This document shows, in pieces, positions 1-64,000 of a stretch of 64,000 bases of DNA (positions within the stretch are counted from its first letter, which is position 1; the number at the start of each line of letters is the position of its first letter). Where the stretch lies: positions 39,928,001 through 39,992,000 of the forward strand of contig OX597817.1 in NCBI GenBank assembly GCA_951406725.2, read 5' to 3'. Made by a program: the position numbers and the translations under genes. The notes beneath the pieces are model-generated. The model saw only the letters and a program-made list of their open reading frames with translations, had not been told where the DNA came from and ran no database searches. The DNA is from Octopus vulgaris. Lineage: Eukaryota.

Positions 1-801
1 TAATTTAGTGAGTTTACACTGCAATGGTTTAATATTGACTTCTTATGCTTCACAGCCTATGATTCAATGATAATTCAAGCCCATAATTGTAAACTAACAA
101 AACTAATAGTAATTATAATTATAGTAGATGTTCAGAGTGGTGAAATGTATCTCTGTATGTATGGTAGCTACTAACTGATATTAGGTTTAGCCATTGAGAA
201 TTTCCTTTTTTCTTTTAACAAATGTAATGATGTAGAAAAGTTATGAATATCCTTGAAGTTAATAGGGTTCTAACTCATCCAATGACTGTGACTCTCTAGT
301 ATAGTTTATATCAATCAACTAATTAATTAATTAGTCATTAATTAGTGTAACATATATATATGCTAATATTGAACAGTGAAAATGAGTACTCAACACCACA
401 TTGGTAGATAATATTCTTTATTTGAGGTTTAACCAAGCAACCGATAGTTTCTCCAAAATGGGGACAAGTACCAACACTTCTATGTGATTTGCGCTTGAAG
501 ATCTCTTTACATGAAACTATTGTTTGTCTTGTTAACCCACAAAATGAGTGTGTATATATATATATATATAATTTACTAATTATATACTATTTATTTATTA
601 TTTCGTACTTTATTTAGTGCTAGGTAAATGTTTTATCGTATATTTAATTTTTTTCTATATGGTATGATTTAATTATATCATTGTTGAATTGCTACATGGT
701 GGTTCTTCTTTAATTTATATACATATATTATATAGTGTGAAATTTGATTTAGTATTACTAAATTGAATTTTTCCCTGTAAGTTTAGAATCATATTCCCTG
801 T

Positions 802-862
<61 letters not shown>

Positions 863-1079
863 CATCATCATCATTTAATGTCCATTTTCCATGCTGGCAT
901 GGATTGGATGGTATGACAGGAGCTGTCCAGATTCCAATTGTCTGTTATGACATAGTTTATATGACTGGATGCCCTTCCTAATGCCAACTATTTTACAGGA
1001 TGTACTGGGTGCTTTTTACATGCCACCAGCACAAGTATGTTTACACAGCACCAGCATGAGTGCATTGACACCGGCAGAT

Positions 1080-1111
<32 letters not shown>

Positions 1112-2168
1112 CTCACACACACACACCATAAAATATAAGATCAGTTGATTTTTGTAATAAGGATTATCTGTTATTTATCCCTTTGCTTTTGCTAACAAGA
1201 AGTTGTGAAGTTCATGCTTTTCCTAATATACTATCAAAATAAATGAACTTCTTTATCTCTAAGCAAGAATTGAAATTTCATGGAGTTGATGAGCTCTTAG
1301 ACTTGAAAAATTTTTGACACGATGTTAAAGCTTAAACATGGAGCAATTTAGTTCCTATTCTCACTTATTTATTTTAGTATAATAATTTGTGAACTATAAT
1401 GTCATTGGTTACAAGTTTCTTATTAACCAATCACTGGTTCACTGTATTTCTGGCAGTGACACTGCAAAGGGTGTGTGAGCATTCACATTCTTCTCTAAAA
1501 TATGGTGAAATATATAAACACACATGCACACAAGCGAACCCATGTATGCAATAAGTAGTTTCTGTTTATCAAATTTCATTCCCATGGTATTGAAGGATCT
1601 GATGCTTTCAGTGCCATGCATTGATATCAAACTCAGAGCCACATGGCAGCTCAGTAAACTTCTTAAACACTTGTTTGTACCTGTACCTATATAACAGATA
1701 GCTCACATCTTGGAATTACTTCATCTCAGTTCCATAGATGATGCATCCAATAAGCTATAAACATAATGATTTCTCAGTTTTTCTTCCATAAATCCTTGTG
1801 GTCCATGCTCTAAAACATGGAGCAAGGATTATTGGAAACTTAAAACTATTTTCTTAAATTAATTTTCTTTATCATCATCATCACCATTATCATTACTATC
1901 TTTTTTCTTCCTGTTTTTCTCATCCATAATACGCAATCTTCTCAAGCTGGATTCAACTACTTCATCCAAAATATTTTTTGAGCTTAGAACTGACATAAAT
2001 CCTAACTTAATAAAATTTGATTGATATACTCGATCAGATGTCAGAGATGTCCCTAAAAATGGCATCTATATCAAATCAATGCCAGTTGCATCATATATTG
2101 AAGCCCTTTTTTCTTGCTTAATCTTAATTTCTATTTTTTTTCTTTTTTTTTTTACCTTATTCTCTCAG

Positions 2169-2345
2169 AATTTAATGGAAGAAATCCAGCAGCATGCTTC
2201 AGAGTTAGAAGACATGAAACAAAAAGGTATTGACTTGGTTGACAGCAATAAAGATTCTCCTGATATGCAAACAATGGTCGATGCCCAGCTGAAACACTTG
2301 ACTGATGGATACAATAATCTTGTTGTGTCCGCCAATCAAATCAAG
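2169..2345 (+). CDS. Spectrin-repeat (nesprin/SYNE-like) gene, internal exon A (59 aa, NLMEEIQQHASELEDMKQKG...VVSANQIK)
   Basis: Polypyrimidine tract + tctctcAG acceptor, AAG|GTAGGT donor, 177 nt open frame, phase 0/0. Helical heptad pattern typical of spectrin-repeat helices B-C. Confidence 0.88.
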
Positions 2346-3661
2346 GTAGGTATATTGAATGGCTCATCATCACCACCATCATCATCATCATCATCTAAAT
2401 GCTAATCTTCCTAATGGCCTTTTATTCAAAATACCTTTTTCTTTTAGCCTTTTACTTCATAGTTACTACCTTTGTAGTCCCAGAAGGGTATTACTATAAA
2501 AAATTATGTTTAGAGAGTCTTCACATAAAAGTCCTTTCTCATTTGTTAATACAGCAACTTCATGTGGCAATTTTACTTAAAGCAGTATGGCTCTCAATGT
2601 TTTCTAATTTATTATGATAAAATAAATGGAAGATAGTCTTAGAGCAATGCATGCAATGAAATATTAAAGAGTGTTATTCTTGTCGCTTGTCATCCCAGAT
2701 AGAATAGCTTCCACATTAGTTTCTTCATAAAAATTGTTAATAAGAGCACTTCAGTTTCATCTATCATAGTTTGAAGTTTTAATACAAGCTCTTTCTCTCT
2801 CTGGAATCTAATCATCATCATCATTATCATCGTTGTAATCATTGTCATCATCATCACCATATGAGGACTGTGAATTGGCAGAACTGTTAGAGCACCAGAC
2901 AAAATTCATTATGGCATTTAATTCACCTCTTTATGTTCTGAGTTCAAATCCAAAAGTCAGTTTTGTTTTTTCCCTCCTCCCAGGGTAGAAAAAGTACCAT
3001 TCAAGTACTGGAGTTGATGGTATTGACTGCTCCTTTCCTTTCAAAGTTGCTGATCTTGTGCTTATGTTAGAATCAGTTATTATTGTTTTACTAGCTGGCC
3101 CTGTGCTGTCAAAAATGATGGCTAATTTTAGTATTTAATATATAAATATGGATGGTAAATCAAATTAATACACTTGTCAGTGCTATCTAGTGGTTGTCTT
3201 TTGAGATGTGACATCAATCATTGTTTGTCACTGAAAGAACGCTGGTTCACACATACAAACATTGATATACTTCCCTTGCACACATACACACATATACTCA
3301 CACAGAGTTGAAATGATCCCAATACCAGTTTGCCATCACCCCTTCCTTCCTTATTCATCTATCACCCCTTCCTTTCTCATTCATATATTGTAACGGAGAA
3401 AAACACAAGAGTATTATTATTGTCTTATTATAATTAAGGCAGTCAGCTGCCAGGCAAAATACTTTGCAACATTTCTTCCAGCTCTTTATATTCTCAGTTC
3501 AAATGCCACCAAGGTAAACTTTGTCTTTCATTCTTTTGGGCTCAAAGCAGTACCAGTTGAGCACTGGGGTTGATGTAATTGACTTATTCCTCCCACCTAA
3601 AATTGCTGGCTTTGTACCAAAATTTTTCTTATCACTATTATTATTATTATTATTATTATTA

Positions 3662-3972
3662 TGAGTGAGAGAGCTGTGCATGCCATCAAAGTGACACTGG
3701 GGTAAAATATACAAAGCCCAGTATACCCATCATGACTACCCGTCTGATAAGGGTACACCAGGCACATGCATCACAACCATATGTGCATGACATGGTGATC
3801 TCATATCAAGATAAACAGTGCATGACCTTGCAGGTGGGGCCCAGTTAGAGTTTTCTTCTGATCGAGTAGCCCATCCTGCTCAAAAGATCTCTGAATAAGG
3901 GTTGTTTAAGGATGTTGAATGAACCACCCATGTTTCCAAAGGTGAATTATTCAAACCCCAAAGAATCCCTCT
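3662..3972. repeat. Unclassified GC-richer element abutting an (ATT)n tract
   Basis: Sharp compositional boundary after (ATT)n, non-coding. Single copy in the window, so repeat status is inferred. Confidence 0.4.
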
Positions 3973-4038
3973 AGCCCATGCCAATATGGAAAGAAGACAC
4001 TAAATGATGATGATGTCTCTTTACTAATTTTATTAAAG

Positions 4039-4200
4039 GATCATCTGAATAACAGCCTGCAACAATGGAACACTCACCAAGAACAGCTGAGAACATTTGA
4101 TGCCTACCTTTCAGAAACTCTTCCTCAATGGAAAGCAACAATGGATTCTCGTCCTGTAGATAACTTGACCGATGCAAAAGAACAGTTGACAGAAACCAAA
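4039..4200 (+). CDS. Spectrin-repeat gene, internal exon B (54 aa, DHLNNSLQQWNTHQEQLRTFDAYLSETLPQW...QLTETK)
   Basis: ttaaAG acceptor, AAA|GTAAGT donor, 162 nt, phase 0/0, no stops. The 'L..W..(Y/H)...L..F..(W/Y)L' pattern marks a spectrin helix A. Not in the ORF track on this strand. Confidence 0.88.
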
Positions 4201-4790
4201 GTAAGTTTTGGGGGTTACTTTAATTTAATATTTGTAAAATATCTTGTCTGTTTCTCCATTGTTTATCTTTTATTTGTTTCAGTCATTTGACTGGGGTTAT
4301 ACTGGAGCACCACTTTGAAAGGCTGAGTTGAACAAATTATGCCCAGGACTTATTTTTTAAGTCCTGTACCTACTCTGGTGATCTCTTTTGCCGAGCCACT
4401 AAGTTTGTAAACAAACCAATACTGATTGTGAAGTGGTGGGGACAGAACAAATTCATGCACATACACACACACACACATTACCTGCTTCCACACACACACA
4501 CACTTTCTATCAATCAAATTCACTCACAAGGCTATTGTAAAGGACACTTGCCCAAGCTGACACACTGTGGGACTGAACTCAAAAGCCCCTGGCTGCAAAG
4601 TGAATTTCTTAATCACACAGCCATACCCAAGCTTAAACCTTTACTTAGTATGAGTAAACTAAAATGGATTCTTCTAAGTGGATGTGAGATAACTTTTCTC
4701 TGGAACTTGACATTAGCCTCACAGAATATTTGCCATGGTCATGTGGTTAAAAAATTTACTTTACAACCTCATGCTTTTAGGTTTGATCCC

Positions 4791-4844
<54 letters not shown>

Positions 4845-4926
4845 CATTATTATTATTATTATTAATTATTATTATTATTATTATTATTATAATAATAATA
4901 ATAATAATAATATGATGATGATGATG
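4791..4926. repeat. (ATT)n/(AAT)n/(GAT)n microsatellite
   Basis: Seen directly in the sequence. Confidence 0.95.
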
Positions 4927-4928
4927 AA

Positions 4929-5187
4929 GATTCACAGTTTGTTTTGCTGGGTATGATGGAAAGTGTCAGCTGTTCACAGCCAGCAGACTAAGGTGACACT
5001 TGTTTACTGGTCATGCTTCAAGAAGCCTGCGAAGAATTCTTGCAGTTCCAAGCAATGCTAATTTTTGTAGGTTCTACCTTCACACTTGCAGCAATCTTTT
5101 TCAGCTATGCTGGTAGCTGAGTACTGATACTTCCAAGTGCACCAATTACTATTGGTATCATGTCTACTATCTTCATTGACCACAACC
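4929..5187 (-). mobile_element. 5'-truncated R4/Dong-like (RLE) non-LTR retrotransposon 3' end, copy 1
   Basis: Minus strand encodes LWSMKIVDMIPIVIGALGSI...LLGTARILRRLLEA* plus a short 3' UTR. Embedded in trinucleotide tracts. Confidence 0.8.
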
Positions 5188-5226
5188 AAGAATTGTTGTT
5201 GTTGTTATTATTATTATTATTATTAT

Positions 5227-5506
5227 ATGGAAACTCACAGCTTGTTTTGTTGGGTATGATGGAAAGTGTCAGCTGTTCACAGCCAGCAGACTAAGGTGAC
5301 ACTTGTTTACTGGTCGTGCTTCAAGAACCCTGCGAAGGATTCTTGCCGTTCCAAGCAATGTTGATTTTTGTAGGTTCTACCTTCACACTTGCAGCAATCT
5401 TTTTTAGCTATATTGGTAGCTGAGTGCTGATACTTCCAAGTTCACCAATTACTATTGGTACCATGTCTACTCTCTCCATTGACCACAACCATAACTGACC
5501 GCAACC
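5227..5506 (-). mobile_element. 5'-truncated R4/Dong-like retrotransposon 3' end, copy 2 (tandem with copy 1)
   Basis: Near-identical to 4929-5187, with a (TAA)n tail on the element sense strand. Confidence 0.8.
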
Positions 5507-5558
5507 AATAATTGTTGTTGTTCTTGTTGTTTGTGGTGGTGGTGGTGGTGGTGGTGGT

Positions 5559-5600
<42 letters not shown>

Positions 5601-5844
5601 AGACAGAATTGTTAGCACATCAGGCAAAATGCTTAGCAGAATTTCATCCATCTTTATGTTCTGAGTTCAGAATCCACTGAGGTCAACTTTGCCTTTCATT
5701 CTTTTGAGGTCAATAAAATAAATACCAGTTGAGTTCTAGGGTTGATGTAATCGACTTATCTCCTTCCCTTCTGCCAAAATTTGAAAGTATTATTATAATA
5801 GTGATGATATTAATAATAATAATAATTATTATTATTATTTACAG

Positions 5845-6015
5845 GACATGTGGAATAAACTTTCTACCATGAAGCAGGATTTGAATACCAGCCTTAGTCT
5901 GTGCAGAGTGGCTGAAACAACCAAAGAAGATGAAATTTCAGAAGCCATTGCCAATTCACCATTGCAGAAGTTCTCCCAGAAAGTCAATCATAATCTTGTT
6001 TCAGAGATGAATGAG
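5845..6015 (+). CDS. Spectrin-repeat gene, internal exon C (57 aa, DMWNKLSTMKQDLNTSL...LVSEMNE)
   Basis: tttacAG acceptor, GAG|GTATGT donor, 171 nt, phase 0/0, in frame with exons B and D. Confidence 0.85.
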
Positions 6016-6147
6016 GTATGTCATCATCATCATTATCATCATCGTTGCACTGGCAACAACCTCACTCAAAAGTTTTTTCATGTGCCAGTAAGGCAACGCT
6101 GGTAACAATCACGCTCGAATGGTGCTTTTTACGTGCCACTGACACGG

Positions 6148-6485
6148 GGTGAATGTGGTGTGTATTTTGTTGACATGAGTGTAAGTGAGGTGTGTTCTTT
6201 CTTCTCATGAGAAGGGGTGTGGTGTTTATTTTGTTGACATGAGTGAGATTTAGGTCTGTATTTTTGTTTCTCAACATGAGTGAAAATTGAGTTGAGTCAG
6301 GTGTGTATTTTGTTGACATGAATGTGGATGAAGTGAGTATTTTTGTGAGCGAGGCATGTATTTTGTGTTGAATGAGTGAGATGTACTTTGACATAAGTGT
6401 GAGTGAAGTATATATTTGGTTGATATGAGAATGAATGAAGTGTGTATTTGGTTGACAGTGTAAGATTTGTATGTTTTGTTAAGAT
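6148..6485. repeat. Degenerate ~28-32 bp minisatellite (gtgtgtattttgttgacatgagtg...)
   Basis: About 10 recurrences of a ttttgttgacatgag-like core inside the intron between exons C and D. Confidence 0.75.
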
Positions 6486-6630
6486 GAAATATTTCTCAAT
6501 TCTCTCATCACTAAAAGACTAAAATCTCTTTAGGTAATGGTTCTTGATAGAATACAAATATCTATTGCAAAATCTACTTTCACTATTCTCTATTGAAATA
6601 ATATTCCTTCTCTTGAAATGTTTCTTTCAG

Positions 6631-6807
6631 GTTGAGAACCGTCTAGATTCTGTACGTGATGTAATCCAGTCATGGGAGGCTGTTGATACACTGAAGAATG
6701 ACCTGAGAGCCATAGTTCGACAGAAGAAGGAAGAACTAAAAGAACTGGAAGAACAACCATCCAAACTTCATGAAGAGGCTGCTGGAATTGAGATTACCAA
6801 ACTTCAA
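6631..6807 (+). CDS. Spectrin-repeat gene, internal exon D (59 aa, VENRLDSVRDVIQSWEAVDTLKNDL...EITKLQ)
   Basis: tttctttcAG acceptor, CAA|GTAAAT donor, 177 nt, phase 0/0. Conserved Trp at the repeat boundary. Confidence 0.88.
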
Positions 6808-7244
6808 GTAAATATTTTTAATGATACCATTAAAACTGTCTTTCCGTATTTGATAATTACAATTAGCATCTTTATTCTTATCATTGCAGAATTGCAGAAT
6901 ATTGTTAGTTATTAATGAATTATTTATATTTAGATCTTGATTAGTTAATTTTGTACATTACCATTTGTTTATTCTCTGTTGCCATTACCACTGACTTTGT
7001 CTTTTTCCTCCTTATCATTATTATAAGTGTCATTATAATCATCATCATCATCGTTATTGGAGACACGAAGAGGAAAATTTGGAAACATTATTGCTGTAGA
7101 GATTGAATTGACTATGACTAATGGTATATTTAATTAACACCTAAGAAAATGTAAAAGCTATACTATACATATTCAATAAATGTTATAAACTATAATAGCA
7201 ATGAATATAACATTTATAATTCATGTTTATGTATTTTTGTACAC

Positions 7245-7276
<32 letters not shown>

Positions 7277-9589
7277 ATTTATATATGTGTATGTGTTTAT
7301 ATGTATGTATGTACGCACATATGTATGTATATATGTGTGTGTGTGTGTGTGTTTATATATATGTATGTACACACATATGTATGTTTATATGTATGTGTAT
7401 GTATATATGTATAGGCATATATATGGTGATATAAATAACATCTTGAGTGGTTATGTGTGTGTGTATGTGATGTGTGTATGTATGTATGTTTGTGTATGTG
7501 CAATCGTACTAACTATAATATCTTATCATAGACAAAATTCTCAAGGGGATTTGTGTGCTAAAAATACACAGATCTCACTCAGGATGTTGGTAGATCATCA
7601 GACACCAGTGTTTTGACCTTATTTGCTCACCTCGGTAATGAAAATCCTCCAGACATTCTGAGCTCAACCAAAATATATTTGTTGCTGTATGGAAATCAAT
7701 AAACAAAACCTTCACTGATTTGTGAAAAAGCTAGTCAGGCTACAAACTTCATGATTTAATACTTTCGCGTTTAAGCCAAAATATCCTTCCTGCTTTATGT
7801 TCAAAGTGGTTAAATCCAGACTTTCATACCTACCCTACAATGTCATTCTAAAGGAAACAATCACATCATCAAAATCTCAAAGTAATGTATGACTAATTCA
7901 AAACAATGTGAATAATTAAGTGTTACATTTGGTAGAGTAAACTGAATGTTATGGAGTGAAAGTGATCTAAATTAAAGCCTTCCATCAAAATTTCATGTTT
8001 ATTTTCGTTCCAGACATCATAATAATGACAGATATTTTACTAAATTTTTCATTATTTTAGAAATTAATTGAAACAAAGGCAGTGTATTGCAACAGAAATA
8101 TGAAAATATGACAATAAAAAAAATGATTTATACACTAAATAGTTAAATGCTACAGCTTCAATCAAATAATCGTTAATTTTTGTAATATTTAAAAATCATT
8201 TTCTTCTTTCCTTTTCTTTTGTAAATCTTGACATACTAAGTGGTTGCTTGCTAACCTCCAATAAAAAAAAAAAAAACATAAAATTTAAAAAAATCAGAAA
8301 TTAAAAATTAAGTGAGCTGAAATATCTATAACGTGATTTCTGACTTAGGAACAAAATCAGTAGTTTTCAGGGAAGAGTATTTGTTCATTACATTAACCCT
8401 AGCTTTGGATTGGTATTGTATTTTATTGACCCTGGAGGAACAAAAGACAAAGTTGACCTTTTCAGGATTTGAACTCTGTAAAGATTCGCAATAAATACTT
8501 CTAGGCATTTTTATGATGTCCTAATGAAGGTATGTATAATAAAACCAGGAGGTTATACTCCATTTTGATGATGTTAGAATATGACTATGACACTGGCACA
8601 GACAACTAAGAAGGACAGAAATCTAATGCAAAATGATAATTATTATATCGTTATTTAGGTGGGTCTAGAAAAATACCTACATTAAGTGAGAAATACCGAA
8701 GCATGATTGCAAACCTCTTTTCTAAGTGGAACAGAATGACACTCCATTGGTTATGACTAGAGGGTTCCAGTTGATCCAATCACCAGAACAACCAGCTCAT
8801 GAAATTAACATGCAGGTGTCTGAGTATAGTACAGACATGTGTGCCCTTAATGTATATCTCAGGGAGAATCAGCATGACACAGAATGTGACAGGACTGGTC
8901 CTTTGAAAAACAGGTACAACTCATTCTTGCCAGCTGAATGGACTGGAGCAACATGAAATAAAGTGTCTTGCTCAAGGACACAATGTGCTGCCAGGAATTG
9001 AACTCATGACCTTACAATTGTGAGCCGAATACCTTAACCACTCAGCCATGTGCCTTCACATGGAACTGAATATTAATGCAATGTAAAGATACAGGTAAAT
9101 GTACAGAAACAAAGTGAGTAGACTGAGTGGATAAGGTATTGGACTATCTGCTCATAGATCATGAGTTCAAATCTACTGTTAGTCTTTCCTTGTATTTATA
9201 GAAAGATCACTTTATCCGGCAGAGCTTCAGTTTATATAACTCTCAGAAAGATGCTGCACTAATTTGATTCAACTTCAAGCCAGAGTTCATTATATAATTT
9301 TTAGTTTATTCTGCCTGTCTTTAGATTTGGATTTATAGTATTACAAACTCTGTGTAATGACTGCTGTGCAACAGCTTAACCAATACTAAATTAATCCAAC
9401 ACAGACTGATAGCATAAGCTGGAGACTGATAGCATAAGCATCAGACCTTAAGGAAAATAAGTACTGGAGTTGATTTGTTCAACTCAACCCTACAACACAC
9501 TGCTTCAAGCCTGGTTTATGAGTAACAATACCAATGAGTAACAATGAAATGAGATAATCAATATTGTTATTAAAGAGGTAAAAAAATTG

Positions 9590-10130
9590 TCTGGGAACTA
9601 TGGTCTTTAAATTGCAATCGGTAATATTTTGGAAATAAAGTTTAGACAGCACCGATAATAACGGATAGAAAAGATCGAACAAAAACATATCAGGGTTTAA
9701 ACATTGTGTTGTTTTGAAAATAAAAAATAGCTTGACAGGAACTGATCATTACTATAAAATAGAGACAGACAGAGAGAAAAAAATATTCAAACAAAAAAAA
9801 AATAGTTCAACAGAATAATAACTGTTAAGCAAGAAAGAATCTGAATAGGAACAATAAACAAAATAGAAAGAGAAATGATAATAACAAATCAATTAATATA
9901 AATCAATGTAAACACCTCGCCAAGCTACAAATGAGTAAATATCTCTGGAAAATAATAGCCAAAAACAGGCAAATCCTCCCAGAAATTCTTTCCACAGAAA
10001 CAATCTTGATTAATACACTAAATGAACTAATTTACTCCGAAGCCATGTCAGTAATATTTATAATGAGAAGAAATGTAATTAGTGTTAATGAACACTTATT
10101 TCAAAAGAGACAAAGCAGAAAACTCTGAAA
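9590..10130 (+). mobile_element. Highly decayed Penelope-like element remnant
   Basis: MSKYLWKI...EIL resembles the 'T.LSKYIW.LK....W.IL' C-terminal segment of Penelope GIY-YIG proteins. Many stops and frameshifts. Confidence 0.35.
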
Positions 10131-10660
10131 TTTTAATTAATTAAAAATGAGATAGAGGTATATGGTGGTGGAGGTAGGGGGCAGGCTCTCACCTTTGGTT
10201 GCTACACTAACAACTCTGAACATGTTTTGGTTTTATTAAACCTCATCAGTGGAGCATAAGTCAGCACATACATGCCAGAACACTTGAAATTTAAAATAAA
10301 ATAAAAACACTGGAAAATTTCCCAAAGGCACCTTCTCCATGAAGAGTATATTAGTTAAGTGCAGTTACCATACTTAAACATGATGAGTTAAAAAATAATT
10401 TTTAATGAATTAGAATTTTAACCATCATTATAAGAAAGTTCATCTCAAAAGAGGCAATCGAAACATTACTCCTTTTTTCTTCTTTAACTGACTAAAATTT
10501 TGTAAGAATGGAGACAATTTTGGACATGTTTTAATCTTAGACCTCTTCAGCAAAGTATGACAGATAACTACCTGACCAGAAAATGACTTGGAGGATGTAT
10601 AGTTTTGGTGTGAAAATAATTCACTGATTTGATAATTTAATATAAATATAGATGTAGAAA

Positions 10661-10821
10661 TGGCTGTGTGGTAAGTAGCTTGCTTTCGAACCACATGGTT
10701 CCAGGTTCAGTCCCACTGCGTGGCACCTTGGGCAAGTCTCTTCTACTATAGCCTTGGGCTGACCGAAGCCTTGTGAGTGGATTAGGTAGACGGAAACTGA
10801 AAGAAGCCTGCCATATACATG

Positions 10822-10864
<43 letters not shown>

Positions 10865-11085
10865 ATATATGATTGTATCTGTGTTTGTCCCCCCAACATC
10901 ACTTGACAACTGATGCTGGTGTGTTTACATCCCCATAACTTGGCGGTTCAGCATAAGAGACTGATAGAATAAGTACTAGGCTAACAAAGAATAAGTCCTG
11001 GGGTCGATTTGCTTGACTAAAGGTGGTGCTCCAGCATGGCCACAGTCAAATGACTGAAACAAGTAAAAGAGTAAAAGATAAAAGA
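10661..11085 (+). mobile_element. tRNA-derived SINE family A (CORE-like segment, internal (TA)n(TG)n)
   Basis: Head ggctgtgtggtaag...ggttcagtccc, then gcaccttgggcaagt, and a tail ...gactgaaacaagtaaaaga. Other copies: about 4265-4625(-), 21390-21810(-), 31170-31405(-), 50190-50455(-), 51650-51870(+), 55953-56366(+), 56715-56990(-), 59430-59585(+). Confidence 0.88.
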
Positions 11086-12639
11086 GATATCCTTGGGCCC
11101 GACAAAAGAGTCTCTATGCAGTCATCCAGCATACTAGAATATAGTAACCAAATTTCTCTCAAATCACACCACTGTCTTTAAGAAGAAAGTACATGTTGCA
11201 TAAGGATACACTACATCTGAACAAACAGCAGTAAAAAAGTAGGATGGTCATGGTTGGAACCAGTGTTTACATGGTGCTAAACAATAATTGTTCCAAATTT
11301 TAGCACAAGGTCAGCAATTTTTGGCTAAGTGGGTTAGTGGGTTAGTTGATTACATTGACCCTAATGCTCAACTGGTACTTATTTTATTGACCTCAGAAGG
11401 ATGAAAGACAAAGTTGACATCGGTGGGATTTGAACTCAGAGTGTAAAGTGCCTAGAGAAAACCTACTAATTTGTCTGAAGTACTAATGAATCTGCCAGTT
11501 CATGGCCTTAGGGCTAAACTATAATAAAAATAACATGAATAAAACAGGAAGCTAACATGAACAGCAGTCAACATAGGGGGACAATGAATGACCTAATTTT
11601 TACCCTGCCAGTCTTTGCAGTTATATGGAATTAGAAGTGACATCGCTCCAGCATCAATCAACCTTATTATAAATGGTATAAACATGCACCAAATTTGGAA
11701 CTCTGAGATATGGCTGTTTAGATGGACTATAATATCAAAGTGAACTACTAAATATCAAAGATTAATCAAAGGCAGGAGTAAAAAGCTATGCTTTATTCAT
11801 AGGTCCAGAATGAGACCAAAAGCTGCTCGTAAAATGACAGGTTCAATGGGTATAAAAGAGAAAATAGCATCAGCAAAGGAATAAAATTTATTAAAGCTCA
11901 TAATTTAGCACTAAAGAAACCAATATTTAGCCCTGTTTGGCACAGCATGCATTCTATGTGAGACACTTTCAGTTCAATATCACAACTCACATCGCAATAT
12001 TCTACACCTCTTAATGCTACAGCAATGTTCGCAACAAACAAGAGTAACAGTAAAAAATTTTAAAATGCGCAAAAAACAACAACAAAATAATGCCACCACC
12101 TTCTTTCTCCTTAACCAGCAAATTAGATTTAATATAAACACCTTCCTACACCTCCGACCCTCCCCTCCCCAACAAAACACTGTAAACCTTACGAATGTAG
12201 TAGAGAACCTGGTGGTTGCAGCAGTGAAAGACTTGAAAGAATGTACTCAAAGCGTAGAAGAACAACAACAATTAGGGTGCCACTGCTAATGATGATGATG
12301 CTGATGGTGGTAGTGGTGGTGAGGCTGGAGATGATGATGGCGGTGATAGTGGTGGGGATGATAATTTCTTTTGTTTGTCACTAAAAATAATAGCAACAAC
12401 AATAATGGTAGTAATGGTGGTGGTGATGGAGATTTCTAACATAGCTGTAAGGCTATAATTATATTATATTGATCCCAGCACTTTGTGACGGATACTTATT
12501 GATTCCTGAAGGATGAAAAGACAATGTCAATTCCAGTGGGATTTGAACTTGGTATAAGAAAGACTTAAAACTAATACAAATTACCAGTCATAGCAAGCAT
12601 AATTGTATGTTATGGTGATGTCAGTAACAATTTGCTGTT

Positions 12640-12787
12640 CTTCTGGTTTTACATTCTGAGGTCAAATTCTACTTTTCATCCTTTCAGGGTCAATGAAATG
12701 AGCATCAGTTGAGCCCTGGGGACAATGTAATCGCCTAGCCCCCTACCCCCAAAATTTCAGGCTTTGTGCCTATAGTAGAAAAGATTG

Positions 12788-12870
<83 letters not shown>

Positions 12871-13336
12871 CATTATTATTATTATTATTAGGGCGGTGAA
12901 CTAGCAGAATTGTTAGTACAGTGGGCAAAATGCTTAACGGTATTTCGCCCATCGGTATGTTCTGAGTTCAAATTCCACTGCAGTTGACTTTGCCTGTCAT
13001 CCTTTCAGGATTGATAAATTAAGTACCAGTGAAACACTGGAGTTGATGTAATTGACTAGTCCCCTCCCTCTGAATTTCAGGCCTTGTGCCTTTAGTAGAA
13101 AGGATTATTATTATTATTATTATTATTATTATGGCGAGCGGGCAGAATCGTTAGTACGCTGGACAAACTACATTTCATCTGTCTAAAGGATGTTCTAAGT
13201 TCAAATTCTGCCAAAGTCAGCCTTGCCTTTCATCCTTTCGGGGTCGATAAAATAAATAGTAGTTGAGTACTGAGGTCGATATAACCAAACAACCCTCTCC
13301 TCCAAATTTTCGGGCCTTATGCCTTTAGTAGAAAGA

Positions 13337-13425
<89 letters not shown>

Positions 13426-13905
13426 AGGTGGTTAGCTGGCAGAATTGTTAGCATGCCAGGCAAAATGCTTTGTAGTATTTCATCCATCTTCCTGTTCTGA
13501 GTTCAAATGCCAGTCAGGTCAACTCTGCCTTTCGTCCTTTCTGGCTCAATAAAATAAGTACCAGTTGAGTACTGGGGCCAATATAATCTACTATCCCCCA
13601 CCCCTAAATTTCAGGCTTTGTGCCTATAGTAGAAAGGATCATTATTATTATTTTCTCAATCTAATAATAATAATAATAATATTAATAATAATCCTTCCTA
13701 CAGTAGGCACAAGGTCTGAAATTTCAGGGGAGGGGCTAGTTGATTACATCAGCTCCAGTGTTCAACTGGTACTTATTTTATCGACCCTGAAAAGATGAAA
13801 AGCAAAGTTGACCTTGGCGGAATTTGAACCTAAAATGAGAAGACAGATGAAATGCTGTGAAACATTTTGTCCGGTGTGCTAATGATTCTGCCAGCTTGAC
13901 ACCTT
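12640..13905. mobile_element. Array of tRNA-derived SINEs (family M, (ATT)n-tailed): + copies at about 12640-12786, 12891-13104, 13132-13336 and 13427-13640; one - copy at 13692-13905
   Basis: Repeated ~215-bp unit with a tRNA-like head (tggcagaatcgttag...gagttcaaattcc), the core gcctttcatcctttcggggtcgataaa..aagtaccag and a tail ...gtagaaagg(att)n. Units are separated by (ATT)n. Confidence 0.9.
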
Positions 13906-13959
13906 TAATAATAATAATAATTATAATACTGATAATAATAATATATATTGTTGGTGTAG

Positions 13960-14368
13960 CCCTCATCACCTTTTTAAAGTTCCACTCAAAAAGAAAAATG
14001 AGAGTACAGAGGGAAGTGATATGTCCCAGTGAATTTGTAAAAATGATTAGGGTGAATGAACTTACTCTGAGTATGCATCTGTTGATTGGAGAACAACAAT
14101 TGGACAAGGGCTTGTGCCTTTGTTGGTTGAGGTGATCCTAGATCTGTGGGGTTCCTTATTTGACCCTAACTGGAAGTTCTGTATCAGAACAACTGCATCA
14201 TTCATGTTTCACATATTTCATATACTATGTATCCTTTTATCTTATTTCACCTTCTTTTTCTTTTCTTTCCCCTTTCTCTTCCCTCATCTTTTATGTAGGC
14301 CCCCGCACTGTAGCCTGTCTTTGTACTGTGTTCCTCATCTCATGCCCCTGTGGCAAATAAAAGAAATC
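13960..14368 (+). mobile_element. Probable L1/Tx1-like LINE 3' end
   Basis: FLKFHSKRKMRVQREVICPSEFVK followed by a pyrimidine-rich 3' UTR ending gtggcaaataaaagaaat. A related tail occurs inverted at about 29520-29640. Confidence 0.4.
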
Positions 14369-14409
14369 ATGATTATTATTATACATGTGATGTACCATTA
14401 TTATTATCA

Positions 14410-14440
<31 letters not shown>

Positions 14441-14485
14441 TTTTTGGCATTGTTTATTTTGTCTAAATTATGCTTTGATAAACAG

Positions 14486-14788
14486 ATTCTCAAGAGTGAA
14501 GTTGAAGAGAAATCGAAATCCCTTGATGATTTGAAGCATCTCTATGGGCGGCTCACTGAGCATAACTCACAACTAAGTGACCCGATTATTCAAGCAATCC
14601 AAGAAGACTGGGAAGAAATTTTGAGCCACATTGGAAATGTCTTAGAAGCTAAAGAATGTGAGAAACATGACCGGAAAACTTTCCTCGAACATCAGATGGA
14701 AATTGATAGAGACTTGGCTAATTATGCTCAAGAATTAGAAAGGATTGAATTGGAAGAAACTCCAAAGGCTGTTGAAGATAAAATTACA
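14486..14788 (+). CDS. Spectrin-repeat gene, internal exon E (101 aa, ILKSEVEEKSKSLDDL...IQEDWEEILSHI...VEDKIT)
   Basis: aaacAG acceptor, ACA|GTAAGT donor, 303 nt, phase 0/0. Helix-C motif 'I...W..L'. Forms the coding core of ORF 14114..14911. Confidence 0.9.
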
Positions 14789-15019
14789 GTAAGTGTACTT
14801 TTTCTTTTACATTTTTTTTATTTTGTCTTTTTATATTTTATTTCTTGTTTTTATTCTTCGTTTTATTATTGGGAAGAATATTGGAAAAATAGGCAGATTT
14901 GTTTTCTGTAAATATGAAAAGGTCAGTTATGAATTTACCATTCATTCTTCATGCAAGATGATGCTGTATTGATTTGGTATGCTATATGATGTTGTACAGG
15001 CATTAAATGACTAGGTGGA

Positions 15020-15054
<35 letters not shown>

Positions 15055-15255
15055 CTATATATATATATACACACACACACACATTCATACATATATACAC
15101 ACACATATTAATATGTCAGTATACATTCATATATTTGATACCTTGTGTATACAATAGATATACAACCGCTGTTGTTATGTTTAAAGCTCCATGTAGATTA
15201 TCATATTCCAGTCTGCATGCAGTATTGTGGTTAAGTAACTACTATACTTAGTAGT

Positions 15256-15517
15256 ATTAATAATAAATATATGTGCCCTTTTAAAGCCTAGCCAGGCTCA
15301 TGGGCCCGGTTTCCGAGTTTCAATGGTGTATGTGTTCCCCAGCTGAACGGGACGCCAGTCCATTGCAGCGTTACTCATTTTTGCCAGCTGAGTGGACTGG
15401 AGCAACGTGAAATGAAGTGTTTTGCTCAAGAACACAACGCGTCACCCAGTCCAGGAGTCAAAACCACAATCTTACGGTCATGATGCTGACACCCTAACCA
15501 CTAAGCCACGCGCCTCC
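15256..15517 (-). mobile_element. tRNA-derived SINE family C (V-domain-like segment) with a 12-bp TSD
   Basis: Head ggaggcgcgtggcttagtggttaggg, internal atggactggcgtcccg. TSD atacttagtagt at 15244-15255 and 15518-15529. Related heads at 8730-9060(-), 23331-23630(+), 54992-55325(+) and 61755-61850(+). Confidence 0.85.
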
Positions 15518-16106
15518 ATACTTAGTAGTGTTTGGAACCCTGTTTTGGGTGTCCTCTGTAACTTAATGCAATAAAGTGTTCAAGCAGCTGTAATAGTGAA
15601 ACATATGTAGGAACTAATAACATAAACTTGTGTTTATCTTAATTTCTCCTATATTCATGAGGGGTTTGGTTCATTGGTGATCTAAGTGAATAGTTTCAGT
15701 AAAAAAGACCGATAGGATTACTAGGCTTACATAGAGTAAGTCCTGAGGTTGATTTGTTTGACTAAAGGCGGTGCTCCAGCATGGCCGCAGTCAAATGATT
15801 GAAACAAATAAAATAGAGTAAAAAAGAATATATATATGTATATATATATATATGTATATATATGTATGTGTATATATCTATATCTATGTATATATATATA
15901 TATATATATATAATCTTAATGTAAGAGTTGTGAAGTATATTCAAGTGCATTTTACATTGTACAAATACAATCTTATATAGAAATAAATATGTTTGTTTGA
16001 GTGGCCCAGCCTGAGGTGAAACTCAGAGTACACTCTTAACTTTTGATGCAATAACACACACGTATACGCGTGCGTGTATGTACACACATACATGCATGTA
16101 TACATG

Positions 16107-16139
<33 letters not shown>

Positions 16140-16249
16140 TGAGAAGCACACATCTTTTAAGGAAGAGTATCACTGGCCTGAGAGAAATGGTCAGTATAGT
16201 AGTATTCCCAATGCAAAGAATGGTCAACATGTGTGAAAGATGGAATAAA

Positions 16250-16420
16250 ACGTATTTAAATAACTGGCCATCAAAGATATTGGCTAACATCAGCTTCTCT
16301 GATATGGCCACATCATGTGAATATATCATACATGCTAAAATGATTTAATGGAAGCAAAGTGGAAGTTAGAGTTAAAGACAGGCCAATGAAAACTTGTTAA
16401 GAACTGTTTTCTGAGACTTT
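16250..16420 (+). mobile_element. Decayed RTE-like LINE C-terminal remnant
   Basis: QLL*YGHIM*...EVRVKDRPMKT resembles the RTE-clade 'RLRWYGHVMR...G.R.RGRP.KTW' ending. Confidence 0.4.
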
Positions 16421-18292
16421 AGTGCAGATAATTTAGATTTAGAAATAACCAAATATGTTAAGTGTAAGTTCATTGAGTAAAATTTCTGCTCTGTCTTGTG
16501 TATTAAGAGAAATTGCAAAAATTTATTGGTCGGCTTGATGTGAATTTAAATGAATGTGAGGCTCATCTTGGTTAGTTCATACATGCTGATGTTTTGTTTT
16601 TTTTTTGTATAATATATTATCTATATCCCTTTATTCATTCAGTGTTCCTCATTCCTTAATTCTGCTGTTCATCAAGAATAAGTTTTCTTTTTATATCCAT
16701 TAGCAAATTAGAAATTCACAACATCTCAAAAAAATGCAGTTATATCAAAATAGAATTTTTTATTTTCCATCTTATCTATTTATTTTGCGTTAATGTAATC
16801 GTAAGCATCAAAGAATCACAGAACAAGAAAGTAAGTGTTTGGCAAGCCAAGTGTGTAGCCTTGGTTTTGATTACTTGTTGTAGCTATCTCACTTTACTTA
16901 TGGTGTTATCAATGTCAGGAATATTTCCCTATTCTGCAATGTAAATAGCACTAATTATCCATTAACGGCTTCATCTGATTGTAGAATGTCAAGCCATTGA
17001 GACTATTTATCACACTCGAGGAAATAAATAAAGTATTGAATTATGGACATAAGATTGTTTAAAAATGACAAGAATTGTATTCACAATTTCTTCACACTGT
17101 CCGATATTTGTTCATATTATCACTTGTGGCAGTCTTGAAGACTTGAAAGAGACTGGCTTGATGTAGCTGAATAGAAGATCTATAGGAAGGTGTTTATGTA
17201 ATACTCTGTTGGTTTAAAGCTAACAATATACAGATAATGTACATTATTACTGTAGGAGACATTTACTTGGAAGCTCATTCACTTATTTAACTTCTTCAAG
17301 ACACCTAAGCCACTCACCAAATACTTGATGTTAGTTACAGAATGTTACATGACAAATTACTTGCTCTCAAGTGGAATATATATATCCTGCTTTTTAGAAT
17401 TCAATGAAAGGTATTACAGCTGCTATTGTTGTTGAATATAGCCAGAATTCTAAACTATCATTTAATGTTATTTAACTATAAATACACAATACCTAGACAA
17501 AATGTCGGTCTTCTTGGAAGTAAATTATGCGAGCTGGCTATCTTGTTGATATAAATTTAAATCTATATCATGCCTTTGTAGATATATAATCTATCAAAGA
17601 GTTTTAGTCCTGAAAAAGTTATGCCTTTGACTTGAGCTTAAAATCTAATTGCAGTTATTTTTACTTTTTGCTTCATTGAGGTTCATTAAAAATCTTACAC
17701 TTCATTGATTTAATTTATCTTGTTCCTTCACCTACAAATATGTGTTTGGTATAAATCAAAAGAAATTGTTATCATTAGTGTTGATGGTTGAGTGTTGAAA
17801 CATTAAACTGCAGTCCCTGTAACCTTGACATAATACTGAAAGTGATAAATAATTGGAACATGTATATTGAAAATATATGGCTTCAACTCTGTGGCTTCAA
17901 CACCAACCTCCAGGTGACCAAGGACTCTAATTACACTCTTCTAAATTTAATCTCTATATCATTGTTTTGTAAAAGTAGCAAGAATTATTGGAATACATGT
18001 TCAACATAGCTGTATAAGCCACCAATGTGCTGCCACTGAATGAAAGCATACAGAACAGTTTTCTCACTCTGCACACATCTTGTTCAAGCCCTGTTGATAG
18101 CACTGTCATATGTACAGGGTTTATTCTGAATCAACAATGGCTAGGAATTTCTTGAAATTGCCTAAAGACCAGGCTGAAAGTAGTTTGGAATAAGCTGTTC
18201 ATCTAACCTTTGTCAATGTCTAGATTCTATCCAAGAATGTCATAACTTCTGGTCACAACTAAACATTTATAGATTGCAGTGGTTGATATACC

Positions 18293-18511
18293 TATTTCTT
18301 TACTATCCACAAGGAGCTAAACACAGAGAGGACAAACGGATTAAGTCAATTAGATTGACCCCAGTGCGTAACTGGTACTTATTTAATCGACCCCGAAAGG
18401 ATGAAAGGCAAAGTCAACCTCAGCGGAATTTGAACTCAGAATGTAACAGCAGACGAAATACCGCTAAGCATTTCGCCCGGTGTGGTAACGTTTCTGCCAG
18501 CTCGCCACCTT
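18293..18511 (-). mobile_element. Family-M SINE with an alternative 3' tail and a 15-bp TSD
   Basis: Direct repeat agtggttgatatacc at 18278-18292 and 18512-18526. Confidence 0.9.
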
Positions 18512-20432
18512 AGTGGTTGATATACCACTGACTAGTAGAAAACTACAAGTAACTGATAGCATTCCAGATAATGATAATCCTCCGCCAGTTGCCATAGTAT
18601 ATTTTTTTCAATAAATTTATGTTTGTAGTATAAGGCATATTCAATGGTTACTTACTTAAGCCTTTCCCTCCCTATGGAGCATAAACCATCAATGACTATT
18701 GTCCTCCCTTCTTGGTTTTGGGTGGGTTTTTTTCTGCTTCTCTGAGGGATGGCCTTGTTCTCTCAAGTTTTTGAATTATCATCAATGCTTCTGTAACTTC
18801 ACTTTTTTCTATGTAGAAGCACTGTCCTATATGAATCCATTTTTATCTCTAGAAGGTGTTATTAATCTTATCTCCATCCTTTCTTCAGTCTAGTATGGGA
18901 GGCCCTTAGTAGGAACTCATGCTCGGCTGGTGCAGCTCTCTAGGGTCATTGAAGCACACAGCCATTGCACTGCAAGAAGGACCAGACCTTGTGATAGATA
19001 TTTTATAGTAAAAGAATATATATTCAAGAACACAAGCTTTTGTAATCAATACTTCACATAGAAACGATAGCACATACTTCCAGAGTTGGTGATGTAAATT
19101 ATTTGAGAATAACAGCTGAGTGAGTTGTTAGGCTGATAGTCTACTAGCCAAAGGGTAGATAGTTTGTATTCTGTTTCTAACACTTTACCTAATTCTTTGA
19201 TAAAGACATTAACGTCTCTATGACTCAACTTGCTTAGCTGTAAATAGGTACCATCGGCAAGTACAATTCTATAGTGAAATAAGAAATCAAGCAGTGAAGT
19301 GGGATGGTGGAAAGTACTATATAATTCATAGCTTTACTTTTTTGCTATTTTGCAAGGTTGCACAAAAAAAAATCTTCCCATGGAGACCCACTCCAGCACA
19401 TCTTCCTGTGAATTACTTCACGAAGACGAAATCTATTATGCTGCCAGCCCCTACACCTACCTAATCAATTATTGATAGATTATTTGCTGAATAGATGATT
19501 TCAGTGTCACACCTTGAAATACATTGTTTGTGGATTCACCTTAAGTAAATAATGGCATCAAGTCATTCCTTTGTATTAAAAAAAAAAGAAAAACAACAAT
19601 AATAATAATAACAATAAAGAATGATAAAAAGATAAGATGGAAATGGTGATTGCATTCTTAGAAGAATTGTGACGATTGTGTCGATTCAAATCTAAACTCT
19701 GGCATTATGTTATGTCCTTAGGTAAAGCACATCATTCACTTTATGAATATAGGAAAACATATTAAAGTGAAATAAGAAAAGAGATTGATTTTATAGATTC
19801 CTCTCCATTTTGTTTTATTTTATTTTATTCTTTTTTCATTTTTTTCTTTTTTGTTTTGTGTTGTTGTGTATATCTAATTTATTCCAAATCCTCTTCTGTC
19901 TTTCATTCTTTTATCCCACCTTACTTTTATTCAGTTTTCTTAATGGAATTGTAAAATATTAAATTTCTGATATTTATTGTCTATAACTTGTGTATGGACG
20001 TGTGTGTGTGAGTGTGTGTATGTTTGTGTGTGTGAGAGAGAGATAGTGTGTGTGTGTATGTATATATATTTAAAATGATATTAATATGCAAACTTATTCT
20101 TCACCAGTTGTTCAACTCTTGTTACATTATTTGCCTAAACAATTTCTCTGAAAATTTTTGTAGATTGTGCATATATTTGTTTGTTTGTCTATTCATTTTA
20201 CATCTGTTTGTTTTACTACTAGCATGGGTTAGATGAATACATATTATCAAAGCAATGGTTAACAGCCAGCTGCCCTTCCTGCTAGTAATTTTTGTGTTTT
20301 TCAAGTAAGGGAGTTTTTATTCCATCCATCTTTGAAAGTGCCGAGCTACAGGATAATTTGATGACAGGGAAATGGAACAGAGAATACTGTCTGGTAGTTC
20401 TGTGTTTTCAAAGATGTGTGGAATTGAAATTA

Positions 20433-20998
20433 TTGGGTTGTCTGGAAAGTTCATGCCGAATTTTAAAGGAAAGAAAAATGTCAATAAATACTTGCCATTA
20501 CATTTTTAATCAACCAAATATGAACCATTTTGTTGCACAATGCGTCTCCATCTTTTCTTTAACTTGAAAATACCGTCTTCCCAGAATTGAGTGGGTTTCA
20601 TGGCAAAGAATTCATCAAGGTATCTTTTTACGTCGTCCAAGGAATTGAAATTTTTACCATTAAGACTATTCTGCAGAGATCTGAATAAGTGGAAATCCGA
20701 AGGAGCAATATCTGGTGAATATGGAGGGTAGGGTAACATATCCCAGCTGAGCTGCAGCAATTTTTGTCTGGTTCCCAAAGCATCAAGTGCCGAAAATGAC
20801 CTTTCTTATCTTCCATTTTAAAGGGTTACAAAATTAACACGGGTTATAGGAACATAAACCTTCTTCCACGGAAAGATAGCTTAAACTGTGCTCTAAATGG
20901 AGTTGCAGTCAAATCTTATTTAATGGACTCAACCATGTTCTAAAATAAGTCGAAAGGTAAGCTACTATAAATCGGCACAAACTTTCCGGACAACCCAA
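20433..20998 (-). mobile_element. Internally deleted mariner (DD34D) element, mellifera-subfamily-like
   Basis: TA on both sides. TIRs ttgggttgtctggaaagttcatgccga / ttgggttgtccggaaagtttgtgccga (24/27 identical). Transposase N-terminus MEDKKGHFRHLML is joined directly to the C-terminus ...LPYPPYSPDIAPSDFHLFRSLQNSLNGKNF... Confidence 0.93.
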
Positions 20999-21153
20999 TA
21001 CTTTATTTATAAAATGGGTAGACATAGCAAAATGGCAGACATTTAACTGTAAAACACTGCCTCAACAATATTTATTCACCTAATGCTGCCATAGAAAAAT
21101 AGACACAAACAAAATGAATAAATGAGTGTGTGCATATTTGTACACATACACAA

Positions 21154-21194
<41 letters not shown>

Positions 21195-21235
21195 CATATA
21201 TATTAAATGATATGAGTATGGGGGTTTACATTCAG

Positions 21236-21298
21236 GACTTAAAGTCTCTGTGTGAACAATTCAAGGAACATTGCACATCTTTAGCTGGTGCAAGTATG
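21236..21298 (+). CDS. Spectrin-repeat gene, short internal exon F (about 21 aa, DLKSLCEQFKEHCTSLAGASM)
   Basis: ttcAG acceptor in phase 0 that continues helix B from exon E (VEDKIT|DLKSLCEQFKEH). The donor is ambiguous: ATG|GTACAT after 21298 (phase 0), a GC donor GGT|GCAAGT after 21289 (phase 0), or A|GTATGG after 21293 (phase 1). Confidence 0.6.
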
Positions 21299-21389
21299 GT
21301 ACATGTACTACCAGTGATTACAAAACACAAATAATAAAAACAGGTACCACTGGTGAGCAGTAAAAAAGACCCCTTGGACATTAGTTACT

Positions 21390-21599
21390 CTTTTACTTGT
21401 TTCAGTCATTTGACTGCGGCCATGCAGGAGCACCACCTTTAGTCGACAAATCAACCCCTAGTACTTATTCTATCGGTCTCTTTTGCTGAACTACTAAGTT
21501 ACGGGGAACGTAAACACACCACCATTGGTTGTCAAGCAATGTTGGGGGGGACAAACACAGACACACAAACATATACATACACATACATACATACATACA

Positions 21600-21667
<68 letters not shown>

Positions 21668-21810
21668 TACGATGGGATTCTTTCAGTTTCTGTCTATACC
21701 AAATCCACTCACAAAGCTTTAGTAGAAGACACTTGCCCAAGGTGCCATGCAGTGAGAATGAGCCTGGAACCATGTGGTTGGTAAGCAAGCATCTTACCAC
21801 ACAGCCACTC
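21390..21810 (-). mobile_element. SINE family A copy just downstream of exon F
   Basis: Reverse complement of the 10661-11085 element. Confidence 0.85.
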
Positions 21811-21846
21811 TTGCACGTATAGTTAGATCATTCAACAGAAACAACT

Positions 21847-21893
<47 letters not shown>

Positions 21894-23273
21894 ACTGGCA
21901 TGGGTGCAAGTATGCTGGTGGAATGTAAAAAGCACCCCTTGAACTTTGGGCCTCATGGAGGCAGTGACAGATGACTGAGACCTTTGGCAATATGCCAAGC
22001 TTGAGAAGACCTGTCAAGCCAAGTGAGATCATAGTTGTGGCTGATGCTGGTGTTTTGTAACTGGCATGTAAAAAGCACCCACTACACTCTTAGAGTGGTT
22101 GGCGTTAGGAAGGGCATCTGGCTGTAGAAACATGCCAGATCAGATTGGAGCCTAGTGCTCCTCCCCGGCTTACCAGCTTTTAGTCAAACCATCAGAATGG
22201 AAAACAGACATTAAATGATGATGATGATATATATACATGCATGTGTGTATGTGTGTGCATGCACACACATACACACACAAACACACATGCGCGCGCGCAC
22301 ACACACACACACACACGCGTATATACATACATACTAGTTGAAGTAGCTGCTCTTCAATCTTACAATATATTTGATTCTACACTCTGCATTGATTCACCCC
22401 ATTTGTAGATGTTCTGTTGTTATTCTAAAACTCACTTGAAAATAATAATCTAAATTTAACATTTACGTCTAAACATACATATATATGTATTATGTGTGTG
22501 TGTGTGTGTGTGTGTGTGTATGGCATTTCTTTAAATGCTATGCTCTCTGTCCTTCATAAGTATTGATATTTGCATCAAGATGTCTTGAATTGTGTCTGGA
22601 AATCTCTCCTATTAATAGCATATATCATCTGAACAGTTTTCCGCTTGTACATACTCTTATACATAATGACAATTATCATTACATTTTTTTTTAAACACAT
22701 AATACCTTAATTAATAAGTAATTACCACGAGATATAATTATGAGGTTAGAGTTGGCCATTGCTGAAATTATGTCTTCCTAGTAAGCATCAGAGAAACAAT
22801 TGCTTCAACACTATTGTTTATGCTTGATGTATGATGTGTTGGATATATTTGGTGAAACCGCATCAAAAAGTAATGTTAAACCAAAACCAAGTTAGCAGTA
22901 AATAAAATTGCTAACACATTTGCAATTCCTCATTTTCAGTCATTTCACATTATTTGTCTTATTAATTTGCTTTGGAAAGACATTAACGTAACAAATTCTC
23001 GTTTATCCTTTCATAATGTTACCTCATGTCGACATATCTGGTTGTGGTATAAATAGCTGAGAGACCGGTGAGTGTGCATGATGTATATATGTGAACGTGT
23101 TTATTTATGCGTTGTATATGATGTGTGTCGCTGAACATGCAGGATTGTGTGTATGTATGTAAACAAAGTGTGTATGAATATGAGCATAGTTGTATATATG
23201 TATATATAGCCATATTTGTATAACTGATACTAGGCATGTATATATGTGAACTGGTATGTGTATGTTTGTATAC

Positions 23274-23326
<53 letters not shown>

Positions 23327-24074
23327 CATGTGGAGGCACAATAGCCTAGTGGTTAGAGCAGTGAACTCGCGGTCGTAGGATCGCGGTTTCGATTCCCAGA
23401 CCGGGCGTTGTGTGTGTTTATTGAGCGAAAACACCTTAAAGCACCACGAGGCTCCGGCAGGGGGTGGTGATCCCTGCTGTACTCTTTCACCACTCTTTCT
23501 CTCACTCTTTCTTCTGTTGGCCTGCTCGCTTAGCCAGCGGGGTGGCGTCATTCGAAGGCTAAAACAATGCGAACGCATTGTGACCAGCGATGTATAGCAA
23601 CATCTGATGGTCTGGTCGGTCACGTGATCACATATACATACACACACACACACATACATATATATTAAATCATTATTTTAATTTCCTTTGTTTCATGCTA
23701 GCATGCATTGGGTGAAATTTTTAGAGGTAGATTTTCTGCAGTGTGGATGTCCTTTATGTTGCCAACCCACACCTTTTTTGAAAGAAGATAATATTCCCCT
23801 ATGGCCAGACATGTTTTTACAGGATATTGCAAATGAATGACATTCACTTACAATATTCGTGCAATGTCAAGACTAGAAGACACAACCATTAGACAGGATT
23901 TGGATAAAAACTATTTATTTAGTGGATTAAATGGATGGAAGTACTAAATAAATATTTTTGCTTTTTATCCATATCTTGACTCCCTCTTTTTCTTAATGTA
24001 CATAAGATATTTGAGAACAGATTAATGTATATAAAAAAAAAGAAAAACAGATATATAATAACAGATAACTTTAT

Positions 24075-24910
24075 TTATCAAATAAAATAAACCTTTTCTA
24101 TAATGTTATTCAATAAAGCCACCTTCAGCTTCAACAAATGCTTCTATATGACATCTAAATCATCTACATTCTCAAATCAAGTGGTCTGGGTTAATTTTGG
24201 ACATTACTCTGACTGTGGAAGCTTTCAAAGAACCTTTGGTGTAATGGGCATGTTCATTGGCTTCTCTCTCAACAACACTCCACATGGATTGAAATCTGTG
24301 GAATTAGAAGGCCAAATGTTAGGGGTTATGTGATCATGAAAATTTTCAGCCATCCATTCCTGTGTTACTAGAAGCATGTGTGATAGTGCAGAGTCTTACT
24401 GAAACACATATGGCCTTCCATTGAATACACTGTCTATTCAAGGCTTAACAATTATTTCCAGAACCTCAGTGTAGGCAGCAGGATTAACTCTAAGGCCTTG
24501 GGAAAAGAAGTAAGGAAGCATCACATGTCCTTCATTGCTGATAACCCCTAAAACTATGACAGTTGCAGGAAATTTTATATACATGACACTTGAAACTTCT
24601 GATGGGTCTGCACATAACCATCTGTCATTTCTTCTGTTAACTTTTTGATCTTGGTCAAAGTTTTTCTCATTTTAGAAAAACCAAATCAAATTTCCTGCTG
24701 GATTTTTCAGTTTATTTAAGAGCATTTTAGATCTGATGTAGTGTTTTCTTTTGCTTTTTCTGACAAATTGACCTTTCCTCATCAAATAAGTCTTATATCT
24801 GATGTCTTTGTGGATAAAATTTCTGACTATTCCTTCTGACACATGGAGATAATTTGCAATTGACCTCATAGACATTCTAGGATTGTAATCAATGGTCTGT
24901 TGAACTTACT
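24075..24910 (-). mobile_element. Degenerate Tc1/mariner-superfamily transposase remnant (DD37D/maT-like)
   Basis: Minus-strand translation with frameshifts and stops: SMRSIANYLHVSEGIV (HTH), WFF..DEKNFDQDQKVNRRNDRW, VLGVISNEGHVM, FQ*DSA..H, NFHDHITPNIWPSNS. Confidence 0.85.
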
Positions 24911-25310
24911 GGAGAGTACATATAAAAATTGACCAGATGAGATGAGAGAAGTAAGAGAAGAGATGTTTATTCCATTAGTTGACAGCTGGTTTGCAATGTA
25001 TGTTAGTTACATAAGTGTCACTTATGTAGCCTCATCCATCACATCACACACACAACCATAGATAAACAAACTACACTTTTGAACTTTTCACGGCACTGCA
25101 GGTTAAATCACTAGCCTGTATATGTCAGGCTTCTTTTAGGTACCATCTACTAAATTCACTCACAAGGTTTTGATTGACCTGGGAATATAGTAGGAGACAC
25201 TTGTGTAAGGTGTCATGTGGTGGGACTGAATCTGGAATCAGGCTATCAAGGAGATGTGGTTGTTATTTCTAGCAAACTTCCCAACCATATTTGTATAGTT
25301 AAGAAGTTTA

Positions 25311-25342
<32 letters not shown>

Positions 25343-26646
25343 CACACACACATATATATATGAATAGGTATGTAACTATGTTTATATATATATGTGAACG
25401 AGTGTGTATATGAGTACACACACACATAATGTTTACTACACTAGCACTGTTTCTAATTCATATTTGAATTTATTCTATTCTATATATATATATTGCACAC
25501 ACACACACACACATATATACAAGTGTGTGTGTATGTATATATGTCTATGTATATATCTATCTATACATATATCTATCTATCTATCTATATCGATCTATCT
25601 ATATATATATATATATTACACACATGTGTGTAAACAAATGTGTCTGTATGTAAGCAAATAAATAGATGCTTTTATTATCTGTCTGACTCCAACAATGGAA
25701 AATATTGAAGGCTTGGTAGTTTAACTTTAAAATGAATTTAACATTTTACTTACATTTTTTTTAACATACATTGTATTTGTTATTGTTAAACACAATTATG
25801 GATTAACATTGCTTTATGCATTATAAATTCTATGTTAACAGGCTGACTATAAGTAACGTTATTTCTACGCATATAAAGAATTTCATAGCAATTTGTAAAG
25901 CATTTTATAAGAATCCTATGCACATCAACTCAATTATCACATTTCTATTTACTTAACATCTATTTTGTATTTTCCTGTATCATTAGAGAAAGAACATCTA
26001 AACCTTATCTTCCTTTCAAAATATTAGCATTTCCAAAGTCAATATCTTTTTCCATCTGTTGAACAGACTAGCATTTATTTATTTAATCATAAATCTATCT
26101 ATCTATCTATTTATTTATTTATTCATTCATTCATTTATGACCTGTTCTAGTCCGTCGGCCATTTTTTCTTTTCATTTACATGCGCTGCCAATTTTCTTCA
26201 TAACTTTCCTTTAGCATCTAAAGTTTGTGGTCATTTTATTTAGAAGTTGTTTAACTCTATCAATACTTAAAGATTTTTGCTCAATGGAGATATCCTGTTT
26301 ACTTAGTTTTATCTATATATATAATCTGTTTTGGCCCAAACCCGGCATCCAACGTGTATCAGAATGATTGATTCATTGAAAGCTATGCATTTTGTAATGT
26401 TTGATCTTGTTCAATATTTGGTATATTCATCAGATAGTTTTATGCAATATTTCTGCTTCAGTATTTAGCTAGGCTAGGGCCAGCCAACTGCAGTTGAATG
26501 CTCTGCATGTCAAAATTAGAATTGTCCACTTTTAGACAATATTTTCCTGAGAGTATTAAATTTATTTTCCCTGTTTACTTTCTCAATTTTAATAGTGTTT
26601 GTCCTTCTCACTCTCTACTTCTCTCTCTCTCTTTCTCTGTCTATCC

Positions 26647-26678
<32 letters not shown>

Positions 26679-28548
26679 CTATCTCTATTTAATACATGGC
26701 TGTTTACATTTGTGCTAATACTACTTCCTGAAACTCCTCACAGAAGTTTAGACAGAAAATAAATTCTCAAAGTGTTTTTGCACTTCCCCTCCACCTTGTG
26801 TTTATAAACACTGTAAAATTATTATTTTTACTTGTTTGTTTGTGTTTGTTTTTACTTTTTCTTCTTTCTTTGCTGTATTTCAGATATAAATCTAACTTAA
26901 TAATGGCCTATTTTCAGCTTGCTTTTCTGTCTATACCTCCATGTTTTCTTTTTATATACAACTTGTATAAGAAACTGTCAAACTCCAGACTCTATGAGAA
27001 AACTTCTGGTCTTGCCATTTGTTATAACTATTATTAAGTTTTTTTGTTGTTGTGGTTTTTTCCTTTCTGTTTTCATATTACAATGTTCAAATTTTTACTA
27101 TATGACAAAACATAACCAAGGTGTTGAAAAACGTAAACAATATGGTGGTATATTAGTTTTTGTCTACTATTGATGTAGAGAGTAACTTAGTATTTCTCAC
27201 AGCATAACAAGTCAATACACACCATTTTGTTTGAGCCAATGACAGAGACTCTACAAGGTAGCTAACCCTTCAAGAAATAGCAGCCAAATCACCCTTGAAT
27301 CGCACTTTACTGTCTTAAAATCGAGTAGGACACATTAGATAATGTAATCATGGTTGTATTGTGCCTGAGATGGGAAGAGACAATGGCTATGACAGTAATA
27401 ACTTTGATTGTGAGTCTCTTGATTCAGAGAAGACCAAGGATAAAAACAACAACAACAAAAGCAACAAGAATTACTCTTCTGTATGTTTCTTGAGCAGCTT
27501 ATGCCAAAGAAAACTATCACTGACCAACGCAATCTTATTCCTGTCCATTTTACTTAGAACATACATTATGCTCATTGCTCAAGAAGCTTTTGATCATCAT
27601 CATCATTTAATGTCCATTGCCCATGTTGGCTAAAACAATGCAAAAAGCACATAATGACCAGTGATGTGCAACAACATCTGATAGTCTGGTCAGTCATGTG
27701 GTTACATGATATATATGAGAATGTGTTCTGGCACTTTTACACTATGATATATACCCAATTTTGGGGCACTGCTCCAGCTGCCCCTATCCACCATGTAAAA
27801 TGCCAGATAGTCATGGATCTTCTCTCTAACAGTAAACCTGTTTCTAATTTCCCTATCATATTTTTAACTGTTTGACTCCTTGCTTAAAGTAAACCTCGCT
27901 ACCTCCTACCCCCACTCTCCATCAAAGGAGAGTGAGAGTAGGAGATACAAAGTGACCTCACTGGTGCCAGAGCAAAAAAGGAGTACCCAATACACTCTGG
28001 GTTCACATTAAGAAGGACATCCAAGTCAAAAGTGAGCTGCTGGAGCAAGATATGATCCTGCAGTCTGTTGGATCCTGTTAAAGTAGCCACTCAATGCCAA
28101 CATGGAAGTGTTGATAATGTTAATGAAATGTGTGTGTGTTTGTATTTTGCTCCCGTGGAGCCTCTACACAGTCACTCAATCTGCTAGAAATATCAACCAC
28201 ATCTCCTTGATAGCCTTCTCTACCACATTAACAATAAGAAAGATACTATCAATCATGTGTTCCTAGATATATTGTGCTCAAATTAAACAACAAGATGGTC
28301 AAGATAGCAGCATCTTTTGACATAATTCCATTTAATCAGTGACTGACCCAGGGCTAAACAACAACAACAACACCAATAGTTTGTGTCTTTAGAAATGATT
28401 ATCACCATTGTTGTTGGCATCTTGAGATTCATAATCCTCATTATTTTTATTTAGATGCCATTAGTTAAGATAATAAACTATGATTAATAAGTTTGTATAC
28501 CAGTTCAGTGATTGTATCATATCCTTGAGCAAAAGATTCTAGCCAACC

Positions 28549-28625
<77 letters not shown>

Positions 28626-28668
28626 CTCTATCTATCTATCTAGTTATCTATCCAATCTATCTATCTAT
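28549..28668. repeat. (TCTA)n microsatellite
   Basis: Seen directly in the sequence. Confidence 0.95.
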
Positions 28669-30881
28669 TTATACTTATATCCTTCCTGCTTTCCTCAGCA
28701 GGTGTTATCGAATCTTTTCTTTAGGAAATAGGGAAATAAAGTAGATTTTAATTAAAAATGTGAATGTGTGAGTGAAAGAGAGAGAAATGGTGTGTGTGTA
28801 TGTGTTCATACAGAAACATATCAATATGCATTTTACTTACAAGTCATACTGGTTCTGATTAATCATTTGCTTCTCTCTGTCTCTCACACACACGCACCCA
28901 CCCACCCGCATATGCACACACACTTATACACACATGCATGCATACACATAATTACACACATTGCAGAAAATGTCCTTTCAAAAGAAACTGAGGCATGTTC
29001 CCACTTGTAATATTTGGCTAATTAACGCACCATTTATTCTCTGCATATTCATATTAGCAACCTACCTACCTCCCTCCCTACCTATCTACCTACCTAAATA
29101 AATAAATACATACATACATCTCCTTGTATACATACATATATACATACTCCTACATCTGGCTATTTCCTTGCTTTCATTTTCTCTCTCCTTTTCTTGCAAG
29201 CCCACTCTCTCTCTCTCTCATACTGCTTCTCTTCTCAGCCTCTCTAGCGTTCAGTTGTACCCTCTTTAATTATACAGCCACTCTTTATGTTTACGTCAGT
29301 ATCCCTGTCTTGTGTCCTCACATATTCTGGCGTTAGTGTGGCAAGCTTATATAACAAAAGAAAATCACCATTATCAAAATGACAATGGTGATGTTGATGA
29401 TGATGATGGCAGTGGTACTGATAATGATGATAATGAGTGATGGTAATGATGGTGATAATGGTGGTGGTGGTGGTGGTGGTGGCGGTGGTAGTGATGGTGG
29501 TCATGGTAATGTTGGTGGTGATTCCTTTTATTTGCCACAGCAGCATCAAATGAAGGGGAAATTTACGAGAACAATTTACAACCTGCGTAGTGTGGGAGAA
29601 GAAGAAAAGATGAGGAGGAAGAGAGAAAGAGAAGGCAAACAACAACAACAGCAACAACAATTATGATAATAATAATAATAATGACTTAATTTGAATCACT
29701 TTCTTGGTGGCTGAACATACAACCTGTCTTACCTGCAAAGTGTTGATTCTTGATGAAAATCCGCTTAATAAGGATCAAAAGATATATATATATATATTTG
29801 CTCTCATTATACTTACAACCACCACCCCACTCACAATCGCATTTCCTGTTTTATTTATAGTCTTGCTGTTATAGTTGCAATTATTACTGTTGTTATTGTT
29901 GTTGTTGTTGTTAGTATAGTTGTTGCTGTTGTTTCCTGCTTGCTTGCATCCTTTTCTGTACTCCACAAGTATTGTGAATATCCAGCTGTGTGTTTCTTTG
30001 GGCAATTGGGAAGGATCCATTGCTTTGTGAGTATTGGAAACGTTTACTGTTCGTGATATAAATCATATTGCTGTTGTTGTTGTTGTTGTTGTCATTTTCT
30101 AGCACTAGGTGTCTCCTGGTGGAACAGACTGACCTATGATCAAAGGTGTTCCAGCCATGATCATCATCTTTTATTTCAGATACAATAAACCTTGGACTGT
30201 ATTATCCAATGTATCATTTGAGAAAGCAGCATGTGTTTCGAAGGAGATGTAACTCCTATTTCTTGTATCTCAACCATTCATGTAGAGGCTTCCTTTTCAG
30301 ATGTTCTTCTTTATGTTGTTGTTGTTAGTATTGTTAAGGTGACAGAAATCAATGAGACTTGATGAGCTACTGCAACTAGTTTGATGTTTCTCTCTTTTGG
30401 GTTCAAATCATGCTAGAGATGATCATGTTGTTCATTTTCTTAGGGGTCAACAGAGTAATTTAAAAAAAAAAATTGGAGTAGAAAATATGACTTATGACCT
30501 TTGTAGCTCCACCTTCAACCCGCATCCCCAACTGGCAAGATTGAACATCTACAGGAACAAGATTAACAACAGGATGAACTCCATTAAAGGCCCCAACCAT
30601 CACAGCTGGTTAAAACACCTGACATATTACTGGTATTTGTAGATATATATTCTATCAACTTCAAAAGAAACAAAAGTAAGAAGAATATCTGTGGAGTTTT
30701 AGAATCAAAATCTTAGCAGAGGTAATCTAAATACAACAATAACAAAAATACCTTTCCAACTCTGTATCTCTCTACTATGTTTGTCACTTTTCTCTGACTT
30801 GATTTATTATTATTTATTGTTTCTGTCATTCTCCTAAAGTCAATGAAACAAAGTACCAGTGTTGTACGAGATTGGTTTTAA

Positions 30882-31090
30882 CCCTTTTGTTTCCATATTT
30901 CTGTTCAGATACTCTGTGTTTCTTTCAATTAATTTTAAATATAACAAAGAATAGTAAATTCATTAAGCTAGTGTTACGATCATAAATTGTGACGAAAGTT
31001 TGGTGGAAGATTTTAATTCAGAACTTTTGAAAACAAGACACTTGTACTAGAGAGCCAGAGGTGGTTTCAGGCGGGGTTAGTATCAAAGGG
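30882..31090. mobile_element. piggyBac-type MITE
   Basis: TTAA at 30878-30881 and 31091-31094 flank CCCTTT...AAAGGG termini. 209 bp, non-coding. Confidence 0.85.
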
Positions 31091-31869
31091 TTAATCAACT
31101 GTATAGCCCACCATACATTTCATGCTCTGTGCCAGTTTTAAAATCTATCATTTTATCTCTTATCTTTTACATGTCTCAGAGCACTGCCTTCAAGAATTTT
31201 TAATCAAATGAATGAACCCCAGTACTTATTACTTTTTTAAGCCTGATACTTATTCAGTTGGTCTCTTTTGCCAAACCACTAAGTTACAGGGATGTGAAAA
31301 CACACACACACACACACACATGCACATAGGTATACATGTATATACAACAGGGTTCTTTCAGTTTTTATCTACCAAATCCACTCACAATGCTTTGGTTGGC
31401 CCGAAGCTGTATTTTACTGACCCTTGAAGGAATGAAAAACAAATTTAACATCAATAGGATTTGAACTTAGAATCTAAAGAGCCAGAAGAAGTGCCATTTA
31501 GCAGTTTGTCTACCATGCTAACAGTTCTGCCAACTTTCAATAGTGATGAGAAGAAATAAATTCTTTGTGAACTAAATATAAAACCCAATACCAGTTCTCA
31601 GTTGAAGCTATTTTTATGTAATGCCTTATAGAAAGATGTAAAGATTACAAATTCCTTCTGTTACTGCTTCAGGAATTCCTATAATTATTGTTATTATTCC
31701 TTTTTGTTTTGATGCTTGTCATGGTAGTAGCAGTGAGAGTAACTATTTGAATTAGTTTTCGATTGTTCTATGCTGGTTATTGTTGTAGTTATCATCTTTA
31801 TTATTCATGGTTTGAGAACTACATCAACTGGTTCTTTTTAGGAATGAAAATTAGGTGCATCTTTTGGAA

Positions 31870-31948
31870 AAATATGTATAGAAGTAGTTTACTTATTGAT
31901 TCATCTATTTTTTGTATAAGAGAGGAAAGCATGTTAAAACTATTTCAT

Positions 31949-31987
<39 letters not shown>

Positions 31988-32745
31988 TTCAGTTTCTTTC
32001 AGATTATCATTATAAATAAATGACTCAAAATGTTATGCTTTTAGTATTTACTATTTTATATTTGTCTTATATTCATAGACAGCCAGTCTGTATCTTGTCT
32101 GCCATCAGTTTAGAGAACAATAGAGAGTCAATATTACGTTAAAGTAATTGTCTTCATCTCAAATTGGAATGGTAAGAGAGAGAGAAAGAAAGGGAAAACC
32201 AATATGATAAAGTCACAAATACTTTTTTAGATAGAGACAGGAATAATTTTCAATGTACTTAATTCATTTTCTTATCTGCCAATATGAAAGCAGTCAGTTT
32301 GTCCAAATTCAGGTGTTTCGGACTTATACCATTTTTACTATTTTTTAGTATTAGCCATATTTCATGTGTATGTATACATCTCTAATAAGTGAGCAAGATG
32401 TACACAAATACTCTTCTTATATTGTTTCAAGACTAATATCTTAACTCTTTTCTCTCTTCCTATCTTCGTGGGTGGGAACAGACAACTACTTGAATATAAT
32501 ATGAAATGGCTGCCTATTGTTTTATTAGTCTATACTGATGACATACATAATGCAGAAACAGGCTGTCTATAAAGATAAGACAAGTATGAAAGATTAAATA
32601 GTTAAATGAATGAATAATGTAGCAATTTGAGTGTTTCCTTATATGAATTATTTAGGGTAAAAATAAAAATAATCTTCACATGCTTTCCTTTCTTATATGA
32701 AATAAAGATGGACCAATGATTAAGCCACTTATATAGAAAAATAAA
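31870..32745. repeat. Long degenerate inverted repeat (arms about 31870-32135 and 32495-32745)
   Basis: Collinear reverse-complement blocks, e.g. tataagagaggaaagcatgt / acatgctttcctttcttata and ttgtcttatattcatagacagcc / ggctgtctataaagataagacaa. Confidence 0.8.
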
Positions 32746-33039
32746 ACTATGCTGGCCACTGTAGTAGCAGGCCTTTCTTCATTTAACAATAGTTGTGACA
32801 TAATGCATCAAAGACATTAGTCCTGAAACAACAAAGAATACCACATGTAGGTACATACCTTGGTTGCTTTTTTGGGATAAATACACAGAGGAAATATAAA
32901 TAATACTAAAGGTAAGGATAAAAATGGAAACTTTCCAATAACACTTGTATTTACAGAAGTATTTAGGGTTAGGCCATGGTTAGCAAAATCATGATTAAAG
33001 AAAATACTCGATAATAACGATGATAATAATAATAATTAT

Positions 33040-33292
33040 TTCTACTATAACTACAATGCCTGAAATTTTGGGGAAAGGGAGTAGTTGATCAAATCAACTC
33101 CAATGTTTATCTGATACCTATTTTATCCAGAAAGGATGAAAAGCAAAACCAGCCTCAGTGACATTTGAATATAAAGCTAGAAGAAATGCTGCTCAGCTTT
33201 TTGTCCAGTGTGGTAATGATTCTGTCAGCTCAGGACCTTAATTGATAATAATAAAAGGGATGATAATAATAATAACAATAATAATAATAACT

Positions 33293-33336
<44 letters not shown>

Positions 33337-33765
33337 CCTTTCTACTATAAAGACAAAGCCTGAAATTTTGGGGGAGGGGACTAGTCGATTACACCGTCCC
33401 AGGTGTTTCACTGGTACTTAATTTATTGACCTTGAAAGGTTGAAAGGCAATGTCAACCTTGGGCCTTAAATGATGATGATAATGATAATAATAATAATGA
33501 TAATAATAATAATAATGATAATAATAATCATTTCTGCTATAAGGCACAAGGCTTGAAATTTGGGGAGAAGGGCCATGAAATTTCAGGGAAAGGGATTGAG
33601 TTGATTACATCAACCCCAATGTTCAACTGTACTTATTTTATTGACTCTGAAAGGATGAAAGGTAAAGCTAACATCAGCAGAATTTGAACTCAAAATGTAC
33701 AGACAGACGAAATACTGTTAAGCATTTTACCCAGTGTGCTAAGGATTCTGCCAGTTTACCACCTT
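33040..33765 (-). mobile_element. Array of three family-M SINEs separated by (AAT)n
   Basis: Reverse-complement copies of the 12891-13104 unit. Confidence 0.85.
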
Positions 33766-33794
33766 AACTGATAATAGTAAAAATGATAATGATG

Positions 33795-33825
<31 letters not shown>

Positions 33826-36579
33826 CAATGACATATTGACACCCAGCAACTAAACACCATAGACCAGATACCATATTTGGCATAAAAAAAAAGAGAGAAT
33901 TTCTCATAAAAGAGCAAGGGATGAAATGTTTTGTGGAATTTTGTAGTCACCCTAATCCATGTTCAGTGAATTTCGATTTCGGAATCTAGTCATTCATCAT
34001 TCTAGAGTCAATAAAGAAAGTAATGCCAATCAAGAACAAGGGGTCATTATAATCAGCTATGTCTCTCCCTGTAATTTGTCTCTTTGTACCAATCTAAGGA
34101 AATCACCAATATTAGCAATATTATCATTAGGTTTGGTGATACTAAGGAAAATAGAACTCAAAACATGAGCGTGTATTAATTGACAGAAGTTACAGAGAGC
34201 GTATAAGACAGGCTATTACTCCTTGCTAGTGTTCAATTTTGTAGATAGTGCTCATCAACTGAGGAGTGAAGAATATGTTTTGTGATACAAGTAGGACAAA
34301 TAAAATTCTAAATAATATAAGCATCTGGTTTCTGCAACTCTAAGCAGGTGCTTGTGCTCATGGGAAATACTATAAATTATATTTAAAGCAAAATCCATGC
34401 TTCACTGAGAAAGTCTAATATGACTAAAACATGCCTGGTGTTATTTCTGTTGCCAAAAGAATGAAAACAGTTAGTGAATTAACTCTTTATTTGCAAAATT
34501 AAATTTCATGGTTTTTCCAGAAGTGATGTTAAATAACTCCCAAAAAATAAAATTGTTATTGTCTACAAGTCACATTACCTCAAATAAACTTGACATATTA
34601 AAAAAAAATAGTAAAATAATTTTCAAACATTACATTCCTCAACAAAAGATAAATTCGTATACAAAACTGTTTCCTGCTGTTAAAGATAATGAAATTGTGA
34701 ACTATCTGATTTCCACACTAAAATGGTTAATAATATTTTTTTCCCCCTACATTGTTTATTTTTCTAGTTAGTTATTTGATAGTACCTTTATCAATAATTA
34801 TTTTTGTAATATAGACACGAAGTTTGAAATTTAGATGAATGGTAATAGATATCATTAACCCAGTGTTTCATTGGTGCTTTGTTTTATCTACAATTAAATG
34901 ATGAAAGGCAAAGTTGACTGTGGTTGGATTTGAACCGAGAATGTAAAAACTCAGAACAAATGCTGTAGGTCATTTTTCTGACACTCTGTGATTGATCCTA
35001 CCAAAACTTACCTTAGTCTCATTCAGACATGGTTCCATTGTTAAGAATCTTGTTTCATAAAATACAATTTCAGGTTTATGGCGAGTATCTTCTCCCTCAT
35101 GTTGACCTAAGCTTTGTAAGGGAATGTAGTTGGTGGGAGCCTGTCCAAGAGCAATTCCTCTTTTTAAGGATGTAGACTTAATCACTTACCTGGTTTGAAA
35201 CCACCATCTAGAGTATCTTTAGAAAATACCTCTCTGTTGTACACATTCGATCCAAGGCCCTTTTTGTGATCATGAGTACTTGCCTTTCTTCTCTAACTGA
35301 ACACTCATTATATATTGTCTTTCTTTCTGGGATTACAAATGAGCAATTTAATTCTATCTACAATTGATTATAATTTGGTCTAGTGAATTCTGTTACTTAG
35401 TTCCCTTTGCATATTCAGAAAACACACACATACACACTCTTATACACACATGTATACATACTCTCTCTTTCCTTTTTTCTTTTTTCCTTCCTTTCTCTGC
35501 TGCTTCTTCAGAAGGCATTTAAATAAAATCTATTATATTTAAATAGCTTTCAATATTATTCAAATATTATTCTACATTATTCCCTATTTTATGTTTTGTT
35601 CTTCAGCTATTATTTGGCATTATTCAAATATTATTGGTCTTTTGAAACCTGATACAAAACAAAATTGTAAACAGAATATTCTGTTGAATAATTAATGTGT
35701 CTAATTGAAAGATGAATGAAACGAAAATCACATAAAAAACAAAAAATCAATAAATTGCAAAATTAATCAAAATAAAGATAAGATTTTTAGATGATTATTT
35801 TCATGTGTTCTGAAAATGTTTTATCATAGACATTTTATACCCACAATGGCTTAAATCGTGCAAACCTTTCATGATTTTACATCAACTTTTCAACTTAACA
35901 TGGATAAACTGGATAGTAATGTAAATATATAGTACTTTCATGTAAATTGTTTAAGCAATATTTTGTTGTTTTTTGCATATTTTTACACCCATTTACCGTT
36001 TTTTATGTTGACTTTCTGAATGCAAATTAAGATGAGTGTCTGTTCTTTAACTAATGAAGTTCGTGACTTTGCATAAGCTAGTATATCATGGTTAGAAGAG
36101 GAATGTGATATTAATGTTCTGATCCTTCATCTGAGAGGAAAATCTAACTTTCTTCTTCTTTTTCTTTTTTTTCCCTTCCTGAATGAACTCATCCAAACTC
36201 TTGAACTTTATGACTTTTTTGCTGACACAAAACATCACCAATATTCTGCAGACTAGTTTTTTGTTGTTTTTGTTTTCATATTTGTTCTTTAGTGAGAGTC
36301 ACAATGCAGATAGTTTGACTCTTATCAAAATTTCGTTTATGAATTATGTTGATTGCATTTTCTGTCTTTCAAATTGTCTCTCTACTTCTCAAACCCAACA
36401 ATTTCAGACTTCCAAACCCTTGTTCTTTGGATGATTTGAGAACTAAAGAAAAGATATGATATAGACTTGGAAAAGTAATAATGATAATGATAAAATTATA
36501 ATAATATCAATAATAATAATAATAATTTTTAATAAATCTTTTAATAAAAATTATTATAAGCTTTATATGAAGTTTATTA

Positions 36580-37260
36580 AAAGCTACTAGAGTCACAGCA
36601 AGACAGGGAAACCAAAGCACCAAATGAACTTAAAAACTGGAAAAAAGAACAGAAATTATCTGACTGGCAGAAGAAAGCGTTGCATGGTAGATTCCCAAAG
36701 ACAGTTTCAGCAAATAGTAGTAGTGAGACATGGTTATGGCTGCAGAAAGGAAAAGCTGAAGAAGGAGACAGAAAGTTTGTCAGTAGCTGCCAAACATTAA
36801 GGACTGATTGGATAAAAGCCAAGTAGATTCCCATGAAGAGGGAGACAGAAAGTTTGTTAGGAGCTGCATAAGATCAAGCATTAAGGACTAATAGGATAAA
36901 AGCCAAAATAGAAAAAACCAAGTAGATTCCCAATGTAGATTATGAAAATCAAAAGAAGAAAGCATTCCTCATATAGTAAGTGAATGTAGCATGCTGGCAT
37001 AGAAAGAATACAAGAAAAGACATGACAATCTAGGGAAAGCAATTCACTGGGAAAGCTAGGGTTTGAACATACTGATAAATGGTTAGAGCATGAATCTAGT
37101 GAAGTACGGAAAATAAGAAGTACAAGATGTTGTGGAACTTTAAATATTCAGACTGACAGAGTAATAGAAGCTAGAAGGCCTGATTTGGTAGTAGTAAATA
37201 AAGAGAACAGAAAGTGCCTGATAATTGACTTTATATTTACAAATGATAGGTCAAGAGAAT
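36580..37260 (+). mobile_element. R4/Dong-like RLE LINE remnant (zinc knuckle + restriction-like endonuclease)
   Basis: WQKKALHGRF, WLWLQKG, DQALRT, CRL*KSKEESIPHIVSEC (CCHC), RHDNL, LWNFNIQTDRVIEARRPDLVVVNKENRKCLIIDF. Internal duplication at about 36760-36935. Upstream flank is TAA-rich. Confidence 0.9.
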
Positions 37261-38173
37261 TAGTGTTAGTTGATTGTGGGGAACATGGTGTTTTTGACAG
37301 ATATGATATCCTGACAGCTTGTAACTGATGCCAATTGTGTATTCTATGTTTCAGCAACAAAAATCACCTATTAAAATGAAAGCTTTATAATACATTAATT
37401 TTATGATCAATGGTCTAGAACCATAATCTAAATCATTGTATTTTAGCAACAATTAATGTAGTTAATTCTTTTGTGAAATGTTTGGAACCATTGAGTTAAT
37501 AGTTTTACATTCAGTTTCTGCTACATTGCTCCAGTGATTGCTTTTATTTTCACCAAACTCTTCAGTCTTTCACTCTCTACAGGAATATGGTTCTACTTTT
37601 CAAAACACATAACAGTGTGCTCTTCCTGAATAACATTGGGAATGGTTTTAAATAACTGCCATCTTCAATGTTCCTTCCTCACTAGTTATTTCTTCTGGAG
37701 ATTTATTCTGCTGTGTCACACACACATTGTTGGTTTTTTTAACTTCCATAGCTTAAGTGAAAGCAGTGTTGTTACCCTTCATATCATCAAAACATTTGGC
37801 CATATTTAACTTGAGAACTCTCTAGCTTTGAGCTTCATCTGTCTCTCATCTCTTGTAAAGGTTATAGGCATTGATTGCTCTTTCCTCTAGACCAGATCAT
37901 TAAAAAACAAATGCCAAATAAATATTGCATCTATATTGGCAATAAAAGCAGAACTTCTTTAAACTCTGTGAAGAAATTACCTGTTATCATTGTGAGACAT
38001 TGTGCACTTTGTAGTCTGCTAGATCTCTGGCCTTTCCCATTATAATGACACTCTTAGATCTGTTGCCATGAGACTCTACTAACAACCAGGAAAGTTATGG
38101 TAAAATGGTTACTGCAGGACCTGTAGGGCTGATAAAAGAAACAAGTATATTCATTGGGTGGTATAAAGTTTGT

Positions 38174-38401
38174 TATTTCTTTACTGCCCACAAGGGGCTA
38201 CACACAGAGGGGACAAACAAGGACAAACAGATTTAGTCGATTATATCGACCCTAGTGTGTAACTGGTACTCATTTAATCGACCCTGAAAGGATGAAAGGC
38301 AAAGTCAACCTTGGCGGAATTTGAACTCAGAATGTAGCAGCAGACGAAATACCACTAAGCATTTCGCCTGGCGTACTAACATTTCTGGCAGCTCGCCACC
38401 T
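38174..38401 (-). mobile_element. Family-M SINE with an alternative 3' tail and a 12-bp TSD
   Basis: Direct repeat tataaagtttgt at 38162-38173 and 38402-38413. Confidence 0.9.
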
Positions 38402-39841
38402 TATAAAGTTTGTAACTCCTCAATAGCAGATACCCTTGTTATAATAGTAGACAAAATAAGTGTAGATTATTTGTGAATTCTAGCTGAACTGTGCAAGTTA
38501 ACAAATTTGGTCCCTAAATGGATATTTTTATTTATTTTTTCAAAGCATAGAATATTGTGCTAATAAGAGAATTTGAGCTATTGTCTCTTTGCCCAATCTT
38601 CTAGCAATTTATTGAGTTGGTAACTACTATAAACTAGATATAATATTTTAATTATTGATCAATGAAGTGCAATTCTTGTGAAAAGTAGATAGAACACAGG
38701 AATACAGTTCCTATCAATTTTGATGAAATATAATTGGGAACAAGGGACAGAGGGAATGGCTGTTGCCTTCATCAAGAAGCTCTATTGGGAAAATGGTAAT
38801 TAAAATAGCACACGAAAACAAACAAAAAAAATTGTGAACGTGATTTAAAATTAGACAGAAAATTAATGTCATGGTAAAATGTTGGAATATAAACAACCGA
38901 TAGACAAACACATACACACAGATATATATGTGTATTTGTATATATATGTATACATATGTATGTATATAGATATAGATATAGATATCATTATCATCATTTA
39001 ATATCTGTCTTCTATGCTAACATAGCTTAGATGATTTGGTAGAATTCACTGTCAGAGGACTGCATTGTGCCCCAGTACATAACTATTAGAGTTGAAGATG
39101 ATAATGGTTGTAATGGTTTTGTTCATGATAATGATGATGATTCTAGTGATTATGTTGTTTTTCAATATTCTTCACTCCTACTTTTGATAATAATGCTAAT
39201 TTTGATAATAATGACAATTGTAACGATGCTTGTGATGAGGTGATGGTGGGGTTTGTGGTGCAGCAGCTACCTTAACGCACTTTTGTTCAACAGTTCTTTC
39301 ACTGTTGAAAATGGGGGTTGTTGGGGTTGAGCAGGAAGATAATATTTGGTGATGATGATAATAGTGGCAATGATGATGATGATGATGACAATGATGATGT
39401 AAAGAAAATAATGATAAATAAGATGTTGGTAGAAGTGAAAGCAGGAATAAAATTTGTATAATTTTCTAATTTTTAGTAGAGGTGCTAAATGTTGTCTGAC
39501 TCCAATTATATATTTAATCTAATAATTCTCTTTAAACAACAGATTTCAAATTTTTTTTCAGCCAAAACAAAAACTAACCTTCATGATAAGACTGATAGTT
39601 AAAATGACATTTTTTTTTTATTTCTATGTTCACACTGTAAAAATCTTTAAACTATATTCACCAAATGTATTTTAAATCTTCATAATTATGTGATGCAGTC
39701 TAAAACCTGAGTTAGTGTTATTGTTATGAAATAGTCACAGCTGAGTTGATATCAGTAGATTCATGTTCTGTCCTGTATATAGAGTAAGTAAAATTCAGAG
39801 TCCAATGGTTATTACTTCATCACTCTATCTACCCTCCACAG

Positions 39842-41695
39842 CCAACCAAGCGGTGTGACTCCACTCAAACTTCAGAACCATCTGCCCGCTATCCTGGTAG
39901 AAGGGCTCGGCTCACCTCTGACTCAGAAGACGATTCTGATACTGATCCATTTGCATCAAAATTTCCCTCTGCGAATGGTGCTTCCTTCACTGATTACCAG
40001 CAAAGACCATCTTCATCAAGAGATAGTGAACACTCAAAACGGAGGTATGGTTTAGATACATTCAGCCCACATTCATCATTAAAGTGTAGAAATGTGCTGC
40101 TTGAATCCGAAAGTGAAGAGTCTGGGTATGGGGAAACAAACACCATGCAAGCATCTAGTTTTGATGTTACTCTAGATAATGATGCTGATTTTGATGGTTT
40201 TCATTCCACCAGAACTTTGTACAGTAGCCATTCTGAAGACAGTATCTCATTTATGAGTAATCATATCAATGAATCTACTGATGGCTGGATGAGGAGTACC
40301 AGCTCTCAGACTCATTGCAATGCTAGAACACAGACTCCAAAAAATTTCGGAATGAATGAATCTTTTGCTCACTCTTTTAGTTCTTTAAACAGAAGTCTAC
40401 CCATTAACGATGGCCAAACCCAGACAAGACTGTTACGTAGCAGAGCAATGCAAACCTCTAGTACTTCCTTACATTCTATTTCGGCACAAACAAAATCTCT
40501 GAGTGGCTCAAAAAGCGATATGTTAAGAAACATACTGTTTGAAGTAAAAAGCCTAAAAACAGACAAAGGAATCGACCAAAACTCAACAATATCTGACAGT
40601 GTTTATTCTCCTTCTTCAACTCTAAATGGTACCATGCTTAAGGAAATCCTGAAAGATGTCCGTGTTATTAAGCAATCAGATTTTACTTGTGATGCAAGTA
40701 CCCAAACATATACTGACCAAGGAACTCAAACTTCTTTTAGTGAGGATAACTCTGTCAATTTCGTTAGACATGAAAAACTTAAAGATATTCTGAATGATGT
40801 GAAACTTGTATCAAATAACAGTCTTTTATCACCAGAATCGAAACAGAATGATGAAGTTTCATCTCCTCATCTGATTCAATTGAATACCGCTGCACAGCAT
40901 CCTGGCAACTCATCGCAGACTTCTGAAGCAGATGGTAATCAAAGTAATGCAAATTTTGTCTCACCACAGTATAGAAATAACACTAATTTTGTGCCACCTA
41001 AACCAATGTATTTGATTCCTCAAAGACCACAAACGCCTTTCAATTCTGTAACACAAAATTCAAGGCCAGTATTTTCAAGAAAGAAGGTTACTCAACAAGA
41101 TTTAAACAATATCAGTCAACGTATTGAAAGACTGCGCAGCTACCAACTTCCTGAGCCACATTTACGAAGATTCCATTCTAATCAGCAGCAGCAGAATGGT
41201 ACCACTTTGGGATTTTCAAACATGCACCGTCCAACAGCATCCATTAATAGAAATGTTGCTTCTGAACTAATGACTGATTCTGGCTTTTCAAATAATTTAC
41301 CACAATTCATTTCCCGAAATTCCACTCAGTCTCAGAACCTAATACCACCTACAAATCCACCACCTTATATCTCAAATCCTTATGTTTCCTCTGCTAATTC
41401 CTCCGCTCACCAGTTCCTACCAAACCAAAGCGAACAGGTTTCATATACACCACATGGCTTTCCTCAAAGACAATCCAGAAGGTCATTCAGGCATTCATAT
41501 GATGATTTAGACCTTGCAGCTCGTCACCCAAGACATCAGCATGAATTTTCTTCTCGAAGACGTGATCAACGATCTCTTGTAATGGACAGGTACCACCTTG
41601 ATGAGGCTATTGAGAAAGTGACTAGAAAATCTCGGCAACTTAAAAAAATTGCTGAAAAAATGAAACAAACACTTAAAGAAGAAATCCTGAAGTAA
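39842..41695 (+). CDS. Large terminal exon (617 aa + stop): Ser/Thr/Asn/Gln-rich disordered tail with a TQT-motif array, repeated short helices, PPPY and a C-terminal coiled coil; probable alternative last exon of the spectrin-repeat gene
   Basis: Pyrimidine tract + ccacAG acceptor ending at 39841. The frame is open from 39842 (PTKRCDSTQTSEPS...) into the 533-aa ORF 40094..41695, phase 0 like the upstream exons. TAA at 41693-41695. No transposon motifs, no transmembrane segment, no KASH peptide. Confidence 0.85.
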   Translation, partial: PTKRCDSTQTSEPSARYPGRRARLTSDSEDDSDTDPFASKFPSANGASFTDYQQRPSSSRDSEHSKRRYGLDTFSPHSSLKCRNVLLESESEESGYGETNTMQASSFDVTLDNDADFDGFHSTRTLYSSHSEDSISFMSNHINESTDGWMRSTSSQTHCNARTQTPKNFGMNESFAHSFSSLNRSLPINDGQTQTRLLRSRAMQTSSTSLHSISAQTKSLSGSKSDMLRNILFEVKSLKTDKGIDQNSTISDSVYSPSSTLNGTMLKEILKDVRVIKQSDFTCDASTQTYTDQGTQTSFSEDNSVNFVRHEKLKDILNDVKLVSNNSLLSPESKQNDEVSSPHLIQLNTAAQHPGNSSQTSEADGNQSNANFVSPQYRNNTNFVPPKPMYLIPQRPQTPFNSVTQNSRPVFSRKKVTQQDLNNISQRIERLRSYQLPEPHLRRFHSNQQQQNGTTLGFSNMHRPTASINRNVASELMTDSGFSNNLPQFISRNSTQSQNLIPPTNPPPYISNPYVSSANSSAHQFLPNQSEQVSYTPHGFPQRQSRRSFRHSYDDLDLAARHPRHQHEFSSRRRDQRSLVMDRYHLDEAIEKVTRKSRQLKKIAEKMKQTLKEEILK

Positions 41696-41724
41696 AATTA
41701 TATTATGATATTACATTATACCAT

Positions 41725-41730
41725 AATAAA
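41725..41730 (+). terminator. Candidate polyadenylation signal AATAAA
   Basis: Canonical hexamer 30 nt after the stop of the terminal exon. The AT-rich background makes a chance match possible. Confidence 0.35.
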
Positions 41731-41986
41731 ATATTATAGCATAATAACTAATAGAACACTACATTGTAATGTTAGAGCATAAAATATAATGTAGCAATTA
41801 AAACAAACACTTGACAAGAAAATGTAATCAGTATAAAAGAACTTTATATTGCTTCAACTTCAAGAACAGTATTCTTTCAGTAACAAAAATTAGTTTCAGT
41901 TTAAACATTGATACATTTGGAAATTTATCTGCACCTTTTCACACCTGTTCAAATCGATTTCTTTTGCATCCTAATTTTTTTTAAAC

Positions 41987-42028
<42 letters not shown>

Positions 42029-42129
42029 GTGCATATATATATGTATATATATGTGCATATATATAGTCATTTATTATTCTTTAAATGTTCGTTTGGTTAT
42101 GTCCCTTTATATTCCTTGAAATTTAACAT

Positions 42130-44121
42130 TAAGTTGACATCCTGCTAAAGTCAGCTTTGCCTTTCATGCCTTCAGGGTTGATAGAATATACACCGGTCAT
42201 ATATTGTGGTTAATCTCATCATCTATATTCTCCTGCAAAATAAGTGCAAAATCAGTTCAAATTCCGCCAAGGTCAACTTTGCCTTTCATCCTTTTGGGGT
42301 TGATAAATATAGTACCAGTTGTGTACTGGGGTCAATCTAATTGACTGGCCCCCTTCCCCCCAAATTTCAGGCCTTATGCCTATAGTAGAAAAGATTATTA
42401 TGATAACGTTGATGTTCATCCTTTCAGGGTCAATATAATATATACTAGTTATATACTGTGATTGATTTAATCAGTTTTGTCCTCTCCATATGTTTGTTAG
42501 CCTTGATACCATGTAAGAAATTATTGATAAATAATTGTCATTAATAATCGTTAATAATAATAATAATAATCCTTTCTGTTAAATGCATGAGACCTGAAAT
42601 TTCACTGGGAGGAGACAGCTAATTACATTGACCCCAGTGCTTAACTACTACTTTTTTCATCCACTTTGAAAGGGTACAAGACAAAATCAACTTCAGTGGG
42701 ATTTTGACTCAGAACATAAAGACCAGTGAAAAGGTGCCAAGCATTTTGTTTGGTACAGTAATGATTCTGCCAGCTTGCCTTATTAACAACAACAACAACA
42801 ACAACAGTAATAACAATAATAATTCCAGTAGTTCTAAGTGTATTGAGAACTATCCCTAAAGATCTGAACAGATGGATAGAGGAAATGGGCATAAAACCCT
42901 ATTTTTTAGAGCTTCAGAAAACAGTGTTATTAGGGACAGCTAGGATACTTAGGAGGGTTCTTGGCATCTAAGGTTATTTGCTATAACCCAATAGAAAGGT
43001 CCTTGACATCTAAGACAACTTCTTGTAGTCTGATGTTAGGATTCTTTTCTTTTCCAACAGCTTAATCTGTTGAGTGTATATGAATAAAATAAAAATAATA
43101 ATAATAATAATAATAATGGTTTCAAAATTTGGCGCAAAGCCAGCAAGTTTGGGGGAGGGGATAAGTCGATTACATTGACCTCAGTACTCAACTGGCACTT
43201 ATATTATTGACCCCAAAAGGATGAAAGGCAAAGTGGATATTGGCAGAATTTGAACTCACAATGCAGAGATGGACGAAATGCTGCTTAGCATTTTGTCCAG
43301 TATACTTAACAATTGTGCCAGCTTGCCACCTCAATAATCTTTTCTACTATAGGTACAAAGCCTGAAGTTTGTTGGTGGGGGATAGTTGATTACATAAACC
43401 TCAGTGCTCCACTGGTACTTATTCTATTGACCCCGAGCGGATGAAAGGCAGGGTCGACTTTGGTGGAAATTAAACTCAGAATGTAAGGACAGATGAAATG
43501 CCACAAATATTTTGCCTGGTGTGCTAATGGTTCTGTCAGTTTGCTACCTCAATAATAATAATAATAATAATAATAATAATCTTTTCTGCACAAGGCCTGA
43601 AATTTTGGGGGAGGGGGCTAGTTGATTAGATCGATCCCAGTGCACAACTGGTACTTAATTTATAGACCCCCAAAAGGATGAAAGGCAAAGTCAACCTCGG
43701 CGGAATTTGAACTCAGTATGTAAAGACAGACAAAATTCCGCTAAGCATTTTGGCCGGTGTGCTAACATTTATTATTTCTGCCAGCTCACCTCCTTATAAT
43801 AATAATAATAATGATAATGATAAATAACAACAACAATTCTGCCAGTTAACCATTGCATATTTTGACACAAGGCCAGCAATGTTAATGGGGAAGAGGCAAG
43901 TCAGTTACATCAACCCCAGTACTTGACTGGTACTTCATTGTATGAATCCCAAAAAGCTCAAAGGCAAAGTTGACCTCGGCAGAATTTGAACTCAGAAAGT
44001 AAAAAGTTGGAAGAAATACTGCAAAGTATTTTTTCCAACTTGCTAAAGATTCTGCAAACTTCCTGCCTTGATGATAATGATGGTGATAATAATCATAATA
44101 ATAATAATAATTATTATTATA

Positions 44122-44156
<35 letters not shown>

Positions 44157-44409
44157 CATTATTATTATTATTATTATTATCATTATTTTATTTTATTATT
44201 AAAGCAATGCGCTGGCAGAATCATTGCTGCATCAAACGAGATGTTTAGCACATTTCTTCCACCTCTTTATGAATTTATATTCTCTTGTGGTCAACTCCAC
44301 CGTTTATCCTTTTAGGGTCAATAAAATAAGTACCACACAAGTAGTGGGGTCAGTGTAATTGACTTCCCCTTCTCTTGAAAAAATTATAGGTCTTATGCCA
44401 AAATTAGAA

Positions 44410-44410
<1 letters not shown>
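42130..44410. mobile_element. Dense cluster of family-M SINEs in both orientations, plus the Dong-like fragment
   Basis: + copies at about 42130-42395 and 44200-44410. - copies at about 42570-42780, 43120-43330, 43338-43550, 43580-43795 and 43860-44068. Confidence 0.85.
42819..43095 (+). mobile_element. R4/Dong-like RLE LINE 3' end with (TAA)n tail
   Basis: Uninterrupted IIPVVLSVLRTIPKDLNRWIEEMGIKPYFLELQKTVLLGTARILRRVLGI* (stop at 42969-42971), then a 3' UTR and (AAT)n. Confidence 0.85.
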
Positions 44411-44456
<46 letters not shown>

Positions 44457-45273
44457 ATTTTTAAGATTATTGTTTAATTAATGAATTAATACATAAAAAG
44501 AAGAATGGAGCTTAGATTTATTCTTTCATCTGAATCTAAAAAAACTTTTAAGTTGGATCATCTTGGATTACCAACTGTAATCTGTAATTTAAAAAATTAG
44601 ACTAACATGTACTATTGCAATAACAAAGGTATGATAACTTAGTTTACTTAACAAAGACTGTTTTTCTAGAGCTTTCTTAAACACCCTTTCTTTACAATCT
44701 GTCTTTAACAAAATCTATTTAAAGGCATAAATGCTGAATCTTTCGCTTGGTTTAATTGTGGTTTAATTGATGCCTAAATATTAAGTTCTTAGGTTGATTC
44801 TTTGATCTCATTTTGAATTGAGTATGGTTTTGTCCTTTAAATGAACAATCTCAAACATGAATCAGGATCTTGTTTGCACATGCATACAGCTATACATGTG
44901 TTGTGTGTATACATGTGCATAGTCATGGGTGATTAACTTAATCGTTCATTTGATCTGATAACATCACTTTACTTTTGACTGACTTCAAAAGAATCCAATC
45001 TATTGCCAGCATTTTGACCAAAACTCCAGTCAGTAAATAACTTCTTTCATTCCTTCCACAAGTCCCAGAGGCCTTGAAAAATGGCATTGAGCACTGCACT
45101 GTTGCGCTTCTGCCTCTGACTAAACCATTATACAGAAGGCCATACATAAGCACACATGTTAATGTGTGTGCTGGGTGCATAATATTATCCATGGCATAGT
45201 TTCACACAAGTATTGAAATGGTTATTAGTGATCTTCAGTAGAAATTATTTAGAGATAAGAAGAACAAGTGTAA

Positions 45274-45444
45274 CCTTTTAGCATTCAGATTACTCCATCA
45301 AATACAATGCAAATTTCAATGATGCGACTCCTTACTTTAGGAACGACATTGTTGGGTAGGTGTAAGAGGCCAGATCTGGCTTGTTTGAACATAAAACAGG
45401 AAGAATATTTGGGTCGGATATGGCTGGGTTTAAATGCTAAAAGG
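45274..45444. mobile_element. piggyBac-like MITE, second family
   Basis: Perfect 12-bp TIR ccttttagcatt/aatgctaaaagg, flanked by gtaa/ctaa (decayed TTAA). A related inverted copy lies at about 7765-7950. Confidence 0.65.
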
Positions 45445-47909
45445 CTAAATAATGGAGAGATAACCCTTATAAGGCTTCAAAACTGTCATTGTTTCCCTTT
45501 TATTCGTAATACAATTTGCATTGTATAAAAATGAAAAGTGGAACTTCTTTTTTTGTCTTCAACAAGATACAGTTTTACAAGTAATTCCTTAATATTTGTG
45601 ATTTACCATGTGAATCAAGATATCCTTTTACTAGTATTGTTTCATTGGACCACAGCCTTATTGAACCTTTAAGGATTATATCAATCTTAGTACATTCTCT
45701 GGTAATTGTTGTATTGATCCCCGTTTATGAGAATAGTTAAGTCCATCTTAGAATAAAGAGCTACAACTCAGACCAAATGCCACAAGGCACTATTGTTCAC
45801 CACACCAATTTATCAGACACCTTTTTGATATATACACAAGCCAACAGTTTCTTAGGAATGCACTTGTCAAGCTTATCAGCTTCATAGGTTCATTTGCATG
45901 AAACCCTGGCCTTTTGAGTTACTATCATAGCTTCTCAGTTATTTGTTACCTTGGAGTTCCATGATACAAAATATACGTTTTCTTTCACTTCCATGTTCAT
46001 TGTCATGTAATATGGAAGTCTGTGGGGAAAATGGGTTTTGTGTTATGAAAGCAAGATTTTCAGAAACAATGATTTCTTAACATGTGGGCTATTGGATTCT
46101 ATAAGATTTTATAATACAAAATGATTATACCTCTTCACTGATGCCCTGCTGACACATTAATTTACTTGATATTACTTATATGTTGCATTAAACAATCATA
46201 CCTCACCTTTCATGGTGAGTTTATCTTCTGAGTTGTCAACTTGATATCTAGTAAATGGTATTCCACATAAATTCTGCCTTTCTTAGTTACACATTCCCAT
46301 ATTATCTTGAAACTGCATATTTGTGCAGTGTGTCTATTGACAGATAGATGCCTCTCTTTGCATGTCAGTTGCACAAAGAGAGACACACACTACATTTGAG
46401 CTATTGAGGGAGTCTGTACATGATCACTCAACATGCTAGAAATAACAACTATATCCCTCTCAATGTACTCCTTACCATTTTAAAATATGAAGGATCCACT
46501 GGATAGTATTGTCCTGTATATTATTGTAAGTAATTTGTAATATTGTCGAATTTGTATTTCATTTTGTATTACAAAACCTTATAAAATATTCAATATTGAA
46601 TGTTGAAAATTTATTCAATCATTTGCATCACAATATTTTATCTAACTTCAGCTTTATATTTCTGGTTTCTCAGTTTACCATTACTGAATGTAGCTTTTAG
46701 TTGCTGAAATTAGGATTAGTATCATACTAGTTTTGGTTCAATTGAAGCCTTGCCTACAAAGTTGAACTTGAACTTAATCAAGATCTTGCTGTAGGTGGAA
46801 GGCAATAGTATTGTGTGTAAACAAATGTGACGTGATTCATTCAATAATTGTGCATAACATGAGATTTTTATCCATGATTTTTCCAAAAGGGACGGGCATT
46901 GCCTTGACCTTTTTTAGGGACACGAAGAATAGTGAGAGGAAGGGAGAGAAAGTTACTCTCTGACTGGTGACTTGGTCTTGATGCTTACAGAAAACAAACC
47001 TTGCTAAGGGCACTCAAGAGCCAGGTAGCGATGTAAAAAATCAGACAATAGTCAACGAATCCAATTCTAGCCAAAAGTAAATATTATTAAAATACTTCCA
47101 AAGGTTTCAAATAAAATTCACAATATCTTATCAAAAAGTTTTATTGGATACTAACTGTGATAGATCTATGAGATATCTCAGTTCTTTGTTATGATAATCA
47201 CAAGAGCAGTGGTGTAACAGAAATGTCAAAACGTCAGACAATAGTAAGTATTGTCTCAAGTTTGAAGACTCATAGAAATGCTTCCCCAATTTCCATGGTG
47301 TATAAGTAACTGAGATCACAAAATCCACCCCCTGTACGTGACACCAGTCTGGTGTCCAACATTATTTTTCATTCCTTTGAAAATGTGTCAGTCAAATTCT
47401 TAGATTTTTTCAACTGATAATCCTCTTTACTCAATAAATGTGTGGTCTTACTATAGTCAGGGTTGATGCAAAGTCAGAGAATACACTTTGCCATTTTGGT
47501 TTATTTAGTTATCTTGAGTTCAAATCCTGTCAAGGTGAACATTGCCTTTAGTCCTTCTGGGGTTGATAATTTAATTACCAGTAAAGTACTGGTTCTGTTT
47601 AATTCATTGTTTCTTTGCTTAAATTTGTGGCCATCTACCTATATTAGAAATCATTATTATAACTCAGTATTTTTTATAATCAACTTTTGCTAATCATTCC
47701 AGATATATGATTTCTATAAAACCTTTTATCAAATACTTATTTAAAGTAAACCTATAAGAATGTGATAATATCTTATATATTTATGAATAAAACATTCCGT
47801 CCGACTCTTTCATAGGGTCTGTGTTGTGATAAGTGGGTATTTTCTTTCATACTTCCCACTAAAGTGATAAAAGTACCATCATTTGTGATAGAACAGGAAT
47901 ATTTCATTG

Positions 47910-48190
47910 GTAATTTTTCCAAATTTTATGAAAAAATTGCTCTGTCCACATCCTGTTTTAGTAATTTTCAGTAATGTATGAAAATTACTCTCCGTCCATT
48001 TCCTATTTTGGTAATTTACAATATTATATGAAAATTATTCTCCGTCCATATTATATGTCAGTAATTTACAATACTGTATGAAAATTATTCTCCATCCATA
48101 TCATATTTCAGCAATTTTCAATATTTTTAGAAAATTACTCTCCATCCAGGTTCAATTTAGATAATTTTCAATAGCATATGAAAATTACAA
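47910..48190. repeat. 50-bp tandem repeat, about 5.5 units
   Basis: A tatgaaaatt-like anchor recurs at 47927, 47977, 48027, 48077, 48127 and 48177. Confidence 0.9.
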
Positions 48191-48216
48191 GCTGGCCACA
48201 AATTTCCATATATATA

Positions 48217-48287
<71 letters not shown>

Positions 48288-48357
48288 GTCTTGCAAACAA
48301 GACTTATATATATATATATACATGCAAATTTGTGGCCAGCTTGTAATTTTCATATGC
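48174..48357. repeat. Perfect 32-bp inverted repeat around a (TA)/(TG) microsatellite
   Basis: gcatatgaaaattacaagctggccacaaattt (48174-48205) and its exact reverse complement (48326-48357). Confidence 0.92.
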
Positions 48358-50049
48358 CATATACCAATAAATATATGCACACATTTATATAATACTTGTG
48401 TATTGATAAAATTGAGTACACTTTACTGTCTAAACATTCCATCCTGGTCTTTTATAGAACACTTGAGATATTTTGATACTTTTATTGTTACTAACTTATA
48501 TTCAAAGCTTTTATAGGCCCCTTTGCTCTCTGTAAGAGAACAATAACAGGGTACCTAATAATATTATTTATACTGTGTTGATGATACATTCCATTCAAGA
48601 GCATGTTATTAACTCACAGCAATAGTTTTTTTATATTCATAATGCTCTTGAAAAGTAAAGAAATATTTTTGTTTTCTATTTCTAGAAGGCTTGTTTACAA
48701 TAATATTCTATATATTTTATAGAAAATCAATTCTCTGTGTTATATGATCCTAATTTCAATACAGTAAACTAAGACCTTTTTTTGTTTTGTTTGTTTTTAA
48801 TTTTTACAATATACAATATTTTTCAAATCATTTATTGAACACCTTTTGTGGTGGAACATAAGTCAGTCGTTTGATAATTTTTAGAATGCCACATGAAATA
48901 AATTTCATCAAAACCTTTGATTTTCTACATAACGTTGAAAAATTATGACAATTATCAATATTTTATGTTTTCTGCAAAAGTTCTTTTATCCTTGATTGAT
49001 TACTGCTGAGAATGGTGTTTAATTTACATTATTTTACCATTAATATATTCTGACATTCATATCCTTTGTGGATTTTAGAAATTCATTTCCATGATTTTAT
49101 TTATTCACTCTTGTGAAGTGTGGATATATTTTGTTACACAAATAACATCAAGTAGGCAGAATGACATTACATATGAGATATTGGACTATCGATGCAAGAA
49201 ATTCACAAGTTCAAGCTTTGTCAATGGTATTTGGTAGTGTCTATAAATACAAGAAAATTATTCTCATTCACTCAATCCACAAAGCTGAAAATATTCCACT
49301 CTCTGCATATTGATTTCAAAAAATTTTAAATAGAAAATGACTGATTAAAAAATTCTTGTAATATATTGCAATCCCCACAAACCAACCAAACATTCCATTT
49401 AAAGACATACTGAAAAGCATTTTAAAGACATATTAAAAATGTATCTTTTTAACTGGAATGAAATATTTCAATTTATTTTATTTCAAATGATTTTCAAATA
49501 TGAGCTAATTATAGCTGCATACCCACTTTCAAATTAACATACATGTGTTTTGTAATACACAACTCTTTATATTTTTGATTATATTTTCTACTGAGCATAG
49601 ACAAAATTTCAGAGACTTCCTATACAGTGCTGGAATTACAAGCACTTGAGTGTTACAATCCTTTAAAAGTTTCATTGAGTATCTGAACATATATATATAT
49701 ATATATCTATATCATCATCATCATCATTTAACATCCGTTGGATGGTTTGACAGGAGCTGACCAGCTGAAAGACTGTTCAGTCTCCATGGCTGTTCTGACA
49801 TGGTTTCTATGGCTGGATGCCCTTCCTAATGCCACCCACTTTACAGAGTGTGCTGGGGGCTTTTACTCAGCACCGGCATGGGTGCTTTTTACATGGAACC
49901 AGCACCTACAAGCCCACAAGATTAAGGATGCTCAGCTGGAGAGGGTTGCAAGGCCTTTGTGCAAGAGCAACTATGCTTTTACTTAGCTTGACATGTCTTT
50001 TCAAGCACAGCACAATACCAGGAATTTTGGTCCCCCTACACACACACAC

Positions 50050-50088
<39 letters not shown>

Positions 50089-51001
50089 TGCATACATATA
50101 CAGACAGTAGATGAGAGCTAGATATGCTCAGTATGTAAAACACAAAACGGTGCTCAAATGAATTGAACTTTAACTCCAAATTCTTTTTTTATCTTTTACT
50201 TGTTTCAGTCATTGGACTGTAGCCATGCTGGGGCACAGCTTGGATGAGTTTAGCCAAACAACTCAATCCTAGCTTTTTTTTTCTTTTTAAGCCTGGTGCT
50301 TATTCTGTCAATCTCTTTACAGGGATGTAAACAAACCAACATTGATTGTTAAGTGTATGGAGTTGGGTAAAAAACACAAAGAAATACACAGTCTCATACA
50401 CATATCTATCTATACACATATGCAACATGCTTCCACACAGTTCCCATCTACCAAATTCTCAGCTGAAGTGACAGTAGCATCTTGAGCATAAAGTACCACC
50501 TTGCTTAAGGATGTAACATGTTAATCAGCTCAGGAATCGAACTCTCAACTGTATGGTTGTGAGCCTAACACCCTAACCACTAATTTTATGAGAAGTCTGT
50601 TCCATTGATCAGATCAACTGGAACACCTGTCATCATAACCAACAGATTGCCAGTTTGTACATGTATAGGCACAGACGTGGCTGTGTCATAAGAAGCTTGC
50701 TTCCCAGTCACATGGTTCCCGGTTCATTCCCACTATGTGGCACCTTGAGCAAGTGTCTTCCACTATAACCTTGGGATTTTTTTGGGTCTATAAGAGTTAT
50801 TTTATCCTCTGGTTCAGGAGAGACAACCTGTTCTCATTAACATTTTTATATGTTAAGACTTAAATCTCAATTTCTGAGCATTTCCTTATGTCCGCAATGT
50901 AGAAAATAAATTTTTTTTTTGTAATAATTACTGCTCTATTCTTTAGAGTGTGCTTCTTTACTGATACATATTTTATTAACCTATATATATATATATTTAC
51001 A

Positions 51002-51293
51002 CAGTGGCGGACTGGGTCTAAAAATATTGCTTACCAGGAGACTAAGGGGGCCTGCCCGCAACTACAATGCTAACATTTAATTTTTTTTTTTTTTTTGTTA
51101 GAAGTATTCTTTTCAACTGTCTACAAACACAGCCACGCTGAAATAATGAATTCTTCCTGGAGTGAATAAAAAATTCTCAAATTTGAGGGGATGGGCCCCT
51201 TAGATACTAAAATGGGACCCCATATATAGATTCTAATGGTGCAGGGGTCCACTAGTCATGGGGAAAGCTGGCAACCTGGCCAGTCCACCATTG
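51002..51293. mobile_element. hAT-like MITE
   Basis: TIR cagtggcggactgg / ccagtccaccattg (12/14). Imperfect 8-bp flanks tatttaca/tacataca. Confidence 0.65.
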
Positions 51294-51305
51294 TACATAC
51301 ATACA

Positions 51306-51602
51306 CATCATCATCATCATCATCGTTTAACATCCGCTTTCCATGCTAGCATGGGTTGGATGATTTGACTGAGGACTGGCAAACCAGATGGCTGAACCAG
51401 GCTCCAATCTTGATCTGGCAGAGTTTCTACAGCTGGATGCCTTTTCTAACGCCAACCACTCTGAGAGTATAGTGGGTGCTTTTAGGTGCCACCGGCACAG
51501 GGGCCAGTCAGGCAGTACTGGCAACGGCCACACTCAAATGGTGTTTTTTATGTGCCACCTGCACAGGAGCCAGTCCAGCGGCACTGGCAACGACCTCACT
51601 CA
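51306..51602 (-). mobile_element. (GAT)n-tailed retroposon family B 3' part
   Basis: Ends ...ccaacccatgctagcatggaaagcggatgttaaac(gat)n. Other copies: about 860-1075(-), 21890-22228(+), 49712-50035(-), 53570-53800(-), 58474-58628(-), 62860-62950(+). Confidence 0.8.
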
Positions 51603-52199
51603 AATAGATAAGAGAACAATATGCAATTATAAATATATATATATATGTGTGTGTGTGTCTTTGTGTGTATGTTTGTCCCCACCACCATCACTTGACAACC
51701 AATGTTGGTGTTTACATCTCTGTAACTAAGCAGTTCAATAAAAGAGAGTGATAGAATAAGTGCTAGGCTTACAATGAATAAGTCCTGAGGTTGATTTCTT
51801 CGAGAACAACCCTTTAAGATGGTGCTCTAGCATGGCCACAGTCAAATGACTTGAAACAAGTAAAAGAATAGAAGAATATACGTGTGTGTATGTGTATTAT
51901 TTTAAGCTTGATTGATTGAAAGAAATTAAATAATATACATAACAAAGACGTTATGTGTATGTCTGAATTTGAACCCTGCATTTCTTGGTCATTAGTCCAG
52001 TATCTCAAATATTCATTGCTATGTTTTTCTCTTTTTCTATTATTTTGTAATTCATTTTATGAAAGAATCTAATTTTATAAAACGAAGCATTCAATTCGAA
52101 TTTTCAATATTTTTAGAAGATTGTGGTAGATTATATTTACAAGAATGTGATCTAATTATGCTTGTTTGAGATTTATTCCAATTTTTTTAAAGTATTTCT

Positions 52200-52337
52200 G
52201 ATATATATATATATATATACATGCATGCATGTGTATGTGTGCGTATATATATACATCTTTGTGTATCTGTATATATATATATATATATATACATGCATGC
52301 ATGTGTATGTGTGTGTATATATATACATCTTTGTGTA

Positions 52338-52385
<48 letters not shown>

Positions 52386-52739
52386 GTATGTTTATGTATA
52401 CATGCATACATTCAATTATCATTACATACACATTTGTTTGAACTGATTAATAAAAGAATTATTGGTAAATAATGCTGAAAGAATTGTGTTATTATTGACA
52501 ATAGTAATACTTATGTTATGGAAACTGTAAAGCTTTAAAGTTTTTGTGTTTTTTAATTAATCAATTAGTTTATTCTGAGCATATTGGCTGTTTAATCTAT
52601 TATGAAATAATAAATCTTGTTAAGAATTACGTTTGTGTTCTGTGGCTATCTCTTTGTATCTACATAGTTGTGTGTGTGTGTGTTCTCTGCTTGCCTGTTT
52701 ATATGCCTAAATATGTATGTGTGTTTACATAAATATGTT

Positions 52740-52787
<48 letters not shown>

Positions 52788-53215
52788 TGTATGTATGTGT
52801 GTGTGTGTGTGTGTGTGTGTGCATGTATATCTGTTTGTATATATCTGTGTATATATACATATGTATGTATGTATATATGTAGGTATATATAATATATATA
52901 TACACACACACACACCACACACACACACCACACACACACACCACACACACACACACATACATATATAGATATATATGTGTTTGTGTGTGTGTGTATATAT
53001 ATATATATCTGCATGTATATCTCTTTGTATATATCTGTGTATATATGTATATGTATGTATGCATGTATATATGTAGGTATGGATATGTGTTTGTGTGTGT
53101 TCATGTATACATGTATGTATATATGTGCATATATAGATATATATATGTATGTGTATATATAGATATGTATTTATGCATGTATGTGAGTGTATGTGTGTGT
53201 GTGTATTGTGTGTGG
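52200..53215. repeat. Compound (TA)/(TG)/(CA) microsatellite field, including a ~70-bp tandem duplication at 52200-52380
   Basis: Seen directly in the sequence. Source of many spurious ORFs. Confidence 0.95.
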
Positions 53216-53836
53216 GTTTTTATTCCAAACTCTCGGTTATCGCGTATATGGCATATATGTACATTCTATTTTCTGCATTCTCTGCTTATAGCATGAATGG
53301 TGTGATATTTTTATTTTTCAATAAGAAATTAGCATTGAGCTTATCAGAATATGCTTGTTCCAGTCTACTCCACTCTCTGTGTTATCTGATGATATGGCTG
53401 CAGTATATATGTGCTTATGCTGATACATATTTTATTATCTTCAAACCTTGTTGCATGAGTTTGAAGCCGGAACTGTAAACAGGAAAATATAGATTAAGAA
53501 TAAATTGGTGGACTGTATTTCTAAGAAGGCACAAAACTTTGCATTTTCACCAGAAACTAAATGATCATCATCCTCATCATCATCATTTTCATTATATCAT
53601 TCATTCTTTAATGTTCACTTTTCAATGCCTCCATGAGGCAAGTGGAATTTTTTGAGTCAAATTTTCTACAGCTGGGTGTCCTTCCTGTCACCAACACTCA
53701 CCTGTTTCCAAGCAAGGTAACATTTCCCGTTGGAAGACAAGAAGTAACAACACAGCTTGTATGATACTGATGCTTGTTTACAATCATCACATGTCAAGAC
53801 AAGTACATACACACACACAAACATGACACACATACA

Positions 53837-53878
<42 letters not shown>

Positions 53879-53904
53879 CATATATATACTTGGAAAACAA
53901 TATA

Positions 53905-54773
53905 CGAGGTGCGATGGGTAAATTGTTGCCATTTTATGGTTTTAATTTTGTGTATGTGCTTTGTTTGTTTTTGATTTTATTGACGACACAGTATAGTAGG
54001 GTCAGTTGGGCATCATCTGCAAGAAAAACAGTGCCATGACACAATTCACAGTGTCAGAAATTTGAAAACATTGTGCTGTACTGCTTGGTATTCGTGCCGG
54101 AAGCTCCAATGTGAACATTTCATCATGTTTGAGTATCAATCTGAGGACATGTACCGGGAGTGATAAAAATCAAACATCCAATCAACATCATGGTGTTTGG
54201 AGCGATCAATAGTGATGGTGGCATTATGCCTCCATTCGTCTTTCCACATGGTCTCAGACTCAACACAGAGGCCTACATCAAGTGCCTAGAGGAGGTAGTG
54301 CTGCCCTGGGTCAAGAGGGTGGCTGTTGGAAGACTCTATGTGTGGCAACAGGACTCTGCACCATGCCACACAGGCAGGAGAACCCAGTCATGGCTGTCAG
54401 ATAATTTCTGCGACCACATCACCCCCTAACATCTGGCCACCTAACCCCCCCACACTGCAACCCCTTTGATTATTATGTGTGAGGTGCAGTTGAGCGAGAG
54501 ACCGACAGAACTTGTAGCACCAAAGATGTATTGAAGGCAAAGATTATAGCAGTGTTCACCAACTTAAAGAAGGAGAGCATCCAGAAAAGTCGCCGGAGAT
54601 TCCGAAGTCATTTGGAGGGCGTGGTTGTATCCAATGACGATTTTATTGAATAAATTTACTCTTTAGTATTTCAGGATATTTTTATGTAACTTTGGTAAAT
54701 ATATCTATTAAAATGAGATGTCCGTGTTATTTTCATTTTTGCGTAATTTAGACAGCAATTTAGTCACGCACTC

Positions 54774-54775
<2 letters not shown>
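53905..54775 (+). mobile_element. Internally deleted DD37D (maT-like) transposon
   Basis: ORF 54160..54429 (MVFGAINSDGGIMPP...WQQDSAPCH) continues through frameshifts to NIWPPN.P.CNPFDYYV, giving 37 residues between the 2nd and 3rd catalytic Asp. Degenerate TIRs cgaggtgcgatgggtaaattg / cagagtgcgtgactaaattg. Confidence 0.88.
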
Positions 54776-54868
<93 letters not shown>

Positions 54869-55904
54869 GTGTGTGTGTATATATGTGAGTGTGTGTGTGT
54901 GTATATGTACGAAACTGTGTGTGTGTGTGTGTATATATATGTTTTTATATCTATCTATACACACACACACACACACACACACATATGTTAGTGAAGGTGC
55001 ATGGCTCAGTGATTAGAGCGTCGGGCTCACAATCATGAGGTAGTGAGTCTGATTCCTAGACAAGGCTGTGTGTTGAATCCTTGAGCAAGACACTTTATTT
55101 CACATTGCTCCATTTGACTCAGCTGTAGAAACGAGTTGCGATGTCACTAGTACCAAGCTGTATCAACCTTTACCTTTCCCTTGGATAACATTGATGACAT
55201 GGAGAGGGGAAGCTGGTATACATGGGCGACTGCTGGTCCTCCATAAAACAATCTTGCTTGGACTTGTGCCTCGGAAGGTAACTTCCTAGGTGCAATCCTA
55301 TGGTCATTCATGACTGAAGGGGGTCTTAAAATATATATGTTACAGACGTCTTTCAATTTCTATCTACCCAATTCACTCACAAGGCATTGGTCAGCCTGGG
55401 GTTATAGTAGAAGATACTTGCCCAAAGTACTGCACAGTGGGATTGAACCCAAGACCACATGGCTGAGAAGCAAGCTCCTTAACCACACAGCCACTCCTAT
55501 GCCTGGATTTGTTCAATTCCTACAGAGTGTGTTGTTTGAGTTTCTTTTGCGACAACATAAAAGTCCATATCTTGTTTCTGTGATAAATTTCATATTCCAA
55601 TGATTTAGTTTCCATAGCAGAAACTGTCACTGTCATAGAAAATGATAGAAATTTCAAAGAATTGGTTTACATTTCATAGAATTAAAGCTCACCGTGCCAG
55701 AAGCACAAGAAATAACTGATAAAAGTGTGAAATCTCAGTGCAATCTTTTATGACGAAGTCTTGATCTGAATGTAAGAATAAAGTAAGCATAAACTTCTTG
55801 CTGTGTTCACAGTGCAAACAATGGGTGTTAACAAGATGTTTCAGCATCCACGGTACAGAATGTAATTGCATCTCTGAAACACAGAATCAACAAAAGTAAT
55901 GTAA

Positions 55905-56519
55905 CCCTTTTGTTTCCATATTTCTGTTGAGATACTCTGTGTTTTTTTCAATTGGGAGTGGCTGTGTAGTAAGTAGCTTGCTGACGAACCACATGGTTCC
56001 GAGTTCAGTCCCACTGCCTGGCACCGTGGGCAAGTGTCTTCTACTATAGCCTCAGGCCGACCAAAGCCTTGTGAGTGGATTTGATAGACGGAAACTGAAA
56101 GAAGCCTGTTGTATATATGTATATATATGTGTATGTGTGTGTATATATATTTGTGTGTCTGTGTTTGTCCCCCTAACATCACTTGACAACCAATGCTGGT
56201 GTGTTTACGTCCTCGTAACTTAGCAGTTTGGTAAAAGAGACCGATAGAATAAGTACTAAGCTTCCAAAAATAAGTCCTGGGGTCAATTTGCTCGACTAAA
56301 GGCGGTGCTCCAGCATGGCCACAGTTAAATGACTGAAACAAGTAAAAGAGTAAAAAAGTAAAGAGTATAACAAAGAATTTAATAAAATAATAATTTAGTT
56401 ATCATGAGGAACACAAATTGTGACTAAGGTTTGGTGGAAGATTTTAATTCAGAAATTTTGAAAACAAATCATTTGTACTAGAGAGCCAGGGTGGTTTCAG
56501 GTGGGTTGATATCAAAGGG
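55905..56519. mobile_element. Second copy of the piggyBac-type MITE, interrupted by a SINE (about 55953-56366)
   Basis: Both halves align to 30882-31090. Ends are gtaa|CCCTTT and AAAGGG|ttaa. Confidence 0.85.
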
Positions 56520-57337
56520 TTAACCAAACAGCTAGTCAGGCATCAGTTGAAAGGTGCTGGACAAAAGCTTGCACTGCTAGGGACATGTGATAGGAATGGC
56601 TGTTCAGTGTGGTATGGATAAGGGTGCTACCAAATGTAGGTGTCTTTGCAGTTGGGAAGAAAGGATTATATCTGATACCAGTATTTTTCTTTTACTTTCT
56701 TTTATTTCATTCATTTCAGTCATTAGACTCTGGCCATGCTGGAGCACTGCCTTGAAGAGTTTTTAGTCAAACAAATCGACCCCCAATACTTTTTTAAGAT
56801 CGATACGTTATGGGGATGTAAACAAACCAACACTGGTTGTCCGGCAGTGATGCAGGACAAACACATACACACAAACACATGTATGACTGGCTTCTTTCTG
56901 TTTCCGTCTACCAAATCCACTCACAAGTGAAAGCACTTGCCAAAGATGCCACACAGTGAGACTGAACCCAGAACCTTGTGGTTGGGAAGCTAGAGCCTCT
57001 GAGAATGGTGGGAGGGAGGAAAAGTATCCTCAAATCAAAGACCTGATCCAATCCAAATTCTTGCATTTAGTGAAGGAGTCCAGATGGCAAAGTAAATTCA
57101 TCACCAAAATGAGCTATGGTAAGATTTGAACTCAGAAATCAAACAGGTGGAACAGTTACAATAAAGTATTCCTTCTGATGCCCTAATGATTCTGCCAATC
57201 CACCAATCTAGGCTGGTACTTCATTTTATCAATCCAAGTAGTATGAAATGTAAAATTGACCTCGGTGCAATTTGAAATCAATAAAAAAAAAAAGGACAGA
57301 GCCCACAAGCAGTGTGTTCTATGAAAAACCTGGCAAA

Positions 57338-57482
57338 CAGTGCCATCTTAAAGCATGGGCACACTGAGCAATCAGTCCCTAGGAGCCCAATGCTAATCTA
57401 TGAATGCTGTCAAGAAATAAATACTATAGGTCCCAATGTATTGCTTTGCTCAGAGATCTGTAACACTGTTAAGATGGTCCTC
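57338..57482. mobile_element. Short hAT-like MITE
   Basis: cagtgccatcttaa ... ttaagatggtcct inverted ends. Related sequence occurs inverted at about 59620-59735. Confidence 0.4.
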
Positions 57483-59734
57483 TTAGCTAACCCATCCCAG
57501 CATGCAGTTATGAATGTTAAAACATACATGTTGATGGTGGTGGTGAAAGTTATGATGATATTTATTTAAAGTGTAAAGGATAATTCACTGGTTTATATCA
57601 CATCTTAAAACATACATTTAATATTTCCTGCTGGATCCCATGAATGGGATAATTAGGGTATTAACTGTTACAGTTGGTAAACCAAGCCTAATATTCTCAA
57701 TTTGGTCTGCAATCACTTCAACATGTGATTTGTGGCACATTGTGCACTTTTACAGTTCGTGTCAATTTGATGGAAGGAGTGAGCTAACATACTGCACAAA
57801 CATTTGATCCCTATAAACAAAGCCTCAAATTTGGTGGGAGGGGACTAGTTGATTACATCAGCCCCAGTACACAACTGGTATTTAATCTATCAACTCTGAA
57901 AGGATGTAAAGCAAAGTTGATCTGGGAAGAATTTGAACTCAGAACATAGTGGCAGACAAAATACCACTAAGCATTTCACCTGGCATGATAACGATTCAGC
58001 CAGCTCACTGCTTTAATAATAATAATGATAATAATAATAAAAAGAATAATGTTTTCAAATTTTTGGCACCAGACCAGCAATTTTGGAAGAAGGGCCAGTT
58101 GATTACATTGACCACAGAGCCCGATTGGTTAACAAATCGTCTGTGTGGGTTGTTTAGCAACCTGGAAGCTCAGTCAGATCTTGAGTTACCAAGTTAGTAA
58201 ATTCTCATCTGGCACTTACAAGAGTCCAACAGGTACTTTTATTGTACATAACCATCCTACTCTGGACTTAGTATGGCCAAATAGTTAAGACATTTGCTTT
58301 GCTATCATGAAGCCTCAAGTTCGATCCCACTGCAAAGGATCTTGGACATGCATCTTATACTATGGTCCCACGTTGACCTAAACCTTGTGAATAAAATTAA
58401 GTGGACAGGAACTATTGAAATCCCATTGAATAAGTTATATATATTATCTAAAGGTCCAGTTTTGTCACATGGTATCATCATCATCATCATCGTTTAACAT
58501 CCGTTTTCCATCCTAGCATGGGTTGGACAGTTCGACCGGGGTCTGGGAAGCCAGGAGGCTGCACCAGGCCCCAGTCTGATCTGACAGTGTTTCTACAGCT
58601 GGATGCCCTTCCTAACGTCAACCACTGTCATGTTAAATTCTCCCCGAGAATTACATTAGGGATATATGGTGTGCCTGTGGAATACTCAGCCACTTCATGT
58701 ATATTAATTTAAAGAGTAGGTCGTTCAATTGATGGAAAGACTGAACAGCTCATCACTGAAAGCAACAGCGGTTTCATTCAATTATTTTTATTGCACATTA
58801 TTCAGCTTATCACTGACCATTCAACTGTGAATGACATAGCTAACCAATAAACCATTATAAACAACAGGTGTGTTACGTGTGTGCTTGTGCTTGTGTGTAT
58901 GCGTGTGAGTCTGTGTGTAAAGAGAGAGGAAGGCAGACAGATAAAGATATTAGTATATCTATATATGCAAATATCTTTTCACCAAGTGTCATTATGATAT
59001 TAAATACCTCTATCAAAGGAACCTTTGCATGGTTGCTCTGTCTGCTAGAAATAGCTGCCAAATTTTAACACCAAACTCTACTGTCTTAAAATGAGGAAGG
59101 ATATTATACAATTTCAGTTTTACATGTACAAATTCAAGGGATGGTCACAACTGGAATGACTTTCATCATATATCTACTCTGTTCAAGCTGGCATCATCTT
59201 CACAAACCAGCAAAGGAGCCTGTATGTGATTACTTAACCTGCTAGAATATAGAAGCAAAATCTTCCACAAATTGCACCCCTTATTCAAAAGGTAAAAGCA
59301 CATTGAATCATGTAGTCTTAGATTTACAATACCTGAAAAAGAAGGCAGGTTAGTAAAAGCTGGACTACTTTAGATTGCCTCTTACAAAACCATTTCCTTC
59401 TTTTTGTATTAATAATTATGTATTAGATGCAGGCATGGCTGTGTAGTTAAGAAGCTCATTTCCCAATCATGTAGTTTCAGGTTCAATCCCACTACAAGTC
59501 ACCTTAGACAAGTGTCTTTTACAATGGCTCTGGAATAACAAAATTTTGTGAATAGATGTGGTTGACAGAAACTCAAAGAAACCCATTGGGTATAGGCACA
59601 GAAGTTCCTTAGCAGCATTGTGGGCCCCTGGGTAAATCAATGCATTAGGTCCTATAGTGTTTATTTATTGATGGTAAACCACAACATACAAAGGACTGCC
59701 TAGAGTGCCCATACTTGAAGATGGCCCCCCCTGC

Positions 59735-59735
59735 A

Positions 59736-59772
<37 letters not shown>

Positions 59773-60056
59773 GTGTATATATGTATATGTATATATGTAT
59801 ATACATATATATATGTGTATATGTATATATGTATATACATATATATATGTGTATATGTATATATGTATATGTATGTATGTATATACATATATATATACAT
59901 GAATGTATATATATATATGTATGTATGTATATATATATACATATATACATGTATGTGTATATGTATATATGTATATATACACATATATGTATATATATAT
60001 ATATGTATATACATATATATACATGAATGTATATATATATGTATATGTGTGTGTGT
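59735..60056. repeat. Compound (TA)/(TATG) microsatellite
   Basis: Seen directly in the sequence. Confidence 0.95.
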
Positions 60057-60365
60057 CTTTGTCATAACATTATATAATTGTTGTAAATGAATGACATTCA
60101 TTTCCAATATTGTGAAGATGTGTCCAGCTATGGGGAAATATTACTTTGTTTAGAAACAGGTAAGAGTTGGTGACAGGAAAGGCATCCAACTCTTTTCAAA
60201 AGTCAAGACTATTGCAAACTTTTCAATAGTCAAGACTACTGAAAATGTTGCAAGACGCAATGAAAATTTTAGGAAAATAAAAATAAGAAATAAGTGGAAA
60301 TGTTACCAGTGAGTGTGTTACATTATAAGGCACAAAAAGAAAATGACTCTCTCCGGACACAACAG

Positions 60366-60420
<55 letters not shown>

Positions 60421-61515
60421 GCATGAGGAATAGAAAAAGGAAGTAGGAAACCATAAAATAGCTCCATGCAATCTTTAAAGATTTAAAGCTGTCTAGAAAA
60501 GAACCAGGAAGAAGGAAGTTTAGTTGTTTTGTTATAATGTTGATGAGAGACAAGAATTATAAAACAAGTGTGTCACAACAAATCTGGATGTCCTTGGGTT
60601 GAAATGAGTCTCAAGGGATTTTGGGTGCATTTTCACACCTGTCGGTGTAGATAACAAAATAAAAAAAACATGACCAGCCTGTGTTTTTAGGGGTATCTAC
60701 ATTATTCAAATTATCCTTCCTGTTTTTAAGGTGATAGAATATGATTTGAAGGGGATTTAACTGTTATTCCAGACAGCATTACTTAGTATCTCCTAGTTTT
60801 TAAAGACTGTAGATTGTAATTTTAAAGACTCACCTGCTGTTTCTAGCAGATCAAGAAACCATATTGAAGTTCTCTCATTCATTGCATTGTATACTGTCGT
60901 TCTTGTTGTTGTGTAACCCCAAGTCAACCATGAGCAAGCAGATCTCTGATCAAATGTCATTCCAGCCTTGATTATCCCTATACTTTTATCAGATTACATT
61001 ATTCTATGTATCCTTCTTTTCTTAACACTTAGATTGTGGTTTAAGCTAGATTTGACTGCTGTTTCTAATATGCTGAACTCTACGTAGAGACTTGCCCACC
61101 GACGCAGTGATTGTATTGTGGTGGTGGTGGTGGTGGCAGTTTTGTTTTTGTTTTATTTAAATGACCAAAGTCTATTTACTATCTTTCCAAAAGTTCAGAA
61201 CTAAAGGTGGGTCATCAATGTTGATGTCAACACTTGTATATAACTTTCTAACAATGTATATCTACTCTGAAGTGTATGTATGTATGTGTGTGTGTGTGTG
61301 TGTGTGTGCATGCACGCACACAGACATACATGTATATGCATTTGTATGTGTATTCAAAATTTGTTTGACATTATGAATGTGTTAGAGAAGGAGAAAAGTG
61401 TGGTGGGGAGTAGTGAGAGGAGGAAGCCGGTATTAGAGAACGATGTTGTTAAAAGGTCGTTAAGTTATTGTTCATTAATTTATTTGTCACATTCTGGCCA
61501 CCTTCGTAAATCTTG

Positions 61516-61611
61516 ATGGGGATTGTGCAGAGTTGTACAGGTAAGAGGAAACACCCACGCTATGGATATGCCTCTGGGCAACCCCCGAAGAAGAGGAGAC
61601 TGAAGAGGAAA
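61516..61611 (+). CDS. Candidate first coding exon MGIVQSCTGKRKHPRYGYASGQPPKKRRLKRK (myristoylation/palmitoylation pattern + basic cluster)
   Basis: ATG with G at +4 and an in-frame upstream stop. Non-repetitive, relatively GC-rich island. Ends in a consensus AAA|GTAAGT donor (phase 0), with a second strong donor CAG|GTAAGA after 61540 (phase 1). MGxxxS pattern with Cys7. Confidence 0.55.
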
Positions 61612-63315
61612 GTAAGTGGGATATTAGTGTATATTAATTATAACATCATTAATGTAATCATGTGGTGAATAATTACATTTCTCTTTCTCAGTCTGTTTGT
61701 GTTTGTGTGTGTGTGTGTGTATGTGTGTGTGCGAGAGAGAGAGAGAGAAGATAGATAGTTTAGTGGTTAAGGTATTGGGCTCATAATCAGAAGGTTGTGT
61801 GTTCAGTTCCTGAGCCAGGCAGCTCATTGTATCCTTGAGCAAGTTACTTCAGTCAGTTTCACTGAGTATGAGAACCAGCCTAGTGCTTGTGCATCCCTCT
61901 TTCCTTCCAGCTATTACATGAATAAGTATCAGGCTTAAAAAGCAACCCAAGTACTGGGGTTGATTCGTTTTGACTAAAGTTCCTCAAAGCAGTGCCCCAG
62001 CATGGCCACGATGTAATGACTGAAACAAATAAAAGATAAACGAGAAAGATATATATCCACATACACGTACACAGGGTATCTGCTGTAAATTAGAGTTGCA
62101 ATTTGAAAAATTCAGAAAAAAACTGAAAAGTAAAGAGAACTTAGCAGAGTCTATTGGCAAACTCATAAAGTTTTAATAGAAACATCAGAACACTTCCACA
62201 TGGGTTCTGTTGATTTCCATGCAGCACCTGTGGATGATACAATACAATAAATTGTGGAAGATGTTATATTAGAAGACACTTACCCAATGTGCCACATACT
62301 GTGACTGAACCTGTATCCATTTGGTTGTGAAGCAAATTTCTTACCACAAAGCCATGCCTGCACCTATAAACATATTTATATATGTATGCATGTATGTATG
62401 CATATATGTAGTTCAAATTTACAGAAAACAAAAAGCAAAGACAGGTGATGGAACAATGAGCAGGTGTATTATAGTTTGACGCTCAGGAGGAATGGAAAAG
62501 TCTTTGATGTTTTGAGCCTATGCTCTTCAGCAGAAAGGATTAAGAGGGAAAAAAATGGAGTGAATGAAAAAAAAGCGGAGAAAAAAACATGTAGGGTTTA
62601 ATGCTTCTACATGATGAAAATGAATATATGTATATTTGTGTAAGAATTAATGTGTATGAAGTAATGGTTCAACTTGATGAAAATGTATGAGTGTGTTCAA
62701 CAAATGATGAAAATGTGTGTGTGTGTCTGTGTGTCTGTGCTCTATGAAAGTCAATTACCAAAGCTGTTGTCACTTCTGTCAACTAATTATCCTCTGGCTT
62801 TTTGCCTTTAGAGACATGTGCAATTCTTACCTAAAAAAAATTAAAAAACAGTTAAAGATTAGTGATAGGAAGGGCATCCAACTGTAAAACAATGCTTCTG
62901 TAATATATTCATCCAACTCATGCTGGCATGGGAAAATGGTTGTAAAACCATACAAATGATTCGTGCGTGTTTAAATAACATTAATAATGAGGAGCACAAG
63001 TTCATTTTACTGATATGTTATGTTGTGACAAAAATTGATCCATAAATTGTAACTACATCAATACATTTAAATTTGTTTCAATCGTTTCAAATTAATAACA
63101 ATAATAGTAGCAACAGCAACAACAATAATAAATGACAGTAATAGTAACAACAACAACAATGAAACTGTGATCAACATACCATCAGTCATTATCTGTTCAA
63201 AGTACTGGTAACATTCCAAGAAAATCTAATAAGGCATAGCAAAGGTCACTTTGTCTCACATCTTCACTACCCATAAAATCTGCCTATCCTCTCTCTCTCT
63301 CCCTCCCTCCCCCCC

Positions 63316-63356
<41 letters not shown>

Positions 63357-64000
63357 CTTTGTCACCTTTTAAAAGGTATCTCAATAACACTGAATTCTAA
63401 GTCTTCCTTTTTCTATCTCAATTCATTCTCTCTCTCTCTCTCTCTGCTCCACTTTCTTTTTTCCTTTCTCTTTTCTCTCTTTCTTCCATATCAGTTTATA
63501 AAAGACCTCTCAATAACACACCATTCTGAATGTCATTGTTGTTCAGAGTGTTTGTAACATATCTCAACTCCCTGTTTTTACACTGATGGAATAATAAATC
63601 ACAACAAATTCTTCATTGATATAAACCAAGCATGAGCAACCATTTCCAAGAAGGGGGCCACATGAGGCATGGCTCATCATCAGGCAGTCCACACTACATA
63701 AAACATAATTTGTTTGACATGCCATTCAGAAAGGCCCCCAGGGCTGGTGTAAATTAATGGTTATCAGCAAAATGATGCCTCAACAATATATTCATCTAAC
63801 CCATACCTGCATGGAGATATGGACATAAAAAGAAACAAATAATCCATGTGCATATGTGTGTGTGTGTGTGTGTGTGATCAATTAGCTTCAGTCATTGATG
63901 TGATGTTGTGGTTTGAAATGATGGTTGTATTGGATCATCAGTGAGATGGTGGTGGTGGTGGTGGCCACTGCCGTCGCCATCACTACCACCACCGGTTGTG

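What the first reader, a model, noticed from the sequence alone, without database searches (positions are those of the whole stretch)
39842..40930. Multivalent LC8/DYNLL (TQT) motif array in a disordered terminal exon of a nesprin-like gene
Seen: the exon encodes nine QT-anchored motifs within about 360 aa: RCDSTQT, RSTSSQT, CNARTQT, NDGQTQT, RSRAMQT, HSISAQT, CDASTQT, TDQGTQT and GNSSQT. Five are exact TQT, and several are spaced 8-12 aa apart. Established: dynein light chain LC8 binds TQT-anchored motifs in disordered regions, and tandem arrays form dimerising ladders in ASCIZ/ATMIN, Nup159 and Chica/FAM83D. Inference: a spectrin-repeat rod is capped by an LC8-zippered tail instead of a KASH anchor. 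I do not know this architecture from characterised nesprins.
Basis: partly seen in the sequence, partly recalled or inferred. Interest (0 to 1): 0.85.

Follow-up and report, generated by a model that had tools for sequence, protein, structure and literature searches.

The report
Mollusc nesprin's alternative LC8-motif tail
The octopus nesprin-1 gene, which encodes a giant nucleus-anchoring protein, holds an extra end exon that replaces the nuclear anchor with a floppy tail whose short QT motifs are kept in cephalopods, snails and an oyster, and these motifs likely bind the small hub protein LC8, which would zip two tails together.

Summary
All nine QT motifs are present, five as exact TQT (0.25 expected in the shuffled exon). 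The exon is longer than flagged: 39842-41695, 617 codons. It is an alternative terminal exon inside an intron of the octopus nesprin-1/Msp300 gene. One contig of a related species joins it to the rod exon ending at 14788, and the O. bimaculoides and Lymnaea models end in it. The same gene runs on in order to the genome's only KASH match, 295 kb downstream. In 19 distant homologues (26-37% identity) six QT anchors are kept in 18-19, one in all 10 that reach it, one in 9; the ninth in none. AlphaFold2 leaves the motifs disordered between five short helices. Best reading: a multivalent LC8 client that pairs two KASH-less rods (0.65). Binding is not shown. Two motif pairs sit exactly 8 residues apart, closer than any LC8 sites I found in print (11), so at most about six sites are likely filled. 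No paper found links a nesprin to an LC8-motif array. New variant of a known kind; interest 0.55.

The parts
2169..2345 (+). rod (spectrin-repeat) exon of nesprin-1/Msp300
   Evidence: 97% to P0013 residues 5902-5961; CAG/GT borders
4039..4200 (+). rod exon
   Evidence: 93% to P0013 5960-6015; AG/GT borders
5845..6015 (+). rod exon
   Evidence: 97% to P0013 6015-6073; CAG/GT borders
6631..6807 (+). rod exon
   Evidence: matches P0013 up to 6132; CAG/GT borders
14486..14788 (+). last shared rod exon; its phase-0 donor is the branch point between the tail exon and the KASH route
   Evidence: 99% to P0013 6131-6232; donor GTAAGT; its last 30 bases equal the loose end of the X5 contig at 39842
39842..41695 (+). 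alternative terminal exon, 617 codons plus stop; disordered tail without transmembrane segment
   Evidence: ORF; acceptor after pyrimidine tract; 94% to P0013 6233-6850; max 19-residue hydropathy 0.24 vs 2.8 for the Aplysia KASH end; 451 of 617 residues pLDDT<50
39851..39874 (+). QT site 1 (Q9, RCDSTQTS; RCRSTQTP in most relatives)
   Evidence: TQT in 10 of 19 distant homologues, the other 9 have a gap there
40103..40165 (+). acidic conserved block ESESEESGYGET..TMxASSFD; resembles a beta-TrCP phosphodegron (label recalled, untested)
   Evidence: [DE]S[GA]YG[DE]T in 23 of 23 aligned sequences
40292..40339 (+). QT sites 2 and 3 (Q156, Q164), 8 residues apart
   Evidence: Q in 19 of 19 and 19 of 19; spacing 8 in 23 of 23
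40406..40495 (+). QT sites 4-6 (Q194, Q204, Q216)
   Evidence: Q in 19, 9 and 18 of 19
40511..40564 (+). predicted amphipathic helix 1 (residues 224-241, LxxILxEVKxLK)
   Evidence: AlphaFold2; L228, L232, V235, K239 invariant in 29 of 29
40631..40678 (+). predicted helix 2 (264-279), same LxxILxDV pattern
40688..40735 (+). QT sites 7 and 8 (Q288, Q296), 8 residues apart
   Evidence: Q in 18 of 19 each; spacing 8 in 22 of the 22 sequences that have both
40751..40813 (+). predicted helix 3 (304-324)
40901..40924 (+). ninth QT motif (Q359): not conserved, likely chance
   Evidence: 0 of 19; E in O. bimaculoides
41093..41140 (+). predicted helix 4 (418-433)
   Evidence: R427, L431, Y434 invariant in 29 of 29
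41570..41689 (+). predicted C-terminal helix (577-616), coiled-coil-like
   Evidence: pLDDT 92-95 in the last 30 residues; highest hydrophobic moment of the tail
41725..41730 (+). candidate poly(A) signal AATAAA, 30 bases after the stop
   Evidence: use not shown

Best explanation
This is an alternative end exon of the mollusc nesprin-1/Msp300 gene that gives a rod protein without the KASH nuclear anchor, and its conserved QT motifs likely bind several LC8 (DYNLL) dimers, which would zip two tails together side by side. Shown: the donor at 14788 splices in frame to 39842; a second in-frame acceptor lies about 35 kb further on (C4:40003200) and leads through collinear rod exons to the KASH; the tail has no membrane segment; eight QT anchors are conserved. 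Predicted: disorder with five short amphipathic helices. Inferred: the short form (about 6850 aa, two calponin-homology domains, rod, tail) is not held in the nuclear envelope; each LC8 dimer takes one motif from each of two chains; the helices between the motif clusters and the C-terminal helix pair up once LC8 has aligned the chains; the result is a two-headed actin tether joined at its tail. Because two motif pairs are only 8 residues apart, one site per pair is likely filled, giving up to about six LC8 dimers. LC8 is read here as a dimeriser, not as a link to the dynein motor (own knowledge of LC8).
For: Gene structure: 56 tblastn hits above 70% identity to P0013 (XP_052822891.1) lie in order on + from residue 2515 to the tail; 29 of 30 hits to the Aplysia KASH form P0063 downstream of the tail are in order and end at the only KASH match in G000; Lymnaea P0062 ends in the same tail after the same junction. 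Splicing: 1 of 4 laid runs has a contig whose 30-base loose end equals 14759-14788. Motifs: enrichment; weighted identity of anchor columns 0.69 vs 0.18 for flanks, motif Q 0.74 vs 0.11 for the other 35 Q; 23 of 23 aligned sequences have more QT than their shuffle mean, 7-12 each. LC8-type context is conserved too: D at -4 in 16 of 23 and P at +2 in 17 of 23 for site 156; R at -3 in 10 of 13 and P at +2 in 9 of 13 for site 9, matching the preferences in PMC6607443 section 9. All nine sites lie in pLDDT<50 segments. An intact LC8 gene is in the genome.
Against: A TQT anchor is a weak predictor: only 7 of 19 matrix-predicted peptides bound LC8 in PMC6607443. By my rule screen 7 of the 9 octopus sites carry at least one unfavourable position, mostly a small residue at -3; across relatives sites 164, 216 and 288 are flag-free in only 3 of 23, 2 of 22 and 2 of 22. 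Spacing 8 is invariant for two pairs and shorter than the shortest I found in print (11), which LC8 alone does not explain. Octopus sites 194-204 are 10 apart. P0060 lacks the last three sites and two 45%-identical relatives have lost the TQT of site 194. The splice evidence is one contig with a 30-base overhang, one short of the tool's bridging rule, from a run whose RNA status is a guess; the same run has an unspliced contig across the acceptor. Homologues were found by searches that these motifs help to score, and several are close kin.
Confidence: 0.65

Rival explanations
1. The exon is the same alternative end, but the QT motifs serve another partner or a self-assembly that needs a fixed 8-residue repeat; LC8 binds few sites or none.
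For: Spacing 8 in 23 of 23 and 22 of 22 is below the published minimum found (11) and below the roughly 3.5 nm per LC8 dimer implied by the KANK1 rod (15 dimers, about 53 nm). Many sites have a small -3 residue. The most conserved block of the tail is not a QT motif.
Against: Eight independent sites share the Q-T anchor with LC8-type residues at -4, -3 and +2; weak sites are normal in multivalent clients; no other QT-binding hub is known to me.
Confidence: 0.17
2. The motifs are an SQ/TQ cluster phosphorylated by ATM/ATR-type kinases.
For: S/T-Q is kept at sites 9, 156, 164, 194, 288, 296 in 10, 14, 17, 19, 17, 18 of 19.
Against: The T after Q is better kept than the residue before it (0.82 vs 0.63); sites 204 and 216 keep QT with M/L/I/V or A/N before Q; site 156 has C there in 5 of 23; of six S/T-Q that are not conserved QT sites only one (418, inside helix 4) is kept in most homologues (13 of 19). 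That these kinases do not need T after Q is own knowledge.
Confidence: 0.06
3. The exon is mainly a separate short gene nested in a nesprin intron; the fusion to the rod is rare or a modelling artefact.
For: Stand-alone models exist: A0A0L8I860 in O. bimaculoides and XP_022330732.1 in Crassostrea. One X5 contig crosses the acceptor unspliced. The first in-frame Met (residue 102) is kept in 21 of 23 aligned sequences and starts the oyster model. Linkage to the rod was not tested in bivalves.
Against: Spliced contig; full-length models in a cephalopod and a gastropod; the three-codon first exon of the octopus stand-alone model matches a sequence that is an interspersed repeat here (31 matches in 21 of 56 loci); coding conservation extends upstream of Met102; a phase-0 CAG acceptor precedes the first motif in 2 of 3 unrelated contigs.
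Confidence: 0.08
4. The QT motifs are a by-product of an S/T/Q-rich disordered region.
For: The tail is 16% S, 8% T, 7% Q; the ninth motif behaves this way.
Against: Composition-preserving shuffles and column conservation against other Q and T.
Confidence: 0.02

Closest known systems
KASH-less nesprin-1/2 isoforms of vertebrates (PMC3388047, passages)
   Same: Alternative 3' ends cut the rod before the KASH and free the protein from the nuclear envelope.
   Different: The ends described there add a few residues from a retained intron (8 in the example). Here a dedicated, spliced, 617-codon exon is conserved in three mollusc classes.
Drosophila Msp300-PE and CH-bearing KASH-less Msp300 forms (PMC11230431, passages)
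   Same: Orthologous gene; isoform-specific exons with a non-KASH end.
   Different: PE has no CH domains, two spectrin repeats, 100-aa tandem repeats and a transmembrane end, and is limited to Drosophila; the paper does not mention LC8. The mollusc form keeps CH domains and about 5900 aa of rod and has no transmembrane segment.
Multivalent LC8 clients ASCIZ/ATMIN, Chica/FAM83D, Nup159, KANK1 (PMC6607443 sections 9, 12, Table S4; PMC10046861 passages; 10.1101/2025.07.16.665182 abstract, section 10, discussion part 1)
   Same: Several TQT-type anchors in a disordered region, of mixed predicted strength.
   Different: No sequence homology found to any of them; clusters are interleaved with short helices; two pairs are 8 apart; the client is a giant spectrin rod; binding is untested.
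C. elegans UNC-83 (PMC2953438, passages)
   Same: A KASH protein that associates with the LC8 homologue DLC-1.
   Different: UNC-83 keeps its KASH, recruits dynein through a BICD-1/EGAL-1/DLC-1 complex, and no motif array is described in the passages read.

Membership tests
nesprin-1/Msp300 gene | N-terminal calponin-homology domains | tested here: inconclusive
   PF00307 on the Lymnaea protein with the same tail and the O. bimaculoides model is named Msp300; in G000 I mapped only residues 2515 onward (200 kb upstream), so the CH exons were not seen here.
nesprin-1/Msp300 gene | long spectrin-repeat rod | tested here: met
   PF00435 and PF25034 on P0062 and P0063; 55 ordered rod hits in G000. 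Single window exons did not reach Pfam spectrin on their own.
nesprin-1/Msp300 gene | C-terminal transmembrane + KASH in the gene | tested here: met
   PF10541, 90.8 bits, same strand, 295 kb downstream; 29 of 30 hits in order; reading ends PPPT-stop.
LINC-complex (KASH) nesprin, for this isoform | transmembrane + KASH at its own C-terminus | tested here: not met
   No Pfam match over cut-off; max hydropathy 0.24.
multivalent LC8 client | two or more TQT-type anchors above chance | tested here: met
multivalent LC8 client | motifs in disordered sequence | tested here: met
   All nine in pLDDT<50 segments; FoldIndex below zero for 82% of positions and for 7 of 9 sites.
multivalent LC8 client | motifs evolutionarily conserved | tested here: met
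   8 of 9 sites
multivalent LC8 client | favourable flanking residues (LC8Pred-type score) | tested here: inconclusive
   LC8Pred was not run or rebuilt; a rule screen after the paper's text leaves 2 of 9 octopus sites flag-free.
multivalent LC8 client | room for neighbouring LC8 dimers (spacing 11 or more, as in the cases read) | tested here: not met
   Two pairs at 8 and one at 10 in octopus; a set of up to six sites (one per 8-spaced pair) still includes the 10-residue step.
multivalent LC8 client | direct LC8 binding and duplex formation | not testable with these tools
   needs ITC, SEC-MALS or pull-down
SQ/TQ cluster domain | clustered, conserved S/T-Q | tested here: met
   six sites
SQ/TQ cluster domain | selection on the S/T before Q rather than on the residue after it | tested here: not met

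The most novel reading that the evidence does not exclude
Molluscs use one ancient splice choice to turn their nuclear anchor into an LC8-zippered, two-headed actin tether that works away from the nucleus; the invariant 8-spaced QT pairs are a new LC8 design (alternative registers or tighter packing than any described), and the invariant acidic SGYG block sets the tether's turnover.
Probability: 0.3. Interest if true: 0.75.

Novelty: new variant of a known kind. Interest (0 to 1): 0.55.

Why it matters
KASH-less nesprins are known in flies, worms and vertebrates, but what holds or organises their free ends is mostly open. Here a free end is a large conserved module with a clear, cheap test. 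If LC8 binds, it is the first giant spectrin-repeat protein among multivalent LC8 clients in the papers I could search, it offers a mechanism for pairing KASH-less rods, and it gives a natural case for how close two LC8 sites can lie. It is accessible in Aplysia- or Lymnaea-type neurons and in cephalopod muscle. The isoform is already in RefSeq as an unremarked model, and its pieces are misannotated elsewhere as uncharacterised stand-alone genes.

Tried and rejected
Complex prediction, four octopus LC8 chains with two copies of tail residues 268-312, no alignments: no verdict (0.28 and 0.17; mark 0.34; controls not folded; peptides and disordered chains are outside its calibration). The look-up of sequencing runs: no RNA holder listed; 14 of the 20 holders are guessed RNA. 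Search for proteins of 1081-3085 aa with the tail: none (the real full-length forms are longer). Pfam: nothing over cut-off for the tail, the oyster homologue or single rod exons. PDB by sequence profile: one hit at E 0.88, beta-casein, compositional. Foldseek on the low-confidence model: 0 matches. ESM Atlas: no usable hit for the tail or for P0053. Earlier scan notes: none. Aplysia KASH models P0063/P0064 hold no part of the tail. Rejected: the ninth motif; the three-codon first exon of A0A0L8I860 (repeat-derived); the idea that the gene lacks KASH; chance composition. LC8Pred scores were not computed, so predicted site strengths rest on the paper's verbal rules only.

Full report
Observation. 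The + strand holds a 635-codon open frame at 39788-41695. A pyrimidine tract and AG place the exon start at 39842, giving 617 codons; the flagged range covers the first 363. All nine motifs are there (Q at residues 9, 156, 164, 194, 204, 216, 288, 296, 359), five as exact TQT. Shuffles of the whole exon give 0.25 TQT on average and reach 5 in 1 of 20000; QT 12 against 3.35, 1 of 20000. In the flagged part both reach the observed value in 0 of 20000. The rod of the O. bimaculoides protein has 1 TQT in 5932 residues. The exon is single-copy in the genome search.

The gene. The window is G000:C4:39928001-39992000. The exon is 94% identical to an Octopus bimaculoides protein, whose cluster includes XP_052822891.1, 'muscle-specific protein 300 kDa isoform X10', 6850 aa (P0013). 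Against the window plus 200 kb upstream, 56 tblastn hits above 70% identity (weaker rows filtered out) run in order on + from residue 2515 to the end: five rod exons in the window, then a 25-kb intron, then this exon as residues 6233-6850. Residues 1-2514, with the calponin-homology domains, lie further upstream and were not mapped. The only KASH match in the genome (150 of 275 candidates scored) is on the same strand 295 kb after the stop. An Aplysia protein (P0063, identical to the last 5761 residues of XP_005093427.3 'nesprin-1') matches the rod up to the junction, lacks the tail and goes on to KASH; 29 of its 30 hits downstream of the tail are in order. The exon that follows the junction in Aplysia has a weak but correctly placed match at C4:40003200 with a phase-0 acceptor (E 0.035). 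The tail exon is therefore an alternative end within a roughly 60-kb intron. The long form would be near 11,000 aa (my sum of the two parts); its skipping junction was not seen in octopus reads. A Lymnaea model (CAL1544282.1, 6706 aa; Pfam CH and spectrin) ends in the same tail after the same junction.

Splicing. I laid 4 of 24 listed runs on 39450-41960. In one (X5, a related species by its differences, RNA status guessed) a contig starts at 39842 with a 30-base loose end identical to 14759-14788, the end of the previous exon. This is one contig, and 30 bases is one short of the tool's bridging rule, but the overhang cannot come from genomic DNA 25 kb away. The same run has a contig that crosses the acceptor unspliced. 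In 2 of 3 metagenome contigs with a distant homologue, a pyrimidine tract and CAG precede the first motif in phase 0.

Conservation. Two searches gave 12 and 16 homologues. Named ones are from a cephalopod, three gastropods (Lymnaea, Elysia, Candidula) and a bivalve (Crassostrea); most are unnamed. I aligned the window tail with 22 homologues, leaving out P0001 (94% identical), two fragments (P0057, P0061) and cluster members, and scored 19 distant ones (26-37% identity), leaving out three close ones. Q is kept in 19, 19, 19, 9, 18, 18, 18 of 19 at sites 156, 164, 194, 204, 216, 288, 296; in 10 of 19 at site 9, where the other 9 have a gap; in 0 of 19 at site 359. Weighted identity is 0.69 for the anchor columns and 0.18 for flanks; 0.74 for motif Q against 0.11 for the other 35 Q; 0.75 for the T after Q against 0.19 for other T. 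The rank tests (p 2e-10, 5e-5, 1e-4) treat columns as independent and the homologue search is helped by these motifs, so take the sizes, not the p values.

Anatomy. AlphaFold2 with 29 sequences leaves 451 of 617 residues under pLDDT 50, including all nine sites, and predicts helices at 224-241, 264-279, 304-324, 418-433 and 577-616. FoldIndex agrees (82% of positions below zero). There is no transmembrane stretch. The order is: site 1, acidic block, five sites, two helices, two sites, a helix, a variable linker, a helix, a proline-rich stretch, a C-terminal helix. No Pfam family, solved structure, fold or Atlas cluster matched.

How it likely works. PMC6607443 (sections 9 and 12, Supplemental Data 1 and Table S4 read; Tables S1 and S3 unreadable) gives the LC8 preferences: T-Q-T anchor, large or basic -3, polar (often D) -4, P/D/E at +2. 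The homologues keep such context: site 156 has D at -4 in 16 of 23 and P at +2 in 17 of 23; site 9 has R at -3 in 10 of 13. Against this, a rule screen flags 7 of 9 octopus sites, mostly for a small -3 residue; the table of binders also holds small -3 residues, and weak sites are usual in multivalent clients. LC8Pred itself was not run. I infer that LC8 dimers bridge two tails, that the short helices pair once the chains are aligned, and that the product is a KASH-less dimer with actin-binding heads at the far ends. One feature does not fit a simple ladder: sites 156/164 are 8 apart in 23 of 23 sequences and 288/296 in 22 of 22. The shortest spacing I found in print is 11 (3-residue linker, PMC10046861 passages; smallest distance in Table S4 read by eye), and the KANK1 rod implies about 3.5 nm per dimer against about 2.7 nm for 8 extended residues (own figure). 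So either one site per pair is filled, or the pairs serve something else. This is the main reason for holding the reading at 0.65.

Rivals. Another partner that needs the 8-residue repeat: 0.17. A mainly stand-alone nested gene: 0.08; stand-alone models exist and Met102 is conserved, but the octopus model's first exon is a repeat and spliced evidence exists; linkage in bivalves is untested. An ATM/ATR SQ/TQ cluster: 0.06; the T after Q is better kept than the residue before it, and two sites lack S/T there. Chance: 0.02.

What is known. KASH-less nesprin ends are described in vertebrates, where they add a few intron-derived residues (PMC3388047 passages), and in Drosophila, where Msp300-PE has its own repeats and a transmembrane end (PMC11230431 passages). 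C. elegans UNC-83 associates with DLC-1 in a dynein-regulating complex (PMC2953438 passages). PMC12057147 was read in passages only. Searches for a nesprin with LC8 motifs found none: nesprin + LC8 + dynein light chain, 7 papers seen as listings, none on this by title or abstract start; SYNE1 + DYNLL1 + binding motif, 0; Msp300 + cut up + LC8, 0; no 'nesprin' in the top 20 of 1592 mollusc papers listed; no SYNE1 or SYNE2 string in the four readable LC8Pred supplements; isoform listings; 8-residue spacing, 1 review listed and not read. The library lacks most subscription journals, and bioRxiv supplements were closed.

Verdict. The gene is a member of the nesprin-1/Msp300 family; this isoform is not a LINC component. 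The tail works like a multivalent LC8 client by motif, disorder and conservation, but membership needs binding data and one feature (spacing) departs from the described cases. Both ingredients are known kinds; their combination in a large exon kept across three mollusc classes was not found in print. New variant of a known kind, interest 0.55.

Noticed in passing
window 40103-40165 (+): The best-conserved block of the tail is not a QT motif but an acidic stretch with [DE]S[GA]YG[DE]T in 23 of 23 sequences; it resembles a beta-TrCP phosphodegron with flanking CK2-type sites (labels recalled).
   Followed up: partly
window 40145-40147 (Met102): First in-frame Met of the exon, kept in 21 of 23 aligned sequences and the start of the oyster stand-alone model: a short tail-only product is not excluded.
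   Followed up: partly
window 40511-40813: Three short helices share the pattern LxxILx[DE]V[KR]; they may be an old internal repeat that pairs between chains.
   Followed up: partly
window 39649-39855: An X5 contig runs through the acceptor unspliced: pre-mRNA, DNA or an alternative start.
   Followed up: no
window 40723-40747: One X1 contig at depth 3 lacks 25 bases here (frameshift); likely an assembly error.
   Followed up: no
window 21772-21780: Three codons plus a GT donor that match the start of model A0A0L8I860 are part of an interspersed repeat (31 matches in 21 of 56 loci).
   Followed up: yes
window 20509-20805 and 24441-24905 (-): Broken Tc1/mariner-like transposase pieces in the 25-kb intron; only a weak Pfam hit (HTH_Tnp_Tc3_2, E 0.025) for one piece; the label is otherwise by eye.
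   Followed up: partly
window 36581-37328 and 42765-42971 (+): Short frames that look by eye like decayed LINE pieces; no Pfam match.
   Followed up: partly
L051 1489-1758 (G000:C25), L052, L053: An intron-free 89-codon LC8 gene and two weaker dynein-light-chain family matches; a paralogue could be the real partner.
   Followed up: partly

What the first reader, a model, noticed from the sequence alone, without database searches (positions are those of the whole stretch)
61516..61617. Hidden 32-codon first exon: myristoyl/palmitoyl signal plus bipartite NLS-like basic cluster, with two competing donors
Seen: ATG GGG ATT GTG CAG AGT TGT... gives MGIVQSCTGKRKHPRYGYASGQPPKKRRLKRK|GTAAGT, below the ORF-track cutoff. 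A second consensus donor (CAG|GTAAGA after 61540) would keep only MGIVQSCT and switch to phase 1. Established: MGxxxS is the N-myristoyltransferase consensus, a nearby Cys and a polybasic run are the usual second membrane signals, and KRK-x12-KKRR fits a bipartite NLS. Inference: a membrane-versus-nucleus targeting module that splice-donor choice could tune.
Basis: partly seen in the sequence, partly recalled or inferred. Interest (0 to 1): 0.72.

Follow-up and report, generated by a model that had tools for sequence, protein, structure and literature searches.

The report
Possible lipid-anchor first exon near nesprin
A short stretch of DNA looks like the start of a protein carrying both a membrane-anchoring lipid signal and a nuclear-import signal, possibly a short form of the neighbouring nuclear-scaffold (nesprin-like) gene, but no transcript or relative confirms it and such starts are known in other proteins.

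Summary
The combination is rare by chance (0 of 300 simulated windows; features chosen after the fact). GC content drops after the far donor, not the near one. No relative was found, but two clearly real neighbouring exons also gave no hit, so the blanks are uninformative.

New context: the upstream same-strand gene is nesprin/Msp300-like. Its six exon boundaries are phase 0, like the far donor. Its last spectrin exon seems to stop mid-repeat, before a 617-codon terminal exon. The segment may therefore be an internal first exon of a short, lipid-anchored nesprin isoform. The first exon of a separate downstream gene is nearly as likely.

The proposed splice tuning is not supported. The donors are 71 nt apart, so with one shared acceptor the near donor frameshifts (stop after 9-29 codons in 6 of 6 proxy exons).

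Real first exon about 0.6. Similar starts are known (BPAG1a3, nesprin-1 p931KASH, GCL). Interest 0.35.

The parts
61516..61611 (+). Candidate first coding exon, 32 codons, ending at a phase-0 donor
   Evidence: GC 0.51, purines 0.66; single-copy in the window
61516..61536 (+). M-G-I-V-Q-S-C: N-myristoylation-type motif (Gly2, Ser6) with Cys7 as a possible S-acylation site
   Evidence: consensus passage in PMC4692089; acylation itself not tested
61543..61551 (+). KRK, first basic cluster
61588..61611 (+). KKRRLKRK, second basic cluster; purine-rich, 7 GAR triplets in the last 30 nt (enhancer-like)
61538..61546 (+). Near donor D1, CAG|GTAAGA, phase 1; the stronger U1 match, probably a decoy
   Evidence: U1 duplex -11.0 kcal/mol, rank 6 of 3748 plus-strand GT; GC rises after it, 0.39 to 0.52
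61609..61617 (+). Far donor D2, AAA|GTAAGT, phase 0; the likely exon end
   Evidence: U1 duplex -6.7, rank 115 of 3748; GC 0.52 to 0.24; largest GC contrast of 91 plus-strand GT[AG]AG sites; same 9-mer as the donor at 4200
61507..61509 (+). In-frame TAA three codons upstream of the ATG
61373..61516 (+). 47-codon upstream ORF whose TGA overlaps the A of the main ATG (TGATG); relevant only if transcription starts upstream of it
   Evidence: no Pfam match
61443..61463 (+). 6-codon upstream ORF
61612..61668 (+). Read-through tail if unspliced: 18 more codons, mean hydropathy 1.42, 50-aa ORF in all
61600..61629 (-). Rival signal: minus-strand branch-point-like sequence, pyrimidine tract and AG; an exon would start at 61599
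   Evidence: only 4 of 3685 minus-strand AG score as high
2169..2345 (+). Nesprin-like gene, helical exon, phase 0/0
4039..4200 (+). Nesprin-like gene, helical exon, phase 0/0
5845..6015 (+). Nesprin-like gene, helical exon, phase 0/0
6631..6807 (+). Nesprin-like gene, helical exon, phase 0/0
14486..14788 (+). Last spectrin-type exon in the window, phase 0/0, apparently ending part-way through a repeat
   Evidence: the repeat register is my reading
39842..41695 (+). 617-codon phase-0 terminal exon, Ser/Thr/Pro-rich, no Pfam match above cut-off; AATAAA at 41725; candidate alternative last exon

Best explanation
61516-61611 is the coding part of an alternative first exon inside a very long intron of the nesprin/Msp300-like gene. 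An internal promoter starts transcription; the exon splices at the far, phase-0 donor onto phase-0 spectrin exons beyond the window, giving a short isoform without the actin-binding head. The protein is myristoylated on Gly2 and possibly palmitoylated on Cys7. The basic residues add binding to acidic membranes and can double as an importin-binding signal, so location would be set after translation (depalmitoylation, phosphorylation, importin masking), not by donor choice. The near donor is normally silenced by the purine-rich sequence between the donors; when used, it ends the frame. Shown: the sequence anatomy, phases, composition boundary and nesprin-like nature of the neighbour. Inferred: transcription, the splice partner, acylation and localisation. 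Probability that the exon is real, whatever its gene: about 0.6.
For: Rarity: 0 of 300 simulated windows. Composition boundary at D2, ranked 1 of 91. No upstream acceptor: of 24 AG in 61150-61540 the best scored 0.0. Neighbour: ESM Atlas score 0.93 to an Msp300 cluster (PF25034 in 100% of members) and to a spectrin cluster (PF00435 in 48%), with 9 of the 10 best family hits in one clan. The five helical exons are phase 0 at both ends, and the terminal exon opens in phase 0. The model of exon 14486-14788 is a short helix, a turn and one long helix with a low-confidence end, which fits helix B-C-A stopping before the repeat closes (my reading). The terminal exon's first 120 residues are 38% S/T/P/G and do not continue it. 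A codon scan found no further spectrin exon up to 64000. Precedents (passages read): internal promoters and alternative 3' ends in nesprin-1/2, with a predicted myristoylation site on p931KASH (PMC3388047); Msp300 isoforms from alternative promoters and terminators (PMC11230431); enhancers between two donors repress the upstream one (PMC5397162).
Against: No transcript, ortholog or exon 2 was seen. Phase 0 is the commonest intron phase (recalled), so the match is weak evidence. The nesprin-like gene may simply end at 41695. The start context has T at -3, and a window starting at 61237 holds 11 upstream ATGs. D1 pairs better with U1 than D2. The exon scores -0.25 bits per codon under a codon model trained on the neighbour's exons, below all six leave-one-out controls (-0.06 to +0.25), though that model mainly reflects amino-acid make-up. 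My acceptor score is crude: three of six true acceptors scored 0.3 or less. Foldseek gave no significant match for the spectrin-type exon, nor did Pfam, so the nesprin label rests on the Atlas and my reading of the register.
Confidence: 0.33

Rival explanations
1. It is the real first exon, spliced at D2, of a separate gene whose other exons lie beyond 64000; the nesprin-like gene ends at 41695. Germ cell-less (GCL) is one candidate because it has the same layout, MG, then KRK, then P-basic4-L.
For: All exon-level evidence. A stop codon and AATAAA close the upstream gene 20 kb earlier. All 6 GCL sequences in Table 1 of PMC11094379 start with MG and show KRK and then P-[KR]4-L (compared by eye). 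GCL's NLS takes it to the nuclear envelope (passage in PMC13390627).
Against: In 5 of those 6 GCL sequences the basic run is followed by x-S-T-S-x-Y-I-Y (the fly has a variant of it), and the linker is acidic; here the run is followed by KRK and the peptide has no D or E. No GCL or BTB motif lies in 61612-64000 (3 patterns, 3 frames). GCL itself I put at about 0.05.
Confidence: 0.26
2. It is non-coding DNA or a fragment of a repeat: a purine-rich, GC-rich patch that happens to read as K/R codons behind a chance ATG-GGG.
For: No match anywhere. Weak start context and a strong internal donor. Multiplying the rates as if independent gives about 0.0003 chance cases per window, which is close to my own rough guess of how often true myristoyl-plus-NLS first exons occur. 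Another frame reads EEEETEEES over the same purine run.
Against: The blanks are uninformative because real exons also failed. Sharp GC drop exactly at D2. Single-copy in the window, while the flanks hold repeats.
Confidence: 0.26
3. The functional signal is on the minus strand: a branch point, pyrimidine tract and AG open an exon at 61599, and the plus-strand basic cluster is the mirror of that tract.
For: Only 4 of 3685 minus-strand AG score as high. Only 3-4% of 5000 synonymous re-codings of the plus-strand peptide give an acceptor this strong. One frame is open and scores +0.06 bits per codon.
Against: K/R codons plus GTAAGT create such tracts: 51-60% of re-codings give a score of 5 or more. 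With the tract fixed, shuffling the upstream 185 nt gives an in-frame MGxxx[ST] in 62 of 20000 and the full motif set in 2 of 20000. Its donor would be weak (U1 -5.8). No minus-strand gene was recognised: none of the minus-strand frames tested reached a Pfam cut-off.
Confidence: 0.06
4. D1 is the real exon end, encoding only MGIVQSCT as a myristoyl-palmitoyl tag with the 'NLS' being intron; or the transcript is unspliced and makes a 50-aa microprotein with a hydrophobic tail.
For: D1 has the better U1 match, rank 6 of 3748. The read-through tail has mean hydropathy 1.42.
Against: GC rises rather than falls after D1; it falls after four of the five known donors in the window and is level after one. 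AT-rich intron DNA readily reads as I/Y/N/L. The 50-aa ORF is not in the exact look-up.
Confidence: 0.06
5. One reading: both donors give proteins, one lipid-only and one lipid-plus-NLS, and donor choice tunes localisation.
For: Both donors are consensus sites.
Against: 71-nt offset; a stop follows after 9-29 codons in 6 of 6 in-window phase-0 exons used as proxies. It needs a second, phase-1 acceptor that rejoins the main frame.
Confidence: 0.03

Closest known systems
Nesprin-1/2 and Drosophila Msp300 short isoforms from internal promoters and alternative 3' ends (PMC3388047, PMC3981789, PMC11230431; passages read)
   Same: Spectrin-repeat gene on the same strand, with a candidate alternative last exon and a candidate internal first exon; one nesprin-1 variant has a predicted N-myristoylation site.
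   Different: The link between this exon and the nesprin-like gene is not shown; no KASH exon is in the window. The passages read describe mostly UTRs or short unique peptides, not a combined acylation and bipartite-NLS module.
Dystonin/BPAG1a3 isoform-specific N-terminus (PMC3352950; passages read)
   Same: An isoform-specific N-terminus with a myristoylation motif on a giant spectrin-family protein, from a gene with several promoters.
   Different: BPAG1a3 is a spectraplakin whose alternative starts lie at the head of the gene; here the start would be internal. No sequence similarity was tested.
Germ cell-less (GCL/GMCL1) N-terminus (PMC11094379 section 8 read in full; PMC13390627 one passage)
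   Same: MG start, KRK, then P-[KR]4-L; the NLS moves GCL to the nuclear envelope. That GCL is myristoylated is recalled, not from a call.
   Different: No S-T-S-x-Y-I-Y after the basic run, no acidic linker, a shorter spacer and no BTB exon within the window.
Acylation-controlled membrane/nucleus shuttling, such as PLSCR1 (PMC8600410; passages read)
   Same: Lipid anchor competing with nuclear import.
   Different: There the switch is post-translational and shown experimentally; here nothing has been tested.

Membership tests
N-myristoyltransferase substrates | Gly directly after the initiator Met | tested here: met
   holds only if this ATG is used
N-myristoyltransferase substrates | No aromatic residue or Pro at the position after Gly; Ser/Thr/Cys at position 5 after Met removal | tested here: met
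   Ile and Ser against the passage in PMC4692089
N-myristoyltransferase substrates | Small residue at position 4, as worded in PMC4692089 | tested here: not met
   Gln at position 4. The PROSITE pattern as I recall it leaves this position free, so this is not disqualifying.
N-myristoyltransferase substrates | The Met is a real translation start and the lipid is attached | not testable with these tools
   needs 5' RACE or ribosome profiling, and metabolic labelling
Classical bipartite NLS | Two basic residues, a 10-12 residue spacer, then at least 3 basic residues in 5 (pattern recalled) | tested here: met
Classical bipartite NLS | Importin-alpha binding and nuclear import | not testable with these tools
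   no assay; no complex prediction was run
Alternative first exon of the nesprin-like gene | The neighbouring gene encodes SYNE1/Msp300-type spectrin repeats | tested here: inconclusive
   Atlas 0.93 with clan agreement 9 of 10; no Pfam, PDB or Foldseek confirmation
Alternative first exon of the nesprin-like gene | Same strand and frame-compatible donor | tested here: met
   phase 0 at D2 and at all six neighbouring exon starts; weak evidence
Alternative first exon of the nesprin-like gene | Downstream spectrin or KASH exons and junction reads | not testable with these tools
   the window ends 2.4 kb after D2; no animal genome or reads available
Germ cell-less | MG, KRK, P-[KR]4-L layout | tested here: met
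   by eye against 6 of 6 sequences
Germ cell-less | S-T-S-x-Y-I-Y-type motif right after the basic run | tested here: not met
   KRK follows instead
Germ cell-less | BTB domain | not testable with these tools
   none in 61612-64000; anything beyond the window is unseen
Interspersed repeat | Multiple copies | tested here: inconclusive
   single-copy within 64 kb; the genome was not available

The most novel reading that the evidence does not exclude
An internal promoter makes a short, KASH-bearing nesprin isoform whose actin-binding head is replaced by a 32-residue dual-acylation plus bipartite-NLS module. It would tie the nuclear envelope directly to a second membrane when acylated and move to the inner nuclear membrane when the lipid anchor is released. 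The near donor and the TGATG upstream ORF would act as off-switches.
Probability: 0.12. Interest if true: 0.68.

Novelty: new member of a known kind. Interest (0 to 1): 0.35.

Why it matters
If real, this is an exon too short for ORF-based annotation that decides where a protein sits in the cell. In the nesprin reading it would give a lipid-anchored nesprin that could link the nucleus to another membrane without actin, testable with two point mutants. In the other readings it is an ordinary myristoylated first exon or nothing. One literature search for octopus, nesprin and cephalopod together listed 4 papers, none on this topic by title or abstract start (listing only). One for myristoylation, NLS, alternative first exon and spectrin listed 15 papers holding at least 3 terms (listing only). 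These searches do not show that it is absent from print.

Tried and rejected
Homology searches for the peptide all came back empty. These were the word-indexed search of proteins of 89-2000 aa (1 candidate, none at E<=10), phmmer over 1.84 billion representatives (0), PDB sequences (0), Pfam (0), exact look-ups (0 of 10; 0 of 9), phage tblastn (none) and the ESM Atlas (best 0.78, unnamed clusters, low recognition). Positive controls failed too: the 617-aa exon (1081-3085 aa) and the 101-aa exon (178-2000 aa). Proteins of 28-88 aa and over 2000 aa were not searched by similarity in that database.

Rfam on 56000-64000 gave 52 matches, all below gathering score and mostly on microsatellites. Foldseek on the 101-aa model gave nothing at E<=0.001. 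Pairwise alignments among the neighbour's exons gave only marginal similarity (best p 0.01 and 0.03 among 28 pairs), so they do not fix the repeat register.

An internal coding exon was rejected (upstream in-frame stop, no AG). An exon 2 within the window was rejected: the 9 AG sites scoring above 2 in 61640-64000 open only short or repeat-derived frames. Of 231 open frames of 36 aa or more beyond 41700, only about 15 were scanned against Pfam. Three literature searches returned 0 papers.

IMG/VR and JGI metagenome contigs stayed unchecked. The bacterial and archaeal genome scan was not used because it is irrelevant to an animal exon. No supplementary files were read; those of PMC3388047 may list further unique nesprin N-termini.

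Full report
Observation. The finding is in the sequence as described. Translation from 61516 gives MGIVQSCTGKRKHPRYGYASGQPPKKRRLKRK, then AAA|GTAAGT at 61612; CAG|GTAAGA follows 61540. Unspliced, the frame runs to 50 codons. An in-frame TAA at 61507-61509 with no AG before the ATG rules out an internal coding exon in this frame. The segment is single-copy in the window, while repeats flank it from 61762 on. The DNA is AT-rich animal-type sequence full of microsatellites.

Chance. Of 144 ATG-to-donor open segments on both strands, this is the only one with MGxxx[ST] and the only one with a bipartite-NLS pattern. In 300 simulated windows, MG plus bipartite arose 3 times and MGxxx[ST] plus bipartite never. 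Multiplying the single rates gives about 0.0003 full matches per window. That is small, but the features were chosen after the fact and true exons of this kind are also rare (my estimate), so the motifs alone give roughly even odds. Composition adds support: GC is 0.52 before the far donor D2 and 0.24 after it, the largest contrast of 91 plus-strand GT[AG]AG sites. Against it stand T at -3, upstream ATGs, a near donor D1 that pairs better with U1 than D2 (ranks 6 and 115 of 3748), and a codon score below all six control exons. I put a real first exon at about 0.6.

Relatives. None was found. This says little, because two clearly coding exons of the neighbouring gene also returned nothing in the same database. 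No animal genome or read collection was available, so conservation and expression are untested.

Five plus-strand exons (2169-2345, 4039-4200, 5845-6015, 6631-6807, 14486-14788) encode helical sequence and are phase 0 at both ends. The last resembles Msp300/SYNE1 and spectrin clusters in the ESM Atlas (0.93; 9 of 10 best family hits in one clan), although Pfam, PDB and Foldseek gave no significant match. Its model is a short helix, a turn and one long helix with an uncertain end. I read this, from knowledge of spectrin repeats, as helix B-C-A stopping before the repeat closes. The next exon found, 39842-41695, opens in phase 0, is Ser/Thr/Pro-rich, and ends in a stop with AATAAA 30 nt later. 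No further spectrin exon appears up to 64000. So the long form of the gene may continue past the window, with 39842 as an alternative last exon and the candidate as an alternative first exon in the same long intron. Nesprin-1/2 and Msp300 are built this way (passages of PMC3388047, PMC3981789 and PMC11230431). One nesprin-1 variant has a predicted myristoylation site, and BPAG1a3 has a conserved myristoylation motif (passages of PMC3352950). The link remains an inference: phase 0 is common, and the gene may end at 41695.

The two donors. They are 71 nt apart. On a shared acceptor only one can be in frame. Joining D1 to each of six in-window phase-0 exons as proxies gave a stop after 9-29 codons in 6 of 6. 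D1 therefore cannot yield a lipid-only version of the same protein unless it has its own phase-1 acceptor, and no convincing exon 2 lies in the remaining 2.4 kb. Nine GAR triplets lie between the donors. Enhancers in that position repress the upstream donor and favour the downstream one in human reporters (passages of PMC5397162). D1 is best read as a silent decoy or an off-switch.

Mechanism. Shown: motif, phases, composition. Inferred: Met removal and myristoylation of Gly2 (the motif fits the passage in PMC4692089 except for Gln at its position 4), possible palmitoylation of Cys7, and a basic patch of 11 K/R with no acidic residue that could bind acidic lipids or importin-alpha. By established behaviour of doubly acylated polybasic N-termini (recalled), the default is membrane binding. 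A move to the nucleus would need a post-translational release, as for PLSCR1 (passage of PMC8600410).

Rivals. (1) First exon of a separate gene, 0.26. GCL has the same layout in 6 of 6 sequences in Table 1 of PMC11094379 (section read), and its NLS takes it to the nuclear envelope (passage of PMC13390627). The motif that follows the basic run in GCL and the acidic linker are missing here. Passages of PMC12005264 added nothing on myristoylation. (2) Chance or repeat, 0.26. (3) A minus-strand exon opening at 61599, 0.06. Its acceptor ranks in the top 4 of 3685 and only 3-4% of synonymous re-codings match it, but fixing it explains the plus-strand motif set in only 2 of 20000 shuffles. (4) D1-only exon or 50-aa microprotein, 0.06. 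(5) Productive tuning by both donors, 0.03.

Verdict. This is probably a real short first exon with an acylation motif and a basic cluster, a new member of a known kind. Its most interesting reading is a lipid-anchored short nesprin isoform. Interest 0.35; the boldest reading has probability 0.12 and would deserve 0.68.

Noticed in passing
window 39842-41695 (+): 617-codon phase-0 terminal exon, low-complexity with a short helical-looking C-terminus; no homolog among proteins of 1081-3085 aa and no Pfam match above cut-off. Candidate KASH-less alternative end of the nesprin-like gene.
   Followed up: partly
window 14789-39841 (+): 25-kb stretch with no coding exon recognised by the codon scan; the introns before it are 0.6-7.7 kb.
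   Followed up: partly
window 61373-61516 (+): 47-codon upstream ORF with A at -3 whose stop overlaps the candidate ATG (TGATG), a stop-start arrangement; may be chance.
   Followed up: partly
window 61237-61242 (+): The only TATA-like hexamer in the 516 nt before the ATG; a GT repeat and 11 ATGs lie between it and the ATG.
   Followed up: no
window 55600-55900, 57280-57580, 63560-63850: Non-microsatellite stretches that are single-copy in the window, apart from the 3' end of the third. 55873-55693 on the minus strand has splice-like ends and one open frame. None reached a Pfam cut-off.
   Followed up: partly
window 20506-20805 (-) and 54145-54429 (+): Open frames that look like Tc1/mariner transposase fragments (recalled resemblance; Pfam gave no match).
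   Followed up: partly
window 36581-37328 (+): Broken frames that look like the end of a non-LTR retrotransposon (recalled resemblance; only weak Pfam matches).
   Followed up: partly
window 4932-5491 and 47910-48188: A 303-nt tandem duplication (1.8 copies, 93% match) and a 50-nt minisatellite (5.6 copies).
   Followed up: no
window 23251-23700: The most CpG-rich stretch of the window (14 CpG in 200 nt); it looks like a young SINE-type repeat rather than a promoter (recalled resemblance).
   Followed up: no
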